DNA of 64,000 nucleotides, taken from the NCBI RefSeq assembly GCF_021869535.1, contig NW_026262666.1, positions 9,424,001 through 9,488,000 of the forward strand. The letters are read 5' to 3'. Source of the DNA: Mytilus californianus. Its lineage: Eukaryota. The notes below the pieces were generated by a model that saw only the letters and a list, made by a program, of their open reading frames with translations, searched no databases and was not told the origin of the DNA. The translations under genes and the position numbers were made by a program. Each line of letters starts with the position of its first letter. The stretch's first letter is position 1. Positions 1-64,000 of this stretch are shown one piece after another.

Positions 1-250
1 AACATCACCTATAATTTCAGGTGTGTAAGATGACCTTTTTCATCTTCTTTTCCCTTAAAACATGGTATCCATGGTATCAGGACTTCCGATATTTTCTCAC
101 TATCCTTTTCCAGTAAATTTTTTTAAAAATTCTATTTCACCAAGAATAAGATGGACTATATACATTCATTTATTACGTGACTTTATTACATCTTTTGGTG
201 TTGATGAACCCCTTGCAGTAAGAGTAACAAGCTCATATAAAATTGAATAC

Positions 251-3200
251 CTGTTATCACTATTGGAGACATCTGGCATTGGGTCATTATCACTTTTATC
301 ATTCATATCAGCACTCAGATCTGCCCTCTGTAGATATAAAGTAATAAGTTAAAGGATTCAGAATGTAATGCAATTATATGAAGATTAAAACTAAGCAAGG
401 ATTATGGATAAATATGTACTTATTGTGTCATTTTAATTATAAGCACAAACTAATTTGTTCTTCTCTCATTTCTCCATGATTTATATTTTTACAATTTCTA
501 TTTATAGGTTGCATTTTGTAAATACAGCTGTTTCACAAGCCACGCCTCTTTATGGGAGATATATAATATTCATAGATATTTTAATTTGTTAACGTACTGG
601 TTCCCAGATATGATCTCTGTGTTTCATCTCATAGAGACATAACTTGGGAATGTTACCAGTATAGAAAAACATGGTAGCTCCTAAAATTTAATTCTTAGGA
701 GGTCCAAAAATGGAGGTAGGGGTAGTATAGAATTTTAGTATAAGTTTAAACTCTTAGAGGTTCAGGGCATATAAATGTTGAAAATATGCCGCACAGCCCT
801 ATATTTTGACCTTTGAATAAAATAGTAGTGCATATCAACTTTCCGTTCTGGGATATAATTTTTCACGAAACTTCATAGTAAAAGGGAGTTCCTATGGGAA
901 ATTGCATTGTATATATTTATGGAATTGCAACCTATAGTATTATGGACACCATCTTATTTAGCAAGCAGACATTAATTGTTGAACAATCAAAGTGCTTGTG
1001 AGCACTAAAGGAAAAATATTGCATACATTTTGCAGTAGGAACTTAAAAGTAATTATTGCGCTGTATTAAGCATTGGAGGGCAATACTACAAATTGGAGAT
1101 ATAATTGTAATTGGTTTCAATTAATAAAGGAAGATAACTCCAATTTTAAATATTACTTTTACAATGACATCATTGTTATCTTTAATAGAACAGATGCTAG
1201 ATTCATGCATCATGCACAATTTATGTAATTTTCTTGATGAGTATGGTTATTCACATACGCATCATTACCTAACTTGAATATCTCAGTATATATTTCATGG
1301 ATGATTTTTTTTTAAAGTGTCCATGGAAAGGATTTATAATGTATTCCTTTGCTCTTTGTGTTTTTATTTTTGCTGTGCATGTACTGATTGTGTCATGGAT
1401 GGATACCCTATATCCTTTGTTTTTCTATTTTAGAATACACCTTATCGCTATTTGTCCGCCATTACTGGACATCACACAGGTTCCCGTAAAATTTTGACGT
1501 CATAATACAAAATATCTGACGCCACAATGGAAAAGTGATTGTTGTATGACGTCAATAGTTCAAGCGGGACAGATTCTCGGGTCAGCCGGGAATAGCGATA
1601 AGGTGTATGTTGTGCTCAATGCACTAATGTTTTGTTTATCTCAAAGTAGTGATCAAGTCTGGAACAATGACAAATAATAAGCCAGTCACATAAGAGTTTT
1701 GAATGCATGAATCTTAACCCTAAAAATAGCTATACTTACATAGTTATTTTTGATATCAGGATGTGTATGGTCAATCCCGTCGTCAAGGATACAGATGCTA
1801 ATATTTACACCAGTATAACCGTTCTTCCATGACAGTACAACGTTTAAATCTACATCAACTTCTCCACCTGTCTGGCCATCATTGTGCTGAAAAATGTATA
1901 ACTTGAATTTTAACTACCAGATTAAGTTAAATATTAAGTTTCAACAAATTCCTACTCAAATGATCAGAATGATGGTTAGAGAAAATTTGAGATAAAGTAC
2001 AGTAATGATCATTGTTTTTGTAAAAATGTTTGTAGAACTTTTATGTCACGAATTAATTAACCATGTAGCTTTCTTTTTTGACCCACAGACTATTGCAAAA
2101 AAAAAATTGGACAAGACAGGCGTGCTTATAAGGTAAAAATTACAGAGGCTTTAAAAAAAATAATTTATAAAATGAGTAAACATACTTGAATATAAATAAG
2201 TACTTACAATAAATTTTAATCATAATATAAAAATAAGAATATGTGGTATAATTACAGATGAGACAACCAAAAGATTAGAATGTAAACAACAACAGGTCAA
2301 CATATGACCTTCAACAATGACCATAAGATTTTTTGTGAAAATAGTTGCAAGAAATTGATTTGTTATTTGTAATTAGTAAACAAAAATATACTAACAAGAC
2401 ATTTTTGGTATTTTATTGAAGAAAACAACTAACTTTGAAAGAACTATATCAAACAGTTCTAAATACACAATATTAACGTTATACCATTCCCACAACAATG
2501 AAAGTTGATTCAATTTCTATAGATACTTACCATAACGAAAATAACAAATGTTTAATCTCAACATGTATCTTTTTACTTTTAAAAAAAAAAAAAATCTTTT
2601 TTAAATATTTTTTTTATATCTCAACATGTATCAATACTTACACAATACCACTGATCTTTATAAAAAGGATCATTAAATTTGATCTCCGGATTAGGAATTC
2701 CATCTTTACGAATGAGTCTTTGTGGTTCTGATCGGTAGTAGATAGAGTTGTCTGTGATATGTTTAAACGGTAGTTCTACTTGTTTGTCATGGATTATCTC
2801 CCTTTTAACTCTTATCAGTTCTTTTTGCTGTTCTGCTAATTTCACCTGTAAATTATGTAATAATTAAATACTACTGTAAATTCAGAAATTATTGCATGCA
2901 TTTATTATTGCCATTTATTAAGAAAGGACAAAAATGAAAGGTTTATTGTGATTTCAGGAAAATCTGCATACAGAAGTTGGTATCTGATATCAGAATGCGA
3001 GTTCTTATTATTGTGATACTCACCTAGTCGCATTATTCGCATTAATAAAAACTTAGCAATAATTTCTGAATTTACAGTATTATAGTTTTTTATGGACTAT
3101 TTTTTATTTCTCTTATTTATTTTCAAATTGTATCAAAAGACAATTTTTAAAAGAAGCCCTAAAATGGCCCTTGAAAATTGTGTCACTCTTACATTTTGGT

Positions 3201-4596
3201 ATTGAATATTAAATCATTGCCCTTAAAAATTAAATATTTTGAACGAAAAGTTGGAAATAAAAAAATTTCCCTTATTACTTGTATACTGTGGATTAATTTT
3301 TTTCATGGCCACAACTTTTTTGTGGGTTTTGAAAAAATGTATTTTCAGATACCCGATCATTCATGATTCACCCATGATATTCACAAAAATGAATCAACAA
3401 TAAAATATTTACGATTGACAGTCAAACATAATTAAGGTTGTTAAGCACGCAGGACACATGCAAAAATATTTTTTTTGTCTATTCCTTACTATGTTCAGGT
3501 TAGGTAGGGGCTACTACAATCTTAGACTGTAAACCTACCCTAAAATCTGACCTCAGTTTGTTTACATGATCAACAGAACTTCTTTTTGATCTATGGCTAA
3601 CTTCTTTGTGACGTAAAACTACAAACCCTAGGGATGGTAACTGTAAAACAGGAAATTATATTATGACATATTTCATATGAAGAATTATGGTATAACTCAT
3701 AAGATTTACAAACAATTTTTTTTCATTTCTGCATGTCTTCAAATATTGAAAAAAAGCTGAATTACCATGGCAAAAGCAAGGATCATTATCAAATTTATTT
3801 TTTTTGACACTTGTTTTTTTTTTTAAATGTGTGAGTCTTCCAAGGAAGATGCATGTTGCCTGTTGTCTCAAAATAATATAAAAGACAAGTGTTTGGATGT
3901 CTTCAGAGGCAGTATTTTTTTTTTATCTTTCCAAGGGAAATAACTCCAATTTTTTTTTCTTTTAAACTTTTGTATAAATGTGAGCCATGAGAGGCCTAAC
4001 AACGCAATTTACCATATAATATATAGAAAAATTGGCCTGTTTTCTGCTCTTTGGTCGAGTTGTTGACTCTCTTTGACACATTCCCAATTTCCATTCTCAA
4101 TTTTAAAAAAAGGTGATTAACTCTGATTTTCAAACTCTTCTAAACATTGCTGATATTAAACTCTGAAACAAAGGCTCATAAATATCTGACGAGAGTCCTT
4201 ACAATGCTATTTTGTGGAAATTGGAAGAGGAACGAAATATTCTCCTGATAAAATATAGCATTATATGAATTACTTAATACAATTTAAATAGTTATCATGA
4301 TTATCATCACTTTCATTATCATGTTGTAGTTCAAGAATATTTTTTCAAATCTAGTGGGTTATTTTTTTTACGGTTACTTCTATCATATATAATTATCATT
4401 ATTGAATAAAAAATTCTATTACATCTTCTTCAACTTCAAATCCATGTTCTGCCAGGAGATCGTCTAAAGTGGATCGCTTGTGTAGTTCAACTAGAAACTG
4501 GTTCACGTAGTGTCCATCTTCAGCGTTTAGTGGGTGGGCGTGCAGTAAACATAGACATGCTGCAAACAACACAATCAACTTCTGCATAATCAGCAT
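251..4596 (-). CDS. Kexin/furin-family proprotein convertase (peptidase S8B), 5' part; coding exons 4596-4423, 3640-3539, 2845-2642, 1886-1740, 327-251; gene continues beyond window start
   Basis: All five exons have canonical AG/GT ends and join in frame. Signal peptide MLIMQKLIVLFAACLCLLHA; S8 prodomain HYVNQFLVELH..HGFEVEEDLPSLGFVVLRHKEVSHRSKRS..VKLAEQQKELIRVKR; catalytic start FNDPFYKDQWY; catalytic Asp motif ICILDDGIDHTHPDIKNNY; DMNDKSDNDPMP ending in phase 2 just before the expected HGT (catalytic His) exon. Orthology (PC1/PC2/furin/PC5) cannot be assigned by eye. Confidence 0.93.
1438..1605. mobile_element. MITE, TA target duplication (Tc1/mariner-type), in convertase intron
   Basis: TA|CACCTTATCGCTATT ... 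AATAGCGATAAGGTG|TA; a related copy occurs at 46214-46392. Confidence 0.85.
2874..3077. mobile_element. MITE, TA target duplication
   Basis: TA|CTGTAAATTCAGAAATTATTGC ... GCAATAATTTCTGAATTTACAG|TA; a diverged copy lies at about 27045-27248. Confidence 0.85.
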
Positions 4597-7500
4597 GCTG
4601 AAAACAAATAATAGTCAATGTTTATTTTAATGCTTTATTAACAAATTATTATTATTATCGTAAAAACTAATGAACAATACTGTGAATTCATTAATAATTG
4701 TAGATTTTGTGGCTATAGGTAAATCACGAGTTGAAAGGTTCAACAAACTTTAAATTTTCTATAAGCTTAAATGGAAACTGGCAAAACCATAAAATCAAAT
4801 AGCCATGAAGATACCATTTTTCCTCAATTCATAAAAATAGGTTATCACAAAAATAAATAAATCCACCATAATATATGTTAAATTAGTATTATATAATAAA
4901 CAACTGTAAACAATTAATCAGAATGAACTAACAAATTAACAAGACTTCATATTTATACAGAGGATAAGGGATTGCAATAGATAACTATAAAATTGTGTAC
5001 ATGGTGTAGGTCCAAGGAGGTAGTAATTGATTCTACTGGTGCAATTCGTTTGCTTTATGTCACATTTTCAGATTGAAAGGTCATTTTTAATTTATTTAAT
5101 TTTGATTTATGCTGGTAGGCATCATATTTGTTTTTCGTTTATTGTTTGGTACATAAATCAGGCTGATAAGTTTTCTCATTTGAATTCTTTATAATTGTCA
5201 TTTGGGGGCTTTTTGTAGCTTGTATGGTGACCTATATTAGCTATCTTCTATGTCATTTGGTCTCTAGTGGTGAGTTGTCTCATTGACAATCATACCACAT
5301 CTTCTTACTTTATTTACGTAAAAGCCTAAAAATTTCCCCATTTGGAATTTAGTTTATATAATTCTAATTTCAATTTCTTGTTTTCCTTTTTCTTTTGAGA
5401 TATTTTTTTCTCTTCTTGACCCCCCTTTTCTTACATTTAATGCATATCTATGAATTCACATAAATTCTTTAAAAGCAGTCTTATTGTTTATGATGTACAA
5501 TTTAATAAAACTCCTGTACAAAATAATTAAAAGCTCAATATAATACATGTACATTTGTAATATATAATTAGATAATATGTTCATCATTTCAATGTCAGAG
5601 AAAGCAACCCATTCCATACGAATCTTCATTCTTATTCTAAATTTATTTTTAACCTTCTAAGGTGATATTTTCATATTTCTTTTATTAATGCTATGAGGCG
5701 GCACATTTATAGTAAAAACAGCAGAAAGAAAATAAGAAAAAAGACAAAAAAAAAAAAAAAAACAAACAAACAGAAAAAGTTTTAATAAATTGACCTAAGG
5801 TCAAATGTTATACATGTAAGATTAGTTGCCAATGAACTGTGACATGGTAAATTATAGTTTATCAGATTAAAAGCAACGTCATTAAGAGGTTTTCATGACA
5901 TGCATTTAAAGACAAAGACATCAATGTAAGATTTTACCTACGATAATTTCTTGCATTTCATTGGTTAAAATTACATTTTGCGTGGTACAAAAATTAAAAT
6001 CAATATCTTATATTATACCTCAATATTCTTTCAAACTCTAAGGATAAACAGACTTCATTTGCAGATTAAATGTCCAAGCTATACAAACATGAATTAAAAA
6101 ATCAACAATATGTTGAAGTTTTCTTTTGTGTAATGGCTGAAACAGGTACCCTAATTATTGACATGTAATATATTTATTTGTTAATTTCAATTAAATTAGG
6201 CAAATTTACACTCAAAGGTAAATGTCAAACTTACTGAGAAAATGGGACTAATTAACAAATATTTCAACCAAGTAAATAATCAACAATCATACCTGATTTT
6301 ATACCTGTCCAATTATTTAGAAGGAAGTTGGAGAAATATAAGCATAGGCCATAATAATGATGTAGTAGGTTATTCATATCCCTAGCAACCTCACGAAAAA
6401 GTTTCCCTGATTAAAACTTTTTATCTATCTCTATTTGCAGTTTTTTTTTAATGAAGTCAATGCATATATTTTTTCTCTGCATCAAAAACAAAATCAAAAG
6501 TTTTGATCTTTTCTAAAATTTCCTTTATAAACATGTCAAATAAATAACTTATTTATCTTTTTTTTTGTATTATATATAAAAAAAAAATTGAAGAAAGTCT
6601 AAATTGAAAACAATGTTCAAACCTATGATTGCATTGGATAAAAACCGCAATTTTTATACGTGTGCATGCAAAACAAATTTCTTGTTAGAGGGGTCTCGAT
6701 ACAGCACAAACGACATTTTCCAAAAGACCAAAAAAGTGAAAAAGTATATTTTAACAAAACGCATTTGACTAGTAGGTCGAACAACTGATGTTCTTAAACC
6801 TGGCTGAAAAAAAAAATGTATATATTTGAATATATATAAGTTTTTTCTCGGTTTCAAAAATAAAATAAGGTTTAAAATACAAATCAATATCCATCTACCC
6901 AAATTTAAATATATTGGTATTGATAACGACATTTAACAGCTGAAAGCTTTTTGTTTAATTTGTTACATTATTATGTTTTATCAAAATGGACATAAAATCT
7001 TAAGATAGTATCAAGTCCTCAAAACTTTACTTATCGTGTTAATGCAAGTCTGAGAAAAAGTAAAATATGAAACATGTCAAGGAAGATATGATATTTTAAT
7101 GACTACTTTAAGAAGTCATTAAACATCTATGGTGTTCACGAAAAAACATATCAGTAGCATTTTCAATGAAAATCTCGATGGCAGCATGACTTTACAAGAT
7201 TTCAAAATATCTTCAATCTCTGGTACAAGTTTCTGATCAAATATATGGTATCTTAAAACAATACTCTATCAATATACAGTCTGCACTATTAGCCACTAGT
7301 CCAATGCCTCAGACTAGTAAAACTTTATTCGGACTAGTTAAGTATTTGCAAAATTTTGTTTAGACGCAAGAAAAATATTGGAATATTGGTCTTTGATGCA
7401 GACTGAGTAAATGTATTTAGTATCAAATATTTGTTAATTCTTTGAAGAATTCAGACAGGACCCTAAGGAAATCTATTCAACAGTTCTGATTGTAACAATA

Positions 7501-10388
7501 AGCAACTGACTTTCAAAGAACTTTTCACTTGTATCCATTATTTTGTTTATAATGTTGGAATGAAATTAAAATCTTAATATCTAAATGATCACAACAAAAA
7601 ATATTTGAATAAAAGCTACAAATGTACCAACTTATGATTTAAATTTTCATTTTTTTTATTGCATTGTAAAATTTGTGATAACAAAAAAGGAGTATCAACC
7701 ATCCCAATAACATGTTGTACCCCTCTTTCTGTGAATTTGTTGAATTTTCAATATCTTGATTTCAATTTTTGTTCCTTATATCTTTAATTTTAAAGATACC
7801 CTTTTCAAACTTTTTACAGTTCTTTGGACTTTATTATGTCAAAACATGATTTTTAAATCACTCATTTAAGTAGCAAACTAGAAATTCTGTGTTTCCAGTT
7901 TTTAACCAAAATTTTAAACATACAGGTTTAGTTTATTCTTATTAGTAAAATTTAAAAAAAATCGTAAGGGTTCTGCGGAACCAAGTATCTTGTCTACTTT
8001 TGCTGTTGTCTATGTTTTCCGTGTGATATGTAGTGACGGAATGTAGGATCGCTATGTCTCGATTTTGCGACAAAAGTCGCAGGCTCAACAAAAATGGGGA
8101 AAAAATTAATAAAAATTTTCCTCTAGATACTATCTTTTGATTGTAAGCTTCTGTCCAAGTTGGCTAAAAAAAAAAGATGGTTTATGAATCTAATAAATGC
8201 TTTAAAAACTTTAACTGCAGACTGTATGTAATGTTAACTGGAAGAAAAACTAAGTCCATTTATAAGTAATATACGGAAAAACAGGAAATAAATTTTTACA
8301 AAATTTCCTTCTAGATACTAGCTTTTGATCATAAACAAGCTTCTGTCCAAGTTTGGTAGAAATCCAGGATAGTTTAAGAAAGTTATTAAAATTTTAAAAA
8401 CTTCAACCACAGAGTGAATATTTGTGTACGCCGCCGCTGACGACAGAATGTAGGATTGCTATGTCTTTGATGCAATAATTCATCTGTACATTTTAAATTT
8501 AATGAAAAAAGTTCTTAAATGTAGACTTTACATAATGATCTTATACTTTCTTCACAGATTTTTCCCAGCAGTGGGAGTATTTTTACTGTAAAATTCAAAG
8601 TTTCAGCTTAAAAATTATGTAATAAGTTTTGCTGTTCGTGAGTCAAATTTGACTGTTCGTGGGTAATTAATTAAAAAGTACTTTTTGGAAGAAAATAGAG
8701 GTATGATCGATACATAAACAAGTGATTTTCATGTCATTTTATATAGATGTTGGTTCTGATAATTTTAGCATTATAATTAGTCCCGGGATCATTTGTGTTG
8801 TATATCATGTATATGTAATGTTACAATAAAATTAAGTTCATTGGCGGATCAATGGAGGGTGTTCATGGGGTTGGAACCACCCCTTTTTTCTATTTTTTTT
8901 TTTGGTTAATATGTGAACGTTTCAGGTGTTCTGGGGGTAAGCAACCCCCGGTTTTCAAAATGGCTGAATCCCAGCCTGAAATCACTTAGTCTAGTGATTT
9001 ATTTGTACTACTCAAAAATGTAATAATCAAAGAAAGACCATAGGCTTACTTGCAACATTTCTGGACAAAATGTTACTTTAATAAGTGATTTATGAAATCA
9101 CTCATTTAAGTGATTCCCCTGACTGTCAAAAGATAACATGGCCACAAATTATAGTTGCTAACTTTTGGTATTATATGTCTATGACTGGGTCCAGTCAACT
9201 TTTCTTGGAAGGTAATAATAGCGCATATAGATTTAAATTTTCTTTAAAGCATGTTAGGATTGATTTTATAGATTTACAATATCCTGTACTAAACTGGATG
9301 AAATTAAGAACTTTTTTGAGAAACTTCATAATGATTTGACTCAAAATTTTATTTGGAACTTGTCATATGTTGCACAATTTTCACAATTTAATAGAAAAAA
9401 AAAATCCTAAAATTTCTAGAATGACATGAATGATATCTTTGGTTTTTAGTTTAGCATCCATACATAAGAAACCAAATATGGCAAGACTCCATTTTGAACC
9501 CCCCTTCAGCAATATCTATGCTTATTCCACAAATTCTGTCAAAAAGAGGGGTTCAAAAGGAAGTTTTTTCCACATACAATTTCAGAGATCAAAAACCATG
9601 TACATGAATATCTAAATGAGACACTAAATTAAAAGACATGTTTTTGTGTATGCTGAAAAGCATACATGCAAATGAAACACTTACCAAACCCAAATATTTT
9701 GCTTGTCCAAATTATTCCCTTATATTATCCAATTTCTAGTATCTGTTTATGTGGCAATATGGCAGAATTCAGAGGTATAAAAATATGACGATTCTCTTGT
9801 TATTTAATTTCACAATGAATGGATTTAAATCTTTCAAGTTCATTGAATTCTCTTTTACCTGTGATATGCTTCAATGATTTTACCTACAAATATACCCTTA
9901 ATTTTAAAATGATTGGAAAATTCATCATTAGGTTTATTTATCCACAAAATATATATCCAAAGCAATAACAACTTTAAGAATTCAATATATTTATACAATT
10001 AAGGTTTAAAATGTGATGACAATTTATTGTTTATTTAAAATCTAAAGGACAGAAGCCTCAGGAAGAGATATTATCCAACATACATGTCCTGAGAAAAAAA
10101 AAATACATCTGGTATTTTCAAAAAATTCACAGAAACTGTCAATTATATGTCTTAAAAATGAATTGCAAAATATAAATTTTAAAACATTTTCTTTTTGGTT
10201 TCAATTTTAAAAGTGGTTGCTTGTGTTTTAATATAGTCTGTTTACTGAATATCGACATTGAATTGAATTTTGATTAAGAGGGAAAATGTCCATATATACA
10301 ATGTGCAAGAAAGAAAAATAAGTATACTGACTTCTTAGCCATCAAAATGTTATTAGCAGGAGTTTGTAAATTAAATAGGCTTATTTAA

Positions 10389-10958
10389 GGTTCATGTTGG
10401 ACCCTTTGGCTAAAATGGCTGCGTTTTCAACTCAAAATTTATTCTGAGTACAGACAAACCTGTGCATCTGGAAAAGCTTTAAGACACAGCATGCCCTAGA
10501 TAAATAAAATTCAAATGCATTGTATGTTTTAGAAAATTTAAAATTAACTGGATTTTGCAGTGCACTTTTTTCGTCACCCTGCAGAAGATGATAAAATTAA
10601 CAAACAGTTGAGTTTCATTTGATATGGTCCACTCAGATACACGGTTTATATCACCAATTAGTGTCAGGTATCTTTTGTCCATGTCAATCAATACAGTTCA
10701 CTTCAATTATTACCTGTGGGGAAGTTCTCAAACCTCTTTCACAACTAGTTTATTCTGGCACCTTCTGGAGGAATTAAAAAAGTGCACTGCAAAATCCTGT
10801 GAAGTTTTTAATTTTCTAAAACATAAAATATATTTGAATTTTATTTACCTAGGGCATGCTATGACTTAAAACTTTTCCAGATACACAGGTTTGTCTGTAC
10901 TCAGAGTAAATTTTGAGGTGAAAATGCAGCCATTTTAGCCAAAGGGTCCACACAAACC
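10389..10958. mobile_element. Foldback-type non-autonomous DNA transposon, TTAA target (Kolobok-like)
   Basis: TTAA|GG...CC|TTAA; about 200-bp inverted arms (10389-~10590 vs ~10760-10958), e.g. GGACCCTTTGGCTAAAATGGCTGC / GCAGCCATTTTAGCCAAAGGGTCC. Confidence 0.85.
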
Positions 10959-10997
10959 TTAACATTAGCAAGTTACCATTTGAGATCAGTACAGAGC

Positions 10998-12585
10998 CAG
11001 GGGCGTAGTTACCATTAAGCATGACAGCATGTGCATCCACGTCACTTTCACCAAAAAAAACCAAAAAAACACACTGAGAGAGAGAGAGGGACAAGGTTAA
11101 CTTATAGGAATTGGTCTTTCTATGTTTGCATTTTAAAAACTACACAAAAAGCAAGAGGAATAAGCATGCAGCATAATTTTAATCCTGTAAGACATGTATG
11201 TGTACCATCATAAATACATACAACTGGTGTAAACATAGCGGAAGTTTTTATATTATGGACATTGTTTAGAAAAGTCAGCTACATAGTTGTCGGTACCACC
11301 ACCATAACGTATACTCGCCTTGAGTGCAAAAAAACAACAAATAATTCCTTTAGGGTTAACAAAAAATCTTGAAAATTAGTATTTTCTGCTTTGCCCCAAA
11401 GCACACATCTTACTAGAACGAAAACTGTTCAACTCGTATCGATCCGGGAATAACGACTGTTACCTTGTGAACTAGTTCAAAATTGACGAAGTATGTAGGT
11501 CTTGACAACACGAATACTTCATTTGCACATCACGTCAACGTATTCTCGTCCTGGTGTGCATGTAATATTTGCTACTGGACATTAATAACCATTCAATCAA
11601 TCAATATAGTTTCCGTAAACTAATAGATGAGAAGTTGGAACGGCTGTTATTATAAAAAAAAGTACACATTTTCCAGTACATGTATTACGTTTTTATTTAT
11701 TTTACAAAAAAATATCTTGTATATAGATTCGATAATCCGAAGTCAGTTCTATATGAATGGACTGCCTATACCAATATTTGATTGTAAAAGCATTTAAACA
11801 AATTTTTAGTTCTTACTTGTTTTACTGGACTATTTGGTCCATTTTATAATGAATTTTCTGTTCGAGTGGGACACTTAACTGCTGATTCTTGTTCGAACGA
11901 AACACCAAACTTTAAATACACGTATCTTCACTGTTATCATCTAGATATTGCAATACAACTTGTCGAATGCATATGTATTTGTTGATAAGCTGGATAATTA
12001 ACAAACGCAGATCATGAAAAAGATCGTGATCAAAGTATCATTCCCTCTGAAAAGGTTCATTAATTTCAACTTCGATAATTTCTAACTGCATAAAATAAGA
12101 AATTCCTCTCTCTCTCTCTTGTAGAGTTTACCCACAGAATTTTAAACATCTAAATACATATGTTTAGCAAAGTATTTGGTATCCAAAGATGTTTATGCTA
12201 TCAAATTCCACATGTAGTATTGTGTTTATGTTTATTGTTTTTTTTTATCCATCTACTTTGCTCAATACAAATACTAGCATATGGAACAAACCTCTGTGAT
12301 TTTAAAAGCTCTCACGGCTTACAAAAAACGCAACGACAATGTTTAGTCTTCATTCAACTCGAAATTAAACAAAAAGTTGACCAAAAATCCACAACAAAAA
12401 TGTACAAGTTTTATTACGGTTGTGATTGTTATGAAACGCTATATATGCGGATCTTTTGGGGGGCATTGCCCCCTAGCCCCCTACCAGGGCTTTGCCCTGG
12501 ACTTACTGGGGGCCTTAGGCGGCCCCCAGACCACTCACCCTTTAGTTTGTGATTCCACTTCATTAAGAAGGTAGCTACGCCCCTG
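10998..12585. mobile_element. Non-autonomous hAT-like element (1.6 kb) with 5-bp target duplication
   Basis: TIRs CAGGGGCGTAGTTAC / GTAGCTACGCCCCTG (14 of 15 match), flanked by AGAGC on both sides (10993-10997, 12586-12590). No transposase ORF inside. Confidence 0.75.
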
Positions 12586-12827
12586 AGAGCGGACATTCTA
12601 AGTTATGATGATTACCAGAGCTAGGCTTCCTTTTGAACCCCCTTCGTGTATGTCTATGCTTAATTCATCAACAGAAAGGGGGTCCAAGGGAACACTGACA
12701 TACCCTCTATCTGACATCAAATTCACATTTAGTTTATACTATGGGAAATTTATTGGAATAAATGGAGGTTTTTGTTTAATTTTATATAGTTGAATGACAT
12801 CACACCAGAACTGGGCTATTTTATTAA

Positions 12828-13800
12828 GGCACTGGCTACGGTTACATGGAAATGTAACAATAATAAAAATATTATTGTTACATTGGAGACTAATTGCCGG
12901 AATACAGGGTTGGGTAAGGATCCGATTAATTACGAATGTAACAATAATTATTGAGTCTACGGTTACATTGCTTTATTGTTACATTAATGCACTTTAATGT
13001 ACGGTAGATTAATAAAACGTAAATCTTCTATAGTTGTGTTGCTTATTTTTTTTCGCCAATTAGAATGAAATTACTATCACAAAATATCTGGACTCTGAAA
13101 ATGAAAACACCGAATTCACCAGTTTCAACATGTCGGCAAATTGCCTTCACAATTGACTTGTATTTTTATGTTCTATTGGGTTTTTTCAGCTATGATAAGT
13201 TGGATATAGAAATCGGAGGTGAACATAAAATCAGTAATGGACGGTAATGAAATCATATTACAACCACACATTATATATATATGCTTCCAACAAAAAGATT
13301 GGACGAAAATATAAACATCGCAACAAGGATTTATATATACAAATCCTTGATCGCAAGAGTAAAAACATATTGAAAGTTTCTTTAACTTTAAAAAAGTATA
13401 ATACAGAATGGAATTGTACAGTATGAAATACAGACAAGCAAATTGCTGCATCACTCGTTTGTGATGGCTGGATTCGTCGGACTAAAACATGCTCCCCAAA
13501 ACAACATATTGGATTTGTAGAAACTGAAAAATTGCAAATGAAATTTTAAAAATTGTATGCAATTTTGTAAAATTCAAATAAAACTTTTCAAGTTTTATTT
13601 TATTACATATTACTAGTCACCCAGCGTACATTGAAGTGAATTAATGTAACAATAACGCAGTGTAACCGTAAACTCAATAACTATTGTTACATTCGTAATT
13701 AATCGGTTCCTTACCCAACCTTGCATTCCAGCAATTAGTCTCCAATGTAACAATAATATTTTTATTATTGTTACATTTCCATGTAACCATAGCCAGTGCC
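12828..13800. mobile_element. Non-autonomous Mutator/MULE-like foldback element with 9-bp target duplication
   Basis: About 175-bp inverted arms starting GGCACTGGCTA(C/T)GGTTACATGGAAATGTAAC; perfect 9-bp direct repeat TTTTATTAA at 12819-12827 and 13801-13809. Confidence 0.88.
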
Positions 13801-13870
13801 TTTTATTAAAGTAACATGTCAATTATCTATTTCAAAAAGGGATTATTTAAACCCTGGTTATAGGCTTTAA

Positions 13871-16800
13871 GCATGTTATTTACTATTAAAATTATTGCTC
13901 AGCAATCAGGTCGAAACCAATCCAGGACCAAACAACTTAAATGAGTCTAGCTACCCATGTTCAATCTGCTCACGGGAGTGTACTTGGAACCAAGACGCTA
14001 TAGTCTGTGATAACTGTGATAAATGGTGTCATGCAGGGTGTGAAAATATCAGCTCATCCATGTATGAAAAGTATGGAAATACTTCAGCCCTCTGGGTATG
14101 TCCAAATTGTGATACCCCCAATCATTCCAGAACAATTTTTCAGTCCTTTTTATCAACAGGAAATTCAGTGTTAACAACAAACTCATTTTCATGTTTATCC
14201 CAAATTGACAGTTCAGCTTTTTCAGTCAGTCTTAATGATAATACAGATAATATTGGAAATCCAGTAGCTACATCTTCTCCAAAACCAGTAGTGACAAAAA
14301 TAAATAGGCAAACCTCGCTAAGAGTGTTAAACATAAATTTTAGAAGCTGCAAAAACAAAGTGGCCCAAATAGAAAACTTAATAACATCATCTAAACCTGA
14401 TATTATAATTGGGAATGAGACTTGGCTAAATAAGGATGTCAAGTCCTCTGAGATATTTCCTTCTTCACTATTTGAGGATGTATTCCGGAGAGACCGAGAA
14501 CGTAAAGAAGGCGGAGGCATTTTAATAGCTATTAAAAAGGGTATTAGATGCCAACAAATTTATTGTAGTAAAAATGTAGAGCTGATTGCAGCACAAATAG
14601 ATATAACAGATTCAAAGTCCTTGATAATTGTTTCAGTTTATAGGCCACCAAGTAAATCTGATATAAACTATTTTAAACAGATGTTATTAGAATTAAATGA
14701 TTTAAAATTAAAGTTTAAAAATTCAACCTTCTGGATAAGTGGAGACCTTAATCTTCCTGATATAGATTGGCCATCAATGACAATAGAGGGCAAAATGTAC
14801 CCGAAAGAAATGAATGAAATCTTTTTAGATTTATTAAACAATCTAGGTTTGGATCAGTTAGTAAATTTTCGTACCAGGAAAGATAATATTTTAGACATCT
14901 TTTGTACCAACCAACCAAATCTTATAACCAAAATTAAATCAATACCCGGTATATCGGATCACAACATAGTTTTTGTTGATGCCATTTGTAAGCCTAAAAG
15001 AGCTACGCAATGCCCCCATAAAATTTCTTATGGAAGAAGGTAGATTTAGAAAAAATTAAAAATATAACCAAATCATTTATATATGATCTGCTAAGCCAGA
15101 CCACATTAGAACTTACTATAGATCAGTGGTGGATTAAGTTTAGAGATGGAATAATAAAAATCATTAATGATAATATACCAAGTAAAATGACAAAATCTAA
15201 ATATACAAATCCCTGGGCAAATAAAGAAATTGATAGTTTATGTAAAAAACAAAGACGAGCATTTAATAAAGCTAAAAAAACTGGGAAACAAATCCACAAA
15301 GATAAATACAAAAAGCTTAAAGCAACAGCTCAAAGAGAAATTAGGAAAGCCCAAAAGTAAATATATGGAAGAAATCATAAGTCCACAACTGGAGGAAAAA
15401 CCAAAATCATTTTGGCAATACATAAAAGGGAAAAAGACTGAAACATCAGGAGTCTCACCTTTGAGAGGTAAAGATGGATTACTTTATAGTGATCCACAAA
15501 CACAATCAAATATTTTAAATGAACAATTTAAAAGTGCATTTACTAAAGAAGACAAAACTTCAATGCCACATAAACCTAAAAGTCCCTACCCCACCATGCC
15601 AGATATAACCATTAATATCAATGGCATAAACTCCTTAAAAATATAAACCCCCATAAAGCTAGTGGGCCTGATAATATCCCTGCTATTTTCCTTAATAAAC
15701 TCTCAGAAGAGATATCCCCCTTCCTTTTATTCTTTTTTCAAAAATCCATAAATGATGGAAAAATCCCAGAAGAGTGGAAACAGGCAAATGTTGTGCCAAT
15801 TTTTAAAAAGGGAGATAAGCATAATGCAATTAACTATAGACCGGTTTCTTTAACGGCTATATGTTGTAAGGTTTTAGAACACGTCTTAACAAGTAACATT
15901 AGAAAACATTTAGATTTAAATAATATTTTAAATGATTGCCAACATGGCTTTAGGAGTAAACGTTCCTGTGAAGCACAACTTGTTATCAGCATCCAGGACA
16001 TAGCCAAATACTTGGCAGAAGGTAATCAAGTTGATGCAATACTTTTAGATTTTTCTAAAGCTTTTGATAAGGTCCCCCATGAAAGGTTAATAACAAAGCT
16101 TAATTATTATGGTATAAGTGAAAATAACTTACTTTGGATAAAAGATTTTTTGTCAAACAGGCAACAGCAAGTCCTGCTTAACGGTGTTCAATCTTCCAAA
16201 TTAGCTGTTGACTCTGGTGTTCCTCAAGGCACAGTATTAGGCCCAACTTTATTTTTGTTATTCATAAACGACCTACCTGAGCATGTCTCCTGTAAGGTTC
16301 GTCTTTTTGCTGACGACTGTTTACTTTATGAAACATCAAATAATATAAGAGAGTCTCAAGCACTCCAAAAAAATCTATCAAGCCTTGAAAATTGGGAATC
16401 TGAATGGCAAATGAAATTTAATCCTGAAAAATGCTATGTCATAAATTTATCTAAAAAGTCGAAAACTAATTTATTTCAATATAAATTACATAACCATGTA
16501 CTTGAATCTGTCAAAGACAGCAAGTATCTAGGAGTTACAATAAGCAATGATCTTGATTGGGGGCCCCATATTAATAATATAACTTCAAAGGCAAATAAAA
16601 CACTAGGATTTTTACGTAGAAACATGAAAAATTGTACACGTAAGGTTAAAAACCTTACAAACACATCACTTGTGCGTCCGACCGTCGAGTACTCCTCACC
16701 AGTTTGGGATCCGTACAAACAAAGCCAAATAAACCAAATTGAGCAGATACAGCGTAAGGCAGCAAGATATGTTTTTAATGACTATAACGATAGATCACCA

Positions 16801-17334
16801 GGTGCTGTCACTGGTATGTTAAACAAACTAAAATGGGAAAACTTGCAATCCTGTAGAACAAAAGCTAAGCTTGTCTTGATTTATAAGATTAATGGGGGTT
16901 GGTCGAAGTCACTAATGACATCCTGACACAATCTGACAGGCGAACTAGAGGCCTACATAAATTTCGACATATATATACAAATAAAGACTTTTTTAAATCA
17001 TCTTTTTTCCCAAGTACTATTGCTGTCTGGAACGATCTCCCAGAAACAATTTGCATGTCACCCTCCCTAGAATCCTTCAAAGGTGGTATCTCCACCTTAA
17101 CATTTGGAGGTTCTAGTCTGGCTAATTAATTAGTGTAATTAAGCCACTGTACATAATGTGAATATGTTTAACATTAAGCTACAACTAATGTTATTTTAAA
17201 TTGTAATTGAACTGTGGCAAATATTTTTATCTTATAACAAAATTTTCGACATCCATTTGCATGTACATAGCGCCACAGTTCCGGGATATTCCACACTCCG
17301 GCACCGGAGTCTTTCCCGCACCAGGAAGAAGAAG
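13871..17334 (+). mobile_element. L2/CR1-group non-LTR retrotransposon (LINE), ORF2 frameshifted: 2A-like peptide, PHD finger, APE endonuclease, reverse transcriptase
   Basis: ORF 13895-15043: PHD (CSIC..CDNCDKWCHAGC..WVCPNC) and APE (NINFRS, GNETWL, RDR..GGG, SVYRPP, GDLNLP, LDIF, SDHN). ORF 15793-16926: RT (NYRPVSLT, QHGFR, LDFSKAFDKVPH, GVPQGTVLGP, LFADD). Frame changes near 15020, 15355, 15625 and 16900. 3' tail GAAGAAGAAG at 17325-17334. Confidence 0.96.
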
Positions 17335-17425
17335 TTATGACACCAACCTCGGTCATGTCTGTACAATGAACACTGGATGACCTTGTAAAATTGAATTCAC
17401 AATATAATAAATTTTACATTTTTAA

Positions 17426-17741
17426 GACAAATAATGACAAAAAGTGTGAAGCAACTAACTTTTTAATCTAATTTAAAAAAAAAATACTAATACTTAAGTC
17501 AATATAAACAATTTCAGATAATCTATTGAAGTTTTTAAACTTTCATACGTTTGAAAAACCTTTCACTCCTACGAAATAAGTGAAAAAAGTTTGCGTCATA
17601 ACTTCAATCTCTTTCAAACATTAAAAAAACTCTTAATTTACCTACCAAAATATGTCACAAAAACATGATCCTCTTTTGTATAAATTTCTATTTATCTACT
17701 TATTATCTATTTCTGGTTGTTTTCTCTGACGTCAGTTCGTC
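17426..17741. mobile_element. TTAA-target MITE (Kolobok-like), degenerate TIRs
   Basis: TTAA|GACAAATAATGAC ... GTCAGTTCGTC|TTAA; the right end contains a perfect TGACGTCA palindrome (17727-17734). Confidence 0.55.
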
Positions 17742-18019
17742 TTAAGGGTATATTACATTTAAATGTATTATTATGGTTCAATTGAAAATCGTGTGTTTAA
17801 ATTTGTTGACATTTTGTTTACTCAGGTAAATCTTAATCGCAGGTGAGGCTGATAAAACCGCGGGAAAATATTGATTTGTTTATCGAATGGAAAGCTCCGA
17901 GAATACCGAAAGGTATTTTACGTCGATCATGTGACAGTCCAAAATGGATAATGCATGGGAAATCACTTCATAAATTGTCAAGGCCTATATCTAGTCTTAC
18001 AAAGCAAATTTGGCTCCAA

Positions 18020-21000
18020 ATGAATAACGTACATAGTGTTGCAGCTACTGGGTTTAACCAGGTATCCCGGATGTGTTTTATTTTTATGTCTCTCTTACAA
18101 ATAATATCTAAAACAAGTTATAAACGAACTGACCATAGGGCTAGTGAATTACATGTTAGAACAATATTTTGTCTTTACTAAATGAAAAAAGTTAGAAGTG
18201 ACCTTCAAAGATATTGATAAAAGCTCATTATTTTTTAACATGGAATCTAAAACAACTAAAAAAACTAACTAAAACCAGAATCAACAGAATTTTGATTACC
18301 GGGTAGGTGCGTTTGCAGGGCAGCAGCTTCTCCTTGAATGTGTGCACCTACCATTGTGGGAATCCAAATTAAGTCAAAATGTCATGACAGGATGTTAAAT
18401 TTACAGATGTAGATCAGACAAGAATTTGTATATTTAAGACTAGAGTGAAAAGTCAATATGAATTGATGTGTTTTGTGGTTTAATGTAATAAACTGTTGTA
18501 TTCTACGCCTTATGTTTGTTTGTATCTTTATGAGGGTCGTAATGGGGGTACCTTCATGACGAATAACGGTAAAAATTCTTGTCAAATGACGTTAACGGTA
18601 ATTTTTGGTGCATGACGATAAAATGTACACTTTCTTTTAGACGATAAAAAAATTGACTGGTTTTGACGAATCAAGTTAAATTTTTTCCAAAAATAATGGC
18701 AATGATAATTATTTGAGACCTCTGACGAATCACGGTAAAATTTAGACCAATTTGACGCTAATGGTAGTCGAAAATGACCATTTGATGCCTGACGGTAAAG
18801 GGCATCACTAACCTATATCACCTGATCTTTTTCACTTGGTTATGCTACTAATTAAAGAAAGAGTGTCGATAAAACCAAGCATGTCCCTGACTTGTCAATA
18901 CGCTTGATTCCAATCGTTATCTTTCCGTCAAAGTGTTTGGTTTTATGTGACGTTATTTGACGTCATTTGTTCATTTGTTGGGCATAAAATCTACGTCAGT
19001 ACTTTGAGCTAAGGGATGACTATTCTAATGGGGATAAATTCCATATGACTGCTTTGATACCTGTTTTTTTTTTAAAATAATATATTCCTTTGAGCAGGGT
19101 TGGATTATGTACATAAGAATAAAGAGGGGTGTTTAAATAATGTCAAGCAGTCACAATTACTTTATCAGTTCAAAGATGCAGGGATCCAGTTGGCCCATAA
19201 AATGTTTAAATGACGTGAGAAATCAGCATATAGTAAAAGAGTATTTCTGGTAATGGAAATGATATGAATCAAATGTATTATAACTGGCTCTGAAAGTGAG
19301 CTGAATTAAGTTTGAGACATAGTATGACCTAAAGCAAGTTACAGCACTGCCAAAAACCAAGGATGGGGTTGATTACTTTGAAATGTAACCAAGTAAATTA
19401 TGATTACTTTACTAATTTAATGTTGTCCTTATCAGGACTGAAAAATGGCTACAAAGTGACATCCAATACCAGAAATTTTCATCTTCATAATACTCCTTTG
19501 GAACCTCCAAGATTTACTCTGTTTAAACTTTTTAAGTTATTTAAAGAATTAATTGGTGATGCTAATAAATATTCTAATGCAATCTGTTTGTAAGGATAAT
19601 TTTCATTGGACGTTGAAAATTATTTTGAAGGGTTAGATTCCACTTTCTACCAGTCCGTAACTAAGAAAGCCACAATTTTGAATTCCGATTTTTGTTTGTT
19701 TGTAATTTCTCACAAAATAAACAAGAAAGTCACATTTTGTGCCTCAAAATTTTCTTTTTTGTCAACATTAAAACCATTCTGAAGCGTACGAAAGGTATAA
19801 ATACGTGTAATGTTTATGTTTGACATCGTGAATATACATATGACGTCACATTGACGATGCTAAAGAAGATGCAACAGTTTCACGGACTTTTTCATTTATG
19901 TCATTTTAAGCCAAAACATTTATGAAATGGAATTTGTTTTAATATGCTGCATTAGAATGGAGATAACTGTATTGTATTTTTAGCTTGGCTTTTATTTTAC
20001 TGTTGCAAATATCCGTTTACCTAGCTCCGCTACGCGTCGCTAGGTAAACTCAATTTGCGACTGTAAAATCTACGTTTTACGAAGGCCAAGCTTAAAATAC
20101 AATACAGTTATCTCCTAATTATTCTTATCAATGAATCTATTTTAAGCACTGATGCTTTCAATTATTATAACTCTTATCAGTAATGTAGTTTGTAGACATC
20201 AAAAACAAAAGTAACTTTGCTATGAGGGTCTAGATTGGGTTTACAGTATACAAAATAATGTGAAAAAAGTGCAGAATAAAGGGCAAAATAAATAAAGAAT
20301 AAAGAAAAATATGAAAAAAATGAATAGAGAAATATATTTAAAATAAATGAGTAGAAGAATACTGGATTGCTAAAATATAGAATGGAGAAAAATGGGCAAA
20401 ATGAATAAAGAATAGAGAAAAATGGTCGAAAAAGATTAAAGAACAAAGAAATGAGGGACCCCCATCCAGACCCTCATTTATAAATGAATCCACATCATTT
20501 GGTAAACTATTGAAGGTAATCTACACCTGGAAAAAATACATGTCTCTCACGAGTGAAGACAAAAATATTTTGTATTGGACAACCAATTTGGGATGGTAAC
20601 CTTTAAACTAGTGTGGTGTTGATTTCAATCACTTGTCCCTGTTTTTGTACAGTTTAATAATTTCAGTGGAAATCTTACAAATCAGCTGCATCAGATAGAA
20701 ATCGACCTTATGCAAATGAATATCAAAACATCTGTAAACTTATTTCGGGTCTGTAACTGTTTGAAAATTGAGATGACATAAGAACTCTACAAAACAGAAA
20801 AAAATTCATCGTTTCAAAACTTATCAAAGTCATATACATGTACATGAATATATGTATATGGGCACTTGCATTAGGTCGATCTATCAGACGCAGCTTAATT
20901 GATAATTAGAACAATTATAGATTGACTTTCATAGTCCATACTTCTTACAGACACGTTAACTTCCAATAAAAGCAATAGACTGAATAAAAATAATGATGTG

Positions 21001-24000
21001 AAGCATATGAATTTTGAAATGAAATAATTTTATAATTTTAGGGCAATCATTATGACTCAAACAGACCATCATATACAGACCAGGCTATACGATATATAGT
21101 AGATGTATTGTCAGAGTTATCTCCCCTTAACAGAAAAGGTATAGTTTACAAATTAAATTGAGAAAAAAATATCAAATAAATGTTTAACCACAGTTTTGTC
21201 CTCTAAATAGAAAAGGGAAAATAAGAACAAGAAAAAATATCGAGTAAATGTTTTAAAAAAGTTATGTCCCCTTAACAGCAAATAGATATAAGAAGATGTG
21301 GTATGAGTGCCAATAAGACAACTCTCCATCCATAAAGAAATTTATAAAAGTAAACCATTATAGGTCAAAGTACATTCTTCAACACAGAGCCTTGGCTCAC
21401 ACCAAAAAATTACTAGTGTAAAACCATTCAAACGGGAAAACCAACGGTCTTATCTATATAAAAAACGAGAAACGAGAAACACGTATGAACCACATCAACA
21501 AACGACAACTACAGCACATCAGATTCCTGACTTAGGACAGGTGCAAACAATTGCAGCGGGTTTAAACATTTTTTTACATGTAGCCTTGTGATTAATGTGA
21601 ATAATTGAGTGCCCTCTATCCACTACGGTTTTGCAAGGTTTATGGAGTTATCGTAGTGATCAGAATATAATGACTGGATTATTTGGGTTACCTTGTGATA
21701 AATAAGAATTAGATTGATTGATTGATTGATTGGTGTTAAACCCCACTTTCAACACTATTGTGCTATTTTCGTGGCGGTCAGTTTTTATTGGTGGAGGAAG
21801 CTGGAGTGCCCGGAGAGAACCACCGACCTTCAGTAGGAAAACTAACAATCCTAGTCAATTAAGATTGGAGTCGAGTGCACCTGCCCTGTGCGGGATTGGA
21901 ACTCACAACCTCAGTGTTGACTGGCTAGTGATACAGTAGTTGGACTACTTAGACCACTCGGCCACCGAGGCCCCCATAAGAATTAGATCATTGAGGAATG
22001 TTAAACCAGAGTAATGTCCCCTTTGCAGAACCAATTGATATCAGGTAAATAATCTGTAAGCATTATCCGACTTTAATAAAAAAGTAAAGAAACCTCTGTA
22101 CTGTCTTGTTATTATTTCATATGATGATATTGTATACATACAATAAAAAAAGGATTGAGTTACTTAACAGACAAATAATTTTTCACTGATATTTTAAAGC
22201 AAATAGGTCTTAGAACAATAACCTTTACTTTTGATTTTTAGACGACCGCAAAAAATTTTTTGTGGTCGTATATTGGTATGACGTTTGCGGTGTCGTCGTT
22301 GTCGTCCGGCGTCGTCGTCATCCGAAGACAAATTGGTTTTCCCACTCTTACTTTAGTTTAAGTGAATGGATCTCTATGAAATTTTACCATAAGGTTCAAT
22401 ACTACAAAAGGAAGATTGGGATTGATTTTGGGGGTTATGGTACCAACAGTTAAGGAATTAGGGGCCAAAAAGGGGTCAAAAATAAGCATTTTTGTAACTT
22501 CCAGAAATAACTTGTGTGTTAGTGTATGGATCTCTCTGACATTGTACCACAAGGTCCCATATCACAAAGGGAACGCTGGGATTGATTTTGGGGGTAATTG
22601 CCTCAAAATTTTAGGAATTAGGGGCCCAAAAGGGGGCAAAAAACAAGCATTTATCTAGTTTCATGACAATAACTTGTGTGTAAGAGTATGGATCTTTATG
22701 AAATTGTACTACAAGGTTCCATATCACAAAGGGAAAGCTGGGTTTGAGTTTGAGGGTAATTGCCCTAAACGTTTATGAATTTGGGGCCAAAAAGGGGCAA
22801 AAAAACAAGCATTTTTTTAGTTTCCAGACAATAACTTGTGTTCAAGTGTATGGATCTCTCTGAAATTGTACTGCAAGGTACCATACCACAAAGGGAAGGC
22901 TGGGATTGAGTTTGGGAGTGATGAATCATCAGGGGGTTCAAAAATTTTGGGGGGGATTTTTTTTCCTTTTTTTTCTTTAAAATTTTCCATTTTAAATTGG
23001 TTATTTCTGATTTATATATAAAAGCAAATAATAATGATATGGTTTGAATAGGTGAATTAAAATTTTTTAAGTTCTTAGACCACATTCATTCTGTGTCAGA
23101 AACCTATGCTGTGTCAAATATTTAATTACAATCCAAATTCAGTGCTGTATCAAGCTTGAATGTTGTGTCCATACTTGCCCCAACTGTTCAGGGTTCGACC
23201 TCTGCGGTCGTATCAAGCTGCGCCAAGCGGAGCATTTTATTTTTGATATAGGTGTCAACTTAAAAAACTTCCAAGGGGGAAATCTTCCCCTGAGGTAAAT
23301 TTTAAAGGGGAGATATCCTAGGAGAAAAAAAATGCATTTTTCTTGCTTATTTCATTTCAATTTTGAAAGTTGCTTATGAATGGTTAAGAAAAAATTATAA
23401 TAAAAATTTAGAAGTATTAACCATTAATAAATAGATTAGCTAACACAACACGTCTGATAGCTTGAATTATATATTATATTAATTAACAATGAAGGGACCA
23501 ATGATTTGTCACTTTCTATAAATATGACAAACAACTAAAAATCAAATAATGATTAAAGGGAGAAAAAAAAAAGGGATTTTTTTTTCCAAATAGGGGAGAT
23601 TTAATTTTCCCTTCAGGAGATTGGTCTTATGGGGTAAGTTTCTAATTTTTATATCTGAAGAGTTGACACCTTTGTTTCATGCAAGCATGAATAAATGTTC
23701 CTTGATGTATTTGCAGATCTAAAATATGATGTTTTAGAACTTGGTGCAGGAACAGGAAAATTTACAGAGAAAATAACTTTATGTATATCTCAAGTAAGCT
23801 ACATGGTGACATATATAATCTATATAATTTCTTGTTTGATATGATACTGTAAATTCAGAATTAATGCTTGCATTTCTATGGTCCCGCCACAAAGTAGTTG
23901 GGAGCCATATAGTGTTTATACCATTTTCCATCATCTGTCATTCAGTCATTCTGCAACGAACAGTTATACAGACTTTTTTCTAAATGCCTTCTGACACATA

Positions 24001-27000
24001 TTGAGCTGATTTTTAGTTAGTATTTGAGTCTACTTTGATAAGTTACAGACCAAGTTTTCGTTTGGTTCCGCTCTGCTGATTTTTGGGGAAGTAACAAGCT
24101 TTGGACTTCGAAAATTTCATGAAAATGACAGTTACATATGGACTTTTTCTCTAAATGCCTTCATATATTGAGCTGATTTTTAGTAAATGAGTCTACTGTG
24201 ATGTATTACTGATCGAGTTTACATTTGGTTCAATGCACAAAAAGCAAAGGGATAGCTACCGGTATATTTGTTTTGGGAATCGATACAAGATCACTTTATT
24301 TCACATCTGCATATTTTTGGCAGGCATTCCAGCATTACTTATTTCCCAGTTTCAATTTCCATTTCAGTTACTGTGGATTCAGTTATTTTCATGCTTTCCA
24401 ATTTTTGTGGATTGAGGAAAAAATGTATTTTTCGTGGATATTTGATTTCGTGGTTTTGCAAAATTCTTCATACAAGCCGATAGAAAGTTTGTACTTAGTT
24501 AAATTCGTGGTTTACCTTTACTCACGAAAAAACGAAAATTAGTATTCGACGAATAATAATGAATCCACAGTAAGACCTTTTGTGGAACTGTTCTCATATG
24601 AATCTTGCTAACTATGTAATGATTCACAGTCTGCATTGTTGAAACCCAAGAAAAGATTTACATTAAAAAATAAACAGACAGTAACAAATTCGAAGGGAGA
24701 ATCAGAAATCAGAAATCAAAGAAAACTGATAATATCATGGCTAAAATGATGGAAAGACAAACAACAGTCTACAGAAAACTAATCACAAATAATAAAGACT
24801 GAGCAACAGGAACCCCACAAAAAGACCAGGCCTTGCGGTCATAAAACTTTCGAGCACGATTTTCGTACTCAGACTCAGAAATCAACCAATCAAAATCCTG
24901 GATTTAGTGTTTCGAGCACAAATTTTGTACTCAGAGTACTGAGTATAGTTTTATGACCGAGAGCCCAGGGTTGATCATAGATGCTTTACAAGGATAAGTA
25001 GATCTTGCTCCACATGTGGCACCAGTTCGGTTGCTCATTACAAGTCAAATTATGTGATAAACCTCATTAAGCCGCATATATGCCAAAAAATATGGCATAT
25101 ATGAGTACATTACCTCAAAAATACAGAATAGACAACATTTGTACTAATTAAATTATCATGAAATCATTTAGATAATTAACCACAGAAAGTGAGAACATGT
25201 GTAGAACAAGCAAATGCTTAAAAACTCAAGTTATATTTTCTTTATATTTGTTTTCATCTAGGATGTGAAATATTTAGCTTCTGAACCATCTGAGTCTTTC
25301 CTAGGTGTACTGAGGAATAAAGTCCCAAGTTTTGTTGAATGTGCTCCATGTACAGCCGATGCCATACCTTTACCAAATAATTCTGTCAAGGTTTGTTTTA
25401 GTTAGACAAATATTCATATATGATCTTATAGTCAAAGGGGAATAACTCAAATCATTTTTTTATTTTATGTACAATTTTAACACAGAGGGCGTTAATTGAT
25501 TGATTGTTTGTTAGGTGTAATGCCACTTTCAATACTCATGGTTTGTATGGCCAGTTTTAATTGATGGAGGAAGTTGGAGTTCGGTGAGAACCACTGACCT
25601 TCGGAAGGAAAACTGGTCATCCTAGTCAATTAAGATAGGAATTGAACATGACAAAAAAATATATTCATGACTAAAATTCAGTATTGCCCTGAACAGCAGA
25701 GGGCTTCAATAGGTTTAAGGTGGTACCCAACACCTTGACTAATATTAATTTGTCTTGTTTAATTTTCATAAAATTTTGACAAAATGTTTACTTTGACGCT
25801 TGGACAAAAATTTCAAAATTTTAAAATATTTGAACCAAACACTTTATCAGAAAAATTTCATTGGTTATATGGCAGTTTGACAAACATTAGTTTTGATCAT
25901 TGAGAAGCTTAAACAATACAACGTGATTAAAACGTTTAGCTGATTTTTATAGAATATCTCCATGTAGTGTTAGCTACCACCTTGAACACTTTTTTCAAGC
26001 AGAGTCAAAACTATCTATTTTTGTAGCTCTTTAATCTCACTGTTGTGTGTTTTTAATTTATTTACTTTTAATGTAATGGGTTAGAAAGGATAATTTATGG
26101 TAAATTAATTCATGACCAAAAACTCACTACACTCACTTGACAAAACCAACAGCAAAGGAACAACACTTTTATTGCTGTTCATCTGTGTGTTGCTATTTTG
26201 ACAACACATTTAAATATGTGAAACACTACATCCAGTAAATGGTAATAATAATTATTTATGACTGAAGCTGTTTATTTGCAGACCAATTATCTTCCAACTT
26301 TATGCTAATTGTGAAAAAATATTTTTATTATAAAAAATCTCAAGGCAATTACGAGCAAACAGTCAATTTTATGTAAAGTTACTTCAATATAGCTGTTTCA
26401 CTTGTACAACTGATTTGAACAGTTTATAGAATGAAAGTTTCTGTTTCAATTTAAATAGAGGGGAAAACTTGCCAGGAGTTTAGTTACACGATAATAGTTT
26501 CTGTTGATAAAGATTATCATTTGATTTCCAGTTAATTATTGCTGCACAGTGTTTTCATTGGTTTGCTAATCATGAAAATCTACAAGAATTGTACAGAGTA
26601 CTGGTGCCTGGAGGACGGTTTGGTATGATCTTATAGTTAAAGGGGAATAACTTAATTTTTTTTCTAATATAGAATTTTAACACAGAGGACTTATAGAGGT
26701 TAAACATATCCAGTTGTTTTAGACTATTGCACTCTAATTTGCACTATGAATTGGCTGTTTAAATATAATTTGAAGCATGGATCCTATGGAAAAACAAAAT
26801 AAAAGCAAATGTATTGAAATTCAAAAAAAAACATTGTTAGCTGTTTATATTTTCTCATATTATGCAAACTAATCCTGTAATCAACCAATGATGTGCTTAC
26901 AATACATTCATTGTGATTGATATTTACTTAATATTAAAGTCTTACTTGGAAACAAATTTTTACAGGATAACAAATAAACTCCCAACAGAGTGCACTGAAT

Positions 27001-30000
27001 TTATTTATTTCTCTTGACATGCAAGTAAAATTACCATTTAACATTAAATTAGAAATTATTGTGTGCATTTATTTTTGCAATTTTTGGAGAATGGACAAAA
27101 AAGCAAGATTGATTATTGCCATTTTTGGAAAATCTGCATACAGATATATGTTTCCGATATCAGAATGTGAGTTCTTGTTATTGTGATACACACCCAGTCA
27201 CATCATTCGCATTCATAAAAAACTTGCAATAATTTCTGAATTTATAGTACTTGGAACATATTTTTCCTGCCATTTTTAGTTGGTTCATTTAATTATATTA
27301 ACAATTCTATATTTTACAGTGATGTTATGGAACAATAAAGATTGGAGTATTCCATGGGTGAAGTCTATAGAAGATATCTTAACACAGTATTATGATGAAG
27401 ACACTCCCAGGGCTGTTTCTTATAAATGGAAACATGTGATAGAAAGTTTCTCAGGATTTTCATTGAAAAATCATCAGTTATTGCCTGGGATACAAATGAG
27501 GGTAAATTATTAAATTATTTAGACAAAAACTTTTCCTCTTTTTAACTTTTTTATTTGTATTTGCACGAGCGACACAACTAGCGCAACATGTGTAGCAGGA
27601 CCTGGTTACCCTTCCGAAGCACCTGAGTTCGCCCCTGCTTCTTTGTGGGCATCTTGTTGGTCAATTTTAAGTTTCATAGTATTTTGTATATTTAAAATTG
27701 AGAATGGAAATGGGGAATGTGTCAAAGAGACAACAACCTAATCAAAGAGCAGAAAACAGCCCAAAGCCACCAATGGGTCTTCAACATAGCGAGAAAATCC
27801 CGCACCCTGAGGCGGGCTTCAGCTGGCCCCTAAAAAAATGTGTACTAGTTCAGTGAAAATGGACGTCACACTAAACTCCAAAACATATAAATGAACTGAA
27901 ATTGAAAAAACATACAAGACTAACAAAGGCCAGAGGATCCTGACTTGGGACAGGTGCAAAAATGCGGTGGGGTTAAACATGTTTTGTGAGATCTAAACCC
28001 TCCCCCTATACATCTAGCCAATGTAGAATAAACAAACACACGGCAATATGCACAGTAAAACTCAGCTGAAAAAATTGTCTTTTCGTCATTATTTGTTTTT
28101 TTACCATGACATTGTCAGTTTTTCTTTGACTTATGTCCCCTTGTTATCTTCAGCCTCTATTTTAACATTCTAAATCAGGGTTTCTAAAACAGGCATATTT
28201 TTTGGACTGGTCTGTTTTGTTATTAAATGTTATATGTTAGCTTAAAAGTTAAATTGTCACCATTCTTGGACACATTATCTGACTCCAAGCAGACTCATCT
28301 TTTCTTTTATTCATATAAATGCTGCAGAATTGACAAACACCAATTTTTAAGACTTTGGCTTGACTGGGCCATAAACAGAACCCATTACATAAAATACTCT
28401 CTACCTTGAGACTAAAGGCAGTGGTATTGACTTTAAAACACTGACAGTGAAGAATTTTTTGCTGCAAATTTATTAAATTATTTCATTTAGTTGTTCAGTC
28501 GATTCGGTTTTTAGCATAGACTATTTGTCAGACAAAATTATGCAATAAAGCGGAGTATGCTTATATCCAAAATGCCAAACTATGGAGTCAAATAACATCG
28601 ATAGTAAAGATAAGTAAAGGAAATCCTTAAAGAAAGATGAACGGCCATAATCTACTTGCAACGTCTTTAATACTCTCAATAAAGTTTACAAACATATTTT
28701 GTTTTAGTTTATTTACGTGCAGTTCCATCGTTTCCTATACCTGGGATATAAAAATAGAACCAAGTGTACTGAAAATAGATTTATTTCCATGACCCATATG
28801 TGCAATGTACATTATTACGCTTTGGTTGAAATAAACTGTTTAACAATGATACACAGTTTATTATCTTTTTTAACAATAAATGTGTAATGAAGTGCCTTTG
28901 ATATGCAGTATATACCGCTTGCACAGTGATGTAACACTGTTTCTTTAACAGTGATTTTGCTAGTGCTCGTCATTTTCGTCATTTACGAAAAGGTTTTCAA
29001 AATGACGAAAGTTTTTCAAATCAATTTCGTTACTTAAATTTGAAAAGTGTAAAAATGTTTTCGCATGAAAATACTATAATTCTACCTGTCTTCATGTTTT
29101 TGACAAGTTTATGACCCTCATCTAATTAACGTTTACAACAGGTGTTATAAGTTGTGATTACAGGTAATCTGCTTATCACCATCGAATGGGTCACTAATCC
29201 TTTAATTAATAAACCTCATAAATTATTGACCATCATAATTATTTTTCCAAGTAAAATCGGTAAGTCGGCAATACAATTTCAATATTTCTCAAAGGACCAC
29301 AATTTGCAGTTCGTCTATCATAGTTTCGTCATTTAAACAAAATGGTTTTCCCTGCGGACAGTTCGCATTTTAATTTCAATATTTCTCAAACGATCACAAT
29401 TTGCAGTTCGTTTGTCATAGTACATGTATTGTCATATTTAATATAACTTTTCATCAAAAACTTTCAACAGTTTCGATTAAAGAGAAAGAACTTAAAGTCT
29501 TTATTCAAAATATTCAGGAATATTTCCACGAGTCAAACGGGTGCTTCCTTTACTATGTACTGCGCATGCGTGAAAGTATTCTTATAAAATAGGCATTTTA
29601 AAAACGTAAAATACAAAATCATTTAGTATTAAAATAAACGAAGGAGACAAATATATTTCTTACTAGGCAACTTGATTTAGAAATATGATAATTTCCTGCC
29701 TTTTGTTAAAAATGAACCCATCCGTATATGAATCCGGATTCATTCTGAATTTATTATCCTCCTGTCACTTCCCGTTTTCATTTCGTTTAAAAATCGAAAG
29801 TAAACGTGATCTATTCTTGATTAAATTACAATATACAGTCATTAGAATCTTTCCAACAAGGATTTGTACAAATCCTTTGTTCCAAGTTTATAGAAATGAA
29901 TTTCAAATATCGATTTAACCGTTTTTACAAGGATAATGACTATGCAATGAAATAGTCGTTGTATACAGGTTTGTTTATGCTGTGATTCCTGGTTAAAAAA

Positions 30001-31624
30001 AAGGAACCCAGCTTTTGTTAATCAGGAATGTCCCCTGAAAATAACTGAACTGAAATTGTAAACTAGAAATCTGGATCCTTATTAGATCTTATTATAATCT
30101 TCATATTTTAGCACCACATCTATCAAAATATACAATAACTGCCTGAGCATGCCTAAGTCCTTCAAAGATGTATAGCTAGTAATACATATCTATTGTCCAT
30201 TGCTTTTACCCAAAAAAAAAAGGTTGATTTTCATCAAAAGTGACTAAAGCCCTCAAAATCCTAGCTGAAACCATGCTTTAACCTACATGTAGTTAGTTTC
30301 ATATATGCAAAGCAGTTTGGGGCCCTTTACAGGTTATTTCCTTGACGCTAGTGTTGTATGTGAGAAAATATAATAATTAGTAGTAAATGCTCTTTTCCAA
30401 AATTACAAAAAATAAATGTTTGATGTATAAAATTCTTCAACTATATATAAATGCCCTGTAATGTTTAACATGAATGCAAATCACCCTAAGCCGAATTACG
30501 AGTGTACACATCGGTTGGTTTTTCAAAGTGAATGAGCAGGCGTCATTGTTTTTAAAATTCACCCCAAATTTAATCTATGGACAATGTTTGAAATCCAATC
30601 AATAATTAACTCCTTTTGAGAGAGAATGGTCATGTTTTTACAACAATTACCTGTTTGATATTTTTTACCTCGAGGCTTAAAATAGAACAAGGGGAACTTT
30701 ACCTATGTCCACATTGAGGATTATTTATCAATATCCCATCATATAAACACAAAAGAAAAGGTTTTAAAACCTTATTTAAACAACACAAAAGTGAATATGA
30801 AATAATAACGAAAATAATAATGCATTCAAGAAAAAAAACTTACCAAATTGCTGTTTCTGGTCAAAAATCTGGTCAGTTTTAACTAAGCATATCTAGCTGG
30901 CGATTATTTTCTATGCAATTAACCGAAAGGCCTCTTTTTAGGCTATGCAGTTAACCGGATAATTTAACATTAGGTGAATGGGAAATGGTTTTGTATAGGT
31001 GAAAATCATGCAATTAACCGAATTATACAATTAAGCGGTATGCGATTAAGTGGAGTCGACTGTATTTAAATTGAAATTGCATATGCTGTCTGTTTCACTC
31101 AGCACAATATGAAAAATGCTTTATTTCTGCTGAGTTTAGATTTTGCAATTTCAAACACGAAACCTCTTCAGGAAGATTTTTTTCCCCATTTTCTTATTGT
31201 TGATTTTTTTCTTTCTTAAAAATCAAATGCATGCATGGGGAAATTTCCAGGATTTTATCTTAATTGTGATGTTAGTGAAAATAAATCTGTTGCAAAAATT
31301 TCTTTTTGTACTGTAAGTAATGCATTATTAAATGACAACAGATTTATTTTAAATCCATTTTTCAGTTTGAAGAAAGAAAATATTTTCAAATTAGTATGCA
31401 ATTTGACTTTAAATATAATTATTCATTTTCAGGGTGAAAGAGATTTTGTTGTTGAACATTTTTCTTCAATCAGTGTGATATCCCGATTATCTCCAGAAGA
31501 AAAACAAGAAGCTCTTGCTAAATTTTACAATGTTCTAGACAGCAGTGAGATGACCAAACATTTGTCAGAAATACAGATTCCATTTCATACAGAAATTTAT
31601 GATGTAGAAAAGATGGTGCTTTAA
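18020..31624 (+). CDS. Class I SAM-dependent methyltransferase (Methyltransf_11-like, 269 aa); exons 18020-18061, 21042-21138, 23717-23793, 25262-25390, 26532-26622, 27320-27501, 31433-31624
   Basis: Seven GT-AG exons join in frame (810 nt): MNNVHSVAATGFNQGNHYDSNRPSY..; motif I VLELGAGTGKFT; YLASEPS; ADAIPLPNNSV; IIAAQCFHWF; LYRVLVPGGRFGVMLWN; FSSISVISRLSPEEKQ; stop TAA at 31622-31624. Confidence 0.92.
18532..18814. mobile_element. GAGGG-terminus MITE (same family as 41986-42292, opposite orientation)
   Basis: Starts GAGGGTCGTAATGGGGGTACC; the interior is the reverse complement of 41986-42292; the right end is eroded. Confidence 0.8.
19959..20115. mobile_element. MITE with ~33-bp TIRs
   Basis: GGAGATAACTGTATTGTATTTTTAGCTTGGC / GCCAAGCTTAAAATACAATACAGTTATCTCC. 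Confidence 0.75.
20224..20475. mobile_element. GAGGG-terminus MITE with purine-rich low-complexity interior
   Basis: GAGGGTCTAGATTGGG ... CCCATCCAGACCCTC; the target duplication is not clean. Confidence 0.65.
21715..21975 (-). mobile_element. tRNA-derived SINE with V-like central domain, full length
   Basis: Minus strand: GGGGCCTCGGTGGCCGAGTGG (A box), GAGTTCCAATCC (B box-like), GGTGGTTCTCTCCGGGCACTCCAGCTTCCTCCACC (V-domain-like), (CAAT)n tail; 13-bp TSD ATAAGAATTAGAT at 21702-21714 and 21976-21988. Confidence 0.85.
22238..23240 (+). mobile_element. Helentron-associated (HINE-like) element carrying ~4 tandem 160-162-bp monomers
   Basis: T-rich flanks, (GTC)n tract at about 22290-22320, monomers anchored by GGATCT at 22368, 22528, 22690 and 22852, and a short 3' palindrome at about 23217-23235. 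Confidence 0.7.
25719..25981. mobile_element. TTAA-target MITE (Kolobok-like)
   Basis: TTAA|GGTGGTACCCAACAC ... GTGTTAGCTACCACC|TTGA. Confidence 0.7.
27691..28070 (+). repeat. High-copy interspersed repeat (SINE/MITE-like; related fragments recur across the window)
   Basis: Starts TTTAAAATTGAGAATGGAAATGGGGAATGTGTCAAAGAGACAAC; a reverse fragment lies at about 4050-4105; shared CCTGACTTGGGACAGG motif also at about 21525, 37225, 39320, 56927 and 58845. Confidence 0.7.
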
Positions 31625-34600
31625 AACTATAAATGTATAGTTTATTTAAAGGAGTTGATTGAATCATTTTAAATTCTAGATCTCATGTTATTTTATTTCA
31701 GGACTTAAATGTTACGAGTCTATAGAAAGTTTGTTGAATTCTTAAAACTGTTCCATTACCTTTGGCCAGTTTCAAATAGGTAGGTTGTTGAAATTTACTG
31801 CTCATATTAGGCCTGAACAAAAATACATGTGTTTCTGTAAAGCTGACAAGCCTTAATTTTTTTTAAAGATTTTTTTTTATATTTTTTTGAATCAACTATT
31901 TAAGTCAAACTGTTTCCCCTATTGAAACCAGTTAACACATTTTAAAAAATATTGTTAATTTCTTACCAAACGACCCTGAATTTATTCAGCATGTTAGCAG
32001 AAATACAGATTTTTTTTGTGCCTTAGCCTATTAAAGAGGTTTGTTGTTTATGTTTCAATTTTTCCTCTATATTATGGTACCTCTCTGGGTTTTTTCCTAG
32101 GCTATGCATTGAAAACATTTACTTGGCGATCTCTACATTTCTCAATATACATCCCAAATACTTTTCTCAGACTGTTAAATAGTTTCTACTGTTTTAATTT
32201 TTGAATCCAAGATGGTATGTACTCACACCTATCTTTATTTTCCATAATTTGATGTATCATACACTATCAAATGAAAATGTTGACATTGATGAAAATGTTT
32301 TTATTTTAAATTTCATCTGAAAACATCTTAACGACTAAGATAGGGTCTCAGATATGCTCAAATCATTTCCAAAATGGTTAGGTACTCTTGATCTTTTTAC
32401 ATCTGATAGAATTTGTTATTTGCTCACCAAAAAGTAGTAGGTTTACTTGATTACATGCTTTCCTTGACCGATTAGACTGACCTCTATTTAAGTTAATTAT
32501 ACCTGTCAACTGACATGATTTAGGTGTAGACTACCTGAATTTTACCACTTGTCCCAAATGCAGGATTGTTATGACTATTACAATCCCCCTTAGATAGAAT
32601 TTAGTAAAAGTTTGCTTGAAAAATTATTTATTCTAGTTGTTTGCTTATTCATATTTGGAGACAGACGAGATTGTTGGAAGTTTATAGCCAGTCAAACTTG
32701 TTATTTTATAACATAATTTTCAAATGTAAACAGAGTATTGTGTTGTTATCCTGATCTAGCATATAACTTTCAAACATATTCCGATTGTTGTTTCTACTGA
32801 AAATGCCTTCCTACCTGATTTAAAAGGAAGAAAGTCCTTTGAGTCAACATATGTGAATGAGATTTACTTATGGTAGTTGGTTGAACAAAATATTGTCCCA
32901 ACTTTTTCATGTCTTTCTTAGAAATGGTTTCAATGAAAATGAACAATTTTTCACTGTTATAGAATTTTACTAGGCAAAGAAAAATAAAAAAAAATACATG
33001 TGCTACTTTTTGAAGGATTTTTTTTTGATTGCTGCAAATTCATTTTCATGAAATTAAAGCCTTCTTCATGTTTATCAAATACAACTATTGTAAGTGACAT
33101 CTAAGGAGAACATGATTCTATTTAAGACAAAGGCGAATTCCTGATTTTTCACTCATTTCAAAACAGGAAAGTTCCTGTGTGGTCAGACTGCAGGAGAAGA
33201 AGCTATTGAAAAAGTTGCCATAGCAACATCAAACCAAAGGGGAACAAATTGGGCACATTGTTTGTAAGAAAAAATGACTTAATGACTTGAAATTACTATA
33301 AACCCACTGTACATGTATGTCAAATGGTTCATAAATTATTTTATATTGTCATGACTAATTGAAGTGGATTAAAAAAAAAATGAAATAGTGATGGTTTATT
33401 TTCTTAGTTGTTATTATGTAAAAGTGGTTTGTAATTTCTTTTTGATACAATAGTAAAAATGAAGATAGAAATATTGACAGCTTTGTTTAATCATTATAAT
33501 GAGTGTATAGAAAGATACCATTACCAATTACATTTATCAAACTTCAGAAGAAATACTTTCAGAAAATGTGATATTTGCCAAGCTTTGATGACAAAATTTG
33601 ATAGTGAAGTCTTTTAAGTAACATCATCAGGGAAATTTTAAAAGTTTTTGTTGAATTTGGGGAATATTTGAGCTAAATTAACATAGAGCACAAGACTGGC
33701 CCCAAAAAATATTTTCCCAAGGAACCAAATAGACACAAAATACACTTCCTATATATGTAAATATCGTCCTACAAATGATGTGGGAGTCAAAAAGTTGAGA
33801 TTCTGCCAAATTTTGATCCATTGATTAATTTACTGTCATTTCCTGGCTGTGTTATCCATGAAAAGAATACCGTATATTTGTTTTAAGACAAAATGCAATG
33901 TTCTGATTAAGTATAAAAAATTATATATTCAAAGTATGAATATAAAAATCAGGGACAGATTGAATAAAATACTTTTGGATTTAAGATCAATTTGGCCAAA
34001 ACTGTACTGTCTTCCTTTCTTTGACCACTGATAAGTATGTGTACTATTAAAATAAGTAAGTATAATAGTATTTGTCCAGTGCAATTGCTTTTGTTCTGTT
34101 TGTTTAGTCTCAATTTTGTTAACTATTGTTGGTTTTTAGTCAAATTATTTAATGATTCTGTAAGTTAGTTTTGCATATGTGAGAACAGTATATTCAAGAA
34201 AGTTAAAACACAGGCTCAGAATTCTACAATATTTGCAAAAAATAAGAAAACTTTGTCAACAGAAAAAATTCTAAATACAAAATTAATAAGTATGTATTGT
34301 AACAAAAAAGGTCACACTGCATATTTGAATCCCATTTTGTAGTTTCAAAAGAGTTGTGTGTCTAATTAGATAAAGAAGCTACGGAAGGTGATACTCCATA
34401 AAAAGTTGCACTATCAAAGTAGAGCATATTGTATGTTGATATATATAGATTGTGACATTATATTGAAAAAGGAAAAAATGAAGTAATATAAAATTTTATG
34501 TTTACAAATTAAAGACTGTTACTCTGAATACCTGTTGTTTATTACATAGTTGAAAAAAGCTTTAATTTTTCTGTCAGGTAAAATGTTTTTTGCTTAAATG

Positions 34601-35857
34601 AAAGTTGTATGTTCTTTGAAATGTTAATCAGTTTCTTTATATTTATTGTATTGATATTTATTGTATTATTGCTGTTTTTAACATTTATATGGATTCTGTA
34701 ATGTGAAATAAAACAAATTATCATCTTGTTTCGTGAGTGATCTCCATTTGTATTACATCTCTGTAAGCAATAGCAGGGGTATATATTTGATAGTGTTGGC
34801 CCTTCAGTTTGACCCTCATAGGTAGTCAAGGTCGTTAAAAAAAAAACTCGTCATCAGTCTGTTTGTCTGCTTATTTTATCTAAATCCTTCGGTATATTTC
34901 AATTAAAATTTAACAGATTGAACAGTTTATGATGGCATTGCACCCCTCATTTTTAGCTCATCTGGCACACAAAGCCATTGTGAGGATTTGCCATCACTTG
35001 TGTCAATTGTTCATCCAGTTTTTGACCGATTGTCTGACTCCCTTTGTCGTGGCCCATATTCTGTAAACTTATTATTAAAATCTTCTCCACTGAAATCATT
35101 CAGTTGATTGAAACCAAAGTTTGTTATCTATGGGATGTATTCTATGAAGTTTATGATTTTCATCCAGGTTGATCAACTAACATGGCCATCGTGGCTAAAA
35201 ATAGAACATAGGGGTAAAACTGGAGTTTTTGGCTTATATCTCGAAAACAAAATGAAACTGACTATTAAAATGGTCAGCACAACATCCGCTAACTTCCTTG
35301 AATATTTAAGATAAATGTGTCAACCTATTTTGAAGTTATGACCCCCTGAAATGTAAGTTATTATTACCAATTTTAATTTTTTGTCTGTTATCTTTAAAAC
35401 TACAGGAGCTAAGTTAAATGTGTATTTAGTATGATTTACCAGCACAAAATGTATTTATCTTGATGATGCCATAAACATGTTAAAACATAAACAAATGACC
35501 TTAAACAATGTTAAATAAAAACATGTTGAAACTAAAATTTTGACCTAAAATATAAGAAATAAGAAAACAGTGCCAAACTATTCAAAGAACAAGAATGTAA
35601 ACAACTACAGGTCACTGTTAGCACTTCAATAATGAGCAACATCTTTATCTGTTTAGTTAATCTTAAAAACAATATTTGTAGTTTGTCTAAATACCATGAA
35701 TGGACTTTTTTTTTTAATATTTGCCATAATGATCTTTTGTATAACCCTCTTTTGCAATTTAGTTTGCCTCAATAATAAATACATTAGCTGAGTACAGTAT
35801 TGCAGAAACTCTGACTCACATTCAGAAGTAGGAATTTCTCAACATTCTGAAGACGAC

Positions 35858-36113
35858 CTTAGTGGCTGAGTGATCTAAGTGGTCGGAACTACTGTATTAC
35901 TTTCCTGTCAACACTGAAGTTGTGAATTTGAAACCCGCACGTGTCAGGTGTGCTCGACTCCAATCTGAATTGACTAGGATAGTCAGTTTTACTACTGAAT
36001 GTCGGCGGTTTTCTCCAGGCACTCCGGCTTCCTCTACCAATAAAGATCGACAATCACAAAATAGCTCAATAGTGCTGAAAATGGCGTTAAACACAAATCA
36101 ATCAATCAATCAA
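35858..36113 (+). mobile_element. tRNA-derived V-domain SINE, older copy
   Basis: Aligns to 21715-21975 in the opposite orientation and ends in (CAAT)n. A partial third copy lies at about 25495-25645. Confidence 0.8.
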
Positions 36114-37559
36114 CATTCTGAACATTTATACTTCCTGTCAAATTTTCTCTATCTGAAGCGGTTTTCAAACATTTATTAGATTCATAAACCATCCTTGATT
36201 TTTACCGAACTTCGACAGAAGCTTCTTACAATCAAAAGATGGTATCTAGAGGAAATTTTTTTATAATTTTCCCCCCATTTTTATTGAGCCTATGACTTTT
36301 GTCGCAAAAGCGAGACATAGCAATCCTACATTCCGTGGTCGTCGGCTTCACATATTTCCTATAACACACAATTTTCTCATTTGCACATATTTTCTACCTT
36401 TTTAGTTACATCAATTATTTTGAACACAATTTTGTAATTGCATCTTCTATTTACATGCATTTTTATTGGCGAATTAAGTGATAAATCATCAAGCAATGTA
36501 AAAATTATCTTCTTTATCATTTGTTCATTCAATAAATTTATGTTTCAACTCTTATAAATCTATAGATTTGATTGCATACTGTATTCATTTTTTACAAGTA
36601 TAACTTTTTTCATACATTTCAAACGTTTTATTTCATTAACTGTAAATATATTATGTGCATTCCCCTATCACACTGAAAACATAGACAACAGCAAAAGTAG
36701 GCGAGACACTGGATTCCGCGGAACCCTTACAAATTTTTAAAAACGATTGTCTCAATTTATGTTTTAAATTGTCATTTATGATACACAATTATATTTTCCC
36801 ACTTGTCTATGATAAGCAACTAAGTATCTAGCACTGTTGCAGATCTAAAGGAAAGAAAAAAATGTTGTCAATTAAATTTCAATGGTAAAAATTACCCTGT
36901 TTATGAAACCATTGTTTCTCATTGAATAACATGGATAATGTATAATGCTAAGCAACTGAAATCATTAATTATAAAAAAGAAGATGTGATGTGATTGCCAA
37001 TGAGTCAACTCTTCACTTGAGACCAAATGACACAGAAATTAACAACTATATAGGTCACCGTACGGCCTTCAACAATGAGCATAGCCCATACCGCATAGTC
37101 AGCCCCGAAATAACAAATGTAAAAACAATTCAAACGAGAAAAATAACGGCCTTATTTATGTACAAAAAAATGAACGAAAAACAAATATGTAACACAGCAA
37201 CAAACGACAACCACTAAATTACAGGCTCCTGACTTGTGACATGCACATACATACATAATGTGGCGGGATTAAACTAGTGGGCGGGATTCCAACCCTCCCG
37301 CTAACCATTATAAAGACAGTGGTGTAACAGTACAACATAAGAACGAACTATAAAAATCAGTTGAAAAAGGCTCAACTCATCAGATGAATACAAATAGAAA
37401 TACATCTAACAAAAACACAGAGTGGACGTGGCCGGGTACTTGTACATCCCAACAACAATTAAATACACACTAAGTACTGATCTGGGAGTACTCGCAGTTA
37501 CTGACAGCTAGTTCAAAACCCCTAACAACTAATAAAAAAATCATGCATCTAAGACTAAA

Positions 37560-39200
37560 TTATCAATCAGTACACATCAAACATCCAATGGATTTAGTGT
37601 AAAGACATCATAAACAGTCACAGAAACACATGACCTTGTGCAATGACAAGATACAGGTATAACAATAATATTTAGTTTGCTATTAATTTACTGATGACAA
37701 AATCAATATTAATACCAATAAAAACAATATTCAAAGATCTGATTACATTGTTGGATTGGTGACCTTTTAGAATAAGTTTATTTAAAGGATCGATAAATTT
37801 ACCAGGATAGTTTCTAAATTTCCGGGCACGGTAAACAACATCTCCGTACAAAATGAAGATGTGCTATCCCGTTTGAAATAAGTTTTCAGCAGATACAACC
37901 AAACTTCAAAACCAAATCTTTATATCTATGGAAAAATTTAGTAAAGGTTTTAAGTAATTTGTGGTAACGAAATCCCTGGCTTAATAATTTACCAGTAAAA
38001 CATAGATTACGTTCGTTAAAATGAAAAACGTCACAACAGACACGGGCATAGCGAACGAGTTGTGATATATAAACACCGTAAGATTTTCCCAAAGGAACAT
38101 CACCATCCAAAAAAGGAAAATTAACAATAGGAAACGAAAAATCGTCCCTTTTGTCGTTAATTTTAGTGTGGAGTTTCCCTTGAAAACCCGAAATATCTTA
38201 ATCTAGAAAAGGACAGTTATTACCGTTTACATTTGATTTATTTAAAGTAAGTTCATTTGGGTAAATTTCGGCAGTATCTTTAGAACTTCAACTAAAAAAT
38301 ATCATCAAGATAACGGTAAGTGTTGTTGAATTTATCAATTAAATGCAATTTAGACGGGTCTTTACTGAGTTTGGTCATAAACTGTAATTCATAACAGTAC
38401 AAAAACAAGTCTGCTATTAAAGGGGCGCAGTTAGTGCCCATAGGAATACCTACAACCTGTCGATAAACTTTGTGAAACGTACATACAAGGAGAAAATTCA
38501 CAGCTCCAGTCCTCTCATCACTCCTCCAGTAAGTATATCTAGCATATTTACCTTTCTCATTAGAGGAGAAGGCTTTAAATGAATTGCAGCAAATATATTT
38601 GCATTCAGATTTACCAAACGAAAATTTAATTAAATAGTAAAACTTTTGTGGAAAAGATTGTGTGGAAGAGTAGAGTAAAGAGTAGAAAAGTCAAAATTGT
38701 CAACAGAATCGAAAGGACCATCAAAAGCACGTAATTTTCTAAAACAACCAAAGAATTTTTTACACTCCAAAAAAAGTTAATTCCACTATTTTCATATATT
38801 TTATTACAAAAGTTTATGATAAGTTCTTTGATAATAGTTAAAGAACTTGTTAAAAGCACTGAAAGAATAGTTGTAGAACACTTACTAGAGGTCGAGATGA
38901 AACAATATTTTACTGGTTTTTTGTGTAGTTTAGGTAACCAATACATAGTAGGGACCTTCAAATGTTCAGAAGAAGCCTTAAGCTGTGATGTGGTTATGAT
39001 ATGTTTGTTTACTATATGACTCTCTGTGGAGCGCACGGACTTGAACGTAGATGAATTTAAAATTTCATTCTTAAGAACCTCCGTGTAGTATTTACGGCAT
39101 ACCACCACCACATTGTTGGCTGCTTTGTCGGCCAGTACAAACACAAACCGCTTTAAAATTTCTTGAAGTTTATATAAACGTTGCAATAATGTATTTGTAT
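37560..39200 (-). mobile_element. Penelope-like retroelement, decayed RT (Naiad-like)
   Basis: Fragments 38626-39186 (FVLADKAANNVVVVCRKYY, VPTMYWLPKLHK), 38292-38501 (YRQVVGIPMGTNCAPLIADLFLY..RYLDDIF) and 37886-38110 (DGDVPLGKSYGVYISQLVRYARVC) are separated by frameshifts and deletions. Confidence 0.88.
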
Positions 39201-39947
39201 TTTAATATATATACTTGTTACTAAGAAAATGTAACCAAAATGCCTATTAATGCGAGGTGAATGCTTAGGCTAGCCATAAAACAAGGTTCAGCCCACCATT
39301 GTTTTCTAAAAATGTCCTGTATCAAGTCAGGAATATGACAGTTGTTACTAAATATTCCGTTTCTATATTTATGTTGGCGTTTGTTTTGTTGCAGTTCAGT
39401 GCTTCTGTTGTTCCGTTGATTTCCTCTTATAGTTGATGTGTTTCCCTCAGTTTAAGTTTGTAACCCAGATTTGTTTTCTCTTAATCGATTGATGACTATT
39501 GAGCAGTGGTATATTACTTATGCCTTTACTTATTTTTTTAGTAACTTTGCGCAACATTTATTTGTATATGCTGTGGAGATGTGATGTTAGTTAAATGTAC
39601 ATAAGAATTATTATTAAACGACATTTTTTATTAGTATGTATATTGACTTAGTAGCCTAGTTATATTATTGATTTTGACATAGAATTTTCAGCACAGACTT
39701 TTTTTGAATATTATTATATATGTTTTTTATGTACTAACTAAAGGTGATAAATAAGTTTGCATTTGATAAACATAGTGTTAATCTTAGTATATGATAGAGT
39801 TGTAGTGCATTTTATATAGGTGATACCATACCTTATACCTTTGCATGTGAACCCATCATTATCTCTGCACACATACTTAGTAACAGTTGTACACTTACAC
39901 TTGGGTGAGATTTTAGTTAGTTGTCGGTATTATTAGTTACCATTTTT

Positions 39948-40134
39948 GAGGGGCCTGATGGGTTATTTTCGTTCTTCGTGATCGGCGCATTTTCGCTATC
40001 GTGATCCGTTTTTCTACAGATTTTTTTTTTTATATTTTCGTGATCCGTGATCATGGAAATTTATTTTCTGTGAATCGTGATTGACAAAAAAATGAACTCG
40101 CGAATCGTGATGAGACCCCCCCATCAGGCCCCTC
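39948..40134. mobile_element. GAGGG-terminus MITE with 6-bp target duplication
   Basis: ATTTTT|GAGGGGCCTGATGGG ... CCCATCAGGCCCCTC|ATTTTT. Confidence 0.85.
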
Positions 40135-40576
40135 ATTTTTGAGACTGTTTCTACCAGCTATACAGTTTGTCTCAGGCTAGTACTAGTAATCTGGAGTTAA
40201 CTTTTCTACTCTCTGGTCTTTGATATTTTTGTTCTTAGAGTAATTCTATCCTAGACTGAGTATTGGTATTGGGTGGACAGATGAGATTTGGACTTTGATC
40301 CAGTATCATCATATTTTGGTGATATACATGTGAGCTTGGAGCATAGTATAGTATACTATAGTTTATACAGTGAGTTTCATAGTAGTATATTAGATATAGA
40401 TATTTGTTATCCGTAGTTGTCGTACCTTTTGATTCGCCTGTTATACGCTGATTATCCGACCATTATGGCTATACTCTGATATTTTGTACGCGAATATTTA
40501 CATAATTTTATAATTTTTTCAGTATTGTCTGATTATGATTTTGTCTCGTATATTCACACTGGAGTTTCTACTCAAC

Positions 40577-41985
40577 ATGGCTTCTAAGTACAAGGAAGAA
40601 GAAATTGTTGCGCAACAGCTAACAAGTCAAACAACACCTACAACTGAGATGATGAAGACTTTCGAAATGTTTGAATAGATGGGAGCAAAACCAAGGACTA
40701 AAGAATTTGATGATGGAATATCTGATATCACAAGGAGCATTCAAGGAACAGAAAGCTGAACCTACTATAAATCCACAACCACAACTTGTACCACTGTTAA
40801 GGACATAATCCAGAAATTAAACAGCATATATGGAAGCGTCGACAAGAAAGAAGAGCTTTTAGCTGAGTTTTATGGTTCAAGACAACGTAAGAAACAGAAA
40901 GCGTAACAGCATGGAGTTGTAAACTGGAAGGAATTATTGGAAAATCAATAAAAAGAGGACTTCTACGCCGACAATATTTGGATAACATGCTGCATGAAAT
41001 GATTTGGACAGGATTGAAACCACATCTGAAGGATATATCAGGACATTATGTATGATACTATTGGATATTTTGATTGACTACGGGTAGCTTTAAGGCATAT
41101 TGAGAGTGACAATTGCAACAGAAGTGAAACACAGACATCAGATGCCAAGACACAGATAAAAAACGCTATTACAACTCAACAAGAGGATGAAGGTCTACAA
41201 GAAATTAAAGGTTTGATTAATCAAATCCATGCCAGATTGGATTCGAAAGACATAAATATATATAAGGAAAATGACAGTTGTTGTTCATTCGTTCGATGTG
41301 TTTGAGCTTTTGATTTTGCCATTTGATTAGGAACTTTCCGTTTTTAATTTTCCTCGGAGTTCAGTATTTTTGTGATTTTACTTTATACATGGAATAGAAA
41401 CATCAGCATTATTAGATACCGGCTCAATAGTTTCAACCGTCAGCCAGTCTTTCTTTGAATAACACATACAGACACATTTAATGGAGATTGAAACTTTTCT
41501 TGATATAGAGGGTGCAGCAATTACCATACCTTGATCATACTGAGACTTATATACAGATACCAGGTCAACATCAAGATTACCCATGTGTATTTCTAGTTAT
41601 ACCAGACAGTAGATACAACAAGCAGGTTACGCTGCTATTAGGAACCAACACACTTTCAAACACCATAGATACACTAAAGGTAAGTATAGTAGGTAGATTT
41701 TAACAGGAAAGAAGCTTGACTACACCATGGTACCTAGCACTTAGATGTATTAAACAAATAGAGAAGCTTACGAATAACAGCAACCGTCTTGGAGTAATCA
41801 GAAGTATAGAGACATATTATATGGCATATAAAGTCCAAAACAGTACCACTATATTCATATATCACAATAACCGTCTACCGGTACATAGACAACGAAATAC
41901 CGTACCATGATTCACCAGCTATATTACAGTTATCACTGCTTGTCAAAAGTTACAACGATTTAGACATTGAACCAACAATTATCAG
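40577..41985 (+). mobile_element. Ty3/Gypsy LTR retrotransposon remnant: gag (PNMA-like) and aspartic protease, many stops and frameshifts
   Basis: ATG at 40577 (MASKYKEEEIV..); VKDIIQKLNSIYGSVDKKEELLAEFYGSRQ; WTGLKPHLKDISGH; protease ALLDTGSIVSTVSQSF (~41405-41455) and FLVIPDSRYNKQVTLLLGTN. Interrupted by a repeat at about 41265-41385. Confidence 0.75.
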
Positions 41986-42292
41986 GAGGGTAGGAATGCC
42001 CTTGATCGTCAGGCGTCAAACGGTCATTTTCGGCTACCGTTAACGTCAAATTGGTTAAAATTTTACCGTGATTCGTCAAAATATCCTTATCGTGATTCGT
42101 CAGAGGTCTCAAGAATTATCGTTACAGTTATTTTTGGAAAAAAATTTAGCGTGATTCGTCAAATCAGTCGATTTTTTTAAAGTCTAAAAGAAAGTGTACA
42201 TCTTATCGTCATGCAACAAAAATTACCGTTAACGTCATTTGTCAAGAATTTTTACCGTTATTCGTCATGCAGGTACCCCCATTACGACCCTC
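41986..42292. mobile_element. GAGGG-terminus MITE with 6-bp target duplication
   Basis: TATCAG|GAGGGTAGGAATGCCC ... CCCATTACGACCCTC|TATCAG; internal CGTGATTCGTCA and ACCGTTAACGTCA subrepeats. Confidence 0.88.
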
Positions 42293-43773
42293 TATCAGCT
42301 ACCGACCCGAAAGAATTAGTTTATATATGATGTTATTAAATGTATTATTATATTACAGGGTTTCTTTTGATGATTCGTTATATTAAAACTACACAGAACC
42401 CTACATTAGTCAACTATGCATTTACGCCCTAAATAGTGCGACTACATTTTTGCCGTCTTAATTTTTTTTATGTCCACAAATAGTAAAGATAAAACTTGAT
42501 GGTTGACCATTTGAGCAGCAAAGAGTTGCTGTTATTGACACTCAGTCTAATTCTATCTTTAGATATTCATGTCAATCACGACAGTCTAAATCAGTTTGTT
42601 TTTGTTAACAATGAAAAATGCTAGGGCGAAATGTAATCTAGTGCATAATATGTGATTTTTTTAATAATGTGTAGCAAGTTTGATATAAATTACCAAAAAC
42701 TTACATTTGCAAGGTTGACAAGAATATTAAAACAGTTCCCTATATGAACCAAATTAAAGTATAGCAATTTGTTAATAAAGTAATAACTATTTTATTTTTT
42801 CTCATATTCATTTATCTATCATCAACATAGATAATGAACAGTAGTATAATAGACAGCTTTAGAAAGCAAAGTTAAGCTAAACAACAGATTTAGATAATGA
42901 TAAATATTTTATTTAAGTTTTCTTAATTAATTTTATCAATTTTTTAGCAGCTGTCACCAGAATTATCTGTTTGTTTGTTTGTGTGTTTATTTTTGTTGTA
43001 ACTCAAAATTGAAATTATATTTTCCGATTTCGTAAAAAAAACCCAAAAAAACAAAAATAGTTTCTTATCGACTATTCAAATGAATCTATTTCACTGATGA
43101 AAATGCTAGAAGAATTAATTTACATTACCGCAGTAATTAACTTGAATATACATGTTGCTGCAAAGCAAATCATTAATATTACGACATGTATATATTCTGA
43201 CAAAACTATAACTTCTATTATATATTCATGCAAAGCACTTGCATTATTATGTACTCCCCATTTCGAATAATTCCATTCTATACAGACAGGAAATGAAATC
43301 ATTGTTAATATATATTTCAAACACGTTTGCCTATTAGTATATCTAAAATAAACCTCAAACATGAAATAAAAAAATCAATTGTCTGCTATTTAACAAAATG
43401 AAGTAGTTCTTGTTTATGCCAAGACCCGTCTTTCAATGTTAAACACGAATGAAAATTTTCTCCAAAATATTTCATGTTTGTTATTAATATTTTTTCATAT
43501 ATTTGTATAGTGTGAATTTTTTACTGTATTTAAAAGTCATTCATTTCAAATTGACACGCTAGACGATTAACAATAATTGTTGGTATGTTGAATAGAATCC
43601 ATAAGATCTATTTATAATTATAAGCTATTTAAAATATGATATACGTAATCTTGTTTGTGGAAAAAAATTCCACATAGTTTTATATAAACTCGGTGTCGAC
43701 GAGGCACCATTATGATTTCAAATTGGATAAAATATGCGTGCTAAATGCAGGAACATTGAATCAATTCAAGTGA

Positions 43774-45414
43774 TTGGCAATTGAGAGATTATGTCTTACT
43801 ACAGTGACATCTTATGAAAGACAGCCGTTGTTGAAATCAATAATGGAATGTTTAGAGCAAATTGTAAGTCAGGATAACATAGATCTGTATAATATTATAT
43901 TCAAATATACACTTCCTTTACCTATTGTCCACGAATCAACAAACAGGAGGAACATTAATGATGATATTTCGGAAACATTAATAAAGACAGAATATCCAGA
44001 AATTGACAGATTTTTGTGGGCCGGTAGTAAAAAGGAAGGATTTACAATTCCAATTACAGCAAACCAACCAAACAATTATGTTTATCTGATGTCCGACTTT
44101 GACTTAATTGCAGTTCTTTCAGGTATCATTGCCATAGATAAAAATGCTTCAATTACCGAACTACAACATCATGAGATTTTTCAAGTAAAAGATGCGCCTC
44201 ATCCTGGTTTTGTTAAACTGTTTTCAGTCGCTGATCAACAATTATTCGGCGTGAGATTTGATACGGATTGCTCCGGAAAAGTGCACTTTATGCGCAATAA
44301 CGATTGCAAAGCTACAATAAATATTCCGGTCAATGAAATTATCGATAAAAAAGTTGTACCTTTAACAAGTGTCACAGAAAAATCTGCACATGGTCCAGCA
44401 TTGTGCTTTAAAATAAAATCCGAACATCCGGCAGCGGCGAAAACTACAGTAATCGCAGGTACCGAAGTTGATGTTGTTCTAGCCGTAAAAATGGGTTCAT
44501 GGCCTCAAGCGGCAAATAATTGGCATGTAAGACAGAGAAGCTGTAACTGGCCATCTATGGATTTGATCAACAAAATAATGTGCTCCGCAATTCATTTAGT
44601 TCCTGTCGGTCATTCTAAAAGCGACAATTCAGAAAACGAATGGAGATACTCATTTACAATACCAGAGCGAATACTTGCGCAAAGTCTTAGTGTGTTTCAA
44701 AGAGCATGTTATATAATGGCAAAAATTTTCCTAAAGGCTGCATTTGCAGGCGACAAATGTATATCTCCATATCTTTTAAAAACAACAATGTTTTGGTTAT
44801 GCGAGGAAATACCATGCGATAACTGGACAGATGACAGAATGGGATATTTTGTCTTAATGCTTCTTTATCGTCTGCAATGTAGTCTTTGCAGACAAGAATT
44901 AAGACACTATTTCATACCAGAAAATAATATGGTCGATCATATCTCGTCAAAAGTTCTCTCCAATGTCGTTGAAAGATTAGCAGTGTGTATTAAAGACCCT
45001 TTGACATTTCTATTCAGTTTTACAGAGGCTCATAAATATTTTGGATTTTATGTGCATCCTTCAAAAGACATTTTCAACCCACTGATTGATTTATGTAAAT
45101 CAGAGTGGAATAAATCACCAAAAGATACGGAAATGATTAATTCGGCAATCCGTAACTTATTGTTGGAATTTGTAGGTCTGTATTCGTCATGGCTGAAAAG
45201 AAACATAGCGCCACCTGGTGATGTTATCACACGTCCATTTGCTGAACTGAAATTCAGGCTTCTGTTGGGAATCGCAAAAGATATTCAAAATATAGACAAA
45301 GCAAATACAATTGATATTATTGTTAATTCGATTGCAAACAAAATAGAAACTCACAATGCAGATAATGCTACCGAATTTTTGTCTTACGCAAAATCGTTTT
45401 TAAAGTCATTATAA
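43774..45414 (+). CDS. cGAS-like receptor (cGLR) / Mab21-family nucleotidyltransferase, single coding exon; first ATG at 43843 (523 aa)
   Basis: Uninterrupted 546-codon ORF. NTase GS motif AGSKKEG (44023); SDFD (Asp at 44095 and 44101); PHPGFVKL; HGPA; third acidic residue in EVDVV (44470); WP..W..R..WPS; HLVPVGH..EWRYSF; ISPYLLKTTMFWLCE; HYFIPENNM. These are typical invertebrate Mab21/cGLR signatures. Confidence 0.94.
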   Translation: MAIERLCLTTVTSYERQPLLKSIMECLEQIVSQDNIDLYNIIFKYTLPLPIVHESTNRRNINDDISETLIKTEYPEIDRFLWAGSKKEGFTIPITANQPNNYVYLMSDFDLIAVLSGIIAIDKNASITELQHHEIFQVKDAPHPGFVKLFSVADQQLFGVRFDTDCSGKVHFMRNNDCKATINIPVNEIIDKKVVPLTSVTEKSAHGPALCFKIKSEHPAAAKTTVIAGTEVDVVLAVKMGSWPQAANNWHVRQRSCNWPSMDLINKIMCSAIHLVPVGHSKSDNSENEWRYSFTIPERILAQSLSVFQRACYIMAKIFLKAAFAGDKCISPYLLKTTMFWLCEEIPCDNWTDDRMGYFVLMLLYRLQCSLCRQELRHYFIPENNMVDHISSKVLSNVVERLAVCIKDPLTFLFSFTEAHKYFGFYVHPSKDIFNPLIDLCKSEWNKSPKDTEMINSAIRNLLLEFVGLYSSWLKRNIAPPGDVITRPFAELKFRLLLGIAKDIQNIDKANTIDIIVNSIANKIETHNADNATEFLSYAKSFLKSL

Positions 45415-45654
45415 TAACAATACAAATGTATTTTCTATGTGTAGTTTGACTAGCTTATTTCAAATTATAAATAATCGACAAAAAGATTATGGAAATCTCT
45501 AAAAGTACTTAATTGTAATAAATCAGTTTATTTGAAGCCTATTTCTTATTGTCAAAGGCAGACGGGAACTTCAGCACGTCATACTCAGGGCTCTTAGGTA
45601 ATGACCAATAAGCAGCATGCTATCACGTATGCTTCTCATACACCAGGGGGGTAA

Positions 45655-46055
45655 GTTGATTTGCAACAAATTAAACAGTCGTAAGGCCTGCTTTATGCTT
45701 CACTGTAAATTTGAGCATGTATGTAGTATCCCGGCATGTACCGATAAACATCCAGCTTAGCATACGAAAAACTAAGTCTTTGTGTATACATTATATGTCT
45801 GCATGGACAGAAAAACTTTGATATTAATGTTCCCATTCCAAAAAATATTCGCTCATAAATCACCCTTCAGCGAAACCCAGTAGCCTCATTAATGAACAGG
45901 CCAAACAACAGAAACTGGGAATGGAGATCATGTCTTTGTAAATACACTTCCAAAAATAAGCCGTCCACTCGGAGTGATCCAAAAAACCTGACGGGGGATA
46001 TTGAATTGATTATGACTGTGGCAGACCAATGGGTTCTGAAGTGAATGATTTTTCA
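45655..46055 (+). mobile_element. Probable DIRS-type retrotransposon remnant (gag zinc finger and start of RT)
   Basis: ICNKLNSRKACFMLHCKFEHVCSIPACTDKHPA* (45659-45760) and KKPDGGY*IDYDCGRPMGSEVNDF (~45980-46050), which resemble DIRS gag end and RT start motifs. Confidence 0.5.
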
Positions 46056-46213
46056 GGTAAATTTGACAAACATAGTTGGGGATTCACATGTGTAGCAGGA
46101 AAGGCTAAGTCATTTACACACACCCAAACTTCCTCCTCAATCATCTTGACTATTTACCAAAGTTATAAAGACATTTCATAAAATAGCTGCACAAAACATT
46201 TCCCTACCGAATA

Positions 46214-46392
46214 GACCTTATCGCTATTTGGGAATCTGCGCCGTTTGACCCGAGAATCTGCTCTGCTTGAACTATTGATGTCATACAACAATCACTTTTG
46301 CATTGTTGCGTCCGATACTTTCTATTGTGATCTCAAAAATTATCGGAAACCTTTTTGTCGTTCAGTAATGGCGGACGAATAGCGATAAGATG
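46214..46392. mobile_element. TA-target MITE, same family as 1438-1605
   Basis: TA|GACCTTATCGCTATTT ... AATAGCGATAAGATG|TA; the interior is the reverse complement of the 1438-1605 interior. Confidence 0.8.
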
Positions 46393-47362
46393 TATGGCAT
46401 CACACTATAAACCTAATCTAAAAATGGATTATGAGGACATGGCGTAATTTAACATAGCAGGGCCAATAAGTGCTCGTACCTACTGGAAAAATGCCAAGAC
46501 AGTTACATTTATATTCATTGGTAAGATACTTCCGAAAATGAAAACTTCAGAAACTGCACTCCAAAAGGTTTATTTCAAATTCATCTTTTATTTTTATTTA
46601 AATCGACAGTTTGGGGTGAGAAATCAGTGTTAATTTATGCAGGACACAGTTATGATAACCTTTGATTTTCAATAATTTTAGAGTTTGTACGAATAATTTT
46701 TCATATCTGTTTGACATTACAATATAATGTTGGAAGTGGAATCTCTGCAATAAGTTTTGTTTCTTGACATTTGGTATTTACCATAATCAAATAATAACCA
46801 ACAAAGACTCGTACAATCGTAGAATGAAATGACAATAACAGTTAACACTACACATTAAAAATATTAGAAACAACTCGAACTCCACGGAAACATGCAGTGA
46901 AATCAGGTGCTCCGGATGAGTATGCAATTTTGCAGCGTTAACATCACTCGTCGTTTTGTTTCATTTTCATATGCGGTATAGATGGATGATTAATTTAAGA
47001 CAGAGAAAGTACATTTTAGTCAATCAACCATTTTGTCAACAGCATTTACTAAAATATTACAATTTGCACTGTTACAACTTTTATTTCAAAGCCGATCCCC
47101 TACTGTTTTCTGTTCACATTATGCAAGCAATATTTTCTGTTAACCAATAACCACCAACTGTAACCACTATTGCCTTCAGTTGTTGATGATATTGATCCTT
47201 CACGTCACATCAGCTATATTTGACTTAAGTTTGTAAAATTAAAACCTAAAGGAAAAAGGTGCCGTGAATTACAAATTCGATCGCACCAGACGGCACTTGT
47301 ATTTAAAAAAAAATAATGTCAAGCTCGATTGCAGACATTGCGTGATATATGAAACATATTAA

Positions 47363-47749
47363 GGATGTTCGCTACTGTTTTAAAATAACAAGCTTTTTAA
47401 AAGACTGTTATAAATTGATAGTATATGAATAAAGAAACTAAAAAAGCAGAAAAAAATGAGAGGTCCGTGTGCTTGTTTTCGAGATATAAGCCATTGAAAA
47501 TTTGGCGGGAAATAATTCTCTCTAGATTTTTCATACATTTAACATTGGCACCTTTTTTCTTTCAGAAACGATGAAAAAATAATAAGGATCTTATAAGATT
47601 TTCAAAGATGACATTTTAATTATATGTAACCAAATCATGGAAAGAAAAGTAGGTGTTAGTGGGCAAAATTTTTTAATGTCACTACATGGACAATAACAGA
47701 GGATTCCGAATTTCTGGCAATAATTCAAAAACAAAAGGAGCGAACATCC
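47363..47749. mobile_element. TTAA-target MITE (Kolobok-like)
   Basis: TTAA|GGATGTTCGCT ... AGCGAACATCC|TTAA. Confidence 0.82.
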
Positions 47750-47799
47750 TTAAGTTTCAACAAACAATTCCTATTATTCTTTTTATCAGACACGACAAC

Positions 47800-48472
47800 A
47801 ACTCACAGACATATAAGATACAGAAACTGCGATTCGTATAAGCAGTCGAAGAACCTGAAATCCGTGGTATGGACATAGAGGACTGTGAGGAAAGTAAACA
47901 GTAGATAGAGGAAATATGTTTGGAAGATATATCTCATGCACTGAAGGGAGACAAGGTCTTTTGACAGCTATGGAGTTTGAATGAACAAGCCAGGTAAACC
48001 AAAATGGGAAAAGTGCATCGAAAAGTTTGATACTTAAAAAAGGTGAATCAAAATTGATTTGTGAACTGAGTCAGAATTAAAGATTGTCAGAAGACTGTTA
48101 TTCATATACACAGTAATGGTATTGTTGAAAACCTAAACTGAACGATTGAAGACGCGCTCATCAAATACGTTATAAAGTACCATACGGGTTTTGAGAGACC
48201 ATATGATATATTGGTGCACGAAAACGAGAATACCAGATTTTACACAAACAAGATCTTATAACAAGCTTAAAAAAGCTTATGAAGTCGATAGTACACAAAG
48301 CACAACAAAACCGAACAAGAAATCAGGAGTCGGTTTCACAAAAAACTTACGACTAAGATTGATCGTAAATCATGAACAATTCAGTATACTTACGACCAAT
48401 CTAAGTCGTAAGTGTTTTTGTGAAACCGAGTCCAGAGCAATTCATGAGGGAGATAATTATTTGATTTTATAA
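47800..48472 (+). mobile_element. Heavily decayed LTR-retrotransposon pol/integrase remnant
   Basis: SNGIVENLN*TIEDALIKYV (~48112-48172) matches the integrase catalytic-Glu motif (NG.vER.NrTl); surrounding frames are broken. Confidence 0.55.
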
Positions 48473-48634
48473 ATATTTCCGATTCTTTAAGCAAATACCA
48501 TATTTCAGATTACTGAATAAAAGGACGATTTTATTTGTCGGATTTCCTGGATATAATGTGTTCCCTCTGGACAAAAAGGTCATTTACAATTGTCACTTTA
48601 ACATGTTTAATCATATTTAAACTTTTGATTTAAT

Positions 48635-49180
48635 TATTCTTAGGTCAACAATGGCGACTTGGCAAAACTTTCATCGAATTTTTATGAAATTTGGACAGAA
48701 GCTTGTTTATGTCCAACATACAGTATTAAGAGCAAAATTTTGAAAAATACTTATTTTCAATTTTCTATATTTTACTGATAAATGGACTTATTTTTTTTCA
48801 GTAAACATCCAGATTCAGTCTAATATTAAATGGTTTCAGTCATAAATAACTTTGGCTTACCTTCGTTGAATTTGATGAAATTTGAACAGAAGCTTGTTTA
48901 TGACAAAACATATAGTATCCAGAGCAAAGTTTTGAAATTATTTATTTTGTATTTTCCGTATTTTACTGCTAAATGGACTTTTTTCTACAGTTATATCATT
49001 CAGATTCAATCTGAAGTTAATGTTTAACTGTCATCAATAAATTTGTCACTCCTTCATGGAATTTTATGAAATGTGTACAGAAGCTTGATAATGTCCAAAA
49101 TACAGTATCCAGAGCAAATTTTTGAAAATATTTATTTCTTTTTTCCGTATTTTACTGATAAATGGATTTAGGTGTACCTG
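48635..49180 (+). repeat. HINE-like element core: three ~191-bp tandem monomers
   Basis: ACAGAAGCTTG anchor near 48693, 48884 and 49075, with a recurring TTTTACTGATAAATGGACT block; more diverged monomers at about 49850-50080. Confidence 0.7.
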
Positions 49181-49375
49181 TAAAACTTATTTCAAACGGG
49201 ATGGCACATCCTCATTGTTACGGAGATGTTCTTTATCGTGCCCGGAAATTTAGAAACGATCCTGGTTAACTTATCTATTCTAAAAGGTTACCACTCAAAA
49301 CTGTAATTAGATCTTTGAATATTTTTTTAATGGTATTAATATTGATTTTGTTATCAGTAAATTAAAAGCAAACTA
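49180..49375 (+). mobile_element. 3' fragment of the same Penelope-like family as 37560-39200
   Basis: Reverse complement of about 37790-37890 (AACTTATTTCAAACGGGAT(G/A)GCACATC..TGCCCGGAAATTTAGAAAC). Confidence 0.8.
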
Positions 49376-52300
49376 AATATTATAGTTATATACATATGCA
49401 CTTTCATGGATCTACATTCTGTCGATACCTGTATCTTGGCATTGCACAAGGTCATGTTTTTCTCTGACTATTTATGACGTCTTTATACTAAATCCGCTGG
49501 ATGTTGGATGTGTACTGATTGATAATGTATGCATGATTTTTTTTTATTAGTTGTTATTGGCTTTGAACTAGCTGTCAGTAACTTCGAGTACTCTCAGATC
49601 TGTACTAAGTTTACTCGTTTGAATTGTTCTACATGTGTCATTTCGGGATCTTTTATACCTGACTATGCGGTATGGGCTATGCTCATTGTTGAAGGCCATA
49701 TGGTGACATATAGTTGTTACTTTCTGTGTCATTTGGTCTCTTGTAAATAGTTAAGTCATTGGCAATCATTCCACATCTTCTTTTTTATATTATTTATTTC
49801 ATAATTAACAAGTAGTTACAAATTTGTTACACATCAAATACTTTGTCAAATATTCAAAGAATTTTATGAAAATTTAGCAGAAGTTTTTTTATGATAAAGA
49901 TAGATGGACTAATTAGTTTTTTACAGTTAAAATTTACAGACAGCCTTGGATTACTTTTTTTTGTTGACATAACAAGTTTGTAAACCATCATGGATTGTTA
50001 TGAAACTTGGACAGAAGCTAATCTCCAAGACCAAATTTTTTTTTAAAACTCTGTATTGTACTGATATATGGACTCATTTCTAAATCAACATGATTACACT
50101 TTTACACTGACAGCAGCAATCGTAGGAGCGAGAGACAGGGTTCTGAGGAACCCTTTACAATTATTTCTATTAATTCGTATGTCAAGTTGCAGCTGTAGTA
50201 TTATTGTTAAGGGGAAAATACTTGTATCCATAAGACAAAAGGACAAAGATGTGAATAGTCTTTATATTTCGACGTAACAAATGATTTTGGTCATATTTTC
50301 ATTGTCTTGTTAACAGGTTAAGCATATAATTGGCGAATTCGAACGATTGTAAAATGCAAAGATAATTAAGATTTCTACAAAATACTGTAAAGACATGGGC
50401 CAATTACTGGCGCTTTTATGGAGATTAACATGGGTTGCAAAATGACCATATTTGCTTTTAGCCAAGAGACATGATTTTTAGGGCCTATAGTAATAATTAC
50501 GTGATGAAAATATGTTCTCAATGGTCATATTCTATAAATTAAAAAAAAAGAATACTTCTACAAAGACACATTTCTGATTATTCTCCTGCTGATAATTTTT
50601 GCCATTTTTAATTTCACTTCATTTAGAAAATCTGATAGAGGCAGATATGTCAGTGTGTTTCGTGTGGGAGTTATCATAAAAAAGGTGATTTTGATAACTT
50701 TAATTGAAAAATTGCAACAGTAAAAGGTAAAAATGACAGTTTTGATCAAAATGGATGGAAGTTAGTCTTGACATTCTGACATTTCTGTTTCTATCAGATT
50801 TTGTATTTCTATAACGGTTGAAATGTTTGTTGGAAGGTGCGATAATCGAAAACATTTTTAGTTCCAGGTTTGGTACAGATTGGACCAGCAGAATCCGTGG
50901 AGAAGATATTTGTACGTTAACATAATCCTTTGCGCCAGGTTAGCTGAAATGTTGTGAGTCAAAATATTTTCAACTGCCGTCGTGTTGGAATGAACCGTCA
51001 CATAAATTATTGGCAATTATTTACTTGTTATGATCATAAGGATATTTGGTCTGACCTATGAACCAACGACCCCCCTTTTCGGGAAATCAAAGCGAACATG
51101 CTAAATGTACGCTACTGGTGCGGTAAGATATTTTCGGCTTCAAATATGTTTAATCTAATGTAAAAATCTCGAAACAAAGATGCTTGCTAAACTATGTTAG
51201 AATCATTTTAAAATCATGTTGAATCCTTACGTTCTTTGAATCCTTTTTATTGATAGATTTGTATTTCCGTTCTCGATATTATCCGTTCCGTTATGATAAA
51301 TTCTACAAAAGAGAGGTGCAAGATACCAAAAGTGACATTCAAACTCAAAGTCGAAAATAAATCGCCATGGCAAAAACAAGAAAAGACCAACAGACAAACA
51401 AAAGTACACAAAACATAAGATGAAACCCCAACAAAAACAGACTTATTCGGAAAGGATATAGTTACGATACTGTTGTCAAGTCATTAAGGATTGCATATTT
51501 TGGTATTAATATTGATTCACTCGTAGGGTCTTTGCATCGGAAATAAACACATTTATTCTAAAACCAGTTGTTGGCATGATACGGGTTGTGTTCTTCTCAT
51601 ATATTTTATGATGGTATGATACTAAACCCCTAACGGGAGGGATTGTACTTGATTTTCATATGATATGAGGGTGATCTCAGGAGTTCCAGAAGGGTAGGCG
51701 GATCCTGCTTCACGTGTTTCACCCGTCATGTTGTTCATGTTAGTATATACCCGGACGTATAAAGACATTATATAATAATGACAAAAAACTATTATAGTAA
51801 ACTGGTATCAACCTTACTATACAACTATTCAATAGATTCATAATAGTTTTCATTGTAATAATTTCAGATTTTGATATTGCTTAATGTGAACCTTCTGATT
51901 TTGAACAATATCTAAAATCATATTCATATTTCAATTCAAGCTTTTTTGAATATTGTATCTACAAATCACTCAGTTGTAACAAGGTGGTCACATTTATTTT
52001 GTATCGTGTATACTATTTCTATATGTAGACCTCCGTCACTAGTAAGATAATAACCATGATGATAAAACAAAATACAACAGTTGCGAAATTATTTTATTAA
52101 GATGAAAATATAATTTTGCATGTTCCTATTATTGAAAGTATTACACTTCATATGTTCTACCATCCCATACTCATACATCCACAATCACCGTTCCCTAGAC
52201 TGATGGATGTAACCCAAGAACAACACATGCATCGATAAACCAGTGGTGAAGTAATGTGAATCTATTAATACCGTCGCTCCGTTTCTATATTCTGGTCTGA

Positions 52301-53400
52301 AAAATAATGTAAAACTTATTACATAACAAAGAGTGTAAACATTTGTTAAATTTTGCTTAATCGATCTTGTCTCGTAACGCACTTTCCTTTTCATTAAGCC
52401 TCAGTCTTTATTCAGTGAGCAAAATAAATGTAGTCTTGAAAAAGTAATGATGCGCATCATAATTTTGAAAAAGTGCAATTTTTTTTTCTATCGATTGAAG
52501 ATAAGTCTTTCAATAAACGATTTTCAATATTTCATTATATAGATATAAGAAGATGTGGTATGAGTGCCAATGAGACAACTCTCCATCCAAGTCACGATTT
52601 GTTAAAGAAATCCATTATAGATCAAAGTACGGTATTCAACACGGAGCCTTGGCTCTTTCCGAGCAGTAAGCCAAATAGGTTTAAAAAATAACAATTGACA
52701 TATCTTAGTTGTATTTCCTTAAGTTTGTGACATCTTCTGAACTCAAGAAAATTGGAAGACTTCATCAAGTGAATGATGTTATATCCTCAGTACCTTATGT
52801 CGGCCATCTGTAATTTGGCGGCCATATTTTATCGTGGCTCCATATCTGAATTTTGTCTATACCCGTTAATCTTTAACTATGCCAAGTTTCATACTTTTAC
52901 CATAAAGTGATCAATTATTCTGATATCCGCTGGACTATTAGGGGAACTTTTCTCATATTTGAGATACTTTCTGATTGGTTTATTGTTATTTGCTGAAGGT
53001 TCAGGTTGAAACACTGTGATTAAGGGATTGATAATAAAATATATCTTTTTATTCAAAGAAAATAATGTTATCTAATTTTTCAAGCTAACTTTATGATTTT
53101 CTGATCGTCGCAAACTTGTTGAATCGTTTTTGGCAAATCTATATATGATTATACATGTCCTTGCAAAGAAATATTAATTTCCAAACACATTAAAGCAAAT
53201 TTTCTTGTCCTATAAAATTGAAAGCTTTTATTCACGGTTCCATGTTTTAAACAGTGTCCTCGGCTGACAATCACGGCCAACGTTAATTGTCAGGTAAGAT
53301 AAGCATCTCCTCCGAGATGATGGTAAAAACCCTTGTCCAATTAAAAATCCCTCCACTCAAAATTACCGATGAAAAACTAAAATGTAAGTATTGAAAAATA

Positions 53401-53721
53401 GCTACTAACCCGAATAATTCAGTTGTTATATTCCGCTGATCTACGATAACTTCATTAACTCTCGCAATTAACCTTCCAAGTAGGTGAGATCGAATACTGT
53501 TAACCAACTAATTTTCGCGAGCGATTTATTTTCGCGACTTTCTCGAGTAGAACAATAACGCGAATATAAATCGTCGCGAATATGTATAACTTATTTAACT
53601 ACATCAAGTTAATTTGAAAATCGCGCAATGGACTAGAAAGGGATTAACGCAAAATAAAGTATCCGCGAAAATAAGTTGGTTTACAGTACTGGGAGGGACT
53701 GAATTATTCGGGTTAAGTAGC
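53401..53721. mobile_element. TA-target MITE containing a nested second TA-target MITE (53497-53686)
   Basis: Outer: TA|GCTACTAACCCGAATAATTCAGT ... ACTGAATTATTCGGGTTAAGTAGC|TA. Inner: TA|CTGTTAACCAACT ... AGTTGGTTTACAG|TA. Confidence 0.82.
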
Positions 53722-54677
53722 TACGAGGGGACATTGTAATGTGTCACTTACCTTTGACATATTCTAAGATGATTGCTTCTCCGTCCAGAATCAATACCGT
53801 ACACAACCTTCATTCTGCAGTCATTATTAAAAGAGACGAGTCCTCTTTTAGCACGATGTCCTGAAATAAAGTACCACAACTCTTTAAGCTTTCTCTTTTA
53901 GATCCCCTGGATCACATCAATTATTTAACAAGAAATGTTCCAAAGGATATTCATCGTTCAAAAGTTTATCATTCGTTTAATTAAGAAAACACAAATCGCT
54001 TAAGCAAAAACATCATGCATACACTGTGACAATTTTACAAGTATACATCATATATTTGTAACCATATATAAATTGAATGCATACATTTGAACATTTAAAC
54101 ACAATTTTTTCAAAAATTGTGCCGAATCTTGCTAAGGTAATTTTTGCATGGGCATAGAAACCTTAATGTTTCAGGATTTTAATATTTTATAATCAGTACA
54201 TTTACAGAGAATGACTATATCTGTGACTTCTGGGTAGCTGATAAAACACTTACGGTACCAATATTTCTTCACTAGATGCTCATTTCGACAATACATGTCT
54301 CTTCACTGATGTTCGAGGACAAAATATTTGAAAATACATAATTTAAAAAATAAAAAGATAACCTTGGGGACGTACAAACTCATTAATGCTACCAGAATTC
54401 TTATTTGATACGCATAACTTTTTTTTTACCTGTGGAGCGAGTCATATTATATACTTCAGCATCTTGAGGTATCTTCTTTTCCTTGTACAGTGGGTATTCA
54501 AAATCCTGATAAAACTCCTTTACAGCCCCTTTTAGGAAAGTAGGTTGAATGACGTCATGAACATCGGCATAGTACATTTCCGTGACAACTTTCCCATCTG
54601 CACTAGTTATGCTTTTATCGCCTTTATTCTTTAAAAAATAATGTTTTTTAATTGTTGCATTATTGCAATACACACAC

Positions 54678-54689
54678 AAGAGAGAGAGC

Positions 54690-54728
<39 letters not shown>
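54678..54728. repeat. (GA)n microsatellite
   Basis: Near-perfect GA run in an intron of the BRICHOS-type gene. Confidence 0.95.
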
Positions 54729-54730
<2 letters not shown>

Positions 54731-57700
54731 TTTACACATAGATTAAAATTAACGCTACCAATTTACTGCAAAGGATACGCACTTCGACAGTTAATAGCTC
54801 TTTAGTGATGCTTAAGGCCAAGCGTAGTCTGTATTACACAGCTATTCTTTTTATATCTGGACAGAAGAGCATGTTTTTAAAAAAGACAATAGAATAATAA
54901 TAACCTACTTTTCAGGTGATTATTTATAAATTACGATGATGCCATACCTACACTTAAAAGCTATTCAAATAGGTACGTAGGTTTTAAGCCAGAGGTTATA
55001 CAAATTTGTCATTATTATATAAGGATTATATAGAAAATGAAAACTAAATGATTTATTTATTTGAAAACATAAATCAGGTGATGACTTGTATGAATTCCTT
55101 TCGGCAATAGCAAATCAAAAATGCATTGCGATCTCAGTTCTGCTCGTTACAGAAATACGACTTATAAAATTATATATTCCGAGTTGTATCCTTAAAAAAT
55201 TACCCAAATTTGATATTTTGTATTTCTTCTAAATATATACATGTATTCATTTGCATTAAATGCTTTCATAAGGTAATACGATTGTTGTCTTTTTCCGTTA
55301 AAAAAATCCATTTTTTTTGAGTGCATTTCTACATAGGTAAACTGAGAATAAATGACATGAAGTTGAAATTGCCGTAAAACGTAACGGGTGCCATATGTGC
55401 AGCAGGATCCACTTACCCTTCCAGAGCACCTGAGATTACCAAAAAACTGGGGGTGATCTCAAGTGCTCCAGAAGAGTAAGAAGATACAAACGTAGTATAT
55501 TTCATAGTTATGAACACAATGTTACTATTTCATACCCAGCTATGAATAAACGCCTCTGTTATTTGTCCAGCATCTATTGCGAGTTCTCTGTCTATATCCC
55601 TCAGTCTACACTGATTTATGGATGGGAGACATGTCAGCTGTTGACCCTGATACACAATACTATAGTGTCAATAAAAAAGTAATTGGATGTTTAGTCATTA
55701 ATTTACTATCCAATTTTTAGGCAAGTAAATATTTAAACAATTTGAATTGGCATGGAATGAATCGACTTTTCTCGTCAGAGTGAGTTACGATATTACGAGA
55801 TTAAAATCCGTTGAAATCTTAATTTTCTACATGGGAAGTTAATCAACATAAGAATAAACAGACGTAATTCTTGCCAATGAAACAAATAGCCATTGAAACC
55901 AGGGAAATGATATAAATAAGAATATTAAACGTTAACTAAGCAGAGATTAAAAGTATTCGTATGTAAAATTGACCGGATTATCAATGTCGTTGTTACCAAG
56001 TAAGCTACCAATAATGTTTTAATGAATCAATATTGACATCTTTTAAATCAATTTGACCACATGACCGGAGAAGAATCATAAAATGAAACTTGTAAACGTG
56101 AAAATGTTGGTGGGTTATTGTTTTTTGCATAATACAAGATGCAGGACGTTGTTTTAGTATTATAACTTCAATCTCCGGTGCAGAGAGTTCATATATCCAT
56201 TCATTATAAGTTCCGCAATACTACACTAAGGATATGACATATACTGTGTCTTTTGTAGTATGGAACGGAACGGATATGATCTGTGCTCCGGAGGTTGATT
56301 TTACTTGTCTCGAAGTTTATTCTACAAACCTGACGGAAGTCTTGGATTTGGAATGATTCGATAATATCATTGTGTGCTGGTGTGTGAATCTTCACTATAT
56401 TCTTTTCCAGATTGGTTTCTATGTTTTCTAAATACTTTGCCTCCCCGTCAATGATTTGATAATCAAATTTCTGAAAATGATCGAAATTCATCAATTTAAA
56501 AAGAATCAGTTTCAAACACTTAAAATAAATCGTATGATATTATATAAGTCGTTTACACAAAACAAATCACACGAAAAGGAGTACGGAATAAGTAACTCTG
56601 ACATTAGAGTAGTAAACGAAAGACAAGTAGAAGATAGGCTATCTCGGTTGACAATTTACTCGAAATACATGTCAGTATATGAAAAAGATGGAAGTCATCA
56701 ACAGGAGAATAAGATACCACTTAATCATGTTGAGTGTTAATTTTGTCAAGATGTAGCCTATTAACTATGATATTTCAAATAGATTTCAGAAATAATACGG
56801 TATAAAAAAAAAGTAAAGTCACAAAAATACCGAACTCCGAGGAAAATTCAAAACGGGAAGTCCTTAATCAAATGGCAAAATCAAAAGCTCAAATACATCA
56901 AACGAATTGATAACAGCTGTCATGTTCCTGACTTGGTACAGGTATTTTCTTATGTAGAAAATGGTGGATTAAACCCGGTTTTATAGATAGCTAAACCTCT
57001 CACTTGTATATATAGAGAAGAAAATAGATTGAAAAAGATCCAGTTTGGAGGGTATTTTCCGTTTAACCTTTTAATTTTTCAATAAGTATTCATTTTCTAA
57101 TGTTTTATTCGTATTTCTACATGCTGTCTGTAACATGTACACTTACAGTTACTTTTTTTTTAGTTTTTAAATGCTGATTTGGCTGGAAAAACATAACATG
57201 CATTTATTGAATTAGTAATTTGTGTCGAATTAATATCACTGCTTATTACAAGAATTTGCAGTTTTTATGAACTAACATACTTTAGATTGCTAAACCTGAG
57301 TATTTGCTATTCCTATCAGCAACTCTTTGAAAGACATTAGTCTTTCAAAAGGGATTTCAGGCATTTTTCCGAAGTGTTTTCTAAATACTTATGGTTTTAA
57401 TTCAATCGTTAAACGATCAAAATTTTATGAAAATAACTGCTGGTTACTAACAATTGTGCAAATGTGTTAATACAAATAAAACAAATTATACAAATAATAC
57501 AAAATTGTCATATATCAGATATGGGTCCAACTTGTAAATGATCTGACATAAAAATATACATACCATATCAAAAGCCATGACAGCAGACAGGAACAACAAT
57601 TCAAAGACAATCATCATTATTCTTCCCATGTTGAAGGGCTATCTTTAAGTCTGCACTGAAAATTAAAAATTATTAATTCCTATCAATCAAATCGTTATAA

Positions 57701-59644
57701 AACTAAGGCAATTAAGAAACAGTTTTCATTGAAGTTATATATCAAGGAGTTATCTAAGAAAATAATAATTAAAAAACAAGTTGGACTCGCTTATGAATTA
57801 AGTGCGAATAAAGGTGATAGGCGAATATTTACCAACAATAATTTTATATAAAAAAATAAAAATAAAAAATTGTCTTGTTATTATACCATTTTTCTTCCAA
57901 TAAACAGCTCTAAAATAACAAATCATTCTCGATTTTACTGTTGACCAAACATTTTAAAGCCTACATGTAATAGCATTTAAATTATAACTGTGTCAATGGT
58001 TCAATTATAATCAATAAAAATATTATGGCAAATAATCTATAGATTTCGCAACTACTTACCTTTTGCAGTCTTTTCTCAAATTCGAAATGACAGAAATCAT
58101 CAATGCTTTTATGCTAACCAACCAGGATGCATATGATGCTTCTGAGAATATCTAACTTTAGAAAATCCTTTAAATCTATTAATTATTTGCTGCGCAAGCA
58201 TCTTTGGAAGACCTTCAGTAATTAATTTAACAAGGTGTTAAGTGGTATGAAGTAGTCATACCAGCATTGGCCAAGAAACCTTCTTTAATGTGATCGTCTA
58301 TGCTTAAGTATTCTGCGAATTTATCCCTATCAACGCCCTGTGAAAACAATATATTGGAAAGAAACCTCGCACTTACAAACATGATAAGTCTGGTCACATT
58401 CTTAATGTGCCTTTCAGAAAGGACTTTTTTTTAAATTTTCATTGGAGTTTGTTAGTTCGTTAACTTATTCACTTCAACAGAACTCAGCAAAGCACAAAAC
58501 TTGCTGAGTTCTGTTTAACTATATTGCAAAAAATATCTGTTTCCTTAATAAAACAGATAAGGTTACACTGAATTAAGAACAAACAAAAACATATAGAAAA
58601 AATAGTATATAAGTGAACAAAAGAAATATTTCGTTAAATATGTGATATATCAGAAATAAAGTGATGTGTATTTTTCTCATGTACACACTTTTTTTTAAAA
58701 AGCATGCACTACAGACCAGTTGATTTTGTTATTATATGACAGATCACTTGATATTTTATGCGACTGTAATACAAGTGAGAGGTTTGGCTAGCTATACAAC
58801 CATGTTTAATAATCAACCATTTTTCTACATAAGAAAATGCCTGTACCAAGTCAGGAATATGACAGTTATTATCCATTCGATTGATGTGTTTGAGCTTTTG
58901 ATTTTGCCATTTGATTAGGGGCTTTCCATTTTGAATCTTCCTCGGAGTTCGGTGTTTTTGTGATTTTACTTTTGATACTGATTTTAAACTCAAAAGAATT
59001 TATCGATGTTTTGTGCTTTGCTGAGTTTTGTTGAACCATATTGCAAAATTTTGTCTCACAAAAGATGGGGACAGTGCAAGAAGTAAAATGGTATGGTGTT
59101 AACTGCCATAAATAAACAGAATGGTGAGACCCGAATGTTTTCTTTATAAAAAATGCTAGTTCAGGAAACTGCATTGCATACGAATCTCCAGTAATAAAAA
59201 AGTATAACAAAAATACCAATCTACAGGGCAAATTTTAAAATGGGAAATCGATAGAAGCTGACAAAATCAAACGCTATCAATCAACGGAACAAGTGAAGAA
59301 AAACAACTGTCATATTCCTGACTTACCATGCATTTGACCTAACAGAAAAATTTGACCAAATCGCTTACCAATGTAATAATAATATCAAGGTTTCGTTAAC
59401 CGAGACTGGACACACAACTATTGAGATCTCCCACCGAAGTACTAACTTTATCACTCTGGGGAAGAAGATAACCAAGAGCGTACAGTTACATTTAAATAAT
59501 AGTTTTAATAAAGGGCAGTTCTCGTTCATACTGGAAGGGAAATTAATAACGAATTTCTCTTAAAATGACATTGTATAGTTACATATGTTTCTGGGACTAA
59601 ATTTGATTGACATTCCTGTGTAACAAGATCTTACTTATTATGTT

Positions 59645-60725
59645 TTATGCTATCTTCCTACAACCGTAACAAACCATCTGATATGATGTAAGTGTCAGAA
59701 TTCGACGAAAAGTTCTTTTTGATATCGTATGGGCAATGTATAAATGAATGGAGAAACTAGAAAGTAAATAGCAAAATTTTTACTTATTCGTAAAAAATTC
59801 TTTCATATCAAAATACACAATATATATACATCTGTACAACACGATAATAATGAATGAAAATACATAAAAACACTAATAACATATTACATAAAATATTACA
59901 TAATACAATAGCTTGGCCTAGAACAGGGGTCAACTAAGCCAAGCCAAAAATGTCATAGTTAGGCAAAACAACAAATTTCTAAGTTAAGGAAAGGAGTTAA
60001 AAAAAAGGGGATTGAGGGAGGGAAAATTGATAAAATCCCAAATAAAATCTTGTTTACATAAATATCGATCGTGTTGATTATCAAGAATGTGTAAAACTGT
60101 GACGTGTAGTGTAAATACTGCAACACAAGATCTAGTGCAGGGGCTCCCCATCGGGAAAGTCAAAAATTAAATTAGAATAAAACTAAAGATTTCCGTCATC
60201 TGCATAAATTAAGTTATTAAAATAACTTGCCTTTACGCTATCTTCCTACAACCGTAACAAACCATCTGATATGATGTTAGTGTCAGAATTCGACGAAAAG
60301 TTCTTTTTGATATCGTATGGGCAATGTATAAATGAATGGAGAAACTAGAAAGTAAATTGCAAAATTTTAACTTATTCGTAAAAAATTCTTTCATATCAAA
60401 ATACACAATATATATACATCTGTACAACACGATAATAATGAATGAAAATACATAAAAACACTGATAACACATTACATAACATATTACATAATACAATAGC
60501 TTGGCCTAGAAAAAGGGTCAACTAAGCCACCAGGAAAGATGCAATAAAATAATTCTTTCCTGCACCACAATTATCAAGAATGTGTAAAACTGTGACGTGT
60601 AGTGTAAATACTGCAACACAAGATCTAGTGCAGGGGCTCCCCAAAGGAAAAGGCAAAAATTAAATTAGAATAAAACTAAAGATTTCCGTCATCTGCATAA
60701 AATAAGTTATTAAAATAACTTGCCT
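59645..60725. repeat. Recent tandem duplication: copy 1 59645-60232, copy 2 60233-60725
   Basis: Near-identical blocks offset by 588 bp. They differ by one swapped segment: 59941-60076 in copy 1 versus 60529-60569 in copy 2. Confidence 0.92.
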
Positions 60726-63700
60726 ATATATGATATTCAACGGATCATTGTTTACAGAGTTGAAAAGATTATTTGTGCACTGCATAATTCCATAAACAAA
60801 TTATTGTGTTTGAGGAAAGTTTGCTAATAATGTATTTCGTCATAATCAAGCCTTCAAAAATTTCTTCGTTACAATTCGGGAAGTCTGTAATGATAAATTC
60901 GATGAGGTTTCAAGTGGCATTAAGTATACATAAGTAGATTGCTTTATAGTGTTAGACGAATGTAAGTTCATCAATTTCCGTTCAAGTGTTCAGCGAATTC
61001 ATTATCATCGCCTCCACGTGAACAAATATGTTAATATTATAAAAATTAACACACATCGAAAAACAATATATGATTGAGCTACAACTAAATATGTCAAGGA
61101 CATTGTGTTGGTTTCTTTCATTTTAGACCTTTTATATATTTTAGGGTACATGCATTTTTTTATCTGCTTGATTGATAAGTATTAGTTGGTGCTTTATATT
61201 TTACTTTTTTTTTCGATGTAATGCGCTGAATTGCGATTAATAACGTGATTGTTGTTATTTTATAATGCGCTCTATAAATATTGTATTCATTATTATCATT
61301 TAATAATTGTAACAAGGTTTCAGTGCATAGCTTCGTCCTAAACAAGCATGACATATTTGTCACTGGATGTTAAGCAACCAACTATCAATCAATGTATAAC
61401 TTAAACTCGGTCTTCCGTAATATTTTCGTCTTAAAAATTAACAATATATAAGAAACATAATATACACGTATTGGATCGTATGAACTCTAGGCTAATATCA
61501 GTCAAAAATTATGGTTGAGCAACGGAAACCACGAAACAGGGATTTTTGTAGTCTATTTATGTTCTAGTAAATATAACGTTTCAACAAAAAAAAAAAGCAT
61601 AGGAAACTATTTGCTTTAAAAATTCCTTTACAAAAGTCTATATTTCATCGATAACCTTTCAGCAAACAAAATTTATATTTTAACAGAAATTCTGAGGAGT
61701 ATTATTTAATGTGGTTATGCATGAATCATAAAAATATTAATACTGTTTCCATTTCTACCCTTTCTACCGAAACATAAACACTCATGTGCCTTTTATACTA
61801 TGCAATTGTCTACATTTGTCCTTTTTAAGGACAGTCACGTTTTATATAATCATATCTGTAAGGCATATATCATGTACATGAGAAAATGTTCTAAATATGT
61901 CTTGTTTTATTCATTGCTTTCATTTTCAAAGCACGTGTCAAATATAAATGTTACATCAATGGCGGTTACATCTTCAATGAGAAAAGCTTGTGCCAGTGAC
62001 ACAATAAATCGAATAAAAAATAAAAAGGCATATACAGTTAGCATGTATATAGGATTTAGAGTCTGTAGACTTTATGTTTCAGGAATTCTAGAACTCAAAC
62101 TGGCTACAGGTATAACCTAAGATGCAAATAATTACGTTTTTGATAATCTCAACCACTGCAACTCACAGAATATTGAAGCTTGGCAAAAATTGACTTACAT
62201 GTAAGATAAATTTAGTCATTATTGTTAGGTCCAATTTGGTCATGTAGTTCATTACGTATGGATATATTATACATGGCTTCTAAATTTAGGTTTGAGCGTT
62301 CCTATTGAAGATAAATTAAAAAAGGAAACACGAACGAGATGATTTTGATTTCGTATATGAGGATAGTATGTATTGTTAATCATAAAAAAAAAAAGATTAT
62401 TTAGCAAGTTATAATCTTGTAATGGTAGTGAGATAAGTGATGTTTTTAGAACATAGTACACTTAAACCGAACTTCCTTGTCCAATTCACTTATAACCACT
62501 TGATTACACTTGAACTTATAAACAATTATTTCGCTACCTAGATGGGTGATATAAGCGGAGGAGTAATATTTAATGTTGATATGCAGAAGTAATCATAAAT
62601 ACTACTACAGTTTCCATATCTACCTTTTCTACCGAATCTAAAAGCTTCTTGTGCCCTTTACACTTTGCAATTGATAACACTTTTCATCTTCAAGGACAAT
62701 CACGTTTTGTGTTGTTCGTTTGTGAGTTTTTCTGTGGTGGGTGTTCCTGCGTGTGTTTGTGCTGTACTTCTGTCACGTAGTGTTGTCATTTCATCGATAT
62801 TTTTTTAACATTGTCATAAAGCTGGAGGTTTGGCTAGCCAATAAACCAGGTTCAACCTACCAAGAATAGGACGAAAGTCAATACATAATCCGTACTGGTA
62901 GAAGGTGTAGTTGTCGTAACGTCATTGAAAACTTTAAATTATATTTAAATAAAATATTTATTTAATGTATATAATATATAAGTCGTATACCGATCTTTAG
63001 TTAATGTCTCCAAAAAGTAAGAACATTTAGTATGATTGCCAATGTGATGTCTACCAGATACGAAATGACGTAGAAATGTGCAACCAGTTTGTCATATAGC
63101 TATTTTAGTAAAGAATTAGATTCCATCTTATTGATTTCATATTATTTTGAAAAAAAGCAACGGATGATTTTATCTAAGAATAAGATATTATGATTAATAG
63201 ATTTTTGATATTTTGACATTGATGATTTTCTGTTGCCTAAAAAAAGTCATCCATTTTTTGACATGGAGGACATATTTATGTTACACGAAGAATTAGAATG
63301 ATATGAAATATTTAATGTATGTTAATTCAAACAACTAAAAAAGCATGCATGAAAAATTAAACCTGTAAACACGCAATAAAATAATATTGAACTACTGTCA
63401 GAAATCAGATAAGTGCAATTGGTTTAAAAGGAAACACAAGCAAGCAAACAATCGAGCTAACATAAAAATTACAAACAAAAATGTCACAATTTAAAATGTC
63501 TAAGCGACAAACTTGATTGAAGTGACATTGTTGTTTCAATGATATCTAAGAGAGGCGAAAGATAAAAAAAAAACAAAAAAAAAAACATGGAAAACTAAAG
63601 AATGAGCATTACGAACCCCATCAAAAGCATTTATTATCTCATTTGCTCCGGAAGGGTAGGCAGATCCTGCTCCAAATTTGGCACCTGTCATGTTATTCAT

Positions 63701-64000
63701 ATAAGTACAAACCCGGTAATTGGTCTAATTAGGTAGGTCTCATTTGGGGAAATGGAAATTACATGATTATGGTAACGACGATTAGATCATATTTGTTGTC
63801 ATCTATGAAACCGATATTCCTTAACGGCCAACCAACTCATGATAGCGTTCGTAACATATTCGAAGTGATAACTTCAACTTCACCACTTGGAACTCTTAGT
63901 ATAATAGCATCCCTGTGAGCAGCAAAATCAATATCAAGGATATGATGATAGGAAACGCATGTCCTTGAATTTCGAATCAACTGGGAGATATATGCTCCAT

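What the first reader, a model, noticed from the sequence alone, without database searches (positions are those of the whole stretch)
53228..58382. Hidden BRICHOS-chaperoned, furin-released peptide precursor: candidate undescribed bivalve host-defence peptide family
Manual exon assembly gives signal peptide, BRICHOS-like domain, linker, RAKR, then a beta-strand-rich Cys-containing peptide (GLVSFNNDCRMKVVYGIDSGRRSNHLRICQSFSSVILSGG..). This is the architecture of annelid BRICHOS antimicrobial peptides (arenicin, alvinellacin, nicomicin). The mature sequence resembles none of the mussel AMP families I know (mytilin, myticin, defensin, mytimacin, myticalin). It is invisible in the ORF track because most exons are short.
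Basis: partly seen in the sequence, partly recalled or inferred. Interest (0 to 1): 0.75.

Follow-up and report, generated by a model that had tools for sequence, protein, structure and literature searches.

The report
Broken mussel BRICHOS-like precursor gene
This is a real California mussel gene for a secreted precursor (chaperone-like BRICHOS-type domain, furin-type cleavage site, cysteine-rich tail) from an uncharacterised family seen only in Mytilus mussels.

Summary
The gene is real and lies on the minus strand. They match RefSeq XP_052090222.1 (Mytilus californianus LOC127726809, "uncharacterized protein"), so the gene is annotated, not hidden.

At least 40 Mytilus proteins share one architecture: signal peptide, a roughly 150-residue domain, an N-x-T sequon, a near-invariant RxKR site, then a 77-93-residue domain with 8-9 cysteines.

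The N-terminal domain is probably a divergent BRICHOS domain:
- Two Pfam hits below threshold, in the same register.
- A 2.5-2.7 Å fit over 71-73 of the 77-79 solved residues of proSP-C BRICHOS (Z 6.2-6.5).
- A conserved Asp at the end of strand 2.

The canonical disulfide is not kept.

The C-terminal domain folds confidently (pLDDT 81, all beta) and has no Pfam or PDB match. It is about 80 residues long with net charge -6 to +7, so it is not an arenicin-like hairpin.

In this window an 11-nt deletion in the last exon shifts the frame and removes six of the eight cysteines. The deleted bases are present in the M. edulis orthologue and in a second relative.

Antimicrobial function is untested. 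The scan found this family before on other DNA of this genome (s1-320605).

The parts
57564..57629 (-). Exon 1: start codon and signal peptide (MGRIMMIVFELLFLSAVMA|FDM), GT donor
   Evidence: Identical to P0004 residues 1-22. 97% identical to the M. edulis orthologue exon.
56330..56470 (-). Exon 2: start of the BRICHOS-like domain (model strands 1', 2', 1, 2). It ends just after the conserved QDF Asp.
   Evidence: 92% identical to M. edulis with no gaps. Strand assignment from the AF2 model.
55536..55646 (-). Exon 3: carries the only two Cys of the N-terminal domain (C..PS..QC) and the following helix
   Evidence: 94% identical to M. edulis.
54430..54628 (-). Exon 4: C-terminal half of the BRICHOS-like domain and the conserved N-M-T sequon. 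Ends in phase 1.
53752..53860 (-). Exon 5: RAKR dibasic site (53844-53855) and the first 30 residues of the C-terminal domain (2 Cys). Ends in phase 2.
   Evidence: R, K and R are nearly invariant in the family alignment. 96% identical to M. edulis.
52185..52296 (-). True last exon as read in RefSeq (R-PEYRNGATVLIDSHYF...SRER, stop). It is frameshifted relative to all intact relatives.
   Evidence: It matches P0004 residues 209-245.
52260..52261 (-). Junction of an 11-nt deletion. TGTAATAATGT is present in the M. edulis orthologue and in L001 and absent here.
   Evidence: Three-way DNA alignment. Coordinates.
52157..52261 (-). Remnant of the ancestral reading frame after the deletion. It is still open, keeps all six Cys codons and the HITSP..C.CC.WVT motif, and ends at the family's conserved MGW-stop.
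   Evidence: Frame 0. tblastn match to the P0006 C-terminus.
53283..53376 (-). Intronic sequence next to a MITE-like element, not a conserved exon.
   Evidence: Not in P0004. No match in the M. edulis locus. The L001 match has a 1-nt gap and has lost the AG.

Best explanation
Window 52185-57629 (minus strand) is the six-exon gene LOC127726809 of Mytilus californianus. It belongs to a multigene family known so far only from Mytilus. Family members encode secreted pre-pro-proteins with a cleavable signal peptide, an acidic domain of about 150 residues that is most likely a divergent BRICHOS domain, a conserved N-glycosylation sequon, a near-invariant RxKR proprotein-convertase site, and an all-beta C-terminal domain of about 80 residues with 8-9 cysteines and no known relatives.

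By analogy with other BRICHOS pre-pro-proteins (inferred, not shown), the N-terminal domain would chaperone the beta-rich C-terminal domain through the secretory pathway. A furin-like convertase would then release that domain after RxKR.

In this reference sequence an 11-nt deletion in the last exon shifts the frame. The encoded 245-residue protein keeps the signal peptide, the BRICHOS-like domain, RAKR and only the first 2 of 8 cargo cysteines, so this copy is a null allele or young pseudogene as far as the cargo goes. The function of the cargo is unknown. Host defence is one possibility, but its size and charge do not point to it.
For: Gene model:
- Exon borders and phases are consistent.
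- The translation is identical to RefSeq P0004.
- Exons are 92-97% identical to the collinear M. edulis locus L006 against 77-79% for introns, and that locus has the same six exons.

Family:
- 18 hits to exon 4 among 1.84 billion representatives.
- 28 and 40 proteins found by word and profile search. All named ones are Mytilus.
- R, K and R of the site, the N-x-T sequon and the Cys pattern C-16-C-5-C-14-C-12-C-1-CC-12-C-1-C are conserved.
- The paralogue P0027 sits as an uninterrupted ORF on contigs of about 1 kb from three runs. One of these is a polyA-selected bivalve RNA-seq library (PMC6466128), so the family is transcribed.

BRICHOS:
- Pfam PF04089 hits below threshold in two divergent members, in the same register (E 0.11 and 0.028).
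- UniRef names P0034 a 'BRICHOS domain-containing protein'.
- The AF2 model fits proSP-C BRICHOS 2yad at rmsd 2.5-2.7 Å over 71-73 of 77-79 residues, 18-19% identity, Z 6.2-6.5.
- It also fits Bri2 BRICHOS 8rnu.
- The strand order includes the extra N-terminal strands 1' and 2', and a near-invariant Asp lies at the end of strand 2. Both are as described for the family in PMC9714404.

Cargo:
- AF2 gives pLDDT 81.3, all beta.
- No Pfam or PDB sequence hit.
- No fold match (best Z 3.8; Foldseek E > 1).

Deletion:
-.
Against: - No member reaches Pfam's BRICHOS gathering score (25 bits).
- The family profile finds no BRICHOS chain in PDB by sequence.
- Structural Z values of 6-7 are in the range the tool calls 'middling'. 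LolA/ependymin-like chains score as high, though at rmsd 4.4-7.9 Å.
- The canonical BRICHOS disulfide (strand 4 to helix 2) is not conserved. The two Cys are only 7 residues apart.
- The full-length model has only pLDDT 60.6.
- Cleavage at RxKR and chaperoning are inferred, not shown.
- Transcription of this particular copy was not shown.
Confidence: 0.75

Rival explanations
1. One reading: the family is a bivalve counterpart of the annelid BRICHOS antimicrobial-peptide precursors, and the released C-terminal product is a new host-defence peptide.
For: - The order of parts matches preproarenicin-type precursors: signal peptide, BRICHOS-like domain, dibasic site, disulfide-bonded beta-rich C-terminus (PMC9714404).
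- The pro-domain is acidic (median net -6) and more conserved (66% mean pairwise identity) than the cargo (46%; median net +1). This pattern is common in host-defence precursors.
- The family is lineage-restricted and multicopy, like other mussel effector families.
- A 'BRICHOS domain-containing protein' was among transcripts up-regulated in mussel digestive gland in PMC4203926. Its identity with this family is unknown.
Against: - The cargo is 77-93 residues with 8-9 Cys, not a 17-33-residue hairpin.
- Net charge ranges from -6 to +7, and 8 of 22 members are neutral or acidic.
- The cargo has a strongly conserved core (HITSP.VY.C.CC.WVT), which suggests a specific fold or partner rather than membrane attack.
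- No similarity to any AMP family in Pfam.
- There are no activity data.
Confidence: 0.17
2. The 11-nt deletion is an assembly error or one allele of a heterozygous individual. In that case M. californianus has a working copy of this gene encoding an intact cargo of about 80 residues with eight cysteines.
For: - After the deletion the old frame is still open for 34 codons to the conserved stop, with all six Cys codons and the family motif intact.
- The first five exons show no defects and remain at exon-level conservation.
Against: - An 11-nt loss in non-repetitive sequence is not a typical consensus error of long-read assemblies (general knowledge).
- RefSeq modelled the shifted frame as it stands.
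- A 34-codon open stretch has about a 20% chance of occurring without selection.
- No second M. californianus sequence could be examined.
Confidence: 0.25
3. The N-terminal domain is not BRICHOS but a LolA/ependymin-like open beta-sheet ligand-binding domain. The precursor analogy is then coincidental.
For: The top structural rows are LolA and EPDR1 (Z 6-7.3; Foldseek E 0.015-0.1).
Against: - Those alignments have rmsd 4.4-7.9 Å and 4-12% identity. 2yad fits at 2.5-2.7 Å with near-complete coverage of the target at 18-19% identity.
- No Pfam Ependymin or LolA hit at E <= 10 in about 30 family members scanned whole, whereas BRICHOS appears twice.
- The conserved Asp, the convertase site and the C-terminal beta cargo fit the BRICHOS feature list (PMC9714404).
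Confidence: 0.12
4. The family is a fast-evolving, Mytilus-specific offshoot of Out-at-first (OAF). OAF is the BRICHOS protein with a signal peptide, a convertase site and a 70-residue cargo with four disulfides. The family would then have an OAF-like, non-immune extracellular role.
For: OAF is the closest match in overall layout and cargo size, and it occurs in molluscs (PMC9714404).
Against: - Pfam OAF (PF14941) is not hit at E <= 10 in any scanned member.
- No OAF sequence was available from a tool for direct comparison.
Confidence: 0.1

Closest known systems
Out at first (OAF), BRICHOS subfamily (PMC9714404)
   Same: Cleavable signal peptide, a BRICHOS domain of about 145 residues with the extra N-terminal strands, a predicted proprotein-convertase site, and a long (70-residue) all-beta mature polypeptide with four disulfides.
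   Different: No detectable sequence similarity (Pfam PF14941 not hit). The canonical BRICHOS disulfide is not kept here. OAF is a single conserved gene across animals, whereas this is a multicopy family seen only in Mytilus.
Annelid BRICHOS-AMP precursors (arenicin, alvinellacin, capitellacin, nicomicin)
   Same: Pre-region, BRICHOS, dibasic processing, C-terminal disulfide-bonded beta peptide, and a lophotrochozoan host.
   Different: Their cargo is a short, strongly cationic membranolytic hairpin with 1-2 disulfides. Here the cargo is about 80 residues, has 8-9 Cys, ranges from acidic to basic, and has a conserved core. Reviews state that BRICHOS-AMPs are known only from polychaetes (PMC9756803).
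Chondromodulin-1 / tenomodulin
   Same: [quoted passage not shown]
   Different: They are type II membrane proteins, not signal-peptide proteins. They are vertebrate proteins. The C-terminal domains show no similarity (no Pfam hit, no fold match).
Bri2/ITM2B and proSP-C (solved BRICHOS domains 8rnu, 2yad)
   Same: Best low-rmsd structural matches to the N-terminal domain. Both have a conserved Asp at the end of strand 2.
   Different: Both are membrane-anchored. Their cargo is a 23-residue peptide or a transmembrane helix. Both keep the canonical disulfide.

Membership tests
BRICHOS superfamily | Match to the curated sequence model (Pfam PF04089, gathering score 25 bits) | tested here: not met
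   The best hits are 15.1 bits (E 0.028, P0052) and 13.1 bits (E 0.11, P0013), in the same register. The window protein and the single exons give no hit. One paralogue carries UniRef's name 'BRICHOS domain-containing protein'.
BRICHOS superfamily | BRICHOS fold: anti-parallel sheet (strands 1', 2', 1-4, 4', 5) with two helices | tested here: inconclusive
   2yad fits at Z 6.2-6.5, rmsd 2.5-2.7 Å, 71-73 of 77-79 residues. 8rnu fits at Z 4.9. The strand and helix order fits. However, Z is below 8, LolA-like chains score similarly, and the model has pLDDT 60.6.
BRICHOS superfamily | [quoted passage not shown] | tested here: met
   The Asp of the QDF motif is invariant among the 20 sequences of alignment A2 and at least 90% conserved among the 28 of A3. 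It ends model strand 61-66.
BRICHOS superfamily | Conserved disulfide between strand 4 and helix 2 | tested here: not met
   The only two Cys of the domain are 7 residues apart, on model strands 71-76 and 81-86. There is no Cys in or near helix 140-147. The strand-4 Cys may be retained with a relocated partner (inference).
BRICHOS superfamily | N-terminal signal peptide or signal anchor, and a proprotein-convertase site before a C-terminal mature polypeptide | tested here: met
   A hydrophobic N-terminus is present. R, K and R of RxKR are at least 90% conserved. Actual cleavage was not tested.
Annelid-type BRICHOS antimicrobial peptide precursors | Short (about 17-33 residues), strongly cationic beta-hairpin cargo with 1-2 disulfides | tested here: not met
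   The cargo is 77-93 residues with 8-9 Cys and net charge -6 to +7, median +1. The model has six strands.
Annelid-type BRICHOS antimicrobial peptide precursors | Demonstrated antimicrobial or membranolytic activity of the released peptide | not testable with these tools
Out at first (OAF, PF14941) | Match to the OAF family model | tested here: not met
   PF14941 is not listed at E <= 10 for any scanned member.
Known mussel AMP families (defensin, big defensin, mytilin, myticin, mytimacin/macin) | Sequence-model or fold match of the mature domain | tested here: not met
   No such Pfam family appears among hits at E <= 10 for 25 C-terminal domains. No defensin, macin or knottin chain appears among the fold matches.

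The most novel reading that the evidence does not exclude
The cysteine-rich C-terminal domain of about 80 residues is a new disulfide-rich beta fold. Intact family members would release it as a Mytilus-specific extracellular effector (host-defence or cytokine-like) made safe for secretion by a BRICHOS chaperone. That would be the first BRICHOS-cargo effector family outside annelids and vertebrates, and an expanded one.
Probability: 0.2. Interest if true: 0.7.

Novelty: new variant of a known kind. Interest (0 to 1): 0.4.

Why it matters
BRICHOS pre-pro-proteins are studied as natural anti-amyloid chaperones. In annelids they are the source of potent beta-hairpin antibiotics. A multicopy mussel family that couples a divergent BRICHOS-like domain to a confidently folding cargo of about 80 residues with no known fold would widen the range of BRICHOS clients. 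It would also give mollusc immunology or physiology an untested secreted effector family.

For this locus the practical message is narrower. The peptide proposed for synthesis does not exist, and this copy is frameshifted. Any experiment should therefore start from an intact paralogue or the M. edulis orthologue.

Tried and rejected
- **Pfam on each exon by reference.** Nothing found; the pieces are too short.
- **tblastn of the exons against the window.** No second copy in the 64 kb.
- **The look-up of sequencing runs.** There is therefore no read-level check of splicing, expression or the deletion.
- **Family profile and cargo profile against PDB sequences.** Only chance-level hits.
- **Foldseek on the full-length model.** No hit at E <= 0.001.
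- **Weak single Pfam hits.** Cys_knot (E 0.11) on one cargo, and Lar, WIF and others. All treated as noise.
- **Relative-rate count of window-specific substitutions in the last exon against exons 4 and 5 and intron 4.** Too few sites, and L001 groups with M. edulis, so the age of the deletion cannot be read from it.
No family, and not part of the protein.
- **Literature searches for a mussel BRICHOS family, shell-matrix or byssus links.** Nothing relevant.
- **Chondromodulin-like identity of the cargo.** Considered and rejected for lack of any match.
- **Profile-profile comparison with BRICHOS or OAF alignments.** Not possible.


Full report
**Observation.** Reading the minus strand of 52800-58800 gives five exons with AG/GT borders:
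- 57564-57629
- 56330-56470
- 55536-55646
- 54430-54628
- 53752-53860

A local script confirmed that their phases fit (0, 0, 0, then split codons 1 and 2). I joined the exons only in that script, to check the frame. The exons were searched one by one by reference. Later whole-protein work used stored database proteins.

**Identity of the gene.** Exon 4 alone, searched against 1.84 billion representatives, found 18 relatives. One is a 245-residue protein, P0004, that is 100% identical over the exon. P0004 is RefSeq XP_052090222.1, 'uncharacterized protein LOC127726809', of Mytilus californianus. Its first 208 residues equal exons 1-5.

The M. edulis protein P0035 (258 residues) lies in a locus (L006) that is collinear with the window gene from upstream of exon 1 to beyond the last exon. 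It has the same six exons. Exons are 92-97% identical without gaps, and introns 77-79%. In a related Logan contig (L001) the corresponding stretch has lost the AG and carries a 1-nt gap. It sits beside a MITE-like insertion in intron 5.

**The frameshift.** Intact relatives continue after exon 5 with a last exon encoding ...DC.N.HITSP.VY.C.CC.WVT...C.C..MGW. In the window this sequence is present but in another frame. Three-way DNA alignment shows that the window lacks 11 nt (TGTAATAATGT). Both the M. edulis orthologue and L001 have these bases, identically. The junction is between 52261 and 52260.

The RefSeq protein therefore runs into a shifted frame and stops after 24 further residues. It keeps two of the eight cargo cysteines. 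The ancestral frame downstream is still open to the conserved stop with all six Cys codons (52157-52261).

**The family.** Word and profile searches gave 28 and then 40 proteins. Every named one comes from M. californianus, M. edulis, M. galloprovincialis, M. trossulus or M. coruscus. Nearly all are labelled uncharacterised, and one carries UniRef's name 'BRICHOS domain-containing protein'.

Alignments show these parts in order:
- a signal peptide;
- a domain of about 154 residues with many invariant positions;
- an N-[IM]-T sequon;
- RxKR, with R, K and R at least 90% conserved;
- a domain of 77-93 residues with the fixed pattern C-16-C-5-C-14-C-12-C-1-CC-12-C-1-C (8-9 Cys).

Mean pairwise identity is 66% for the N-terminal domain and 46% for the C-terminal domain. 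Net charge is -13 to -2 (median -6) for the N-terminal domain and -6 to +7 (median +1) for the C-terminal domain.

The paralogue P0027 is an uninterrupted ORF on contigs of about 1 kb from three runs. One of them is SRR3401653, a polyA-selected RNA-seq library of mixed bivalves (PMC6466128). Family members are therefore transcribed and spliced. Expression of the window copy itself was not shown.

**Is the N-terminal domain BRICHOS?** Sequence evidence is weak but consistent. Pfam PF04089 is hit below threshold by two divergent members in the same register (13.1 and 15.1 bits against a cut-off of 25). The window protein and the other members give no hit. The family profile finds no BRICHOS chain in PDB by sequence.

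An AF2 model of the intact orthologue has pLDDT 60.6, with 77-89 in the core blocks. Its order of elements is strands 21-30, 33-42, 47-52, 61-66, 71-76 and 81-86, a helix, strand 125-133, helix 140-147, then strands 153-158 and 165-169. This corresponds to the BRICHOS core with the extra strands 1' and 2' described by Sanchez-Pulido and Ponting (PMC9714404).

An exhaustive structural search gives proSP-C BRICHOS 2yad_A at Z 6.2, rmsd 2.5 Å, 71 of 77 residues, 18% identity. A second look gives 2yad_B at Z 6.5, rmsd 2.7 Å, 73 of 79 residues. Bri2 BRICHOS appears at Z 4.9. LolA and ependymin-related chains reach Z 6-7.3, but at rmsd 4.4-7.9 Å and 4-12% identity. The tool warns that Z under 8 can reflect a common arrangement.

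Of the five family features listed in PMC9714404:
- The signal peptide, the convertase site, the disulfide-bonded beta cargo and the conserved Asp at the end of strand 2 (the QDF Asp) are met.
- The strand-4 to helix-2 disulfide is not met, because the two Cys lie on adjacent strands.

I rate a divergent BRICHOS domain at about 0.8.

**The cargo.** Modelled alone with 25 aligned sequences, it gives pLDDT 81.3 and six beta strands. It has no Pfam hit, no PDB sequence hit and no fold match. The best VIA Z is 3.8, only 14 chains reach Z >= 2, and Foldseek gives E > 1. It is therefore a confidently predicted disulfide-rich beta domain without a recognisable relative. It does not match defensins, macins or knottins, and it is not an arenicin-type hairpin.

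**Mechanism.**
- Shown: the architecture, its conservation and transcription of the family.
- Inferred from established BRICHOS biology (PMC9714404): the N-terminal domain shields the beta-rich cargo during secretion, and a furin-like convertase frees the cargo after RxKR.
- Unknown: what the cargo does.

An acidic, better-conserved pro-domain with a more variable cargo, and a lineage-restricted expansion, are compatible with a host-defence role. Against that role are the cargo's size, its charge spread (8 of 22 neutral or acidic) and its conserved core motif, which argue against a simple cationic membrane-active peptide. I give antimicrobial function about 0.17.

**Comparison and novelty.** By layout, the closest known protein is OAF (signal peptide, BRICHOS, convertase site, 70-residue cargo with four disulfides). 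The closest by phylogenetic neighbourhood are the annelid BRICHOS-AMP precursors. Chondromodulin and tenomodulin share BRICHOS, a furin site and a Cys-rich domain. None shows sequence similarity to the cargo, and Pfam OAF is not hit. Reviews state that BRICHOS-AMPs are known only from polychaetes (PMC9756803), and I found no paper on this mussel family.

The scan had already met this family on another piece of this genome. Finding s1-320605 describes an intact, transcribed six-exon paralogue with an 83-residue, eight-cysteine cargo. My independent results agree with it. A sibling note on this window (s1-342949) builds a four-cysteine peptide from a supposed frameshift inside the spurious exon. 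The evidence here contradicts that reading.

**Verdict.** This is a real gene of an interesting but uncharacterised BRICHOS-like precursor family.

Noticed in passing
window 53399-53724: MITE-like element in intron 5. Near-perfect terminal inverted repeats of about 23 nt (agctactaacccgaataattcag / ctgaattattcgggttaagtagct) and an internal 38-nt inverted repeat (53495-53532 / 53651-53688). Window 53036-53732, which holds it and that exon, has no match in the M. edulis orthologue locus.
   Followed up: partly
window 56809-57009 and 58769-58973: Two inverted copies of a repeat of about 200 nt (153 nt at 91% plus 42 nt at 88% complementarity) flank exon 1 and the upstream region. Probably a dispersed mussel repeat.
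   Followed up: no
window 54679-54736: (GA)n microsatellite of about 55 nt in intron 3, about 50 nt upstream of the exon 4 acceptor.
   Followed up: no
It is not part of the RefSeq protein and has no Pfam family. The region aligns to the M. edulis upstream region only at the non-coding level (77%). It may be 5' UTR or promoter-proximal sequence.
   Followed up: partly
L001 1196-1312: The related Logan contig (SRR29152242, closer to M. edulis than to the window) has a 6-nt insertion in exon 5. It adds a cysteine (GLVSCYGRNDC), so the cargo Cys number varies between close relatives.
   Followed up: no
proteins P0023, P0029, P0041 (M. californianus LOC127726689-691): Three further family members lie on the same 12.8-Mb M. 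californianus scaffold as the window gene, which suggests a local cluster. None is within this 64-kb window.
   Followed up: no
Not examined here.
   Followed up: no
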